Source: Fonticula alba ATCC 38817 (Eukaryota; Protista; Nucleariida). Taken from it: DNA of 64,000 nucleotides. Position 1 is the first letter of the stretch, and each line of letters starts with the position of its first letter. The position numbers and the translations under genes were made by a program. The notes below the pieces were generated by a model. The model did not search any database. It saw only the letters and a program-made list of their open reading frames with translations, and was not told the origin of the DNA. This document shows, piece by piece, positions 1 through 64,000 of this stretch. Location: NCBI GenBank assembly GCA_000388065.2, contig KB932201.1; one strand, 5' to 3'.

Positions 1-2079
1 GGGGTTGCCTCGGCTGACGGTGGACGGACGGGGGGCACGGGCCGCCGTGGCTGTGGTCCCGTGGGGGAACAGTATTATTTTTACCTAAGGCCCCGAGGGC
101 AGAAAGTGGCACGCGAACGGCCAGGGTCAGGAGCGAGGGAGAATGTGGGGTCATTTGCGTGAGCATGTGCGTTTGTGTATCTTTCGTCTGGGCCTACTCG
201 CCTGCCCGGCCCCCCCCCCCCCTCGGGCCGGCCCCCGGTGTGCTGGTTCCTCGAGAGGGGAGAGCACAGGACGTTCGTAGGGAAGACTCACGACACAGAT
301 ACACATCTCAGTATTTAAAAAGCCGATTTTCTTAGGAACCAAGCACACTTGGGCCAGGGAAACTGAGCCAGAAGGCGGTGGGCCGGGCGGGTGTCTGTCG
401 CGAGGAGAGGACCAGCTCGGAGGCATGGTCGAGGGTTGCGCGTACGATGTGTGGTGGGTGTTTCCTACACACTTCACACGGGGCAGGGTTGTCCTAAACT
501 GGCACGCGACGAGCCGGCGGCCCGCGGGCCCCCATTCGCTGAGTTATTCGGGCGCGCGTGGGCGCCGAACGCGGAGAACCCGGCGGGGCATCCGTCTTGT
601 TCCTTGGTCTGGGCAACTGGGGCAGGATAGAGGGCAGGGGGGGGGGGGAAGGGGGAGGGCGGTCCCCGCAGCAAGTGTGGTTCCGCTTTGGGCTCCCACC
701 CCACGGTCGGCCTCGGGTGTTGGAACACCCGCAGTCCGGTGTGTGACTTGGGCACCACCGATACAGTGCCCCGCTCTGGCAGGCCCGGGAAGTTCCCCGG
801 ATGTGGTGCACGGAATGGGGGGGACAGGGGGGGGGGGGGGCACAGGTCAGTCGAGGCAAGGCCCGGGCTCCAGCGGATTGGAGGATATTGCCTCGCGGCC
901 CCCGGGCTCCGGTCCGTGCACCCGCCCGAGGAAGGAGGGGGCGGCGCGTGTCTCCCCGGCAGGCGGACGGGGGTTTCCGCCACCAGGGGCACTCCTGGGA
1001 GGGTCGATATTAGGGTATTCCCCGCGGCCGGGGGGCACGCCGCGGCCACGAGAGGCGGGGCTCCGAGGGCTGACGCTCGTGCGGGCCGGTCGGACCGGCG
1101 GGCAGGGGCTGGCGCCCCACCGCCGCCCGCGCTCTCTCGTCCACGCCCGTGTTGTTCGGTCCGTGTTCACCCCTATAATCCCTCAGTCTTCTTTTGCTGA
1201 TCTGCCCCCAGGTCTCTCCCTCTCTCTCTCTCTCTCTCTCTCGCGCACCCTGCACCTTGCTTCCTGGGGGGTGGGGCTGGGGCCCGGACGCAATATATCC
1301 GTCCCTGCGTCTGAATTCCCGGCTCCCGGTCCGGGTCCTGTTGGGGGACTGGCCTAGGTTGTGGTGGGATGTACCGTTGATTGTGCCGCGTTGCTCTCCG
1401 CCGTCCTCCTCCATCCGCGAGTAGGCGGGCCCGGCGAGAGGGGCACATGTGTTCCGCTCGGCTTTGGCCCCCCCACTCTACCCAGGCATCCGGGGGGGGG
1501 AGGCCGGCCTCGCGTCTTCGCTCCCCCNNNNNNNNNNGGGGGGAAGGAGGGCATATTATTGTTTGCCACCAGCCCACGATGCAGCCCGCACACCCGACGC
1601 ACATACACACACACACGCGCACACACGCACAGTCATCCTCACCCCGTGTTTTGTCCGCGCGCCCGCCGGCCGGCCAGCCGGCATACCTGCCCGGGCAGGC
1701 CTCTGACCGGGCAAGGCCGGGAAGATGAGATCAATCTCGGCGGCCTTGCAGCAAGAGGCCCCCGGGACATTCAAGGGCCAAGCCACTGTCCCTCATCTGT
1801 GCTGGCCGCACGACAGCCAATCCCCCCCCCCCCCAACGAGCCATTCCCACACGTAGACCCCCTCCCCCTCTTCCTTCCGTCTTTCCCCACTCTCTCTCTC
1901 TCTCTCTCCCTTCCCTGCCCAACCGACTCTTCGCCTGGCCTGGTGACATCTGCTCTCCCTGCACACTCCTTCGCCCAGTGCGCCGGTGGGCTGGGCGGTG
2001 ATCTTGTTGAGCAGAAGCATTTCCTTCGACTTGTCGTCCTCTCCCCCGGCCCCCTTTCTCTCCTTGCCTCGTGGTGACC

Positions 2080-4443
<2,364 letters not shown>

Positions 4444-4531
4444 TAAGTGGTGGCGAATCTCTCCGGGGCGGAGACTTCTCTCTCTCTGCTTCTGGTGATT
4501 TTTTCTCATTTCCCCAAGAGCACTAACAAAG

Positions 4532-6579
4532 ATGTCCGACGCTCCGTTCGTCAAGGTCCGTTTGCCCGTGTCTCCGCCTTGCCTTCCCCCCCCTCCTTCC
4601 CTGCTTTTCCTCGCGCGCCGCCTTCTGCCCTCTGCGCCTGCCCCCTCCCCCCCTCCTGTTCCCCCCCCCTGCTCCCCCTCCTTCCTCTTCTCCTTGTCTG
4701 CTCTTCCTCCCCCCCTTTGGCGTGCGAGGCGTCCCGGTGGGCGCGCGCGTGACACTCCCTCTCGGGCGCGGTGGCGCCGGCTTCCGGACCGCGTGCTTTC
4801 CCTCCTTGGCTCTGTGCATTTGCGCCTGCTCGCACTTGCTCCCGTGCCCGATGTTGTGCCCGCGCGCCTGCGCCGCCCCCCATTTTCCTTGCTCCTTTGT
4901 GTCACTGTCAGCGCGCATCCATGCGTGTATGTGTGTCCGTGTGTCCTTGCGCACTCCTCCCTCCCCCTGTGGATTCTCCTTTCCCCTTCTCTCTCCCTCT
5001 CTCTCGTTGGACCGGTCGACCTCTTCCCCGCGCTGGGGAAACCCTTCGCGTTGGAATGACACGCGTCCATCTGTACTTCGTTTGAGTAGGCCCCGGAAGG
5101 AGGAGCGGGTCGGGTGTGCACATACACACACACACTCATATGCGCGCATGTCTGCGTGTCTGCCAAGACGCATCTCTTCCTATTCCCCCCTCTCCCCTCC
5201 TCTCTTGTGTTCAGTCCTGTCGCGATTTGAGGTGTCCCATGCCGGTCAGGCTTCCCTCCGTCCCGTTGGTCGCGCCAAATCAAGTCGTCTGCATGCACAC
5301 TGTGAAGAAGGGCCTGTCCTGTGTTTCGGCACATTTCGGCCTCGCATCCCTGTTTCCCCTCTCCGTCATTTGATGCTGTCTTTCAGTATCTGGCGCGCTC
5401 TGCGCTGGTCCTTTCATGGGGGAAACAGGATGTGCATTCTCACTTGCTGCATGCTGTCCTTGATTTTGCCTCGTGTGCGACCTGGTTCGCGAGGGGCGTC
5501 CGACTGGCTGGGTTTTCCTGTCACGCAGGCGTACACACATATCCCCCTCGCCATCGTGGCGAAGCGCGCCCTTCCCCCACTCTCTCCCTTCCCTGGTCGT
5601 CGCCATCTTGCTGACTTTCCCCCTCCCCTCCTCCCTTCCATGCCCCCTCTTCCACACAGGTTGCGACCATCGACGCTAAGGGCCACCTCCTTGGCCGTCT
5701 TGGTTCGGTCATCGCTAAGCAGCTCCTCCAGGGTCAGAAGATCGTGGTCGTCCGCTGCGAGGAGGCCGTTGTCACTGGCTCTCTCCCCCGCAACCGTCTC
5801 AAGTACGCCCGCTACCTGGACAAGCGCATGCAGACCAACCCCATCCGTGGTCACATCCACTACCGCTCTCCTTCCAAGATGCTCGTGAAGGTCATCCGCG
5901 GTATGCTTCCCCACAAGACCCCCCGTGGTGCTGTACGTCTTCCCTCTCCTTGCTTGCATTTTCTGGTGTCCCTCTCCCTCTCCCTCTCCGGGTCCGTCTT
6001 GCGTTCCTTCCTCTGACGCATTCCCTCCGTCTCCCTTTGTCTCCCTCTCCGTCCCTCGCACGCAGGCTGCCCTTGACCGCCTGATGGTCTTCGAGGGTAT
6101 CCCCCCCGCCTACGACCGCACCAAGCGCGTTGTTGTCCCCGACGCCCTCGCCAAGCTCCGCCTGCGCCCGGACCGCAAGACCACCAACCTCGGTGAGCTC
6201 GCCTCCAAGGTGTGTTCATCTCCTCCCTCGCTTTCTTTTCGTCTCCCTCCCCGCCGTCGGTCGTGTGTGCACCACCGCACCCCGGCCGCGGCGGCCCCCT
6301 CCCCCCTTCCTCAGTTGCTGACCCCGCCTCTCCCTCTCTCCTCCTCTCGCTGTGTTTGCTTCCCCTCTCCTCTTCTTCCTTGTGCCCCTGGTACCTCTGC
6401 CGCAGGTCGGCTGGAAGTACGGTGCCGTCGTCTCCGTCCTCGAGGAGAAGCGCAAGGCCCGCTCTGAGGCTTACTTCAAGGCCAAGCAGTCCATCATCGC
6501 CGCCAAGGCCAAGGCCGTTGCCGCCAACGCCGACGCCATCAAGCAGCACACCGAGTACCTCGCCTCTGTTGGCTACTAA
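4532..6579 (+). CDS. RPL13A: 60S ribosomal protein uL13 (L13a/L16); exons 4532-4555, 5660-~5933, ~6066-6209, 6406-6579
   Basis: MSDAPFVK|[35 protein letters not shown]...RGPIH-like [13 protein letters not shown]...[10 protein letters not shown]|[17 protein letters not shown]...[19 protein letters not shown]. Confidence 0.97.
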
Positions 6580-8676
6580 ATACTCCGGCGTCCCCTGCGC
6601 TCGCTCGCTCGCGCCCTGGGCAGTGTGTTCTTGGCATCAAGCCTCTTTCCACCTCCCTGTTTTGAACTTGTGTCAGCCCACTCCCCGCGTGTGCTTTCTC
6701 CCCCCAAGAAATATACGCCCGGCTAAGGAAATACAGTGTCCCGCGCGCGACTCCTCTCCCCCCCCCACCAATTGTGCCCGTTGTGTTTCTCTTTTTTTCC
6801 CTCGTCTCTCCCTCCTGTTCCTCGGCGGCCACATCTTCGTCCCTCTTCCACTTGCTCTCGTTTGGCTCTCTCTGTGTGGCGGCCTTGAGGGGAGAGAGAC
6901 CAGCGAGCGCCGCGGGAGAGAGAGAGAGGGAGAGGGAGAGAAGGCCCTCTCTTCTCTCGTTTTTGGTCGTCTTCGCCGGCTGTTGCTCGGTCCTCGCTCC
7001 CGGGGAGAGGGCCGCGGGGCAGGGAAAGGGCCCACATGCGTGTGGGGCCCCTGCGCGCGCCCTGTGCCTGGTTTCTCCCTGCGTACGTGTGTGGGGGGCC
7101 GGGGAGGGGCGGGGGCAGCGACAGGTGCAGACGGGCGAGGGAGGGGCAGGCGCAGGCGGGCGGGAGGGGGAGCTGCTCGTGTTCATCTCCCACGAGCCAG
7201 TCTATATTGGGGGGGGTCCCCCATTCGGCCCGGTTACCCCGCCGGGCCCGTCCCCGCGCCGAGGTTTTCCCCTCCCGGCTGGAGGCGACCGGGGCCGGAG
7301 TCGTTTGACCCTCGTGTAGGGTGGTTTCCATTTCCAGAGGCAGCTCCGACTGGAGCGGCCGCCGCCCCCCCCCCCCACCTCTCCCAGTTCGGTACCGGGG
7401 CGTAGCACGCCCTTCCTCCATCGGCGGGTTCCCCTCTCGCGGTTTACCATCCTCTTGGCGGGCATTGTGCCGGGGACCGAGCCGGTCCCAGAGCCATGTG
7501 CTGTGCCCGAGGGTAGGCGCCACATGGCTCGGCACTCGGGAGGTGGCGTCCCCGTCATTCTGCTGCAGCCGGGAGCTCCGCCGACAGTGTAGGACCACAG
7601 CGAGGGGAGAGGCAGCCTCCGGAAGGGAAGGGCTTTTTCCGGCTGTGTTGGCCAGACCCTCCGAAGGACTCTCCCCGTCTTCCGCCAGGAGAGAGAAAGA
7701 GAGAGGGAGAGAAAGACATTGAGAAAGCAAATGAGAGAAGGGGAGAGCACCGCGTCCGCCAGAGGCCCGGTCCCTGCCGAGGCTTTGGCGTGCACTCGCG
7801 GAACATCCCGCCGCTTGGGGCGGGGACGTTTTTTGCTGGCCAACCGCGCGGGGGCGCGGAATTCCAGATCACACGACCTCCCCGTAATATGAATGACATT
7901 CCGGTAATTAACCGCCACCGTGATCCCAAGTCCACGGGTCGATTATTAAATTTCACACCCGACTCGCTGGCTCTCGCCTTTGCAGGTGCTGGGGGGGGGG
8001 GAGGGGAGGGGGTGGCCGCGGCAACCAGCACAACACGGCCCGGGGCCGAGCCCGTCGAAGGGGATCGAGGAAACAACAGGCTCCATGTATCCAGATGCTC
8101 CGTGGTTTTCCTTCCTGCCCCCGGAACTCCGGTCGGGAATGTGCCACCGTCTCCCTCGGGCCAGATCGGCAGCGGCCTGCCATGGACCGTGCTGTATGTT
8201 CTCCTCGCGGTGGTGGGCGGACGGAGGGCGGGGGGGGGGGCGTGCGCCTGGCGCAGCCCGGGGTGGCCTGAGTCGGAAGCATGCCCGTCGATGTCTTGCG
8301 GACTTTGGGCGGGGAATAGCACACAACGAAAGCCAGGCGGCCGGGTCATTCTTCACGTGAATAGCACCGGGTAAGCTCCGGCCGGGAGGGGTCGTCAGCG
8401 ACGCCCGTGCTGCGCCCTTCCTTCGCGCTTTTCGTGTCGCCCGGAGGGCGGGGCGACGCGAGCATGTCGCCCTCGCCACCCCCTGGGGGGGAGGGGGGGT
8501 GGGGGGGGGCGAAGGAGGAGATGCTCGACATACCACACATCATCCACGATGCAGTTGGCGCCTGGCCGCATGGGTGTTCCCCTGACCGGGAGCCGGGGGC
8601 TCTGGGATTCCCCGTTCGCAGATGCACTGGCACACGAGTATATGCTGCTTCCGGGCCACCAGCCGGGAGGCGACCC

Positions 8677-8945
8677 ACGGCCCGTCGGTTAAATGTACCA
8701 AATATTGCTGGCAAGACTCCCCAGGGGGGCGTCATCGCCGGGATGCCCGCCTTCGTGTGAAGCCCATCCCCGACTGGTCGCCCCTCGGGGGGGGGGGGGA
8801 GCCTCACATCAGCCACTCAGCGAGAGCTTAACAAGTGGCCGGGAGGGTAGGGCACGAAAGTGCAGCGACACCGAGGCCAGCCCTGGCGGATGCGAGGTGG
8901 ATGCCGTCCCCCGCCCTCCATTCCTCTGATATGTTCATATTCGCG
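8677..8945 (+). ncRNA. Probable signal recognition particle (7SL/SRP) RNA; ends approximate
   Basis: Helix-8-like hairpin with the conserved AGG/AGC symmetric loop and GAAA tetraloop (8849-8866). Adjacent helix-6-like hairpin (gccact 8812-8817 / agtggc 8834-8839, GAGA loop). Both are closed by a long interrupted helix (8801-8805/8873-8877, 8765-8769/8888-8892, 8751-8755/8893-8897, 8740-8745/8905-8910, 8724-8731/8912-8919). Size is about 270-300 nt. Folded by eye only. Confidence 0.55.
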
Positions 8946-9714
8946 CCCTCTCGCCCAGCGTCATCCTGCGTCTGGTCGCTCGCGCACTCGGCTCGGCGGG
9001 TTGGGGGGGGGGGGGGGCCGGGGAGGGGTTACCGTTTTCTGCGCATTCGCCGAGGGAGTCTTGCTCCGCCTCACCGGCATGCGGCCTGCGCATGCCCTGG
9101 GCCGCGGCATGCCCGGATTCAGCTGCGTCCCGGTCCTGGCCGATTGCTCCGGCTGACCGCCGCGCGGGGACAAGGCAACCCACCGGGGGGGGAGGGGGAG
9201 GGGGGGGGGGGGCCAATGAGGCGACCGAGAGTGCCGTAGCCCTCCGGAGCAGCGTCCAACCCTCTCGCGACCGCCTCCCGAACGAGGACCCACCTGTCTA
9301 CGGCTGCTCAGCCGGGGGATCGGCCCGACGCGCCTGACGTACCCACTCGTTTTTCACGCCACTGCGGGGCTCCGTCTCCGGGTCCCCACCGCAGGTGAGA
9401 GGGACAGGCCTGCACCCGGAGCAGGTCTTCCGCCCCCCTCCCCCCCCCCCACTCCAAGGTTTCGCTCCTCGTCCTGGTCCCGGGCCCGGGAGGGCTTCGG
9501 GGCTGCCCGTCTCTTCTCGAGAGATGGCGCCCTGCGATCCGGCGGGCTTCCCCGGGGCGGCAAAGCTGGATGCACGCCTCTGCGCTCGCCCCCTCCCCCC
9601 TTCCCTTCCTCCACCTTTCGCGCAGCCTCCTCCTCCCACCCATCGCCGCTCCCTCTCCCTTCCCCCCCCAACCACCCATCCCCACCCCAGCTCGTCCCGG
9701 CCCCCTCCAAAGCC

Positions 9715-11442
9715 ATGCCACTGGCCGCGATCCTCTTCGCCTTTGAGCTGATCCTGTATGCGGTGACCGCGGCGCTGGTCATCGCATTGACCATCATCTC
9801 GGCTGTCGGGCTACTGGCCTCGCTTCTGATCAAGCCGCCGCACTATGCCCATCGGAAACCCCACCAGGGCCTTGCCCCCAAAGGCCAGCCTCCCTTCGAT
9901 GAGGATGCATGGCTCCCATACGAGGGCACCCCCAAGTCGGACTTTGGGCTGGACTTTGTGGAGGTGGAATTCCCGGCCACGCCCCTGGTGCCGGAGTCCC
10001 GCCAGGGCCCGGTGCGCATCGGCAACGACATTTTCCCCGTCATCGAGCGATACGACGCGTCCGGCTCTCCAGTCCAGACCAATCAGGCGTCATTTACCCT
10101 GGGCAAGACCCCGGTGTCCAAGATGCCTGGGCGCCGGGTGCGCACCGAGGTTGTGCCGACCCTGCGCGGCTGGCTCATCAAGGGCCGCCAGGGCGTCTGG
10201 TGCGTGTCCCGCGCTTCTGTCCATCCTCCCTCCCTCCCTCCCCCCTCTCTCTTCCTCTCTCTTCCTCTCTCTTCCTCTTCATCCCTTTCGTCGATAGTGC
10301 GTCTGACATGCCATACTCGGCACATTTCAATGGACCTCGATACCAGGCCCGACCAGCGTGGTGTGGTTTGCGTGCACGGTGGCGGCCGCGACCGCCGAGA
10401 GTTCCACCGTATGCTGCCCTTCCTGCATGAGGCCGGCTATTCGGTCTTGTTGTTTGATCTGCGCGAGCATGGCATCAGTGACGGCACCGGGCGCGGCCTC
10501 GACTGGGGCCGAGAGATGGTCTTCGATGTGGATGGCGCCGTCAATTTTGTCAAGAGCCCGCTTGTCGGGTGGGACTACGTGGCCCTGGCTGGGACCAGCA
10601 ACGGCGCTGCCCTGGCTGGCCTGGCCTGCGGGCTTGAAGATGGCGCCATGTGGCGGTGTGTACCGATCTTCGCTCACCTGCCCTTTCCCCCCTTTCCTGC
10701 TTTGTTGTGCTGACACCTGACGTTGGCATTTACGGTGCCTCGCTTTCTCTCCTCCTTTTCCTCCCCCCCCCCCCCCTCTGCTCCCTTCCCCTTTCAGTGC
10801 GGTCGCTCGGCCTCGGCCACTGATCGATGCGCTGATCTTGGACTCGACGTACACTCGGCCGCGTGATGGCATGCGTGCGATCATGGAGACCGCCCTCGGG
10901 GAGTTCCCCTTCCCCTGGATCATGTCCAAGATCACCCCCTGGCTGATTCCGCTCGTGGTGGCCACCTGCCGGTCGCGCCTGCGCCTGGGCCAGCTTCATC
11001 GTACGCATGGCTACATGTTCTTCCGGATCTCCCTCCTCATTCAGCCCCGATCGCTTACTCCTCCTTGTCCTGCTCCCACAACGGCTGCCACCACCGCCGT
11101 CGCCGCCGTCATCACGGCCACGGCTGCTGCTGTTGCCGCCCTCCTTCCCCTCCCTCTGTGGCCCCAGGCAAGCTGCGCAAGCTTACCTCTGTGGGTTTGG
11201 TCGACGTTCTCCCTTACACCCGGCCCCGGCCGACACTCATCATCCACGGCACCGCCGATCGGCGTTTCCCGGTCCTGCATGCGCATGACATCTTCAACGC
11301 GATCCCGGCCAACCACCACCGCAAGAGCCTGCTCATCATTGAGGGCGGCCGCCATGCGGAGACCTTCAACGTCGATAGCGCATCCTACCAGCGCAAGTTC
11401 CTTCAGACTCTGGCGCTGATGGGCGGCACCAAGAGCCGGTGA
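9715..11442 (+). CDS. Membrane-anchored alpha/beta-fold serine hydrolase (Hydrolase_4/YqkD-like), 4 exons
   Basis: N-terminal hydrophobic helix; VCVHGGG oxyanion segment; FDLREHGISDG; nucleophile elbow G-T-S-N-G; LIIHGTAD (Asp); EGGRH (His). Confidence 0.85.
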
Positions 11443-11990
11443 GAAGTTCATGCCCACAAGCCTGCATGCGGCCACGTACCCGCCCCCGCCTGTCACACGT
11501 GTCCCCCTCCCCCTTCCTTGAGTCTCTCCCCCCCCCCCCCTCTCTCTCTCTCTCCCTCCTCCTGGCAGCTATCTTGCACTTAGCCATAGCGCCGAGGGGT
11601 GCCCTTGTTCCTTGCCTTTCCTCCTCTCTCTCTCTCTCTCTCATGCTTGTGCGTGTTGTTTTCTTCCCAGCGCATTTGGCAGTCCCAGCGAACGGCATGC
11701 CCTTCAAAATAGAGTATCTTCCCCTCCCCTCGGATACGCGCACGACACGATCTGCAATAACAGTACGATAGCGGATGGCGAGCAGTACATTGGCACATGG
11801 CCGGGACCGGAACCTAAATACAGGAGAAAGCAACCCTCCCGGACAGATCTACCGAAGAGGTGGCTCCTGCTGCCTGGAGGAGGGAAAGGGCTGACGGGGG
11901 ACGGCGGGAGGAGAGATGCCCATGATTCCCCCCACTCGAACAGGGCTCCTTGGCGGGAAGGGAGTGGGCGGGACGAGGGGGGGGGGGGAC

Positions 11991-11999
<9 letters not shown>

Positions 12000-12056
<57 letters not shown>
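12000..12056. repeat. (AG)n microsatellite
   Basis: About 28 perfect AG units. Confidence 0.95.
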
Positions 12057-12058
<2 letters not shown>

Positions 12059-12580
12059 GGCTCTTGCCCCGCCGCCTGACAATGGACTGGATGACCCGAC
12101 CCCGGCTGGCGGGGAAGCCAGGTGCGTGTCCCCCCCCTCGCCGCCCCGCCCCCGGAATAAGGCCGCCTTGGATGCGGGGGCGGTTGATTGGGGCTACTTT
12201 TCCCCCAGGGGGGGCTTTTTCATCAGGTGCGTTGATTTCCTCGCCTCGGGAATTGGAGATAACCAAGCATTCGGCTCAGAGTCCTCTCCCCCCCCCCCCC
12301 TCACCCTGTTCCCTGTTGCTTTTGCCACTGTAAGCCCATCGCTCCTCCCTCCTCGCCCCCCTTCCCCCCATCTTTTCCTTTCTGTCCTTCTCCCCCTTCT
12401 GTTCCGCCTTCGGCCCGCCTTCTCTCTATTTCTCCGCCCTCCAAATCCCCCTTCCCCCCCTGCCATACCGGGGGCGTCCCTGGTTGCCATTCCTTGCTCG
12501 TGAGGTCCCTTCCTCCTTCCCCATCTTAACCTCTCGTCACCGCTGTCTCCCTCGTTGCTGCCCTTGGCGCCATTGCGCAG

Positions 12581-13233
12581 ATGCTCGCCATCTCTCGTTC
12601 CCTGACCCGCCTGGCCCCGGCTATGGGCGTTGTCCGCCGCGGTCTTGCCACCAACGCCGTTGCCACGGTCACCCCCACCCCGACCGAGGTCACTGGCACT
12701 GACACCTGGAGCCCGAACCAGGTATGTGCCCCCTCAACACTCCGGCGCCTTCCTCTCTCTCTCGGAGCCGCCCCCACCCCCCCCTTTTTTTTTTCCAGAT
12801 CCGCTTCGAAGTGTCTAATTCCCCTCCCTCCCCCTGCTCCCTCTTCCAAACACACAGGCTAGCCGTGTGGGCTCCATGACTGGTCCTCGTTTCCTTGATG
12901 TCGACCTCAGCCTCCAGGTTCGCCTCTCAATGCACTTGCGCCCTTGCCACCACCACGTTTGGGACCTTCTTGTTTGACACCCCAAAATCCGAACTCCCTC
13001 CCTCCCTCGGCGACACCCGCCTTCTTTGCATTTCCATGCATTTGTAGCCGATGCCCAAGCCCGCCATCGACCTGATTGCCGAGCAGCCGGTCATCGAGGT
13101 TGCTGGTCGCGTCGCCTCCTGCGACGGCGGCCACCCTGCCCTTGGCCACCCCACCGTCTACATCAACCTTGACGACCCCTCGGCTCCGCACTCCTGCGGC
13201 TACTGTGGCCTCCGCTTCCGCCAGGCCAAGTAG
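12581..13233 (+). CDS. NDUFS6: NADH:ubiquinone oxidoreductase 13 kDa Zn-finger subunit, 3 exons
   Basis: Presequence [24 protein letters not shown]; TWSPNQ|[12 protein letters not shown]; [33 protein letters not shown]...CGYCGLRF (zf-CHCC). Confidence 0.95.
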
Positions 13234-14296
13234 ATTCCCCACTCCCGGGAGCGTTGAGCGCACCATTGCCCCTCCCTCCCCCCTCTCTCAGGTGCTTTGC
13301 TGTGCCTTCCCCCCCCCCCCCCCTGAGAGGGGTCCCTCCCGACTCTCCCCCTCCCTTCCTGGTTACCGCTCCGCCCCCTCCGCCTCTTCCCCCTCACAGG
13401 CCGAAGCACCACATGTTCCTTTGTTGATTGCGTTCTCGCGCCGCTACACTTGCCTCGAAACAAGTGCAGATCCCTCCCCTTCCCTCTTCCTCCCCCTTGT
13501 AAATATGATTTCAGTTCACACCCTGTCGGCTGGCGGTGTGCGCCCGTACGCGCTCGCCACGTCCGTGTAGGAACAATAAAGAAAGACGCACCGTGTCCAC
13601 GGGAGATGGCTTTCATGTGGTCGTGAACTCGACCCCCCCCCCCCCCCTGCGGCTCAGGGACGGAGGGCGGGGCCGGCAGGCCAGAGGGATACCTTTTTTT
13701 TCTCACTTTGGAGGTGGTTTGTATATTGGCCCCGAGAGAGGGATGACGGGGGACACGTGCAGTATTTCGAAGTGAACTTGATGCAGCTCTTCTCACGCAA
13801 GAGGGTCTTTTGCCGCAGTGTGCGGCCGAAGAAAGGGAGGATGGACATCATTGGGCGGCGGCATTCTACCTGAGGGCGGAACATCTTCCTTCTTTCGCTC
13901 GCTCGCTCTCTATCTCTTCCGGTGTCTCTGCTTCGCTTTCCGCGGCTTCTTCCTTCGCGCACTGTATCCCGCCATGTTTGACATGCTTTCGCGGTCCTTC
14001 TCTTGAAAGGAGGGATATGCGGGGGAGGGGAGATGGGCGCGTGGCACCATTCACTGAGGACCTGCCTCTCGTGCCGGGGGTGCTTGTGCCTCCGCCAAAG
14101 GAAGGAAGACAATGGTGTGGAGGAGGCAAGAGAGGGAGAAGAGAGAGAGAGAGGGGAGGGGAGGGGGGGGGGGGGGGGGGGCAGCGAAATGCGGTCATCC
14201 ACCGAGGCACCGTGTGCCCGGAGGAGCGACGGGGAAGAGAGGCCAGTAGGCCTCCAACAACAGAGACTGGCCACACAGCGAGCTGGATTGTCCCAT

Positions 14297-15641
14297 TTAC
14301 ACCTGGGAGGCGGCGGCGGACTTGGCAGCCGAAGCGATGGCAGCCTGGCCAGCCTCAGACTCGACCACCTCGCGACCAGCACGAGCCATGGTGACGCCCT
14401 TCCGGCGATAGTGCAGGATGACCTGGAGGCGAGAAGTAAGAGGTGGAGGCGGGGTCAGCAGGGTGGAGGACACAGGCCTTGTAGGGCAAAATGAGAATGG
14501 CAGGAAGAGATGGGCGATGAGCATGTCCCTCCACATGTCGACAAACGCACGTCCTTGATCTGCCAGACAAGGAAGAGGCAGAGCAAAACCCAGAAGCCAG
14601 CGGCGATCAGCATGATGATAGAAGCGACGAGGTTCTTGCTCAGGACGCCGAGAGCATTAATAAAGCCACTGCATATGTGTGTGTGTGTGTGTGTGTCAGT
14701 AGAGGCGGGCGCGGGAGAATATTTGGGGGCTTGTTTCATGCACCCGGGGTGGTGGTAGTGGTGGGGATGGTAAACACGCACGATGAGCCGGTGTTCGGAA
14801 TGCCAATGGCAAGAATGATGGCCGTCAAGATGTGGAAGGAGTAGGTGAAGATGAAGACGAAGTAGAGGATTGACTTGTTCTTGCTGCGATTGCCGGCCGA
14901 AAGAGGCCATAGATCCACGTGGGGAGGAAGGAGGGTCAGAAATGTGCCTCGCATCGCCGATTGTTTAGGGGATATCCTCGGGGGCTTTTTTTTTTGGCCT
15001 TCAACACGCACCGGACGGCCTTGTAGAAGGGGCGATACCAAAAGACGAAGGAGACAACCGGCAGAATGATACAAAGAACGAGAGAGATACCGAAATCAAC
15101 GCCACTGCGAGGGGGGGGGGGGGAAGGAGGACGAGGTTAGAGCGGGCCGAGTGGCGGTTGGAAAAGAAAGGGAAACGGCAGGACGAGCGTCCGAAGGTCA
15201 TACCCGCCGGAGTTGGAAGCCAGGCGGGCAAGACAGCCGACAACATTCAGCAGGAGAACCGCGCAGGTTACTGTCCCCGCCCATGTTATGGTAAAATCGG
15301 CACACACGGAGACACACGCAGGCGCGCGGACGTGCGCGTGCAGGTGGATGTACACATGGATGCACAGCGATGGCCATACGGAAGTCAGCAAGTGGCAAAG
15401 AGGGCAAGGTATGGCCGAAGCAGACAAGGATAGCCTCACAGTCGATGGGGTAAGCACATACGCATCCAAGAAAAATAGACCCGCTTAACCAGGGTTCGGC
15501 CATCCTCCGGGATGTCAACCTGAATGTTGTGGTAGATGAGCGGCTTGAGGGGCCGAGGGGGCCAGTTGGGCTGGCGGTTGAGCTTTGGAGCGACCACCTG
15601 CTCAGCCTCGCCAAGCTGTGTGACAGATGCCCGCACGCGTG

Positions 15642-15676
<35 letters not shown>

Positions 15677-16330
15677 CGGAGAGAGGGAGAGAGCGTGCGC
15701 GTGCGAAGAAAAGCGACGCAGGTCCAGCCGAGTTAGGGGGTGGAGAGGGGGGACAAGGAGGGATGGCAAAAGACGGCAATGGATGCGTGAATGTGCATGC
15801 GCCAAGGATGGAGCGGACAGGGAACTTACCTTGAGTGAGCGGTACTCGAGCTGATTCTCGCGACGCTGGAGATCGCGCTCGCGCTCCTCAAGGCGGCGCT
15901 CACGTTCTTCAAGGCTGCCCATGGCCTACATAGGAGGAGGAGAGAGGGGGAGAAAGGGGAGGAAGGAGAGTGCTGTTAGAGGGTCCATCGGCATGGGGAG
16001 AGATTGAGGCATGCGTGGGGAATATGCAAACGCACCATGGAGTTGCCCCCGCCATAAGCGGAGGAGTCATTGTAATCGCTGTATTGCTGTGTCCATGAGT
16101 TGCCATTTTGAACGGCAGTGTGTATGTACGTGGTTGCGAGCGTAGGTCAGTGCCGGAATGGCCGGGAGGAGGGTGGGTTTTGTCGCTCGAACAGGCAGAT
16201 GCCGGTGCCTTGTATTATGGGGGGGGGGGGGATGGGACGCGATCCGTGTGGCGGCACAAGTGTCATCTTGATTGGGCCGTACCTCTCCAGAGTCGCCATA
16301 GGCGGAGACATCGCGGAAGGGGTTTGACAT
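14297..16330 (-). CDS. SCAMP: Secretory carrier membrane protein (SCAMP), multi-exon
   Basis: MSNPF start, coiled coil LEERERRLEERERDLQRRE, NWPP..KPLIYHNIQVDIP, four hydrophobic segments. The exon 2 boundary is uncertain. Confidence 0.85.
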
Positions 16331-16904
16331 GGTTTTCGGGGTGGGGGGAGGGAGCGAGGGGAAGGGAGGGAGTACTGTCCGGGTGAAAGCGGTCAGCAGG
16401 CGATCCTACCGTATGAGCTGAAGAAAGGGGGGGGGGAGGGCAGAGGGCACACACGATTTCCGGGAGAGAGGGGACGCGCTGACTTCGTGAAATGGAGCAA
16501 AAGGCAGGGAGAGGGAGGAGACAGGAGGGAGGTGGAAGGCGCAGGATGGAGATCAGCACCAGAGGCCGTGAGGTGGTGCCCTGGCCGAAGAACGGGCCCC
16601 TCAGGCCGCATCTCGATGGTGTGGCCTCGAATGGTCACCAGGCCATGTTGTTGGGGATGGAAGATCGGGCACTTCCGGCGCCCCCTCGTATTCCCGTGCC
16701 CCCCCCGCCCTGCCAGCCACCGCTCCTGGCCGCCGGCCGACCCCGCCCCACTGGCTCCAGACCGCCCCATGCCCGAGTCTTGAAGTCGTGGAACACTGCC
16801 TGCAGGGGATCCTGGGACAAGTGGGACCGCGGACCAGCTGGTTAAACCAATTCAGGGGGAAGGCAAGCGGGGGCACTGCGCGGAAAATGGACTCTAGGCT
16901 CGGG

Positions 16905-17107
16905 NNNNNNNNNNNNNNNNNNNNNNNNNNNNNNNNNNNNNNNNNNNNNNNNNNNNNNNNNNNNNNNNNNNNNNNNNNNNNNNNNNNNNNNNNNNNNNNN
17001 NNNNNNNNNNNNNNNNNNNNNNNNNNNNNNNNNNNNNNNNNNNNNNNNNNNNNNNNNNNNNNNNNNNNNNNNNNNNNNNNNNNNNNNNNNNNNNNNNNNN
17101 NNNNNNN
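16905..17107. other. Assembly gap (other N-gaps at ~1528, 27188, 36732, 38525, 39868, 46182, 52726, 58935)
   Basis: Runs of N. Confidence 0.99.
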
Positions 17108-17818
17108 CGTGACCCATCAGGAGGGGGATGTTCTTGTTGGCGGGGGGGCCGTTGACCCCGGGGCCAAGATCCCTGCCCCTTTCGGGGGGCGCCTTGCCGG
17201 GGAAACTAGCGCCCGCCCCGACCGCTCACGGGCCTCCTCCTGTGGGGAGGGGGTCCTTGAAAGGGACAAAGAGACAGAGGGGAAAAGGCCTTCGCCAACG
17301 TCATCCGACCTATCTTTATCGGCTTGCTGACCCGTGGGAGAGATTGGGCGCCCTGCGCCGGCTGCCGGGGCGTCGTTACTTGAACCTGAGAAGCCATCGT
17401 GGCCGGGGGGGGGGGGGGGGGGTTGTCTCAGCCCACGGCGGTCAACGGGCAAATGGGTCTGCACTGTTGGAGCGTGCTCGCCTGGTATTCCGCCCTCCCC
17501 GCCCCCCCCCCATAAGTTGAGCAGGCTGTTCGCTCCCGCGACCTGCGGCCTCTGTCCGCCGCCGCTGCCCCCAGGGGGCCCCTTCTCGCTTCTTTAACCA
17601 ACGTACGAGGCATTCCGCGCCAAGGGGCCGGAAGGAGGGCGGGTGTGTGTGTGGGGGGGGGGGGGGGGGAAACGCCTTACCTCGAAGTTCTGAAGCCGCG
17701 GCTCATTCGGGGGCGGTGCAGGCCAATTTTGACTCCGTCGAGGGTCACAAGCTGCGATCTCCGAGCGCTCTAAACTTGAGGGTATTTTTGTCCAACCATC
17801 CCCCTCCAAGATAAGGAA

Positions 17819-17892
17819 GGCCCCATAGCTCAGTTGGTTAGAGCGTCGTGCTAATAACGCGAAGGTCGTCAGTTCGATCCTGGCTGGGGCCA
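17819..17892 (+). tRNA. tRNA-Ile (anticodon AAT)
   Basis: GGCCCCA/TGGGGCC acceptor stem, TAGCTCAGTTGGTTAGAGC D arm, TCGTG-CTAATAA-CGCGA anticodon arm, GTTCGATCC T loop, discriminator A. Confidence 0.97.
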
Positions 17893-17896
17893 TTGC

Positions 17897-17901
17897 TTTT
17901 T
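17897..17901 (+). terminator. Pol III terminator (T5) of the tRNA-Ile gene
   Basis: TTTTT begins 5 nt after the discriminator base. Confidence 0.75.
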
Positions 17902-18253
17902 GGACCCTCCTCTTCCTCGTGGTACCCTTCCTCCACACATGCATGTCTTTATATCCAGGGCGGGGGGGGGGGGGGGCGGGGCAGACTGGCGATACGACAA
18001 CCTGGGAGCGGTCAAACAGAAAAGCGCATGGGCACATGGACGCATGGGCGGGGGCCGGGAGGATGTCGGGGTTTACCGGATGGTCGTGTAGGTGTCCCCC
18101 TTCCGACTTGCCCCGCTGGCAAGGCAGGGCCTGCCCTTTTTTTCGGTGCCACCCGACCAGCTGGGCGTCGGCCTCTCGCAAAGCGCTCCCTCCCCCCCTC
18201 TTTCGCGCCCCCTCCCTTTGACCTCCTCCTCCTCCCCCCCCCATCTCGTGACG

Positions 18254-19653
18254 ATGTCCGCCTCTGAGGCGATCGTCCCTGCTGGCGGCGCCGAGGCCAC
18301 CGCCTCCGGCACCCTGGCTGCCCTCCCTCAGAAGAAGAACTTCCGCCAGCGCGCCCACAGCAACCCCTACGCCGACCACCTGCTCGAGTAGTGTGTCCCT
18401 TTTCCGCCTCGCCGCCCTCCCCCCCCCCCCCGACCCCCCCCACCCACAAAAAAATGCCCCCTGCTGCCCCTCCCATCTTTCCCCCCCCCCCCCCCCTCCG
18501 GTCTTTGTCCTTCCTCCTCTTCCGCCCCTCATGCTTCTGGTCCACCCCTCTCACACCATTTGCCTTTCCCTCCCCCCTCCCCAGTCCCACTTCGCATACC
18601 GAGATGAACTGGAATGAATTCTTCCCCGCCTACTTCAAGGAGGACGGTACCCCGGTCTACCCGGACTCGGACGTCAGCTCTGTCCGCTTCCTGGACGTTG
18701 GTTGCGGCTATGGTGGCCTTACAGTGTCCATGTCCAAGCTCTATCCCGATCGCCTGACTCTGGGCATGGAGATCCGTGTCAAGGTGAGCAGCTACGTGCA
18801 TGAGAAGATCCAGGCCCTTCGTCAGCATGGCGCCGCGGCCGCCACCCCGGAGCAGCTCGCTGCCGGCAAGCCGACCCTCTATCAGAATGCCTCCGTCATG
18901 CGGGCCAACACCATGAAGCACCTCACCCGCTTCTTCGGCCGTGGCCAGCTTGAGAAGATCTTCTTCCTCTTCCCGGACCCGCACTTCAAGCGCGCCAAGC
19001 ACAAGTGGCGTATTATCAGGTTCGCACTGGCCATGGCGCCCTTCTCTCCTCTCACTCGCCCTGCCCCTCTCCCTCATGCTAACTACCCTCCTTTGGCCGC
19101 GTTCTTGGCGCTTCTCCTGCGTAGCCCTGCTCTGCTTGACGAGTATGCCTATGTTCTTCGGCCAGGCGGTATTGTGTACACCATCTCCGATGTGCTTGTC
19201 CTCCACCGCTGGATGGACAGCCACCTGGAGGCGCACCCCATGTTCGAGCGTGTGTCCGAGGAGGAAATCGTGCGTCATGCCATAGTTTCGTCCCTGCTGC
19301 TCCTCCCATCTTTCTCTCCTCCCCCCCCCCTCCTTCTATCCCTTGATCGAGTTGGAACTTACCCTCTCGCAATATCCCCCCCTCCCCTCCCCTCGTCCAT
19401 GGACCTGTAGGAAAACGACCCTGCCATCTACCTGGTGAAGAACAGCTCGGAGGAGGCGCAGCGTGTCGACCGCAATGGCGGCCGCAAGTTCCTGGCCATC
19501 TTCCGCCGCATCGTCGATCCCGATGAGCGCAACCCCCTGCCGCCCTTCACCCCGGCTGTGGCTGCTTGCACTCCGGTTGAGGCCCTCCAGATTCCAGTCA
19601 CCGCTGTCGAGGCCATCGAGGCCGACGACGAGCCGGAGCCGGAGCAGGAGTAA
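18254..19653 (+). CDS. TRM8: tRNA (guanine-N7)-methyltransferase catalytic subunit, 4 exons
   Basis: PQKKNFRQRAHSNPYADHLLEY|PTSHTEMNW, FLDVGCGYGGL, LGMEIRVKV, LEKIFFLFPDPHFKRAKHKWRII, DEYAYVLRPGG, TDV-like ISDV.LHRWM, EEAQRVDRNGG. Confidence 0.96.
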
Positions 19654-20180
19654 CGCACAAGACGCTCCTCCCCTCTTCTTGGGGGTCTCTTCTCTTCCTC
19701 TGCCCAATGAAGAGCGAGTGTGGCATGCATGCACGCACGCACGCACGCACACACGCACGCACACACACACATATACACACACACACACACAGACATATAC
19801 ACACATATATGTACTTAAGCACATGTATATGAGTCACATCATCCCCGACCAGTCAGCCTAATTGTTCACTTCCCCCTTGCCTCTCACATCCATAAATATA
19901 CGCCCTATAGAGCCGCACACCCATGCGCGCCGTGCGGCACGCAACCTCAGCTCCAAGGAGTCCCTCCCTCCAACAATGAGTTTGGTTTTGTGATGTGCAT
20001 TGCGCTGCGGTCAAAAACCTCCCGCGCCCTCCACAAAGGGAAGAGGATGCCGATGTACCCCTGCATGGATGATATGTTCGAGAGAGGGAGAGAGGGGGGG
20101 GGGGGGACTAAAAGTACAGTGGGCGCGAAGTGGGAGGAGGCACATACAGGCGGACAAAAGGGCACCAGGGAGCCACGAGC

Positions 20181-21897
20181 CTACTTGGAGCGGATGTGCT
20201 CGAGGAGGAAGTCACGGACGTCCAGCATCTCGGTATTGCACATGCTGTGACCCATGCCGGGGTAGACCTTGAACGTGGAGTTCTTCATGCCGATCTCCTG
20301 TGCACGGGAAAGCGAAATGGCAATCGGAGGGAGTCGGTCAGCCAGCGCATTAAATGTGGAGCGGACGGCCGGCGATCAAGGCGGTCATGCGTACCTGCAG
20401 GCGATCGAAGGACTGCTTGGCCCGAGAGAAGGGAATGACATTGTCGCTGGTGCCGTGACCCATCAGGAGGGGGATGTTCTTGTTGGCGGGCGAGGGCTGC
20501 CAGGAGAGCAGGCGGGGGTGGTGTGTGCGCGTGGGGGCGCGTGCGTGCGCGTCAGTGGACAAGAGCAACACCGTCATTGCATAGCCGGAGGAGGGAGAGA
20601 CGAACGGCGCACCTCAGTGATGCGGCTGGAAAGGGGCATGTACGCCGAGAGAACCACCAGGGCGCCATACTCGATCTCGGAGGTGAGGGCGATGTACGTC
20701 GACAGGGCACCACCCTGGCTGAAGCCAGCCAGCACGGTGCGCTTGAGGTCGCCATTGGGAGCATGCGCACGGGCGAGCTGCTCGACTGCGGGAAATGCAC
20801 GACAGTCAGCGATGCCATTGCGGGGGCAAATGCCGGCAACAGCAGGAGCAAGGCAGCGGAGCCAAGAAAGAAGCAAGGGAAGGGGAGCAAGTACGCACTA
20901 TAGCGCTTAGACTCAATGTAGCCGGCCTCATCCTCGGGGCCAGGACCAAGCTGGGTGATATCATACCAGGCGGGCATGCTCATGCCGCCGTTGATGGACA
21001 CCGGGCGGTCGGGGCTAATCGGCGACAGGACACATGGTTAATGGTGTGAAGGGGGCCCCTCCCCCGGGCCGGACAGCAGGCAACAGCAGCACCAACGTAC
21101 GCGTGGGGCAGAATCCACTTGGCTTCGGGGATCTCGTTGCTGATGATGCGAGCAAAGTCGATCCAGCCGTGGCCAGAGTCGCCAAGGCCTGGTGGGCAAG
21201 GGCGGGTCAGTGATCGAGCACAGGTGTGCACGGGGGGGGGGGGACAAAAATCAGCAAACATCCCAGCACGATGACCAGATGCCATCAAGCGAGGGGGGGG
21301 GATGGAGATGGACAGAGGGAGAGAGAGAGAGAGAGGGAAGGTGGAATGCAGGCCGCATGCTTACCATGAGAAAGGATGATGGTTGCCTTGTGGTCGCCAC
21401 GAGGCTCAATGACAAGGGGGGTGGAGTACTTCATGGCAGCGGCGGCGGCGCTGGCAGTTGGGGGGGCAGTGGAGGTTAGCGGGGCCGATGGCAGGACGGG
21501 GGAGCCGGACGACGGGCGGTGCGGGGTCGGCATTGACTGCGAGGGTGTGTGTGGCGGCGAGGGAGGCGGGGCCGGGGGGAGTGATGGTGCAGCGGTGAAG
21601 AGCTGCGAGGCGATCGCCAGGACGGCCACCGCGGCAGCGACGGCCAGTGGGAGAAGCCAGCTGCCGGGGAGGCTGGGACGCAGGGTGAGCCGGGAGGGCA
21701 GGGGGGGGGGGGGGGAGGAGATAGCACAATGATGGGGGCTCATGTGCGTGTGTAAACATGTTCGTGGCGGAGATCGGACGGCGGTACATCCAAGCTCGTA
21801 CAGGAGGGGGGAGGCTAGGGAGGAATGGGGGCTGGAGAAGGGCCGGGCGAACGCACTTGGAGAGAGAGGAGAAGGAGCGGCGAATTGCGGCAGCCAT
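20181..21897 (-). CDS. LYPLA1: Acyl-protein thioesterase / lysophospholipase (APT1 family) with an N-terminal extension; a second in-frame ATG is at 21434
   Basis: ATIILSHGLGDSGHGW, VSINGGMSMPAWYDI, VLAGFSQGGA, LMGHGTSDNVIP, KVYPGMGHS. Upstream exon MAAAIRRSFSSLS splices in frame. The upstream start is less certain than the catalytic domain. Confidence 0.9.
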
Positions 21898-23095
21898 ATG
21901 GGGGAGAAGGGAGAGAGAGTCTGGCACGAGGGAACGGCCGGAGGAGGAGGAGGGGTGCGGTACGATAGGAGGCCTGTGCTTGCCGGGGTGGATGTTAAAT
22001 CCGTGTGGAGGTGAGAGGACGAAATCCTTACGTTTCTCTTGCGGGGTGGGGGGGGGGGGGGGGACCAGCGGTCCGGCAGGAGACAGGGGCAGGCCCTTTT
22101 TACGCCAGGGGAGATCGAGTTGCCACCTGACCCGCGGGCCTGCAATGTGGGCTTACCCCGGTGGCGCCTGGGACGTGCGTGTGCATGTCCTCGACCCGGA
22201 CCAGACTCCCCCCCTCACCACCACCCCTGGCGGCGGCCCCGCCGTGAGAGGGAGGGCCCGGTCGCGGATTAATCTGGCCCCATGAGCAGCCCACGACCAA
22301 CCGGACATAAACTGCCGCCGGGGCGCGAACCCCGGAAGAGGGTGCGAGATAAACACACCCACACACACCCACACACACCCACACACATACCAACCGATGG
22401 CTCTGGCTGGGCCCTCGCCCCGCGATTGGCGCTGGCCATGGTCGCCCCCCGAGAACGTTCTCCTGGCGCGCGTCGTACGCACAATTTGAGACCAATCCGA
22501 AGAGTGCGATCTGGGTCGAGAGCCGGCAGCCGACATTGGTCATGCTCAAACACCAGCATACTGGAATGCATCCATAGAATGCTGTTCCGGGAACGAGTCG
22601 CACCCATGATGATGGCATGTGATGACCATTCGGCGGGCTCCGGTTCAGGCACTCCAAATGTCGCTGTGTATTCCGAGCGCCGGGATCTAGTCACAGGGCT
22701 GATCGGCGGCAAGGGGGGCTGGCATGAGCGCCCCGCCGCGGAGAAGACATCCGAGCCGAGTGTCAACGCAACAGCAAGTATAGACGCCAGCCCAGACCCC
22801 TGCCCGGGGGTCCAAAGTTCCGGGCTCCATGCCTGGCTGCTGTCAAGGCGCGCGCGCGCGCGCACGCGCCGCGCCTCCCCCTCCCTCCATCGTCCCACCA
22901 TTCGAAGGACCTTGCTTCCGTCCGGCAGGGCGGACGACCTTTTCACATTGCAGCCCGGAACCCATTCAGCAGACCCACGCCAGTCTCTCCTCTTGGCAGC
23001 ACTCCCGCGCCCCCCCCCCCCCCTCAATCGCTTTGCCACTTCCTCCTCCCCCATTGCCCGCCACGTGCCCCCCCCCCCCGGGGTCGGCCGCCTCA

Positions 23096-24344
23096 ATGGC
23101 CATCACCAACAGCACGCAGATTCGCCTGCCCACTCACATCAAGCCGGAGCACTATGGTGCGAAACTGCTCATACATATATTTCCATAGCTCCCTCTTCTC
23201 CCAGCCCGCATATTGGCCTTGCTCACTCATCCTGCTCGTGCCGGGCTCCTCTTTCTGCCTCCAATGCCCTGCCCCCTCCGCCGGCCGGAACACAGATGTC
23301 TTCATCAAGCCCGATCTCAAGGACTTTGTCTTCTCCGGCACGGTGTCCATCCTGGTGGATGTGACCCAGACCTCCGAGGAGATCTGCCTGCACTCATTGG
23401 AGCTTGAGGTGACCGATGTCACCCTGGCCGCGGTGTCTGGCGAGGCCCTCCCCGCGCCGGCCAGCATGACCTCCAGCCCGGACTTCGACTTCCTGCACCT
23501 GCGCTGGGCCGCCCCCCTGCCGGCTGGCAAGTACCTGCTGGGCATGAAGTTTGCCGGCAAACTGACCGACCAGATGGCCGGGCTCTATCGCAGCGAGTAC
23601 AAGTCCGCCTCCGGCGAGAAGCGCTACCTGGCCGTGACGCAGTTCGAGGCCACCGACGCCCGGCGTGCCTTCCCCTGCTGGGATGAGCCCTCTTTCAAGG
23701 CGACCTTCTCGGTGACGGTCGACGTGCCGGCCGACCTGGTGGCTCTGTCCAACATGCCGGTCACCGGGGAGAAGCCCTCCTCGACGGATGGCCGCAAGGT
23801 GGTGGCCTTTGACCGGTCCCCCCGCATGTCTACCTACCTGCTGGCCCTCTTTGTCGGGGAGGCCGAGTACGTGGAGGATGTCACTCGGGCCGGGGTTCCG
23901 GTGCGGGTGTACACCCCGATCGGCCTCAAGGACCAGGGCCTGTTCGGCCTGCAGGTGGCTCGTGACGCGCTGGACTTCTTTGCGGAGTTCTTCAGCACCC
24001 CCTATCCCCTGCCCAAGCTGGATTTGATCGCCGTGCCGGACTTCGCCGCCGGTGCCATGGAGAACTGGGGCCTGGTCACCTTCCGTGAAATTTATCTCCT
24101 GTGCCATGAGCAGCGGACCAGCGCTCGCGCGCGCCAGGAGCTGGCCTATGTGGTGTGCCATGAGCTTGCGCACATGTGGTTCGGCAACCTGGTCACCATG
24201 GACTGGTGGACGCACCTGTGGCTGAATGAGGGTGCGTCTTCATGCCTGCTCGGCTATCCGGGCGGCAATGTCCCTTTTTTTCTGTTTGCATTCGCGCTTC
24301 ATCCCCGCTCTCGAGCCTTGCCGCCCTTCCCGGCTCCTCATCCT

Positions 24345-24376
<32 letters not shown>

Positions 24377-25809
24377 CCGGCCCTGCGCTGACTCCGCGAA
24401 CACCCGCATCCCCTTTGTCTGTCATGGCGGTGGTCCATTCTCGCAACCTCGTGGGGGGAAAAAATGTCAAAAAAAACATCCAGGCTTCGCCACCTATGTC
24501 GGCTGGCTGGCTGTCGACAAGCTCTTCCCCGAGTGGGACATCTGGACGCAGTTCATGTTCACCGAGCAGGGCGAGGCCATGTCCATGGACGCCCTGCAGT
24601 CCTCCCACCCGGTGGAGGTCCCGGTCACCACCACGGCTCAGATCAACCAAATCTTCGACCCCATTTCCTACAGCAAGGGCGCCACTCTGATCCGCATGCT
24701 GGCCACGCACATGGGCCCGCAGGAGTTCCAGACCGGGCTGAGCCACTACATCAAGAAGGTACGCCGAGAGCCCGCGCTCCTTGCTGGGGTCTTCCCTCTG
24801 TCCCCCTTTCCGGCTCTCGGGCCAACATGCCTGGCGCTGCTGGCTACTTACTTCGCGGCCTCCCTCGACAATGTCTGCCTTGGCCCGCCGGCGGCCATTG
24901 CACTTGTCTTGCCTGCTGGCCGGCCCCCATGCAGTTCACCTATCAGAACACGGAGACCAACGACCTGTGGGAGGCCATGTCCACCGCGGTCAGCGGCCTG
25001 GATCTGACGTCCATGATGAACGATTGGATTCGCATCACCGGCTACCCGGTGGTGACGGTGACCCCGGGCGAGGCTGGTGCTCTCACGGTCCAGCAGGACC
25101 TGTATCTGGCCTCCGGTGCGGCGTCCGGCTGTGCCTCCCTCTGGACCATCCCGCTGCTGACGACGTCTCTTAATGCTCCGGGGCCGCTGCAGCAGCCGCA
25201 GCTGTACGCCAAGGGTCCCGTGCTGGCCGAGAAGACCCAGCCCCTGACGGGCACCGCCGCGCCCCCGATGAAGGTGCGCAGCTTGCCATGTCCCTTGCCC
25301 CTTCCTCTTCGCCTTGGGCTCCTCTCGGTCCTCCTGCATGCTCTGCCCCCTTTTGCCATATGCTCATGCGGTGCCCCCTTCGCCTTGCCTGTGCGCTCCC
25401 TCCCCTCCGGGCATTGCCACGCATTCGTGCGCATTCTCGCGACCAGCTCAACCGTGATGGTATTGGCTTCTACCGCGTCAACTATCACCCCACCCTGGTG
25501 GCCGGACTGATCAGTGCCATTGCTGAGAACCCCACCACCGCCTTCGCCCATGGTGACCTGGTCAACCTGGTGAAGGACTTCTTTGCCCTCGCTGCATCCG
25601 GGCACTCCTCCATCAAGCACTTCCTGGACCTGCTGCAGGCCCTCCGCGGCGCTTCGGTGGGCTTTGCTTGGGAGGCAATTGCTGCCACCCTGGGCGCTTT
25701 GCGGTACGTGAGAGTCCTATTTTCATTCCTTTTTCCCGTCCCCCCCGCTCAAGAGCCCACTCACTCTTCCTCGCTGTCTTTCCTCCCCCCCCCCCTCCCT
25801 TGGTGGACG

Positions 25810-25851
<42 letters not shown>

Positions 25852-26838
25852 TACACATACATGTGGACTCGCACATGCACAGCTCCCTGTGGTTCGAGCA
25901 GTCGCCCGAGGTGGTCGGCCATCTGAACCGCTTCGCGGCCGGCCTCTTTGGTCCGCACTCCGAGGCGGCGATCTGGGACACCGGCGTGTCGACCGCCGCC
26001 AAGGACCATATTGCCAACTGCCTTCGGTCGACCTTTGTGGCCAACGCCTGCCGCGCTGGCCACGAGTGGACTGTGGCCGAGGCACAGCGGCGCTTCTCCA
26101 GCCTGGTGAATGCCACCCCCGAGGCCGCGGCCAACAGCAACCCCGAGGTTCAGGCTGCCATCCTGGAGACTGGTGTGCGCCTGGGCGGCCTCCCCGAGTG
26201 GGAACAGACGCTGGCGTTCTTCCAGCGCGAGCAGGTTCCCGACCTGAAGGTCCGGGCCCTTTTCGCCCTGGGCCAGTCGGTGGACCCGGTGGCCATGGAC
26301 AAGAGTACGTGTAGACCCGCATGAGCCTGCTTCTTTTTTTTTTCTCTCTTTCCATCTGCCCCTCCTCCTGTTGCCCTTTGTCTTTGCATGCAGAAATACG
26401 CATGTACTCACATGGCGCCCTCCTCGGCTGTGCCCCGGCTCCTGCCCCCCCCGCCTCCCCCCTCCCCTGCCAGACTTTGAGCTCATCTTCAGTGGGTCCG
26501 TCCGGCTGCAGGATGTCTTCCACCTGATGCGGTCGCTGTCCTACAACCCGGTCACCCGCCGCCGGACGTGGGACTTCGTCCGCAACAACTGGGCCAAGTT
26601 CTATGAGATGTTCTCCCCGAGCGGCTTCCTCCTTGGGCGCATCGTCAGCAACAGCTGCGAGAGCCTCTCTACCCTGAAGGATGCCGAGGAGGTGAAGAGC
26701 TTCTTCGATGGCATCGACAAGAAGCAGTATGCCACCATCGATTCCAATGTCAAGCTGGCTGTTGAGGAGATCACCAACAATGCCAAGTGCATCGAGCGCA
26801 TTGCTGGCGACCTGAACGCCTGGCTGGCGGCCCAGTAA
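23096..26838 (+). CDS. APE2: M1 family zinc aminopeptidase (Ape2 / puromycin-sensitive type), multi-exon
   Basis: RLPTHIKPEHY, TQFEATDARRAFPCWDEP, GAMENWGL, VVCHELAHMWFGNLVTM..W..LWLNEG (HEXXH-18-E), FDPISYSKG, C-terminal ERAP1-like region. Confidence 0.96.
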
Positions 26839-27475
26839 GCCAATGGCTTCCTCTCGCCGCCCCTACTCCACTCCCATGAGCTTCTCTCTCCCTCTCTGTC
26901 CCTCTGTCTCTCCATGCGTCTCTCGGTCCCGCCCGTGGATTTCATCCACATCCTGTGGTGGCGCTTCGTCCGGGTGAACTTTCCTTCTGGTGTGATCCTT
27001 TGCTGCCCCTGCATAAGCACTTGCTCATGGCCAATGAACATCCCGCCTCCCTCGAACATTCCATTCTAAGCGATTTCGCCTGTCGCCACCTGCCATTCTT
27101 TTGTCCCTCCCTGCACATAGCCAGCTTACATCCTTCAGGTTGGGGGTTTATTTTCCGGCACTGGTAGGTGGGGAGGCGGAGGGGGGGNNNNNNNNNNNNN
27201 NNNNNNNNNNNNNNNNNNNNNNNNNNNNNNNNNNNNNNNNNNNNNNNNNNNNNNNGTGGAAAAGGAAGAGGGGCAAAGCATGTGGCCAAGCATGCAAAGT
27301 GGGAAAGGGGGAGGAGGGCAGGGGGCTGTGACCCTCTCTCTCTCAGAGGGGGGCACACACACAAGGACAGAGGGCAGAAAAGGGGAACAGAAGAGGGGAG
27401 GGGAGGAAGGGATGTGGGGATGATGGCCATGATGCACGCTATCGGATGCAGCGCCTCTCTTATCCTCGGTCGCAC

Positions 27476-30046
27476 TCAATTGCGCACAGTGGAAGCTGTT
27501 CCAGACTTGCGCAGATCAAACGGAGCTGCCGGCGTCTCCAGGCCACCAGCATCAGGGGCGGCCTCGTCGCCGAAGACATCGGCGTCGATGTAGTCGTGCT
27601 CGGCATCCTGGCCCTCGACAATCTCATCCTGGTTCTCGAAGTTGGCCTGCAAGTCCTGCTCGATCTCGCCCCACACGCGCGTCGTGTATGGAAGGAACCG
27701 AGGCCGGGCCCGGCTGGTGGGCAAGACGCCGAAGATGTCACCATACAGCGGCCGAGTCATGCTATCAACCGGCGGCTGGCCCCAAAGCCCAGGAAGAACG
27801 CCCCACTTGGCCCTGTTGTAAGGCATGCCACAGTGCGTTAGTTCCGGGGAAAGCAGTAGCAACACAGGAAATGTCGCAAACAAGGGGGGAAGGACGGGGA
27901 AAGCGAGCAAGAGAGCAAGAGAGGGCGAGAGAGAGCGAGAGAGAGCGAGAGAGAGCGAGAGAGAGCGAGAGAGAGCGAGAGAGAGCGAGAGAGAGCGAGA
28001 GGATGGGAGGAAGGGAAGAAGCTAGATAGGAAGGCGACCGGGGAAGATAATGAGCAAGAGCGCACCGCTCAGGCAAGGGCGCATTGACACCGGGGATCTT
28101 CAGCGAAGGGTAGGAAGGCGGCGGTCCATGCGTCTGCATGGCATAAAGCCATGGCGGGGGGAAGCTAATGTCTGACGGGTCATGCGGCTCCAGCGGCATG
28201 CCCAGGGCCTCACGAAGCCGGGGGGAAATATAACCCGGGCGGATGTCCTTGGGCATGGTCACTTCGAATTCCTTGCCCTCGTAGTAGCTGTGAATGGGCA
28301 TGGGCATGGGCATTGGGCATTGGGCATTGGGCATTGGGCATTGGGCATTGGGGGGAGGGAGAGGGGGAGAGAGAAGAAGAGAAGAGACGGCGAATGTGCC
28401 AGTTGTGTCAGCAAGGGTACATGCCCGTCCCCGTAGCCATGCAGGGAGGAGGAGAGATGTCATGGCGAGTGTCCAGGAACGCACACATCGCCATGCTGGG
28501 TCAGAGGCGGGCGAGTTTGATGAACGATGAAGGCCGCATGCAGCAGCTCATATGGAAGCTTATTGCGATCGAGCTTGGGGCGCATGCGGTCGCGCATCTT
28601 CTGCGAGAGACTTTGATTGGCCTCGCGCTCGCGAAGGTCCTCGCGCATCTCAACAATACCGGTGTCCCGGATGTACTCTAGTGTCGGGAAACAGGTCGAT
28701 AGAAGGGAAGAGTGGGCGGTTAGAATCTGCCAAGGGAAGTGGGACCAAAACGATTGGCAACAGCGCGGACGTACTGGGAAGCTCGAAGGCCGGCTTCTCG
28801 AGACCACGCTTGTTCTGCAGATATTTCCGCTTCTGAGCCCAGTGCCGGGGCACGGGGACCGCATTCTTGGTGGCCTTCAGGGTGACAAGCAGGGTGGGAT
28901 CTGCGGCAGTCACATCAACCCACTGAAGAGCGAAGAAACCCGAGGGAGGGGGAGAGAAAGAAAGAGCCGTAGGGAGGGAGTTAGAAGGCGCTTGCCAGAT
29001 GGGGGGGGGGGAGGAGGGGTGAAAAAAAAAAAGAAAAAGAAGAAGCAGTCAAACGCAGGACGGACCTCAACAACATCAGGCTGGTTGACCAGGCGCTTGA
29101 GGTCGGCCACACTCAGCTGGCGCACACGACGCAGACGCTTCCGAGAGATTTGGTTCTCCTCGTCCTCATCGTTCTCATCGCCTTCATCCTCGCGGGTGTC
29201 CTGGCCGACCTCATCGAAGCGACTGATGCGAGGGGCCTCCTGGAGTGGCGGGTGCTTGTCATTAGTAATGGCCAGGGGAGGCGTGAGGGAGGGGGAGACA
29301 AAAGAAGCAACACAATGAAAGTGAAAGAAGGCAATCGCGACCTACCTCATCATCGGCATGGAGGCCGGCGGACTTCTCGGCGAGCTGCTTGAAGCGGTTC
29401 ATCACTTCCAGCATTTCCGAAAGGGCAGGATCCACGGCGTCCGGGGTGGGGAGCTCCTCCGGAACATACTCCACAGTGACCTGCGAGGAAAAGCAGGGGA
29501 AATGCAGGTGCACGCATGTGCATGTGTTGCTGTGTAAGCACAGGCGAGAGCAGACGACACGATGAAGAAGGGGCCAGGCGGATAGAAACAGATATATATA
29601 TATATATATATGGGACTCTCCAGGACAAACGCACCTCCAGAGGAGTCTCGACCTGGGGCGGCTGTTCAGCTGACACCGACTCTTCGGCCACTGTCTGTGG
29701 CTGTTGCTGCTGCTGCTGCTGCTCCTTCTCAGACGCAAGGGCAAGGGACTTCAACTGGGCATCGGCGGCAGCCTCGATGGCCTCAATCTTCAGCCGGGCG
29801 CGACGACGCTCGTGCTTCTTCCGGTTCTTCAGCGCGCTTGCTGAGAGCGGCTTGGAAGCCTGAAAGGGGGAAGGGGGGGGAAGAGGGTAGAAGGGGTCAG
29901 TGTTGATAAGTCAGAAGTGGCAGAGCCTGGGCCCGGGCAGTGGAGAACAAATAGCAGACAAAGGCAAATAGCGAAAGCGAGGGGGAGAGAAAGAAAGGGG
30001 GGAGCAAGAGGCGACATGGTACGCGACGTACACCATCGACATTCAT
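27476..30046 (-). CDS. SF3B2: U2 snRNP splicing factor SF3B2 / Cus1, multi-exon
   Basis: LSVADLKRLVNQPDVVE, VTAADPTLLVTLKATKNAVPVPRHWAQKRKYLQNKRG (DUF382), PPPWLYAMQTHGPPPSYPSLKIPG (PSP), WGQPPVD...LYGDIFG. The 5-codon first exon MNVDG is inferred. Confidence 0.93.
27926..28000. repeat. (GAGAGAGCGA)n intronic tandem repeat
   Basis: About 7 copies of a 10-mer inside an SF3B2 intron. Confidence 0.9.
28295..28350. repeat. (TGGGCA[T])n intronic tandem repeat
   Basis: About 8 copies of a 6-7-mer inside an SF3B2 intron. Confidence 0.9.
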
Positions 30047-30843
30047 CGTGGGGAGGGGGCGAAAGAGGGGAGCCTCAGAGGGAATGAAGAGTGGGCGAAC
30101 GCGATGGAGGGATGAAAAAGCGGGGCAAGAGGGGAAGGAGGAAAGACGACGACTTGGGGGGGAGGGGGGGGGGGAAGGAAGAGGTGGGGGAGGGATGTGG
30201 GATGACGCTCCTTTGCCGCACACCGGCGAGCTGGGCGGTCGCTCAAAAAGAAAGAGCCCTAGCATGTGATGCGGTCAGGCGGCAGGCCTTCATTCGTTGG
30301 CAGTCGGTCCTATCGGCCGGGACTACACAATGGGACCGCCCTCTTCTGCCGCCCAGAGCCAGTTAGTCCTCAAGTCTTGCTCCTCTTGTGCCATCCCCCG
30401 GAAGGACGCCTTCCCCGCCCAGCTGGCCTTGTCTGCTCCCTGGGCGCGATCAACGCCGCCTGTGAGCGTCCTGACGGATGCGTTACCCCGTGCCTGGAGT
30501 CAGGAATAACAAACACGAAAATGATTGGAGTTTATGTTTCGGGGCTGGGGGGAAAAGGGCGAGGGGGGAGGGAAGAGCAAAGGAGGAGGAGCGTTTGCCA
30601 GCGATCTTCCCTCTTGGTGGAATGCACGCACCCGCGCACACGCGGGAGGAGGGGAGCTGGAGAGGTTGGAAGGACAAGTACAGGTGATAAGAGTGGAAAA
30701 GAGGGAGGTAGAGGGGGGGGGGAGGCCGATTGGGAGAGGGTGATGTTGCTTGGGCAGGACGGCATGAAACTTCGACTGTAGGATCTACAGGAAAAATGCC
30801 GAAATGAGGATCGCTGGAAAGGGATTTGTGTGTGTGTGTGTGT

Positions 30844-30884
<41 letters not shown>

Positions 30885-31081
30885 AGGGAGGGACAGTGGG
30901 GAAGGAGAGTATCGCGCTGGAGGAGGACCCTTTCTAGGCCCTGGAGAGCTGGGTGATATAAGGGGAAAGGGAAAGAGAGGACTATCAAAAGCCGCATGAC
31001 CGGTGGCAAAGTCTCACGCGATGGTGGCCTTTGATCTTCTGTGTCTCTTCTTCTTTCGTCTTCCCTCTTCGGCTCGACGAT

Positions 31082-33456
31082 TTAGCGGCACTCCCAAAGC
31101 TTGATGTCTTGGTTGACAGAGCCAGTGGCGAGCAGCGGACTGGTCAGGCAGAAGTCCAGGCTGGTGACAAAATGCGAGTGAGCCTCGATTGTTTTGATGC
31201 TGTGTGCGTATGTGAAAGGTCAGTCAGCGGAAAGGGGCGAATCAGACAATGGGTAGCATGCGGTACTTAAAGCCACAAGGAACGGGCGATGGGGGAGGGA
31301 GGGGGGGGGGGGAGAGAGAGGAGCACGGACCACCGGCCGTTGGAGAGATCCCATATCCGGAGGGTTTTATCATCTGCGACTGACAGGAGGAATTTACCGG
31401 ACGGGTGGAAGGCCAGCGCTCGGACCCAGTTATCGTGGCCGTTCTAATGGAAAGGGGCGAACGGGGGATCAGTGAGAGGAGGAGGAGTTGGATTTAGGAA
31501 GTGAGAAGTGGGGAGAAAGAGAGAGAGAGAGAGAGAGGAAGAGAAAGAAGGAGGAAAGGAGAGTCAGTAAGAAAGGATACTGTGGGGATGTATGCCGTTT
31601 GTACAGGGACATTGAGGGGAACATGGGTGTCTGCCACGCACAAAGGTATGGACACACTGGCCAGTCCGAGTGTCCCAGAGCTTGATTGTCCGATCACGAC
31701 TGCCAGTGGCCACGTAGTGCAGGCTCTCCTGGACCGCGGGACCATCGCCCTCAGCGGTGGTGTCAGTGCCGTCAGGCGAGCCAGGCACGGCACTTTCACG
31801 CGCCGCTCGCCGTGCCGCCGCTGCGGTTACCTTCGGCAAGCCGAGGAGCTCACGTAGGGGAGCCTCGGCCAGGTGGGGCGCCCAGACCACGCACTCCACC
31901 ACATGTGAGTGACCGCCCATGGTCTGCAGGCAGTTGCCTGTCCGGGTGTCCCAAATCTTGACCAGCTGCATGTGTTTGTGCGCATTCGCGTCATATAAAT
32001 GGGGAGGAGGAGGGAAAGAGGGGAGAGAGAGAGAGAAGGACATGCGAGTCGCATGAGGGAAACATGAGGCACGGGGTAAGAATGCGTGGGTTTGCGCCAG
32101 TGGAGGAAGACAGGGGTGGACGGGGCGAGAGAGGGAGAGAGAGAGAGAGATGCGGAAGGGGAAGCGGAAATACCACGACAAAGGGGAAGGGGAGACAACA
32201 AAGCGCACCTGGTCATTGGAGCACGAGGCGATGAATGCCCCGGCATGGGAGGGAATCGCCCGGCGAACCCAATCCGAATGGGCCGAGGTGATCGTGCGGA
32301 CACAGTGGCCGGAAGTGATGTTCCAAATGCGGATGGTGTTGTCCCGCGAGGCAGACACCAAGAGCTCACCGCGCGGCTGGATGAAAGCCACCGATGACAC
32401 ATTGTGATCGTGGCCGATGAGTGTCCGCACGCAGGTGTAGTCGTCCGACGCGTCCCAGAGCTTGATGGTCAAGTCGGCCGAACACGAGGCTGAGGAGGTG
32501 GGAGAGCCGAAGGGGATGAAAGACAGGAACATTAGCGGTGGCGGTGGGGGATGGAGGGTTGTGAGCGCCCGGAAGGAGGCAGGGGAGGGGCGAGGGAGGG
32601 AGAGAGAGAGAGAGAGAGAGAAAGAAAGAAAGGGAGGGAGGACGCACCAAGAAGATTGCCATTCGGGCTGTATGCAAGGTCCTGCACGGTGTTTGTATGG
32701 CCACGACAAGTCCGCTCGAGATGCCCGGTATCATAGTCCCAGAGCTTGATGGTGGCATCTTCGGAGGAGGAGGCTGGAGGGGAGTGGAAGGAGTCAGCAC
32801 GCTATTTGGGGTACATACACACACACACACACACACATGGGCGCCCATGCATTTGCCAGGGCGATGGCGGCATACCAACAACGGTATAGACCGGGTGGAA
32901 AGACACCTGGGTAACGGGGCTCCGGTGACCAGTGAGGATGAACTTTTCGGGAGCACTGTCGGCAGGGCGGACAGGGTCAGTTGCTGGAAAGGGGAGAGAG
33001 AGAGAGAGAGAGAGAGAGAGGCGGGAAGGGTGTAGGAAGGAGGCGCACCGAGGGAGCCAATCGCGTGTGGAGGTATCGACGCGCACAGGGGCGGCTGCCA
33101 GCTCGGTCTGGAGCTCGGCCACCTGCTTCTCCAGCTCGATCACCTTGCGCTGGAGACGGACCACCGATGTCCACTTCTTCTCCAACAGCGAGGCGAACTT
33201 GGTCGAGGAAAAGGTTGCGGAGTCGGCCGGGTCCACACCGTCAAGGGGGACCTCGCGTGCGAAGGCCGCGGCCGACTCGCCCAGGCCATTCTGGTGAAGG
33301 TATGAGAGGATCGAGAAATTGCTGTATCCCGGGAGGAAGCGCGTCAGTGGGATGGAGGGCGAATGTGGGTCAAGGAAGCAAGCAATCCAAGTGAGGGACA
33401 GGCACGCACAGCTCCTCTTGCTGACGGGATGTCAGGATGGAGCGGGATTGGGCCAT
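31082..33456 (-). CDS. LIS1: Dynein regulator LIS1 / NudF / Pac1, 8 exons
   Basis: [16 protein letters not shown]|NFSILSYL (LisH), [20 protein letters not shown] coiled coil, [19 protein letters not shown], seven WD40 repeats, C-terminal [11 protein letters not shown]...DIKLWECR*. Confidence 0.97.
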
Positions 33457-35237
33457 CGTGCCGGGTCAGTGGCGCCGGCGGATCGGCGATTCCGGGCAGC
33501 AGGGGCTGGGAAAAGGGGAAGGTGAAGGAGGCGAGGCGGGCCGACAATGGAGAGAGAGAGAGAGGGGGGAGGAGCGTTTTTTCCCAAGAACCCGGTGCGG
33601 CGAGAGGAGCGACGGACGAGGGGCGAGCGAGCGAGCGAGCAACAGGGCGGGGAGAGGAGAGACGGGGAGGGGGGTGGGGAGGCGGGGGCGGTGAGGGGTG
33701 GGGGCGACGGGTGCCGGGCGAGGGGGGCGTCTCGGGGATGAAGGTACACCGCGGGGCCCCCGGGGGCCCGGGCGCTGGGGCCGAGAAAAATGTCCCCGGC
33801 TCCGGGTGGGGCGGGTATCTCGTCGCCGGCAGAGCGCCAAGACGGCCAGCCCAGCGGGGGCCTGCGGGTTGACTGACCAGTAGATGGACCCCAGCCAGCC
33901 AAGAGAAGAGCTGGAGAATGGCACGTCCTGGACGCCCAGACGCACATTCGTGTGCGTCCCTCCTTCCCTGGACATCGCCAAGAAATGAGTGCGTATGTGT
34001 GTGTGTGTGTGTGTGTATGTGCGAGTCTCCGCGAGTGTTGTGCGGAGATGACAGGCAGCAGCCCTTGGTCCACGGGGCACAACAGCGCAAGTGGCTGCCC
34101 CACCCGCAATGTGGTCGACAATGCCAGCCTGGGCAGCATCCAGCCTCTCATCCCCCGGGCCCTTTGGCGGCGTCTATATGTTCCCCCGGGCGCTTGACGG
34201 TCAGGCGGAGGCCCCCGAGGATGGGCAGCGGATCTTTGTCAGCTGTGTGGTGAGGAAAACGCCACCAGCAACGGCCGAAGGGGCTCCAACATTCCCCCAT
34301 CCGACTTTGGTTGGGATGTCCCCACACAAGCACCCTGAAAGTGCCCCCCCCCCCCCCCCCCCGCCCGCGCCTCGCCCCCCGCGCCTCGCCCAGCTCCACT
34401 CGGCCCCGCCCCGGGCCAGCCGGGAAAGGAAGGATACCACAGGCGGAGGATGGAAAACAATGCATAGTTGCCTGCTCATGGCGAGGGAAGTGTCCGCACC
34501 CGCATCAGCAGATACTGGTGTCCGTCTAGAATCCCTCTCTGACCGACTAAAAGGGCACCAACACGGATGCTGCTGGATGGACATTCCCCCAGGTAGCTAA
34601 TCCTCCCCGGCCCAGGTTCATCCCCTCCCCCCCTCCCCCATCGTTCTCTGCCCTCGGCTCCGCGGAGACAAACTGGCGAGCATCCAGTCCCAGATCCCGG
34701 CCTCCGGAAGTTGAGACTGGGATCAGTGAAAAGGGCGATTAAAAATGCTGGCATTTTAGCCTGAAGGGGGTACTCCGGTCGGGCTGGGGCCAGGTGCTCC
34801 CCTGCTGGAGGCCGGCGCATCCGCCAGCCCAAATCGGTTAAACACACAACACCATTTCCTCTGGATCGACCTAAGGCACAACGCCTCCAGGTGTAAATTG
34901 AGTCGGCTACTTGGACGAGCTATTGCGATCGACGGGGAGTTTAGCGGCGGGCACTGCCATCTTCGGCTCTTGGGGCCGCAAGGGCGATGGGCCTCGGCTT
35001 GAGCCAGGAAAGCTGACGGCTTCGGTAGCCTCTTCGCGGCTTGCCCGACCCTCGGAGGAGGGCATATTTCTCCCCACAGTGTCGCCTCAAGTGACCTGAA
35101 TGCTCTGCATTAAGCCTCCCTCTCCCCCCCCCCCCCCCAATCCGTCGATCCACCCACCCTTATCCTCTGTGACTTACGACCTCCCTCCACCGTCCCTGCT
35201 CGATCCCCCTTCCCCCTCTCCGTGCACCCTGGAAAGC

Positions 35238-35840
35238 ATGGCCGACGATCTGCACGCCGGCGCGGCTGTCTTTGGCGAGGCTTTCCGCAAGCTCTCCCCC
35301 GCCGAGTACGCCACTCTGTCCGAAAGTGATCGGGCAGTCTACGATGTGCGCCTGGCAATTGTGGAGAAGCGCGAGCAGGAGGGTATGTCCCTGATCTATG
35401 GGTGTTCTTCGCCTGGTGGCAATGCTGTGCAAGCTGCCGTTGACTTACTTTCCGACCTCCCCCCTCGGTTTCCTCCGGATCCCAGCCCTTCCCTACACCT
35501 GGCAGCAGACCCTCAGCGAAGTGACCGTGTCCTTCCCCCTCCCCGAGGGCGTTACTCGTGCCAAGCAGCTGAGCGTCGTCCTTGCCAATGCCCCAAAGCC
35601 TGTGAAGATTACCACGCCCGAGGGCGTGCTGTTTGAGGTACGCCATGGCCAGCTGGCCCGATATGGAGGACAAATACACTTGGCTCGAGTTGGGTGGGCT
35701 CTTTCCTCCTCTTCTCTTCTCCTCTCTGTCTATCTCACATTTTTCTACGTGCATACACACACACACTCACTCACTCACACACGCGCACACTCGCACATGC
35801 GCACACGCACACGCACACGCACATGCGCACACGCACACGC

Positions 35841-35879
<39 letters not shown>

Positions 35880-36386
35880 AGGGCATCCTCTGTTATCGAG
35901 TCAGCCTTGATGACACTTCTTGGTTCATTGGTGTGTTTGTCTCAATGACTGGTTCTCCAAACCTTCCCCGGCCCCCGCCCACATCGAATGCTCACACTTA
36001 TGGCTCTTTTCGGGCCGTGCTCCCCTGTTTATAGACGATGGGCGACTGGTCATTGAGATGGAAAAAAGCGGCTCCGGGTCTCAGGGCGCCTGGTGGAAGG
36101 CCGTCTTCCAGGGCGACCCGGAGCTGGACATCAGCAAAATCCAACCCGAGAACAGTAGCCTGGCTGACCTGGATCCGGAAACTCGGAAGATGGTGGAGAA
36201 AATGATGGTACACATGCTCACCCACTCATTTGTGCATGCGCGCGCTTTAAGCCACACGGTCGACCACACAATGTCTCTTCCTCTTGTGAGCATCGTCGAT
36301 GACTTCTAACTGGATGGTGTTTGCCCCTTTCCCTTCGTATCTTCTGGCCTTCGAAACTCCAGCATGAGCAGCGCAACCAACGTTGA
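35238..36386 (+). CDS. NUDC: NudC-family CS/p23-domain co-chaperone, short form, 5 exons
   Basis: [24 protein letters not shown]|[50 protein letters not shown]|HEQRNQR*. The last micro-exon (36363-36386) is inferred from splice signals. Confidence 0.88.
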
Positions 36387-36961
36387 CACATGGGTCCCGG
36401 TGCAAGTTTACGTACTCCCCCCCCCCCCCCCTCCCCACAACCCAATCACCTTGACCATGATAAAACACTCCACTATGCATCACAGCAGGTAGGCTGTCAA
36501 AGAGAGAGAAAAAAAAAAGAAGAGGTCGGGGCACAAGCAGGGAGAGCAAGTGGGAGGTAGGCTCAATCTATTAACAGTCAACAAGTCCAACCTGTGCATG
36601 TGCATCGCCGGGGCGTGTTCTCCCTTTTTTGTACACGCCGCAGAGCTGGCGTTGGGGGGTTCTCGGGAGAAGAGACGACGTCTGCAAGGGCAGCTCGGAC
36701 ACGGAAATAAAGGAGCGAGGGAGTGGGGGGGNNNNNNNNNNNNNNNNNNNNNNNNNNNNNNNNNNNNNNNNNNNNNNNNNNNNNNNNNNNNNNNNNNNNN
36801 NNNNNNNNNNNNNNNNNNNNNNNNNNNNNNNNNNNNNNNNNNNNNNNNNNNNNNNNNNNNNNNNNNNNNNNNNNNNNNNNNNCGGGGCTCCGGTGACCAG
36901 TGAGGATGAACTTTTCGGGAGCACTGTCGGCAGGGCGGACAGGGTCAGTTGCTGGAAAGGG

Positions 36962-36996
<35 letters not shown>

Positions 36997-37015
36997 GGGG
37001 GGGGCGAATATCATC

Positions 37016-38131
37016 TTAGATATCGCAGCAACGATCGATCGGCTCGTTGAAGATACCCTGATCCGGACCAGTCTGGGCGGCCGGGCCACAGTGGAGACGG
37101 ACACGGGAAAGGGCACTGGCGGCGGCGGCCTGGCAGGCCAGGCGGCCAACGGCCAAGCCGATGACCACCGAAATGAAGAGGCCAGCGTGGTAGGTCATGA
37201 TCAGGAGCATCACCGCATAGGCCAGAGCGATGGCCGCAGCGAGGAGGAGGAAGTTGCCCACATGCCAGAGGGCAGTGCGCTTCATCGGGGCACGACGTCC
37301 ATTGCCGGACAGGATGGGCGCCTCGGCGGCCGAATCGTAGTTGAGGACCTTCTCGGAGGAGGGGGACGCGTTGTTGGAAGTGCCAGTGGCAGGGGCACCA
37401 GAGCCACCGGCCACGCGGGCCGCCGCCATGGAGGGGCACTTGCTGGTGCTGCCAGAGGGGGTGCTAGCCGAAACAAGGTACCCGCGCAGGGCGACAATGG
37501 CCTCAAGCAGGAAGCACAGCACAATGGTGCCGATGCAGGCGCCAATCACGCGAGCCTGGCTGGTCAGGTCCCAGTCGACGAAGAGGAAGCGCACGCAGGT
37601 CTGCCCCGGGCCACCAAAGGAGAAGCCGTTCAGCATGACGGTGGCACCGGTGCAGTAAGCCGGAGCCGGGGGGTGGTGCGAGGAGTCGCTGCTGCCAGGC
37701 TCACCACCGGCCGGGGCCAGGTACTTGTTCGGGTCCTCGGAGAACATGCGGGCGCAGCCAGCGCTGCAAGTCCACACACTCTGGCCGTTGCGAATCTCAG
37801 CACGATGGGCATGGGCATCACGGTGAGCGGGGTCCGGGGCGGTCATGCCGCACACCGGGCAGTGTGCCGGCTCGAGATCCGAATCGAAGGCCTCAGCAGG
37901 GCCAGTCGCCTCGCCAACAACAACCAGAGACGGGTCCGCACGCTCGGCCTTGTGGCCCATGCCGCAGAAGAGGGTGCGCTGGCCGTGCTTCCAGAGGACG
38001 GGGTTTTCCTCGATGGCATCCATGCCGCACGAGGGGCAGGTGGGCATGCGAGCATCAGCCATGGGGGCCGTCATGAGGAAGGCCCCGAGGACGGTCAGCA
38101 TGACGGCCAGCAGGGCGAAGAGGGGAAACAT
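37016..38131 (-). CDS. CTR: Ctr (SLC31) copper transporter with a signal peptide and two N-terminal YHS/TRASH-like domains; intronless, about 371 aa
   Basis: FLFVDW..GACIGTIVLCFLLE (TM1), VMLLIMTY (MxxxM, TM2), GLAVG (GxxxG, TM3), C-terminal RCCDI. N-terminal CPSCGM...FCGMGH and CPVCGM...TCSAGCARMFSEDPNKY. Confidence 0.92.
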   Translation of the reverse strand: MFPLFALLAVMLTVLGAFLMTAPMADARMPTCPSCGMDAIEENPVLWKHGQRTLFCGMGHKAERADPSLVVVGEATGPAEAFDSDLEPAHCPVCGMTAPDPAHRDAHAHRAEIRNGQSVWTCSAGCARMFSEDPNKYLAPAGGEPGSSDSSHHPPAPAYCTGATVMLNGFSFGGPGQTCVRFLFVDWDLTSQARVIGACIGTIVLCFLLEAIVALRGYLVSASTPSGSTSKCPSMAAARVAGGSGAPATGTSNNASPSSEKVLNYDSAAEAPILSGNGRRAPMKRTALWHVGNFLLLAAAIALAYAVMLLIMTYHAGLFISVVIGLAVGRLACQAAAASALSRVRLHCGPAAQTGPDQGIFNEPIDRCCDI

Positions 38132-38493
38132 GGCCGGGCGGCCGGGGGCGCGCGCGCGGCGTGGCTTGATCATGTTTGGGGTCTGTGTCCGAGGAGGGGG
38201 CGCGGTATGTGGATGGTCGGTCAGTCGGCGGGGAGATTACCGAGGTGCGTGTGTGTGTGTGTGTGTGTGTGTGCGGTAGTTGCAGGATCCGCAGCGCACG
38301 CACGAACTCTCGGCGGGAGGAGGGAAGCCGGGCGGAGAGGAGGGGGGGATGAGGCAAGAGGAGAGGCAGCTGGCGCGGCACTTTCCAGGGGGGGGGGGAG
38401 AGGGTGCTAGCTGTGGAGTGCGGTCCGAAGACAGGGTCCGAGATCTACCTCTCGCCTGTCTCCTGCCTCTCGGGCGAGGGGGCGGCTCGCCTC

Positions 38494-38524
<31 letters not shown>

Positions 38525-39005
38525 NNNNNNNNNNGGGGGGGGCGTCGGGCGGAGGTCCCACGTTTACGATGCCCAGCACCCGCTCTCAACCGACATGCCG
38601 GCCCAGTTTGCTGCCGCCCCCGACCGGAGGCCGTAATTTGGCGCTAATTCCTACTGAGACGCAGGTGCGTTGCCCAGCCGGTGGGACCGACCGCCGGTGC
38701 CCGTGCACACCTTCACAGGGGTGGGGATACGTTCGGGGCTTGGTGAGAGGGAGCCCACAGACCCGGGAAGGGGGGCTAGGGGGGGGGGATTGCTCGCGAG
38801 AGTGGCGCCGTGCGACACCCCCGCCACGAAGGGTGCGGCTCTCCAACGTACATGGACACGGGGCAGTTGTGGTGGCCGTCGGAATGTCTGATGTGATTGG
38901 ACCAAGGGCGAAAAAAGGGCCGGAGGAAAGCGGCCCCCGGAGGGAGGATATCCACACACGTGCACACCCCGACGCTCGTTTGTCCCGATCGTCTGATCCC
39001 TCTCG

Positions 39006-39041
<36 letters not shown>

Positions 39042-39693
39042 CGCCCGTCCCGCACCCCCTCCCTCGAAGGGAGCATGGTCATTCAATTGTGCCCCCATGC
39101 ACAGACGGCGGTGCGAGACTTGCCCCGAGGGGGCCGGAGGGGCTGAGACACGGCCGCCATGTGTCGTCCGTCCTAACAGGATACCTCCTCCTCTCAAGGG
39201 TGGCCGCGGTGGTGCCGGTGATTAATTCGCCCCCCCCCCCCCCCCCCCCCGTCCTGTTGAAAAGTCTCATTCTCCCAAGGACGGGGGCCAGGCTCAGGTC
39301 GGAGCCCCGTTGTCGGGCCTCCCCGTGCGTCGGTCCTCTGCCCGTGCTGGCCACCCTACTGCCCCACTTCGGCGTCAACGTCGGTCGGTTGATCGAGGGA
39401 GAGGGCGAAATAGAGCGAGAGAGAGAGGAGTGAAGCCGGAACGGGGGGGGGGAGGGGCAAGGAGACGCTGAGCCCCGGGCTGTTTTCTACATCCTAACAG
39501 GGACTCGTGCATATCTCTTGTTGCGGCCGCGAGAGGGAGAGGGGGACCAGGAGGCCCTCACAGCACGATGACCTCATCAAGCCGGAAGCCCCGGCATGAT
39601 CATTGTCCGTGTCCCTTTTTTCCCCATGTCCGGCCTACTTTTGTCGCGCCGACAGCGAAAGTTCGGCGAACAGGTCGCGCACACTATGCCCAA

Positions 39694-39734
<41 letters not shown>

Positions 39735-40705
39735 CCTCTTGGGCGGCGCGCTGCTGTTCCTTTTCTTTGATTGCCCTTTCTTCCGGCTCTGGCTGACTCT
39801 TCTTCCTTGGCGTGAATGCCTTCCCCCCCCTCCTCCCTCCCTTCCGTGGGAAGTGCCCGTGCGTCCCNNNNNNNNNNNNNNNNNNNNNNNNNNNNNNNNN
39901 NNNNNNNNNNNNNNNNNNNNNNNNNNNNNNNNNNNNNNNNNNNNNNNNNNNNNNNNNNNNNNNNNNNNNNNNNNNNNNNNNNNNNNNNNNNNNNNNNNNN
40001 NNNNNNNNNNNNNNNNNNNNNNNNNNNNNNNNNNNNNNNNNNNNNNNNNNNNNNNNNNNNNNNNNNNNNNNNNNNNNNNNNNNNNNNNNNNNNNNNNNNN
40101 NNNCTGCCTCCCGAGGCCGCCCCACGGGGAGCTTGCGGCCCCTCCCCCCCCCCCTCCCACCGCGCCCCACCCACGCTCCCCTGAGAGGGACGCCCCGGCG
40201 GTGGCAGTCCGATCGCGCGGATGTACCCCGCAGTCCGGCGGTGCTGCTCGAGTCACTCAAGATCAGAACAGCATTCCAAATAGCTCCGTTGGCATCTGGC
40301 AGATGCCGGCATGCCCGACTGTTTGGGGGGGGGGCGGGGGACACAGAGGCCCTGCCCCCGAGGCGTCTCCTTTTTCTTCGTGCCGGCAAAGATCTCTCGC
40401 CTCTCCTCGCGATCCTCGCCCCCCTCGCCCGGCCGGGGCAACGGCCAGCATACGGAACAGACGTTCGGTTTGTATTATCTATATCAGAGCAGGGGAGGGA
40501 AAACAAGGCGCGCGGGCCAATGTGAAGCGGAAAAAGGAAGGAGGCAAATTGGGATCAAGGACATGCTCCGCCACAGGACCAGGGCACGGCCCACCCCTTT
40601 GCTGGGGAATTCGTGGGAGGCAGGACGCGCGCCGAGGTTCTCAAGCGAGCGCGGAGGAGGGTGGTGGGTGTAGGGGGGAGGGGGGGAGGGGGGGGGGAGT
40701 GTTTC

Positions 40706-41639
40706 TTACTTCTTGCCGGCGTCAGTGATATCCTCCTGCTCGGGGGCGGCGACGGCATCCTCAGCCGACATCGTCTCCTCCACACGAGTAACCTGGCTCT
40801 GGCGCGCGGCAGCACGCTTGAGCTCGGCCGCCTGGGCAATCTCGCGCTCCTGGGCCAGACGCTGCTCACGGCGCTGGATGGCCGCCTGGCGCTCCTGGTA
40901 CGTGCGCAGAACCGGCACCACATCCAGCGGGAAGCGCTCGTCATCCTGGTCGCGCAGGTAGTACAGCTTGGACCGGCGGGCCCGGTACGGGCGCATGACC
41001 TCGAGCTTGGTGATGAGCGGCGAGAACACCGGCACGGTGACCTCGATGATCTCGCTGTCACCACTGCCCGAGGTGTCGGACATGTCCACGCGCATGAGGA
41101 TATTCGAGCCAAGCTGCTTGCGGCGCACGGCCAGCACCGTCCCCAGCAGGGTGGTGAAGCTGGCCTGGTCGTCGTTCTTCTTGCTGATGCGGTAGGTCAC
41201 CGAGACGATGGCCCCAGCGGAGAGGCCCTTCGGGTTGGAGTCCTTCAGGAGCTCGGTGCGGCGCCGCATCTCCGGAGTGGAGTTCATCTGCTCGTGGTTC
41301 AGGAACTGCAGCATGTTGAAGGAGCCGAGATCGAAGCCGCGGCTACGGGCATACTGGTTGGCGTCCTGGCGGCGGGCTGGAGGGAGGGGCATATGGTCGG
41401 AGGGGGGGGGGGGGTGGAGGGGGCGCATGTGTGAATACCAGAGGAGAGGAGGAAGAGCAGCAGTCAAGGCGGAGGCAGGAGGACGCACCCTTGGCGCGAG
41501 TGAAAGAGATGCCACGAGCGATGGTGGTGGCAGTGGCACCGCCCAGGGGGGTCGCCACGACGGCGGCGGCGGCGGGGGCCCGGGCCAGGGCAGCCAGGCC
41601 GAGGGCTGGGCGGGCAATCTGACGAACCGAAGCGAACAT
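40706..41639 (-). CDS. MRPL19: Mitochondrial ribosomal protein bL19m (Img1 / MRPL19), 2 exons
   Basis: Presequence MFASVRQIARPALGLAALAR; AGAIVSV; LGTVLAVRRKQLGSNILMR; FSPLITKLEV; RARRSKLYYLRD. Confidence 0.9.
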
Positions 41640-41730
41640 AGCGGGCGCTGGATCCAAAAGGGGGCGGGCCCAGCAGTCTGACAAGGAGGGAGGGGCGTGC
41701 GCGGGTGAGTGTGTGCGTGGTGGTGAGGAA

Positions 41731-41783
<53 letters not shown>
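41731..41783. repeat. Poly-G tract (53 nt)
   Basis: Uninterrupted G run about 90 nt upstream of the MRPL19 ATG. Confidence 0.85.
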
Positions 41784-43109
41784 CGAGGGGCAAGGGATGG
41801 GAGCGGTGGCGGCAGCAGCAATCAGGGCGGAAGTGTGAAAGCTGAGGGTTGCCAGAGAGGAGGCGATGGGGGGCCTGGGAAGCGCTGATCATGGGGATGC
41901 ATCGATCCCCAGATGACGGCCGCGACAACGGTGCCAGGACACAAGAGGCTAATGCGTGGATGTCGAGGGGGGAGGAGGAGGAGGAGGAGGAGAGGGAGGA
42001 GGAGCAGAAGGCAAGAGCAACAGGGGCAAGACATACAAAGGAGGGCGGTGCGAGGGAGAAGATGGGAGGGGGAGGAGGCAGCGGGGTGGGGATGGGCCCG
42101 GGTCCGGGGTCGAATGGGGCCGCCCAAAAGGGCGCATCGCTCCGAACGGGCAGGCTCGCAACGGAGAAGGGAAAAGGGACCGGCCAACGGGGGGGGGGGG
42201 GGGGACGTTGTCCACCTTCCGGGGCCAGGGAACTCCCATCATTCGTGGTTAGGAAATTGGTCCGGCCTCGCGTCTTGTCGGCGGGGAGAGGGAGCGAATG
42301 CGCCTGGCCCCCCCCTCCCCCCCCCCATGGCGCCAATATTCTCGCGGCGTTCAACATTGGCCGGCGGGGTGTGAATGCGCGTGGTGCGGTTCGGGCGCCG
42401 GGCCTGGTCCGTGGTCGCGGCCTTCGTGGGTGTTCCGCCCACCAGCGCACCCACCTTCATCCCCTCCTCGAAACAGAGGGAAAATGGGATTCCTCGTGTA
42501 TAGCGGCAATGTCACGCCCGGGCATCACGCCCATCCCATGATCCCCTGATCATCGCTCTGTTTTCCCGACTCCTGTTCCCAATGGACCCCGCGGTAACAG
42601 GGCACATTCCCCGGGCTTCCTGAGGGAGGGAAGAGGCCCGCAGCCCTGGAGAATGGAACGGGGCCCGGGAGAGGAAGAGAGCAGTGCGCCGGCGCCTTCG
42701 CCCCGGTCGTTGCCCCATCGGGTTTGCCTTCCGGTGCTGGACCAAAGCAGCCTGCATCGGCCTGACCACCCCCCCCCCCCCCTGCCCTCCGATGGTGAAT
42801 GGGCCCTTGACGAACTTTGGATGAAAAGGTGATCCCCCCCCGCCGAAAGGCACGGTTAAAGTGCTTGGCCATCTTCCTTGTCAGACAGCCGCCCACCCTG
42901 GCCCCGCTGTGTGCTCAAACATGGGGGCGGGTCAGATCTCTGGCCTTGCGGAGCCGGGCAGATTTTTCCCTCGGCAGATCTTCGCCCGTCCCCTCGAGCC
43001 CAGCCACTCCCCTTCATTTCCCATTCCCCTCCCCCGCGTTCGGACGTTATTTTGTTTCCGCGCATTTCTTCTGTCCTCCCCCCACCTCTCTCTCTTTCCC
43101 CCTTCCATC

Positions 43110-44057
43110 ATGTTTGGTGGACTATTCGGCAAGGCCCCCACTCCCGAGGAGCGAGTCAAGCAGTGGCGCAGCCAGCTCCGTAATGAGACTCGTCAGCTCG
43201 ACCGCCAGATCCGCGGTGCGCCCCCCCCCCCCCCCCTCCTGCTCTCCCTATCTCTCTCTCTTCTCCTGCTGATGTCGCGCTTCCTCGGGGGTCCGTCAAC
43301 TCACCCCCCCCCTTTCCCCCCCCCCCCCCCCCCTTCCTCTCTCCCCTCGTCCGCTGGCTCTGACGGGCATGAAAGACATCGAGCGCCAGGAGCTCAAGGC
43401 CAAGCAGACGCTGAAGGAGTTCTCCAAGAAGGGCCAGATCGACTCGTGCCGGAGCCTGGCCAAGGAGCTGGTGATGTCGAAGAATGCCAAGAACCGCATC
43501 ATCCAGTCCAAGGCCCACTTGAATTCGGTGTCCATGCAGCTGACCCAGCAGCTGTCCTTCATCAAGGTGAGCGGGTCGCTGGCCCAAAGTGCCGAGATCA
43601 TGCAGGCCATGAACTCGCTCATGCGTGTGCCGGAGCTGAGCATGACCATGCGTAGCATGTCCAAGGAGATGGCCAAGGCTGGCATCATCGAGGAGATGAT
43701 GGACGATGCCATGGAATCCCTGGATGCCGACCCGGACTTCGACGAGGAGGTCAGCACCGAGGTGGAGAAGATCCTCCACGAGGTGTCGCTCGGTACGTGT
43801 CAGCGTGGGCTTCTGCATTTGCTTCCTTGTCATGCGGATGTGCTTTCAGCTGTTTCCCTTTCGCCCCTCTCTTGCCCACATGCTCCTGACATTGTCTGCC
43901 CTCTCGCCTGCTCTACTTTTGTCTGTCTGTCTGCGCAGGCGTCACTGGGAAGATGGCCCGCGCGCCGGTCGGGGGTCTGCCTGTGCAGCAGTCCGAGGAG
44001 ACCGCTGTCAGCGACTCGGACCTCGAGGCCCGGCTGCGTTCGCTGCAGCAGACCTAG
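43110..44057 (+). CDS. VPS24: ESCRT-III subunit Vps24 / CHMP3, 3 exons
   Basis: MFGGLFGKAPTPEERVKQW, RQLDRQIR|DIERQE, LAKELV, AHLNSVSMQL, MSKEMAKAGIIEEMMDDAME, terminal MIM-like DLEARLRSL. Confidence 0.95.
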
Positions 44058-44378
44058 ACAGCATGGGACTCCGCGCGCGCGCGCGCGCGCACACTCCCCC
44101 CCCCCCCCCCCCCACACACACAAAAGCACACATGGACCATGTATCCTTTCGTTTGTCTCCAAGTCAACCTTGTTCCCTCCCCCCTCCCCCCACCTCCCAT
44201 CGTCCCTCGCCTCGTCTGCCTATTCGCTGTGTGTGGGCCGGACAAAGGCGTAGAAATAGTAAAAAAGAAAGTTGCCCATCTCTTCGGTTTATCCCTGCCC
44301 AGCGGCGGTGTTTGGTATATTTGGATCTATTTTTCAGGAGGACAAAGGGAGTTTACCCGATGGCAGGGTGGAACTCAA

Positions 44379-45889
44379 TCAAGACTCCAAGACCTCCTTC
44401 AACTTGTTGGCAATCCTGCGCATGGCAATTGTGGCCGGGGAGGTGGGGCACGCGTCGGCAATCGGCCGTCCCTCATCACAGGCCTTGGCTATAGTTGGGG
44501 CATGAGAATGGGAGGGAGGAGGAGAGGGTCAGGAGTCTATCTAGCCAGGCAGAGGGGGGGGGGGGGCACGAAATGCCATGAACGCACCGACACGCGGATC
44601 AATCGGAATGGACCCAAGGAAGGGGACGTCAAAGTCCTGGGCGAGGCTACGCGCGCCACCGGTGGTGGCTGGGAAGATGTCGGTGTTGATCTGTGCACGG
44701 GCGGGCTGGTGTTAAGAGGGGAAACCGCATGAGGAGGGTAGGTGTGGATGGAAGAAAGTCCGGGGGAGGGGGGATGAAGAGACTGGGAAGAGGAAAAGGA
44801 GAGAGCAAAAGCGCTGGGCAACATACGCTACAGCCGGGGCACACGAAGCCAGCCATGTTCTCGATGATGCCGAGGACCGGTAGGCCAACTCGCCGGCAGA
44901 AGTTCAGCTCACGGCGGACATCGGCCAAGGCCACCTCCTGCGGGGTAGTGACAATGACAGCGCCGAATTTGGAGCCAGCATGCGTGGCCGCGGCCTCGGG
45001 ATGCTGGGCCGTGATCTCGTTGGCCTGCTTCAAAAGCTGGACAATGGAAATGTGCTCGTCCGAGGTGCCAGGCGGGGTGTCCACCAAGAGAACATCCGTT
45101 GGCTGGTAGTCCACATCGCGGAGGAACTGCTTGATCAGCCCTGTGTGTGATATGTGCTGGCAGGTGTCAGGGAAGGGCAAAAGCGGGAGACAAACGATGG
45201 GAGGGCAAAGGGAGAGGCTGAAACAGGGATGGACCACAAAGGGGGGGGGGGAGGGGGGGAGGGACCAGGGAAAGAGAAAAAAAGCCTCCACCACTGGGGA
45301 GCAGACGGCCCGAGCCGGGCGTGGCCATGGGCGTACCGTTCTTCTTGGGGCCGCGCCAGATAACCGCATCATCGCTGCGCTCCAGCATGAAGCCCACCGA
45401 CACGGCAAAGAGGGTATCTGAGACGAAGACCGGCGAAAGGCCAGAGGCAGTGCGCTGCAGGCGCTCAGCCCCGGCGCCCAGCAGCCGGGGAGCAGACGGC
45501 CCGGTAATGTCAATATCCACCAGGCCAACATCCCAGGCGTCAGCCTCGGGATCTGGATCGAGGTCCATGTCATCATCACCGCCAGCTGCGTCGTCACCGG
45601 CATTGGGATCGGCATCGAAGCCGCCTCGCGATAGCATCCAAGCCAGCTGCGAAGAGACGGTACTCTTCCCGACACCGCCCTTGCCACTGAGCACGAGCAC
45701 CCGATGACGGACCGGGAGCATGCGCTCGGCGATGGCTGCGGCATCCGGATCGACGGCCGGCTGAGGCGGCGAGCTTGCGCAGATGCGCTGGTTGGGACAC
45801 CCAGCGCAGGCGTCCATCTTGCCGGCGGCCTCGGACGAGGTGCCGGGGCAGTCCTGCGGCGGGGGGGCGCTCAGCTCAGCGGTGGACAT
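44379..45889 (-). CDS. NBP35: Cytosolic Fe-S cluster assembly P-loop NTPase Nbp35 / NUBP1, 4 exons
   Basis: N-terminal [14 protein letters not shown] cluster motif, [60 protein letters not shown]. Confidence 0.96.
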
Positions 45890-47346
45890 GATGCGTGCGT
45901 GTGTGTGTGTGTGTGTGCGCTGTGTGGGTGGGGAGGAGTGACTGGGGAGGAGGAGAGAGGAACAACAGAAATGGGAATTGGGAGCGGAAGGAGGCGGGGA
46001 TAGAGAGCAGACCATGTGCCCATACCCACCCAGGGCCGTGGACCACCGGCGCCCGATCAAGCCACTGTCGCCGGGTATTGCAGGGGGAGGGTGGTCAGAG
46101 GTGCCCCGTGGCCGCACAAGACTGCCAGAGCGGTCTGGCGCCGTCAGATCGCCCCCCCCCCCCCCCCCCCCCCCCCCCCCCNNNNNNNNNNNNNNNNNNN
46201 NNNNNNNCCCCCCCCCCACCCCCCCCCCCCCCCCCCCCCCCAAACCCCCCGGTTCTCTTACCACCAGACGGACAAAAAACAAAGGGGAGGGGGCCCCCCC
46301 CCCCCCCCCACGCCTGCCAGTGGAAGGAAGGGACATTGCCCGGGGGCCGACCAGGCATACATCAGCCAATGTGCTCACTCGCAGCCAGATACCCACACAC
46401 CCACACCCATGCTTGGTGTCGAAAGATCTGAACTTGGTCCCCCAGCCCAAACGTACTAGGCACGGCTTTGGGTGTTTGTCCGGCTTCCTTCCACGCCTCG
46501 GGGCTGCGAGGCGGAGTAATCAGCGCGAGCCTTAGGTAAGGGTCGGGCACACCACTCTGACGACCGGGCTGCGGTGTGATTACAACGTGATCCATCCATC
46601 ATCCGCATGATCAGACCGAGCGCTTTCATGGCCCCAAAGTGCCCGCGCGGCGGGGCCAGCTTCCAGCCGGTCAACCAGCCAGTTGGCCAGCCATCCACCG
46701 CCCTGGCAGCTCTCTGAGGCCCCGCCCCCCCCAGACACGCCAACTCCCCCCGTGGAAGTGGAGTCGAAGGGAGTGGTGGCCTTCGCCTGGCCCGGGGCCG
46801 GCGTGGGTCCTCCCGTGCTCCCGGCACCACCCGGGTGGATCTTGCCGCGGGTTGCCCTTCTTCTTTTCGAGCAGTGGACATATGCCCCCGAGCCAGCCGC
46901 ATGGGCGCGCCAATTGAATGATGACGCCACCTGGACCCCTGGGATGCTGGGCGCCCTCCGCCCCGCCCCGCCCCGCCACCGCGCCCTCCAGTCCCCCGGT
47001 CCCCGGGAACAACACGCAGGCATTTGCTCAAACACCCGGACCTTCGCATACCACCCCCTGGGATGTACGCGTGCACTTCGGGCGTACGCCTTGCCTCGCC
47101 TGCCTCCTCTCTCCCCCCCCCCTCGTGGACGATCTCCTGTCCCCTGGAAGGATCTTTGCCGACCACAAGCCGGGCGGGGATCTTCTTCAGCCACCAGGGG
47201 GGCGAGGGTGGCCCGGTCGGCACCGGGGCATCACACTCCGCCTTTGCTTGCGTCACGACATCCTCTTCCTCCTGGCACCTCAAAACACCCCAGGCCCGTA
47301 TACACGCACGCCCACCCACCCACCCAGCCCCACCCACACATCCACA

Positions 47347-48218
47347 ATGAGCGAGCAGGACAAGAACATGACCCCCATCGACGGCGTTCTCGAGGAGCTC
47401 CCGTCTGCCAAGCCGGAGGGCTTTGTCGAGGAGTTCCTTCATGACGATGAGGTCCACGAGCTTGTTGGTTCCGACGGTGAGGACAACATCGAGCCGGTCG
47501 ACGACATGATGGAGGCCTTTGAAATCGAGATGCACATGGGCTCCGACGATGAGGACAACCAGGACGACAGCATCGTGGAGGACATGTCCCGCGCGAACTA
47601 TGCTGCGCACAAGGGTTCGTTTTCATCGCCTTTTTCTCTCCCTCCCTCCCTCTCTCTCTCCCTCTCTCTCTCGCGCGCGCGCGCGCGCGCGCTGACCACC
47701 CCGAGCACCTGCTCACTTCGCTTGCACACTCTCTCCCTCACACTTCCCCCTCACACTTCTCCCATTTGCCACACGCAGGCCCGGTCTACGCGGTCGATGT
47801 GCACATGGGCGCTGGCCTCGTGGCCACTGGCGGCGAGGACCACAAGATCTTCCTCTGGTCCATGTACAAGCTGGATGAGACCCCGCTGGCTTGCTGGATC
47901 GCTCACACCGACTCGATTGTCTCGCTGAAGTTCAACGAGACCGGCTCGCTGCTCATCTCCGGCGGCATGGATGGCACCGTCTGCGTGTGGGATGTCACTG
48001 GCCGTTGCGGCAAGGTGGTTGACACCTCCAGCGATGTGTCCACCGATGAGCCGGTTGTCATTCTGACTGGCCCGTCTGAGGTCATTGTGCGTGCATCTGC
48101 CTCCTGCTGCGCCCCTCCCTTTCCTCCTTCCTGTCCCCTTTTGTCTGCTTTCCTCCACCCGCCCACGCACAAACGGCTGGTGCTTGCCTTCTGACGGGTG
48201 CTTCCCCCCCCTCCCCCT

Positions 48219-48258
<40 letters not shown>

Positions 48259-49208
48259 CACTGCTGGCACAACAGTGGGTCAAGTTCTCCCCCGACTACG
48301 AGACCATTATGGCCGGCTCGGAGGACGGCACCGTCTGGCTGTGGTACACTCCCCAGGCGCCGGAGAAGGGCGCCCCCAAGCTCAACCCCGATGACTTCAT
48401 GCAGAATGTCCTGGCCCACCATGAGGGCAGCGTGCATGTCGGCGAATTTAGCCCCGATGGTGCGTGCATGTTCACACCTCTTCCGTCTTCCGGAGGGGCA
48501 TCCCAATGAATGAAGGCACTTGCCGCACGCCGCCGCCCCTGACACACCCTCTCTGGCGACCTCTCCCCTCCCTCCCCCTCCCACGTACAATGCTCCACCA
48601 CAGGCAAGATGATTGTCACCGGCTCTTCGGATGGCAACCTGATTGTCGTGGACCCCCTCTCCGGTGTGGCCAAGCACACTTTCAGCAGCCAGGTCGATGG
48701 CCGCTTCCCCTCTGGCGGTATCACCGCTTGCGCCGTTCACCCCTCCTCGCAGCTGATTCTCGTCGGCAGTGACGAGGGCGGCCTGGCTCTGGTCAACTCC
48801 CAGACTGGCAAGGTGCGTCTTGCGTTTGTGTTCTCCCCGCTCCCGCTCTCGCTCTCTCTCCCCCCCCCCTCCCCCTCCTCCCCCCCTCTCCCTTTCTGCC
48901 CAATGCCTCCGACCGCCTAACACGACTTCCTCCTCCCTCTCCTCCCTCCTGCGCAGCTCATCTCCGTTCACGAGTCCCATGAGGATGGTGTCGAGTCGAT
49001 TTCCTATTCCCCGACGTATGCCTATCTTGCCACTTTCTTAAATGAGCCTTTTTGTGTGCCTGTTCCTCACATGCCCTCCTCCCCGTAGCAACCCCTTCGT
49101 TGCCACCGCCGGCATTGATGGCAAGGTCTGCATCTTCGACACCTCGAACATGCGCCGTCGCCACGTTCTTGCCCACCAGGTATGTGCTCTCTTTCTCTCT
49201 CCCTCTCC

Positions 49209-49239
<31 letters not shown>

Positions 49240-49364
49240 TCTCTTTCTCTCTCTCTCTTTCTCTCTCTCTCTTTCTCTCTCTCTCTCTTTCTCTCTCTCT
49301 CTGTCCTCCTTCTGGTTGCATCGCCAGTCATCATAGCCTTTCATGCTAATCCACCCTGCTATGT

Positions 49365-49396
<32 letters not shown>

Positions 49397-49649
49397 GGAG
49401 CCTGTCATCAAGACTGCCTGGCACCCGGTGGCCCCGCTCCTGGTCACCGCCTCCATCGACCGGTCGCTCCGTGTCTGGGACGCCCGCAATGGCACCCTTC
49501 TTAAGACCCTGACTGCTCACACTGAGGGTATTCTTGACATGGCGGTGTCGTTCCCGACCCACGCCCCGGCCGGCGTGCAGCCTGCCAACATCCGCGGTGT
49601 CGCGGTCACTGGTGGCGATGACAACATGGCCTTCCTTTTCGAGATCTAA
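47347..49649 (+). CDS. SQT1: WD40 ribosome-assembly protein Sqt1 / AAMP (uL16 chaperone), 7 exons
   Basis: Acidic N-terminus, ATGGEDHKIFLW, HTDSIVSLKFNETGSLLISGGMDG, MAGSEDGTVWLW, GEFSPDG, HEDGVESISYSP, VTGGDDNMAFLF. Confidence 0.85.
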
Positions 49650-50478
49650 GCTCACAACACCGCCATGTGCATTAGACACATGCGCCGCCGCGCATGCTGT
49701 TAGCTCTCCTTCTTCCTTTGCTACGCCTTGCGCAGGCGCACATGGCCTCCGGCTGGCAGACTGAAGCCGCATTTCATCCCTCCCCTTTCACTCCCTCGCC
49801 CTCTCTTCTGTCGGTGGAGGGAGCAGCCCGGCTGACTGTAGAATAACACTCAAATCCCAACAACAAACGTGCTCGGGGCGGGACGGGGGGAGGGGGGGGG
49901 GGGGCTTGCCCACGCATGAACAGATGGCGTCTCTCCGCCCTGACGTCGCGAACAATATAGCGAGAGAACCGACAGGTAGCCAGCCGCATGGGCACTTCGA
50001 GGGCGAGGAAACCTGTACCCGCGAACAGGGGGGAAGGGGGGTGACACGAGAGAGAAAAGTACAACAAGAAGCCTCAAAACAAGAGAAGGGGGTTAGAATT
50101 ATGCTTGTAAGACTGTATTGTGTTGGGGAGGGGAGTGGGGGGGGGGGGGACCTCACGCTCTGGCTCTGTCACCCGCAATACAATCAGGCGCAGGGCAACA
50201 GAGGCAGGGTAAGGAAAAGAGACAACAAAGGAGGGGGAACAAGGCACAGCGCAGGACTCACTGGCACAGCCCGGAGTCCTCCCTTCCGTGGGACACACGT
50301 AGGAGAGAGGAGGGCGAGGGGAATGGCCTCTTGAGAATGCGCGATATGCACACCGCCCGGCGCTCTACGCGCAATAAAAAAAGGAGGAGGGAAGCAAGGG
50401 CCTGAAAAAGGAAAAGGGAGATGAGGGAGAGCAACAGGGGGGAGGGGATCACCTTCCCTCGCCAAGTATTGCTTTGCC

Positions 50479-54776
<4,298 letters not shown>

Positions 54777-55473
54777 GGTCGAGGACGGGGCGCTAGACGC
54801 AGGCATGGGGGCAGGGACGGGAGCTGCAACGTGGTCGGCTGACAGACGAAGCAGGATCATCAAGACACGGGAGGAGGCGGTGTATGTCAGCGATGTGCCG
54901 GGCGTGGTGAGGGAGGACGGGGGGGGGGGGGGGAGGCGGAGGGAGAACGAACAGCGGCTCATAGTTTTATTATGCTATGGTCGAGGAGGAAGATGAAACC
55001 CGAAAGGGGAACGGGGCACCGGGCGCCAAGGGGGAAGACACAGACGGAGAAGCGTCAGAAATCGGGCGGAGGAGGCGGAGAGAACCGAAGAAGGAAGGCA
55101 GGAACGCGAGAAAGAGGCGGCAATGGACAAACCTTGGAGAAGAGGATGTAACAACAACAACTAAATCAAGCAAAGGGGTGAGGGCGATCCGCCTGGGTGG
55201 CCAGGCAGGAGGGCGGATCGTCAAAAAGGTCTGTTTCCCTCCCCCTACCTCGCCCCCCCCCCCCCCCCCCGGGCCGTGAGGCAAGCGTGTAACGGGCTGG
55301 CCCGCGCGAACAAGGCATGGGAACAAAATGCTCCCGCGCACGCGCGCACCCCCACCACAGACCCTCCCGCCCCCGCCCCCTCCCGCCTTGTGCCTCTGTA
55401 TCGGCCCGGGGTGACAGCGAGCCGTCGGGCCAGCCACGAACCGCCGGGCCCCATGGCGCGCTGCTCAGAAGCC

Positions 55474-55511
<38 letters not shown>

Positions 55512-57098
55512 CACGGAAGTACCATGCTGCGCGGGCCGGCTACGCGTGAGCCCCTCCGAGCCAAAGAGTAAATAGGAGCCACCGGCGACTACATGCCCGG
55601 ACACCAACCGCCAAGCTCTCGTTACCCGCACACCCCCCGACCGCGTTCACTGATGCGGCAGCATGAGCCCGGCCCCCGCTGAATCAGGGAGGGGTGGGGG
55701 GGGGGGGGGATAAAAAGTGATGCAAGAGTACCGACACAGGTCTTCCCCGCCTCAGCCCGACCACCGTGCCGAAAAAGCGAGGATATGAGGGCGCCGGCGT
55801 CCGGCGAGCCAACCCTGGAGTAGAATGATATGCTGGTATCACAGATTGGAAGAGGAGCAAACGGAAGACATACATGCCAGACAGCTCGCGGTAACAGCAG
55901 CAACAGCAGTAGCAGCAGCAGCCCAAGAGAAGACAGAAGACCACGGGCCCGCGAACAGGGATAGACAATGGACGCCAGCCGCAGAGGTTGCGGTCCGGAG
56001 GAAGGGACAGGCCGACAGGCGCCTTCAGAGCCCGGCCCGGCGGGATGAAAAAACACCGGAAGCGCCTGCAAAGAATCCGAAAGACACGCAAGACCAGGCT
56101 GGCGCCTGGCCTTCGGCGACTGGTGTCACTCATGCTCAAGAAGTGGAAAGCCCCCACCCTTCCAGAAGCCCCGAAACTGAGCAAGGGTTTGGCCTGGTAT
56201 AGGCGGGCGAGGGTAACCGGAAACGGAGAGCAACAGTACTGATTTCGGGGCCACGCTGCCACCTCACGAGCTGGGTCATGTGTTATTTTCCCCGCCAAAA
56301 CTGATTAACCGCCCGGCCTGCACTTGCCTCTTGCCCCCGCCCCCCCCCGCCCTCGGGCCAGAACATCAAGTCTTTCTCCTTGGGTCTGGGCGAGCATCGA
56401 GCTCGCCGTCGCGCCCCCCCCGGCACGTTCCCGAAGCCATCCCACGGGCGGTGCGGTGGGTCCTTCCGGCCCGCCGAGGGGTTTTGCCCCCCCCCCCCCC
56501 CCCCCCCCCCCCCCGCCTCCAGCGGCCGAGTTCAGGCTCTCATCGTTGGGACAGTCTTCCTCCCGCCCTCGTACAGGGCCGGTGGCAGCGGAAAGGCCAC
56601 TGGCGGATGGCAAATGTTGCCCCTGGAGGCCATGCTGACGCGGGATACCGATTTTGATCCGCAAGGGGGCGGGGCGGGGGGTGACGGACAAGGAACAGCT
56701 TCTCAGGTTACTTCCTCCTGGCCCACTCATCATCCGTAATTCGACAGCACGCCGAGCTGGCATAGTTCACAGGTGGGGGGGGGGGGGGGGGGGGGAGGGA
56801 GATGGGGACGCGTGTCAGGGCCCGAAATCCCAATAATTAGCGGCACGGCTTGGAACTCCCTAGCCCACAACCACATGATAGCGCGCTTTCTTCCGCCCCT
56901 ATCTCCCTCCCGGACGAGACCCGCCCCCCGCTTGCCCCCTCCCAGGTGGCCTGAGCATTTGGCCATGTCCCCTGGCAGGAATCCTGGGTTTTTTTCTGAG
57001 CTGCGAAGGCTTTTGCATGGAGGAGCTGTGGGTGAAGCACCAGCCCCGCCCCTTTTGATTGGAAGACCCATCCACCTTGGGCCGGCACCGGGATAGGC

Positions 57099-57156
<58 letters not shown>

Positions 57157-57180
57157 TGAGTGAGTGAGTGAGTGAGTGTA
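57099..57180. repeat. (GT)n followed by (GAGT)n microsatellite
   Basis: Long GT run followed by about 6 GAGT units. Confidence 0.9.
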
Positions 57181-57921
57181 TGCGCGAGTTGGCGCGGATG
57201 AGCGAACGAGGGAGAGGCATAGGGGGAGGAGAGCAAACTGCCAGATAACACAGGCCCTAGGGCTGCGGAAGCGGAATTTTGCATTCGTGGAGGGGGCCCA
57301 CTTGCGAAAGAAAAGGTCCCATTGACTCTCCTTCGGAGAGGAGAGGCAACACCCCGCCTCCTTTCCCCTCCTCCCAACTCTGCACACTTTGCCTGCCTGT
57401 CCTCCTTCTTGCCTCCCCTCCTGTCTTGCTATTGCCTGGGTATTTTGCCCTCTTCGCTCTTCAAGTGACTCGGCCTTTCCTTCTGGGAAGAACGCAACCT
57501 GGCAGCTATCTCGAGGGAACAGCGCCAGCGCGCCTGCCCAACATCCACCTGTGGCTCCGGCGCATGCTGTCTCTGGGAGCCTGAGCGGGCAATTCTAATT
57601 GGTGCCTGCCCAAGAGGGGGAAGGGGGGGCGGGCGGGCGGGCGGGCGGGCGGGCGGGGGCCGAGACGGCAGGGCGAAGGCTTGACATTGCATGCTGACGC
57701 ACTCGCGCTTTGGCTACGCTTACTGACCATGGCGTCGGCAAACACACTTGTTCGATTTGTTGTCGGTGGGTCGGGGGACGGGGAAAAACCGGGACCCCTC
57801 TCTGACGGATCAGCGAAGCAGTCGCCCGCGCATGAATTTCGCCATTAGCCGGATCGTTGGAGACAGTCTTACAAGGAGGACTTCTTCGGCATTTACCAGG
57901 ACCTGACGGCCCTCAGCAACA

Positions 57922-60900
57922 ATGATCGGCCTATTCATTCGCCGCCAGCGAATAGTCCTCCTGGTGTGGGTCTTGGTCGGCGTCCTGCTGATCCTCTTCC
58001 GAGGCTCCAAGGCCGAGGAGGAGGAAGACCGACGCGGGTCAGCAACCCACGAGCACGACCATGACATCCCGCCGGGCGTGGTCACCGGCGGCCATGTGCC
58101 ACATGCCCGGGCTCAAGAGGACCAGCACCACCGCCACCGCCACCACCACCACCCCCATCACCATGATCAGGGCCGTGACCATGCCCACGGTTATGGGCGT
58201 CAGAACCAACACCACCAGCCACCGCCACAGGACCCGCCGGAGTACACCGAGGACTATGACCAGACCTATGCCGATGCGTCGGCCACTTCATCCTCCTCGG
58301 CGTCGGACTATTCCTCGAGCTACTACTACGACGCCGGGGCTGGCAGCCCGGCCGAGGAGCCCGCCTCGGCCGGCCATCGCACAGGCGGACATGCGCGAGG
58401 GGCTTCAGCCTCGCCGGCGATCACCTTGGAAAAGTATGCCGCCGGAGGGGTGGACCATTGGGGCGTCGAGCTTTTCTCCCTGGCCCATCCTGGCCAGGCG
58501 GTGGCCCGGCTGGAAAGCCTCGGCCTGTACCATGTGGTGTATGATTGCGATGAGAAGGCCCCGCGAAATGTGCCTTTCGACCCGGTGACCGGCGTGGCAC
58601 CAGCCGACATCCGGCGAATCATCCGGTCTTCCGGCGGGGATATCGTCCGCAGCTGGGACAAGGCGTACCTGACTATCCTTCGGCAGGCTTTTGCCGCGGA
58701 AAGTTGGCGCATTTGCCTTGATGTACGTGCGGTGGGTTGGTGCGGGCAAGGGGCCGGGCGTACGCCTCGGGGGGGGGGGGGGGGCCTCCCACCGAAGGGC
58801 ACTCGCTGAGCCGGCCTCGAGCAAGGGGGCAAGGGCACCACTCTCGCCCGGGGGAGCAGGAGGGCGGGGGGGGGGGGGGGGCGAGGACAAGGTTGCCCTA
58901 ACCGCCGGAACTGACCCTGCTCGCTTTGTCCTCCNNNNNNNNNNGGACAAGGTTGCCCTAACCGCCGGAACTGACCCTGCTCGCTTTGTCCTCCTCCTCC
59001 TCCTGCTCCGCCTCCTCCTTTTTGGGCTCTGCCTCAGAAACCGGTGGATCGCTTGGACATTGAGCCAGGCTTGACGGTGCAGGTCTTGTCAGAAAACTCG
59101 GCTCGGAGGAAGGCCCCCGCCAACGGCGCATCCGCCGGGTCGAGGGCCCGAAACAAGGAGGATTACGAGTATGGCGAGGACTACCAGCCACCGGAGGAGA
59201 TTTCCGAGTACTATGAGTACGAAGAGTATGCCGACGGGAGTGCCACCGCCGGCGGTGCCAAGCGCCCGGCATCGAGGAGCCCCGATGAGCCCATCCTGGC
59301 CGTGGATTCCCCTTCGACCCTGGAACAACAACGGGCTGAGCGTTATCTGGACGACCTGGATGCCAGTGTCCCGGTCGTCGGCCCCAGCAGTCTGGACTTG
59401 CGAGCGCTCCAGGGCCGCATTCGGGCTATTCGTGTGTCTCCTGCGGGTGCGTCCTCCCCCTCCCCGGCGGCTGTGGTCGAGGCGAGCCCGGGGACTTTGC
59501 CCCCGGCCCCCTTGACCCTGTCTTGGATCTCGCGCGGACTTTCCTTCTTTCTTTCTTTCTTTTTCTAGCCCTCTTGGCGCTCGCGTCTCCTGCCCTTTGC
59601 TCATGCCCGGGCCTTTCGCGCTCACCCGGGCCCCGGTGCCGTGCCCCCGGAATATCGCCCTCTTACCCTTCCCCCCTTCGCCTTCTTCTCAAATGCAGAC
59701 GGCGTCACGCTCTTTGGGCAGCCCAACTTCCGGCGGCCGCTGGTGTTCCTCCCTCCGGGCAAGGCGTACTACCTGTCGGACTTGCGCCAGCCGACGGCAC
59801 ACACCACGGCCACCGACCGAGGCGATCCACATGCACATGACGAAGGGCGCTTCCTTTCCGGAGAGGGGCTGCTCGGGGCCGTGATGTCGGTGCGCTTCGG
59901 CCCCCTGACCGAGGCCTCCTTCCATGCAACCGCCGAGGCCTGCCAGAAGGAGGAGTCCCTGCTGCCGGCCGAAGTGTCAGCCACACCCGGGCACATGCCC
60001 GTCGAAATGTCGAGCCTCACTGGGCCGGACATTGCCCTGCAGCTGGACGCCTTGAGAGTGGAAGCGTCGGATGTGACGAATCTCAGCTGGGTTCGCGTCC
60101 GCCCGAAGAACACCCCGGCGCAGGGCCACCGGGTCCGGCCGCCGACCGACCCGGAGGCCGATCCGCTGGCCGAATACCAAGCCGAGCATCTGGAGCCGAT
60201 GGACCACCCGCGCGATCGGTCCTGGGCCGAGGAGACTGCATGCATTCTGCCCAAGGTCCTGCAAGGGGCCGTCATCGTCCACCCGGGGACATGGTTCCGA
60301 GGGGGAGTCCGCCAGGCAGTGGCCATGCAGCTGGTGGCTCCTGGCTCGGGGTCAGCACCAGCCAGCCCCGGGGCCGAGGGCGACCACCGGATCTCGGCGG
60401 AGCTGCTTCTGGCCGAATTGGCCACATTGGATCAGTCGCCGACTCGCGGCAAAATCATTCGCTCCTCGTCAGATGGCTTGGGCGAGATCAAGGGCGTGGC
60501 CCAGCGTATGGGCCACCACATTGGCTCGCTGGCCATGAGCAAGGTGCGTCGTGTGCCCTTTAGCTTGGGGGGGGGGGGGGGGACCTCGCCCCTTCGCAGA
60601 TGGCGGGGGGCTGCCCCGGGTGGCGGCCCCCGGCAGCCGGCCTTTTGCTGGCCCTCGGCACATGCATCCTTATTCACCTGCCGCCGGGCGATGGACCCTC
60701 TCGGCCCCCTTAGCGGACCACGCTCACCCTGACGGCCAGCCTGGCTCATGAGGATATCACCATCGACATGCTGTCCAAGTGGAAGGTCAGCCACTTCGCG
60801 CACCAGGGCTCCGGTGCCCGTCATGAGGGGGCCCACCATGCCTTCCACGCCATCACCATCTCCGGGGAAAACCACACCGTCGGACTGCCTTCCTCGGTGG

Positions 60901-63900
60901 TTCGCGCGGCTCGTGTCCAGGGTACGGCGGCCCGCTGCATCGGAGTCAGGCCTTTCGTGGGAGATCCTGGACGCTGACATGTCTGGCACCGTGGCCTGCT
61001 TCTTCCCTTGCTCCCACCAATCCTGACCTCAAATGCCGGCCGATGTTGGCCGGCTGTGCACAGTGACCTGCAATGTGCCCTGTCCCCAAGGCAAGGGCAA
61101 CTGCCTGTCCAGCCCGGATCATTGCCGCTGCATCAGCGGCTGGGATGGGCCTGCTTGCGAGACATGTGCGTCTGCTCCGGCTGCAGGAGCCCGGGCAGGG
61201 GGGGGGGGGGGGGGCCGGGAGGGGGGGGGGGGGGGGGGGGGTCGCGAAGGGAGGGGCAACCTCCGCGACTGCGAGCCGCATGCCTCACCATGCTTGGAAT
61301 GGGCCGGGGATTTTTCATCTCACTCGAGGATCGCCCCCGGGCAGGCACGAAGCCCGAAGGCGGCCCAATGTCCCTCTGCTTGCCTCTGACCGGCAATTTG
61401 TCGCGCAATCATCCCCACGACCAGTCTCCTGCCAGCCAGCCTGTGGGCCGAATGGACGATGCTCACTCGAGCGCCAACAGTGCATATGCATGACCGGATG
61501 GCGCGGGAAGGATTGCAACACCCGTGCGCATCATGAACCATTGCTTGGCCCCGGCATGTTGAGGCCCGAGGGAGGGGGGCGAGCACCCGTGGGACCAACT
61601 TTGCAGGCACCCCCAGCCAATCTGACCCACCTGCCTTTCGACCGAGCCAGCCATTTGCTTGGAACCGTGTGTCAACGGTGCATGCGTGGCTCCGGGGAAG
61701 TGTCAATGCATCTCCAGCCAGTACACCGGGAAGCAATGCGAGCGTTTGGGTATGTGCCCGGGAGGGAGATGAAGGCCACTGCCGAATTCATCAAGCGCCA
61801 GTACCACACGCGCTCTGCCACACATGTGTCGCCCCATGCCCTGCTCCTTCGCTCTCCCCTCGCCCCCCCCCCCCCCTTGGCGACCGTGCTTCGGGCCTCG
61901 ACTGACCTCGATGCCATGCGTACCATCGGCACATTCGCAGCCCCGGTGTGTGGGGACGGTAAGTGCGAGCGCCAGTCGGGCGAGTCGTGCGACTCCTGTC
62001 CGGCCGACTGTGGCGAGTGTGGCATTGGCGGCTCGGAGCGCATTGTGGTGGCCGGCGTCCGCGGCGGCCCCGATGGTGCTGGCGGCCAACCGGCGCCCGA
62101 ACACTTGGCCGGCCGCCGGATCCAGGTCCAGCCGAAGCGCCTGCTGTATGACAATGAAGAGTCTTGGCGTGCGGGCACGGGACTGAAGGTGCGCATGCAT
62201 CACTCTCTCTCTCTCCCTCCCCCTGACGGGGGTGCGGCGCCCGGCCCGAGGAGGGGGGGACTGGTGAATACTCCCCTTTTGGGGGTTGCAGCCTGGCCAG
62301 GTTGCCGGAAGGACACAATGTCTGGCTGACCCTCACATCCTGCGATCGATCCCGCCGATGTAAAATGGGCGCGTGTGGCTGCACGCGCGCGCCCGTGTCC
62401 ACTCGCTTGCGCCCGTGTGTATATGTGTGTGTGTGTCTATGTATTTCGTCCTGTGTCGCGACTGGTTCTCAAGTCGCGCGATCCCCTGGATAACTCGACA
62501 ACCGCCCTGCTGACCGCCGGTACGGCGGCCCTGCTGATTACGCTCCTGATGAGTGTTGTCGGCATCGGCCTGTGCTTGGCGGGCAAGCTTTCCCCCGGAG
62601 GCACGGCGACCGCGGCCGATGCCGGTGGCAGGGCGTCAGGCACATCGCGGACCGGCCGGTCGGCTCCTCGATCGGCAGACCCCTCCTCCGCCGGCCATGC
62701 AATCAGCTCGAGCACCAGCATGGGACGCTCGGCCCACATGGCCGAGAGCCTTTCCTTCCGCAGCGGCGGCCGCCGGGCGGCCACCACGGCTGCCGACACG
62801 CCGTCGCATCTCTTCCAGCACCAACCCCAGCACCAGCCGCAGCAGTCGCCCTATGGGCCGAATTATGTCGGCTCGGAAGGGACCCCTCCGGTGGGGTCGT
62901 CGGCCGGCATGGTCTCGCGCAAGTCTGCCCCGGGCGCCCACGCTCCGTCGCACTATTCCGATTGGGGAATCAACCAGCAGCAGCAGCAGCAACACCGGCC
63001 CCAGGCCAGCCATCCTCTCAAGGACCCGGGCCATATGGCCACTGGCAAGCCTCCTGGTCCGGGGAGCCAGCAAGGCGCCCCGGGGGCTCGATCTCTTTCC
63101 TGGGGCGTGCATCCGGACATTCCACAAGGTGCGGAGCCTCGCGAGAGGAGAGGCCCGGCTCGGCATTTTTTTGCCCCTCCGCCTACTGGGACAGGGGGGG
63201 AGAGAGAGAGAGAGGAAGAGAGGCAGGGGTGCTAATAGCAGCATGCTCAATCGTCCTGGCACCCCAACTTACCGGCATTGCGATCGGTCGCGTCCCCCTC
63301 ACGCCCTGGCGTATAGCCCGGGAAAATCCCCGACGCATGACCTCCGGATTGGATCCCATCGGGGAGGCGGTCCACCTGGGGGGCATGGGACACCCGCCTC
63401 ACCTTCAGACGCCTGCGCCCCTCCCCCAAGCGGTGGCCGCCTCGGCAACTGGTCCGGGTAGTGCGCCCCTTCGTCGGTCAGTTACCACGGAGGTCACCCC
63501 GCCGGGGATGGTCCTCCCCAAGAAGCCGGTGCTCAGTCGCCACCCGACCACGGCTGGGGTGCCGCCCCCGGCTCTTTCTGGCGGGGCGGTCCAGCCTGCC
63601 CATCTGCAGCAGCACCAGCCACTTATGGGCAGCTCTCCGCTTGCGGCCCCTCGGCAGGGACAATCCTTCCCGGAGCTCCGGCGCCACACCGGCATCCCCC
63701 TGCCGCCGTCCCTCAGTCGTACATCCACGGTGGAGGATCTCTCGGCTACGGGCGTCTCCATCGGCGGTGGTAGCAGCCACTTGAGGGGCGGCCGTAGCCT
63801 CACCTCCAGCGATGAGCCAGATCCGGCCGGCAATGTGGCTGCCACCGCACCAGTGGCCTCCGCATGGGGGACCACGCCCCTGCCGCCGGAACTGCCACCC

Positions 63901-63930
63901 CAGGCCCGGCCATCATCGGCTTCGCAATAG
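57922..63930 (+). CDS. Large mosaic type I membrane protein: signal peptide, His-rich segment, beta/gamma-crystallin-like and discoidin-like regions, 3 EGF modules, Cys-rich repeat, TM helix, long disordered tail; about 10 exons
   Basis: A phase-consistent GT-AG exon chain links the ORFs at 57922, 59038, 59700, ~60714, 61064, 61425, 61651, ~61940, 62473 and ~63230-63930. EGF motifs CRCISGWDGPAC, CICMTGWRGKDC, CQCISSQYTGKQC; CGDGKC..GESCDSCPADC; TM ALLITLLMSVVGIGLCL. Confidence 0.8.
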
Positions 63931-64000
63931 TGGGCGGGCTCCTTGGGGAAAAGGCCCACCAGGAGAGCCTCCGTGGCAGGCGTCGTGTCTCGGACATGCA

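What the first reader, a model, noticed from the sequence alone, without database searches (positions are those of the whole stretch)
37016..38131. Ctr copper transporter fused to two extracellular YHS/TRASH-like metal-binding domains
Seen: an intronless ORF with a cleavable-looking signal peptide (MFPLFALLAVMLTVLGAFLMTAPMADA|R). Two Cys modules follow: CPSCGM-x~18-FCGMGH, and CPVCGM-x-His-rich-x-TCSAGCARMFSEDPNKY. Then comes a complete Ctr core (MLLIM, GLAVG, terminal CC). Established: canonical Ctr proteins lack a signal peptide and capture Cu with unstructured Met/His tails. The pattern CPVCGM...CSxxC..F..DPxKY is the YHS/TRASH signature, typical of prokaryotic CopA ATPases and metallochaperones. 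Inference: a self-contained capture-and-import system in which folded, prokaryote-type domains bind or sense Cu outside the cell and hand it to the trimeric pore. Being intronless among intron-dense neighbours hints at gene transfer or retroposition.
Basis: partly seen in the sequence, partly recalled or inferred. Interest (0 to 1): 0.8.

Follow-up and report, generated by a model that had tools for sequence, protein, structure and literature searches.

The report
Copper importer with outward YHS domains
This gene encodes the genome's only detected Ctr-type copper channel, and instead of the usual floppy metal-catching tail it carries two small folded, bacterial-style YHS/TRASH metal-binding domains on its outer face; the design recurs in many protists but has barely been described.

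Summary
A minus-strand ORF (window 38173-37016, 385 aa) encodes a signal peptide, two Cys modules, a complete Ctr core and a terminal CC.

- **Ctr core:** Pfam Ctr scores E 9.5e-22. MxxxM and GxxxG align to solved Ctr1. A trimer model puts both Met on the axis.
- **YHS/TRASH modules:** this protein fails Pfam's YHS cut-off on its own. Profile comparison (98.5-98.8%), an ectodomain profile whose 102 hits almost all carry YHS, an orthologue that passes the cut-off, and a confident model whose nearest shapes are all YHS/TRASH make the call secure.
- **Not unique:** about 30 representatives share the architecture, in oomycetes, ichthyosporeans, Corallochytrium, Syssomonas, Rhodelphis, Diphylleia and Colponema. 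Secreted stand-alone versions exist.
- **Transfer hint not supported:** transcript contigs show a 121-nt GT-AG intron in the 5' UTR. Composition is ordinary, and this is the genome's only detected Ctr.
- **Literature:** a 2023 preprint notes an "unannotated N-terminal domain" on protist CTRs. I found no paper naming it YHS.

Copper capture by the modules is inferred, not shown; structural zinc is the main rival. Verdict: new variant of a known kind, moderate interest. The scan noted this stretch twice before, with the same reading.

The parts
38304..38377 (-). 5' UTR exon 1 (the part seen; true 5' end unknown)
   Evidence: The transcript contig of run X2 continues for 74 letters past 38182. 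Its first 30 letters match window 38304-38333 exactly. There is no ATG in this stretch if it is colinear with the genome.
38183..38303 (-). Spliceosomal intron in the 5' UTR, 121 nt, GT..AG; it contains a (CA)n microsatellite
   Evidence: The junction 38304|38182 is read from the X2 contig. GT lies at 38303-38302 and AG at 38184-38183 on the minus strand.
37016..38173 (-). Coding sequence, 385 codons plus TAA stop, uninterrupted
   Evidence: ORF list. Contigs X1 and X2 cover 37001-38182 with no differences. An identical 385-aa protein, P0001, is in the public collection.
38051..38173 (-). Signal peptide, residues 1-41: basic n-region, hydrophobic core FPLFALLAVMLTVLGAFLM, then A-D-A|R
   Evidence: Hydropathy maximum 2.43 over residues 11-41. 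N-terminal hydrophobic stretches are present in 18 of 18 full-length relatives checked. No SignalP run was available, so the cleavage site is inferred from the -3/-1 rule.
37916..38044 (-). YHS/TRASH-like module 1, residues 44-86; ligand pattern C46-x2-C49...C70-x3-H74, plus M51
   Evidence: hhalign against bacterial YHS repeats gives 98.5%. It aligns in register with the YHS repeats of P0002. Ligand conservation in the family is C 19/21, C 20/21, C 20/21 and H 16/21. The model is confident.
37712..37867 (-). YHS/TRASH-like module 2, residues 103-154; ligand pattern C105-x2-C108...C136-x3-C140, with M110 and a His-rich insert (H117, H121, H123)
   Evidence: Pfam YHS gives a partial match, E 0.0025-0.056, below the cut-off. 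hhalign gives 98.8%. Weak alignment to the YHS region of phenol hydroxylase 2inp. Conservation.
37577..37657 (-). Pre-TM1 vestibule segment, residues 173-199: C174, invariant M180, G183-F184, C193
   Evidence: M180 is present in 26/26 relatives; C174 and C193 in 24/26 each. Residues 177-185 and 194-199 lie in the predicted subunit interface.
37133..37594 (-). Ctr domain (Pfam PF04145), residues 194-347
   Evidence: E 9.5e-22, 78.6 bits against a cut-off of 25.3, covering profile positions 9-151 of 151 in one stretch.
37463..37558 (-). TM1, residues 206-237
   Evidence: Helix in the full-length model. Hydropathy 2.55. Aligns to TM1 of solved Ctr1 6m97.
37199..37273 (-). TM2, residues 301-325, carrying M322-x3-M326 (the selectivity-filter motif)
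   Evidence: Model helix. Both Met are present in 26/26 relatives. Aligned to the MLvfM of 6m97. Contacts M322-M322 and M326-M326 between copies in the trimer model.
37097..37186 (-). TM3, residues 330-359, carrying G339-x3-G343
   Evidence: Model helix. Both Gly are present in 26/26 relatives. Aligned to 6m97. Lies in the trimer interface.
37025..37030 (-). C-terminal Cys-Cys (C382, C383), predicted to be cytosolic
   Evidence: Read directly from the sequence. C is present in 23/26 and 24/26 relatives; the family consensus is D-P-C-C.

Best explanation
The gene encodes a Ctr-family (SLC31-type) trimeric Cu(I) channel. It is the only one detected in this genome, so it is probably the main copper importer.

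**Topology.** A signal peptide sends the N-terminus across the membrane. Two folded YHS/TRASH-type modules then sit on the outer (or lumenal) face, in place of the disordered Met/His tail of animal, fungal and plant Ctr1.

**Proposed path of the metal.**
1. Each module offers a Cys3His or Cys4 site beside a conserved Met. Module 2 adds a His-rich loop.
2. These sites capture copper and pass it to the invariant Met180 at the pore mouth.
3. Copper then moves through the Met322 and Met326 rings on the threefold axis.
4. It reaches the cytosolic C-terminal Cys-Cys pair, which releases it to cytosolic acceptors.

**What is shown and what is inferred.**
- Shown: the domain identities, the conservation, transcription and splicing, and membership of a protist-wide YHS-Ctr subfamily.
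- Inferred: the topology, the trimer, that the modules bind copper rather than zinc, and the hand-off.
For: **Ctr core**
- Pfam Ctr E 9.5e-22.
- MxxxM and GxxxG align to solved Ctr1 6m97.
- The full-length model hits 6m97/6m98 with probability 0.97.
- Homotrimer model: ipSAE 0.69 against a best control of 0.00. The runs agree in at least 30% of contacts and partner pLDDT is 63. The mark was reached by 21 of 30 proteins solved as pairs and 0 of 23 solved as single chains. Met322 and Met326 lie on the axis.
- Only one Ctr locus and one ectodomain locus were detected in the genome.

**YHS identity of the modules**
- BLASTP aligns them in register with the tandem YHS repeats of a CusB-like protein.
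- hhalign gives 98.5% and 98.8%.
- The Colponema orthologue passes Pfam's YHS cut-off, 43.8 bits against 30.3.
- 8 of 21 ectodomains hit YHS, which is the top family.
- The ectodomain profile finds 102 short proteins, nearly all with precomputed PF04945.
- The AlphaFold model has pLDDT 90.5 and pTM 0.83. Its ten nearest Atlas shapes are all YHS/TRASH clusters.

**Conservation and expression**
- Ligands, M180, C174, C193 and the terminal CC are conserved.
- Spliced transcript contigs with word depth of about 100-120.

**Outside support**
- A YHS domain has biochemical support as a copper-responsive module in a mycobacterial adenylyl cyclase (PMC4626032).
Against: - No metal-binding or transport data exist for this protein or any YHS-Ctr relative.
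- Cys4 and Cys3His sites in TRASH-fold proteins such as L24e hold a structural metal ion (Cd in the crystal cited in PMC4626032). The sites here may do the same.
- The YHS domain of toluene-4-hydroxylase is empty in its crystal (PMC4626032).
- Thiol sites exposed to an oxidising exterior may form disulfides.
- The trimer model places no YHS residue in a confident interface, so a hand-off geometry is not supported.
- This protein itself fails Pfam's YHS cut-off.
- PDB fold matches are weak: Z of 3 or less, and Foldseek E of 0.018 or more.
- The membrane where the protein acts is unknown.
Confidence: 0.6

Rival explanations
1. The two modules are structural zinc (or disulfide-stapled) knuckles. 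They form a rigid cap, gate, sensor or docking site on the outer face and do not act as a relay that feeds copper to the pore. Copper may be captured directly by Met180 and the pore mouth. The modules would then regulate opening or turnover, or bind another partner.
For: - The TRASH fold of L24e binds a structural ion through four Cys, and the YHS of toluene-4-hydroxylase is empty (PMC4626032).
- The family consensus Cys3His is a classic zinc-site pattern.
- The only biochemical case for YHS is a sensor, not a carrier (PMC4626032).
- No confident contact between the modules and the pore appears in the trimer model.
Against: - The modules are fused to a copper channel in many lineages.
- Bacterial YHS domains sit mostly on Cu-ATPases and Cu/Ag efflux proteins.
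- A Met follows the CxxC in 15-19 of 21 members, and this protein has a His-rich loop. These are typical copper ligands that a purely structural site does not need.
- Secreted stand-alone versions exist, which fits scavenging better than gating.
Confidence: 0.25
2. The protein works on an internal membrane (vacuole, lysosome or phagosome) like Ctr2 or COPT5. It would move copper from the lumen to the cytosol, with the YHS modules stripping copper from digested prey or stored pools in the lumen.
For: - Topology is the same for a lumenal and an external N-terminus.
- Many named carriers of the architecture are phagotrophs or osmotrophs: Colponema, Diphylleia, Rhodelphis, Syssomonas, ichthyosporeans and oomycetes.
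- Acidic, reducing lumens would suit thiol ligands.
Against: - It is the only Ctr detected in the genome, so some uptake across the cell surface would still need a carrier.
- No sorting signal was tested.
- This differs from the main reading only in location, not in mechanism.
Confidence: 0.2
3. The gene is a recent arrival by horizontal transfer or retroposition, as the reader suggested from its lack of introns.
For: - The coding sequence is uninterrupted.
- YHS domains are mostly prokaryotic.
- The closest relatives are unnamed metagenome proteins at 37-38% identity.
Against: - A spliced 121-nt GT-AG intron lies in the 5' UTR.
- GC content matches the neighbours.
- Ctr is a eukaryotic family, and this is the genome's sole detected copy.
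- 28 of 30 YHS-bearing Ctr domains group together across supergroups, which points to an old fusion (weak support).
- Both modules keep their positions in all lineages.
- Long single-exon ORFs with Pfam support occur nearby.
Confidence: 0.06

Closest known systems
Ctr1 / SLC31A1 / COPT high-affinity copper transporters (solved: salmon Ctr1, PDB 6m97 and 6m98)
   Same: Three TM helices. MxxxM in TM2 and GxxxG in TM3, aligned residue for residue to 6m97. A Met about 25 residues before TM1. A Cys motif at the cytosolic C-terminus. A predicted trimer with Met rings on the axis.
   Different: Canonical members have no signal peptide and use a disordered Met/His-rich N-terminal tail. This protein has a signal peptide and about 115 residues of folded tandem YHS/TRASH modules. 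It also has two conserved Cys (C174, C193) flanking the pore-mouth Met.
YHS domain (PF04945) and TRASH domains of bacterial and archaeal Cu-ATPases, CusB-like efflux proteins, permeases and adenylyl cyclases
   Same: The PVCGM...G..(Y/W)(F/T)C(S)..C...F...P..Y pattern, with four ligand positions. Profile-profile probability 98.5-98.8%. The nearest predicted shapes are all YHS/TRASH.
   Different: Bacterial YHS domains are cytosolic and usually start with Asp at the first ligand position (PMC4626032). Here the modules are exported, the first ligand is Cys, the fourth is His in most family members, and an invariant Gln replaces the usual residue in the G-x-Q turn. This protein scores below Pfam's cut-off.
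CTRA-CTR fusion transporters of Chlamydomonas (CTR1, CTR2), chytrids and Dictyostelium P80, and the soluble CTR3 (Strenkert et al., bioRxiv 10.1101/2023.10.19.563170)
   Same: The same design idea: folded Cys-rich extracellular domains, often in tandem, fused to the N-terminus of a Ctr, with secreted stand-alone versions of the domain. Compare P0041, P0182 and P0173.
   Different: The preprint says the extra N-terminal domain of the 'protist cluster' (example: Albugo candida) is unrelated to CTRA, and leaves it unannotated. The domain here is YHS/TRASH. Whether it is that same 'unannotated' domain is likely, since both occur in oomycetes, with a C-terminal HMA in some and with stand-alone forms. 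I could not check it because I had no Albugo or Cre05.g236039 sequence.
Oomycete Ctr proteins with a C-terminal HMA domain
   Same: Same subfamily. P0031 (Aphanomyces) and P0135 (Phytophthora boehmeriae) have degenerate YHS-like modules, the same Ctr core and the CC region. An Atlas cluster of Ctr+HMA proteins from Oomycota is the query's nearest neighbour by features.
   Different: The window's protein ends at the CC motif and has no HMA domain.

Membership tests
Ctr copper transporter family (PF04145 / SLC31) | Match to the family profile above the curated cut-off | tested here: met
   78.6 bits against a cut-off of 25.3, E 9.5e-22, profile positions 9-151 of 151. Also found in the six-frame genome search.
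Ctr copper transporter family (PF04145 / SLC31) | Three transmembrane helices, N-terminus outside, C-terminus in the cytosol | tested here: met
   Helices at 206-237, 301-325 and 330-359 in the model, with matching hydropathy peaks. The orientation is inferred from the signal peptide and the basic residues before TM2. It was not measured.
Ctr copper transporter family (PF04145 / SLC31) | MxxxM in TM2 and GxxxG in TM3 | tested here: met
   M322/M326 and G339/G343 are invariant in 26 relatives and align to the same motifs of solved Ctr1 6m97.
Ctr copper transporter family (PF04145 / SLC31) | Essential Met about 20 residues before TM1 | tested here: met
   M180 is invariant in 26/26 relatives and lies 26 residues before the TM1 helix. 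Its equivalence to the essential Met of yeast and human Ctr1 rests on position and on my knowledge of those proteins. It is not an alignment made here.
Ctr copper transporter family (PF04145 / SLC31) | Homotrimer with the pore on the threefold axis | tested here: met
   Prediction only: ipSAE 0.69 against a best control of 0.00. The mark was reached by 21 of 30 solved pairs and 0 of 23 solved single chains. The runs agree in at least 30% of contacts, and pLDDT is 63. A Ctr1 trimer has been solved, so the pass may come from the model's memory and shows likeness only.
Ctr copper transporter family (PF04145 / SLC31) | Cu(I) transport activity | not testable with these tools
   Needs uptake assays or yeast complementation.
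YHS domain (PF04945) / TRASH clan | Match of this protein to the Pfam YHS profile above the curated cut-off (30.3 bits) | tested here: not met
   13.9-18.2 bits, covering only profile positions 28-45 of module 2. The His-rich insert splits the match.
YHS domain (PF04945) / TRASH clan | Homology to bona fide YHS domains by profile methods and through orthologues | tested here: met
   - hhalign 98.5% (module 1) and 98.8% (module 2) against 48 bacterial YHS repeats.
- Orthologue P0014 scores 43.8 bits on Pfam YHS.
- 8 of 21 ectodomains hit YHS, best E 8.9e-14.
- The ectodomain profile finds 102 proteins, nearly all annotated PF04945.

Caveat: the bacterial repeats for hhalign were taken from hits to this query.
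YHS domain (PF04945) / TRASH clan | Four-ligand pattern (D/C)-x2-C ... C-x3-C | tested here: met
   Module 2 has C105, C108, C136 and C140. Module 1 has C46, C49, C70 and H74, with His in the fourth place.
YHS domain (PF04945) / TRASH clan | TRASH-type fold | tested here: inconclusive
   The model is confident (pLDDT 90.5). All ten rows of the Atlas shape search are YHS/TRASH clusters, but TM is only 0.35-0.44, with 49-83 residues aligned. Against solved structures there are only weak matches, although to the expected proteins: L24e, the C-terminal regions of phenol hydroxylase and methane monooxygenase, and AK9 repeats.
YHS domain (PF04945) / TRASH clan | Transition-metal binding | not testable with these tools
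   Needs metal analysis of the purified ectodomain.
CTRA-CTR subfamily (Strenkert et al. 2023) | N-terminal CTRA domain | not tested
   No CTRA sequence was at hand. The preprint states that the protist-cluster N-terminal domain is unrelated to CTRA.

The most novel reading that the evidence does not exclude
YHS-Ctr is an old, protist-wide subfamily of copper importers. In it, a domain known from the cytosolic side of bacterial copper pumps was recruited to the outside of a eukaryotic channel, duplicated, and also released as a secreted stand-alone protein. The subfamily would be a second, independent invention of a folded extracellular copper-capture device, beside CTRA. It would also be the 'unannotated' protist domain of the literature, and a tractable system to settle what YHS domains bind.
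Probability: 0.4. Interest if true: 0.6.

Novelty: new variant of a known kind. Interest (0 to 1): 0.5.

Why it matters
How Ctr channels collect copper outside the cell is understood only for disordered Met/His tails. A folded, conserved, two-module receptor in front of the pore is a different solution.

It is present in oomycete plant and animal pathogens and in close unicellular relatives of animals, where copper supply affects growth. Naming the domain as YHS/TRASH links it to a large bacterial family whose metal chemistry is itself poorly established. One set of experiments on a small secreted domain could therefore inform both fields.

For annotation, these proteins are currently labelled only 'Copper transport protein' or 'hypothetical protein'.

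Tried and rejected
- **Trypanosomatid guess.** I first suspected a trypanosomatid (31-Mb GC-rich genome, where an intron-free gene would be ordinary). I dropped this because neighbouring genes give only partial Pfam matches per ORF and the gene itself has a cis-spliced GT-AG intron.
- **Word-index protein search with the full protein.** It found only the protein itself and one bacterial YHS protein. The exhaustive HMMER search was needed to find the family.
- **Foldseek against PDB.** Neither model gave a match at E 0.001 or better. VIA-align gave Z of 3 or less.
- **phmmer of the ectodomain against PDB.** Only E 0.2 or worse.
- **Raw RNA-seq runs X5 and X12.** No reads were laid. These runs carry another organism code, so this is no test of expression.
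- **Organism identity.** Not established. Two papers I opened gave no genome size to compare. My guess from memory (a GC-rich 31-Mb holomycotan amoeba) is unverified and I did not use it.
- **Literature.** Searches pairing YHS or TRASH with Ctr, Ctr1, COPT or SLC31 found nothing. The library lacks most subscription journals.
- **Link to Chlamydomonas Cre05.g236039.** The ectodomain profile search returned no Chlamydomonas protein, so this link remains untested.
- **Ligand geometry.** I could not measure it because model coordinates are not exposed.
Full report
**1. What is there**

The feature is an ORF on the minus strand, window 38173-37016 (385 codons plus TAA).

Two small public runs hold contigs that cover 37001-38182 without a single difference, at word depth of about 100-120. 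One contig continues past 38182 with 74 letters. The first 30 of these match window 38304-38333 exactly and nowhere else. The skipped 121 bases begin with GT and end with AG on the minus strand. From this it follows that:
- the contigs come from spliced RNA;
- the gene is expressed;
- the gene has an intron in its 5' UTR;
- exon 2 begins 9 nt before the ATG at 38173.

The 74 nt of exon 1, if colinear with the genome, hold no ATG, so 38173 is the first AUG seen. The extra 14 residues (MIKPRRARAPGRPA) make a basic n-region before the hydrophobic core, and A-D-A|R follows. Hydropathy supports an N-terminal signal sequence. All 18 full-length relatives I checked also begin with a hydrophobic stretch.

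**2. The Ctr part**

- Pfam Ctr matches residues 194-347 at E 9.5e-22, well over the cut-off, in one uninterrupted stretch.
- The full-length AlphaFold model has three long helices, at 206-237, 301-325 and 330-359.
- The model finds the Ctr1 crystal structures 6m97/6m98 with Foldseek probability 0.97, although with weak E-values.
- phmmer aligns TM1 and the TM2-TM3 hairpin to 6m97. M322-x3-M326 and G339-x3-G343 lie on the same motifs of the solved protein.
- A three-copy model of residues 42-360 scored ipSAE 0.69 against a best control of 0.00. The runs agree in at least 30% of contacts and pLDDT is 63. The mark was reached by 21 of 30 proteins solved as pairs and 0 of 23 solved as single chains.
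- In that model M322 touches M322 and M326 touches M326 between copies. Residues 177-185 and 194-199 also lie in the interface. A Ctr1 trimer has been solved, so this shows likeness rather than proof.
- The genome (31.3 Mb, 214 contigs) has only this one Ctr match.

**3. The two Cys modules**

On its own the protein does not pass Pfam's YHS cut-off. It scores 13.9-18.2 bits against 30.3, and only for the C-terminal half of module 2. Five further lines make the YHS/TRASH call secure.

- *Pairwise alignment.* The only non-self hit of the word-index search was a CusB-like efflux protein with three Pfam YHS repeats. BLASTP aligns both modules in register with two successive repeats.
- *Orthologues.* The exhaustive HMMER search found about 30 representatives with the same layout. 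One, from Colponema, passes the YHS cut-off at 43.8 bits. YHS is the top family for the set of ectodomains, hit by 8 of 21 with best E 8.9e-14.
- *Profile against profile.* hhalign of each module's family alignment against 48 bacterial YHS repeats gives 98.5% and 98.8% over the full length. The two modules match each other at 99.6%. The bacterial repeats came from hits to this query, which is a mild circularity.
- *Profile against the big collection.* A profile of the ectodomain searched against 5.8 billion proteins returned 102 short proteins at E 1e-5 or better. Nearly all carry precomputed PF04945, often with TRASH or HMBD families.
- *Predicted fold.* AlphaFold with only 21 sequences gives pLDDT 90.5 and pTM 0.83 for residues 42-156. 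The ten nearest shapes in the ESM Atlas are all YHS/TRASH clusters.

Solved structures give only weak matches, but to the expected proteins: L24e, the C-terminal regions of phenol hydroxylase and methane monooxygenase, and YHS-like repeats of adenylate kinase 9.

The ligand positions are as follows:

| Module | This protein | Conservation in 21 family ectodomains |
|---|---|---|
| 1 | C46, C49, C70, H74 | C 19, C 20, C 20, H 16 |
| 2 | C105, C108, C136, C140 | C 21, C 18, C 19; fourth place H in 12, C in 4 |

A Met follows each CxxCG in 19 and 15 of 21 members, and a Gln is invariant in both modules. This protein alone has a His-rich insert (H117, H121, H123) in module 2.

**4. The family**

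Named carriers are:
- oomycetes: Phytophthora ramorum and P. boehmeriae, Aphanomyces, Saprolegnia;
- Holozoa: Corallochytrium, Syssomonas, Pirum, Sphaeroforma;
- CRuMs: Diphylleia, with five modules;
- Archaeplastida: Rhodelphis;
- Alveolata: Colponema;
- one MMETSP transcriptome and many metagenome contigs.

The shared consensus runs: signal peptide, module 1, module 2, F-C-x-G-x-x-V-M-x-N-G-F ... C-V, three TM helices, D-P-C-C. M180 is invariant. C174, C193 and the terminal CC are nearly so.

On a quick tree of 88 Ctr cores, 28 of 30 YHS-bearing proteins fall in one group with SH-aLRT 82. The label needs 7 changes against 25 in shuffles. Only 133 columns were kept, support is weak, and the sample was chosen by likeness to the query. 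Diphylleia and Colponema sit apart.

Secreted stand-alone tandem modules exist in Syssomonas and in dinoflagellates. Two oomycete members carry a C-terminal HMA domain, which matches an Atlas cluster of Ctr+HMA proteins.

**5. How it most likely works**

- *Shown:* domain identities, conservation, transcription and splicing.
- *From family knowledge of Ctr1:* N-terminus outside, C-terminus inside, a trimer, and Met rings as the selectivity filter.
- *Inferred:* the exported YHS modules take the place of the Met/His tail. They capture copper at their Cys/His/Met sites and pass it to M180 at the pore mouth. The metal then moves through M322 and M326 to the cytosolic CC pair.

The main rival is that the Cys3His and Cys4 sites hold structural zinc and the modules act as a cap, sensor or docking site. 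The L24e TRASH site is structural, the toluene-4-hydroxylase YHS is empty, and the one biochemical study of a YHS domain shows a copper sensor (PMC4626032). Location on an internal membrane cannot be excluded.

**6. The transfer idea**

It is not supported:
- the gene has a spliced intron;
- its GC content (about 0.65-0.68) is like its surroundings;
- a 1.85-kb uninterrupted ORF for an M1 peptidase lies in the same window;
- it is the sole Ctr detected;
- the architecture is shared across supergroups.

An ancient bacterial origin of the YHS part before the fusion remains possible and untested.

**7. Novelty**

Sequence databases hold many such proteins, labelled 'Copper transport protein', 'hypothetical protein' or, once, 'YHS domain-containing protein'.

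Strenkert et al. (bioRxiv 10.1101/2023.10.19.563170) describe the analogous CTRA-CTR fusions. They also mention C-terminal HMA domains and an 'unannotated N-terminal domain' in a protist cluster of CTRs (example: Albugo candida), which also occurs as a stand-alone protein. That description fits this domain, but I could not verify the identity.

No paper in the searchable library pairs YHS or TRASH with Ctr.

The scan noted this same stretch twice before with the same reading. Those notes are not independent evidence.

Noticed in passing
window 36761-36882 and 38525-38534; also 36985-37000 and about 38480-38524: Runs of N (assembly gaps) flank the gene on both sides, next to long C/G homopolymer tracts. 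A (CT)n tract lies just after the stop codon, and a (CA)n tract (about 38249-38273) lies inside the 5'-UTR intron. The transcript contigs stop about 22 nt past 37001, probably because of these repeats.
   Followed up: partly
P0031 (Aphanomyces astaci) and P0135 (Phytophthora boehmeriae), C-terminal about 70 residues: These oomycete members of the family carry a C-terminal HMA-like domain after the Cys motif, on the predicted cytosolic side. Their N-terminal modules are degenerate. An Atlas cluster of 81 Oomycota proteins has Ctr plus HMA.
   Followed up: partly
P0010 (Diphylleia rotans, 560 aa): It has five YHS-like modules in a row before the Ctr core. With the Colponema protein, its Ctr core groups away from the main YHS-Ctr group on the quick tree. 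This may point to a second fusion event or may be a tree artefact.
   Followed up: partly
P0041 (Syssomonas), P0182 (Alexandrium andersonii), P0173 (ENA): Stand-alone proteins of 130-175 aa with a signal peptide and two YHS-like modules but no membrane part. These are possible secreted copper binders, analogous to Chlamydomonas CTR3.
   Followed up: partly
PDB 9d2f_A (adenylate kinase 9) and 9fqr_Xf, hit by the A2 profile: The ectodomain profile's best solved matches (E 6.8e-5 and 1.8e-4) are repeated CPV...Y-F-S..-E-KF...P..Y units in axonemal radial-spoke proteins. YHS-like repeats that have lost most Cys therefore exist inside eukaryotic cilia proteins.
   Followed up: no
G000 contig C13:132909-133082, minus strand: This is the only HMA-domain match in the genome. 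It lies in a 773-aa open frame and is probably the copper P-type ATPase. No separate small HMA chaperone was detected, though the counts from this search are lower bounds.
   Followed up: no
window 23154-25007 (+), 31564-32709 (-), 40706-41821 (-), 44647-45744 (-), 51646-53178 (-), 61073-62329 (+): Neighbouring ORFs with Pfam matches: M1 aminopeptidase, WD40 (LIS1-like), mitochondrial-type ribosomal protein L19, NUBPL-like P-loop NTPase, DEAD-box helicase, and teneurin-type EGF repeats. None is related to copper. Most match only part of their family profile, which fits split genes.
   Followed up: partly
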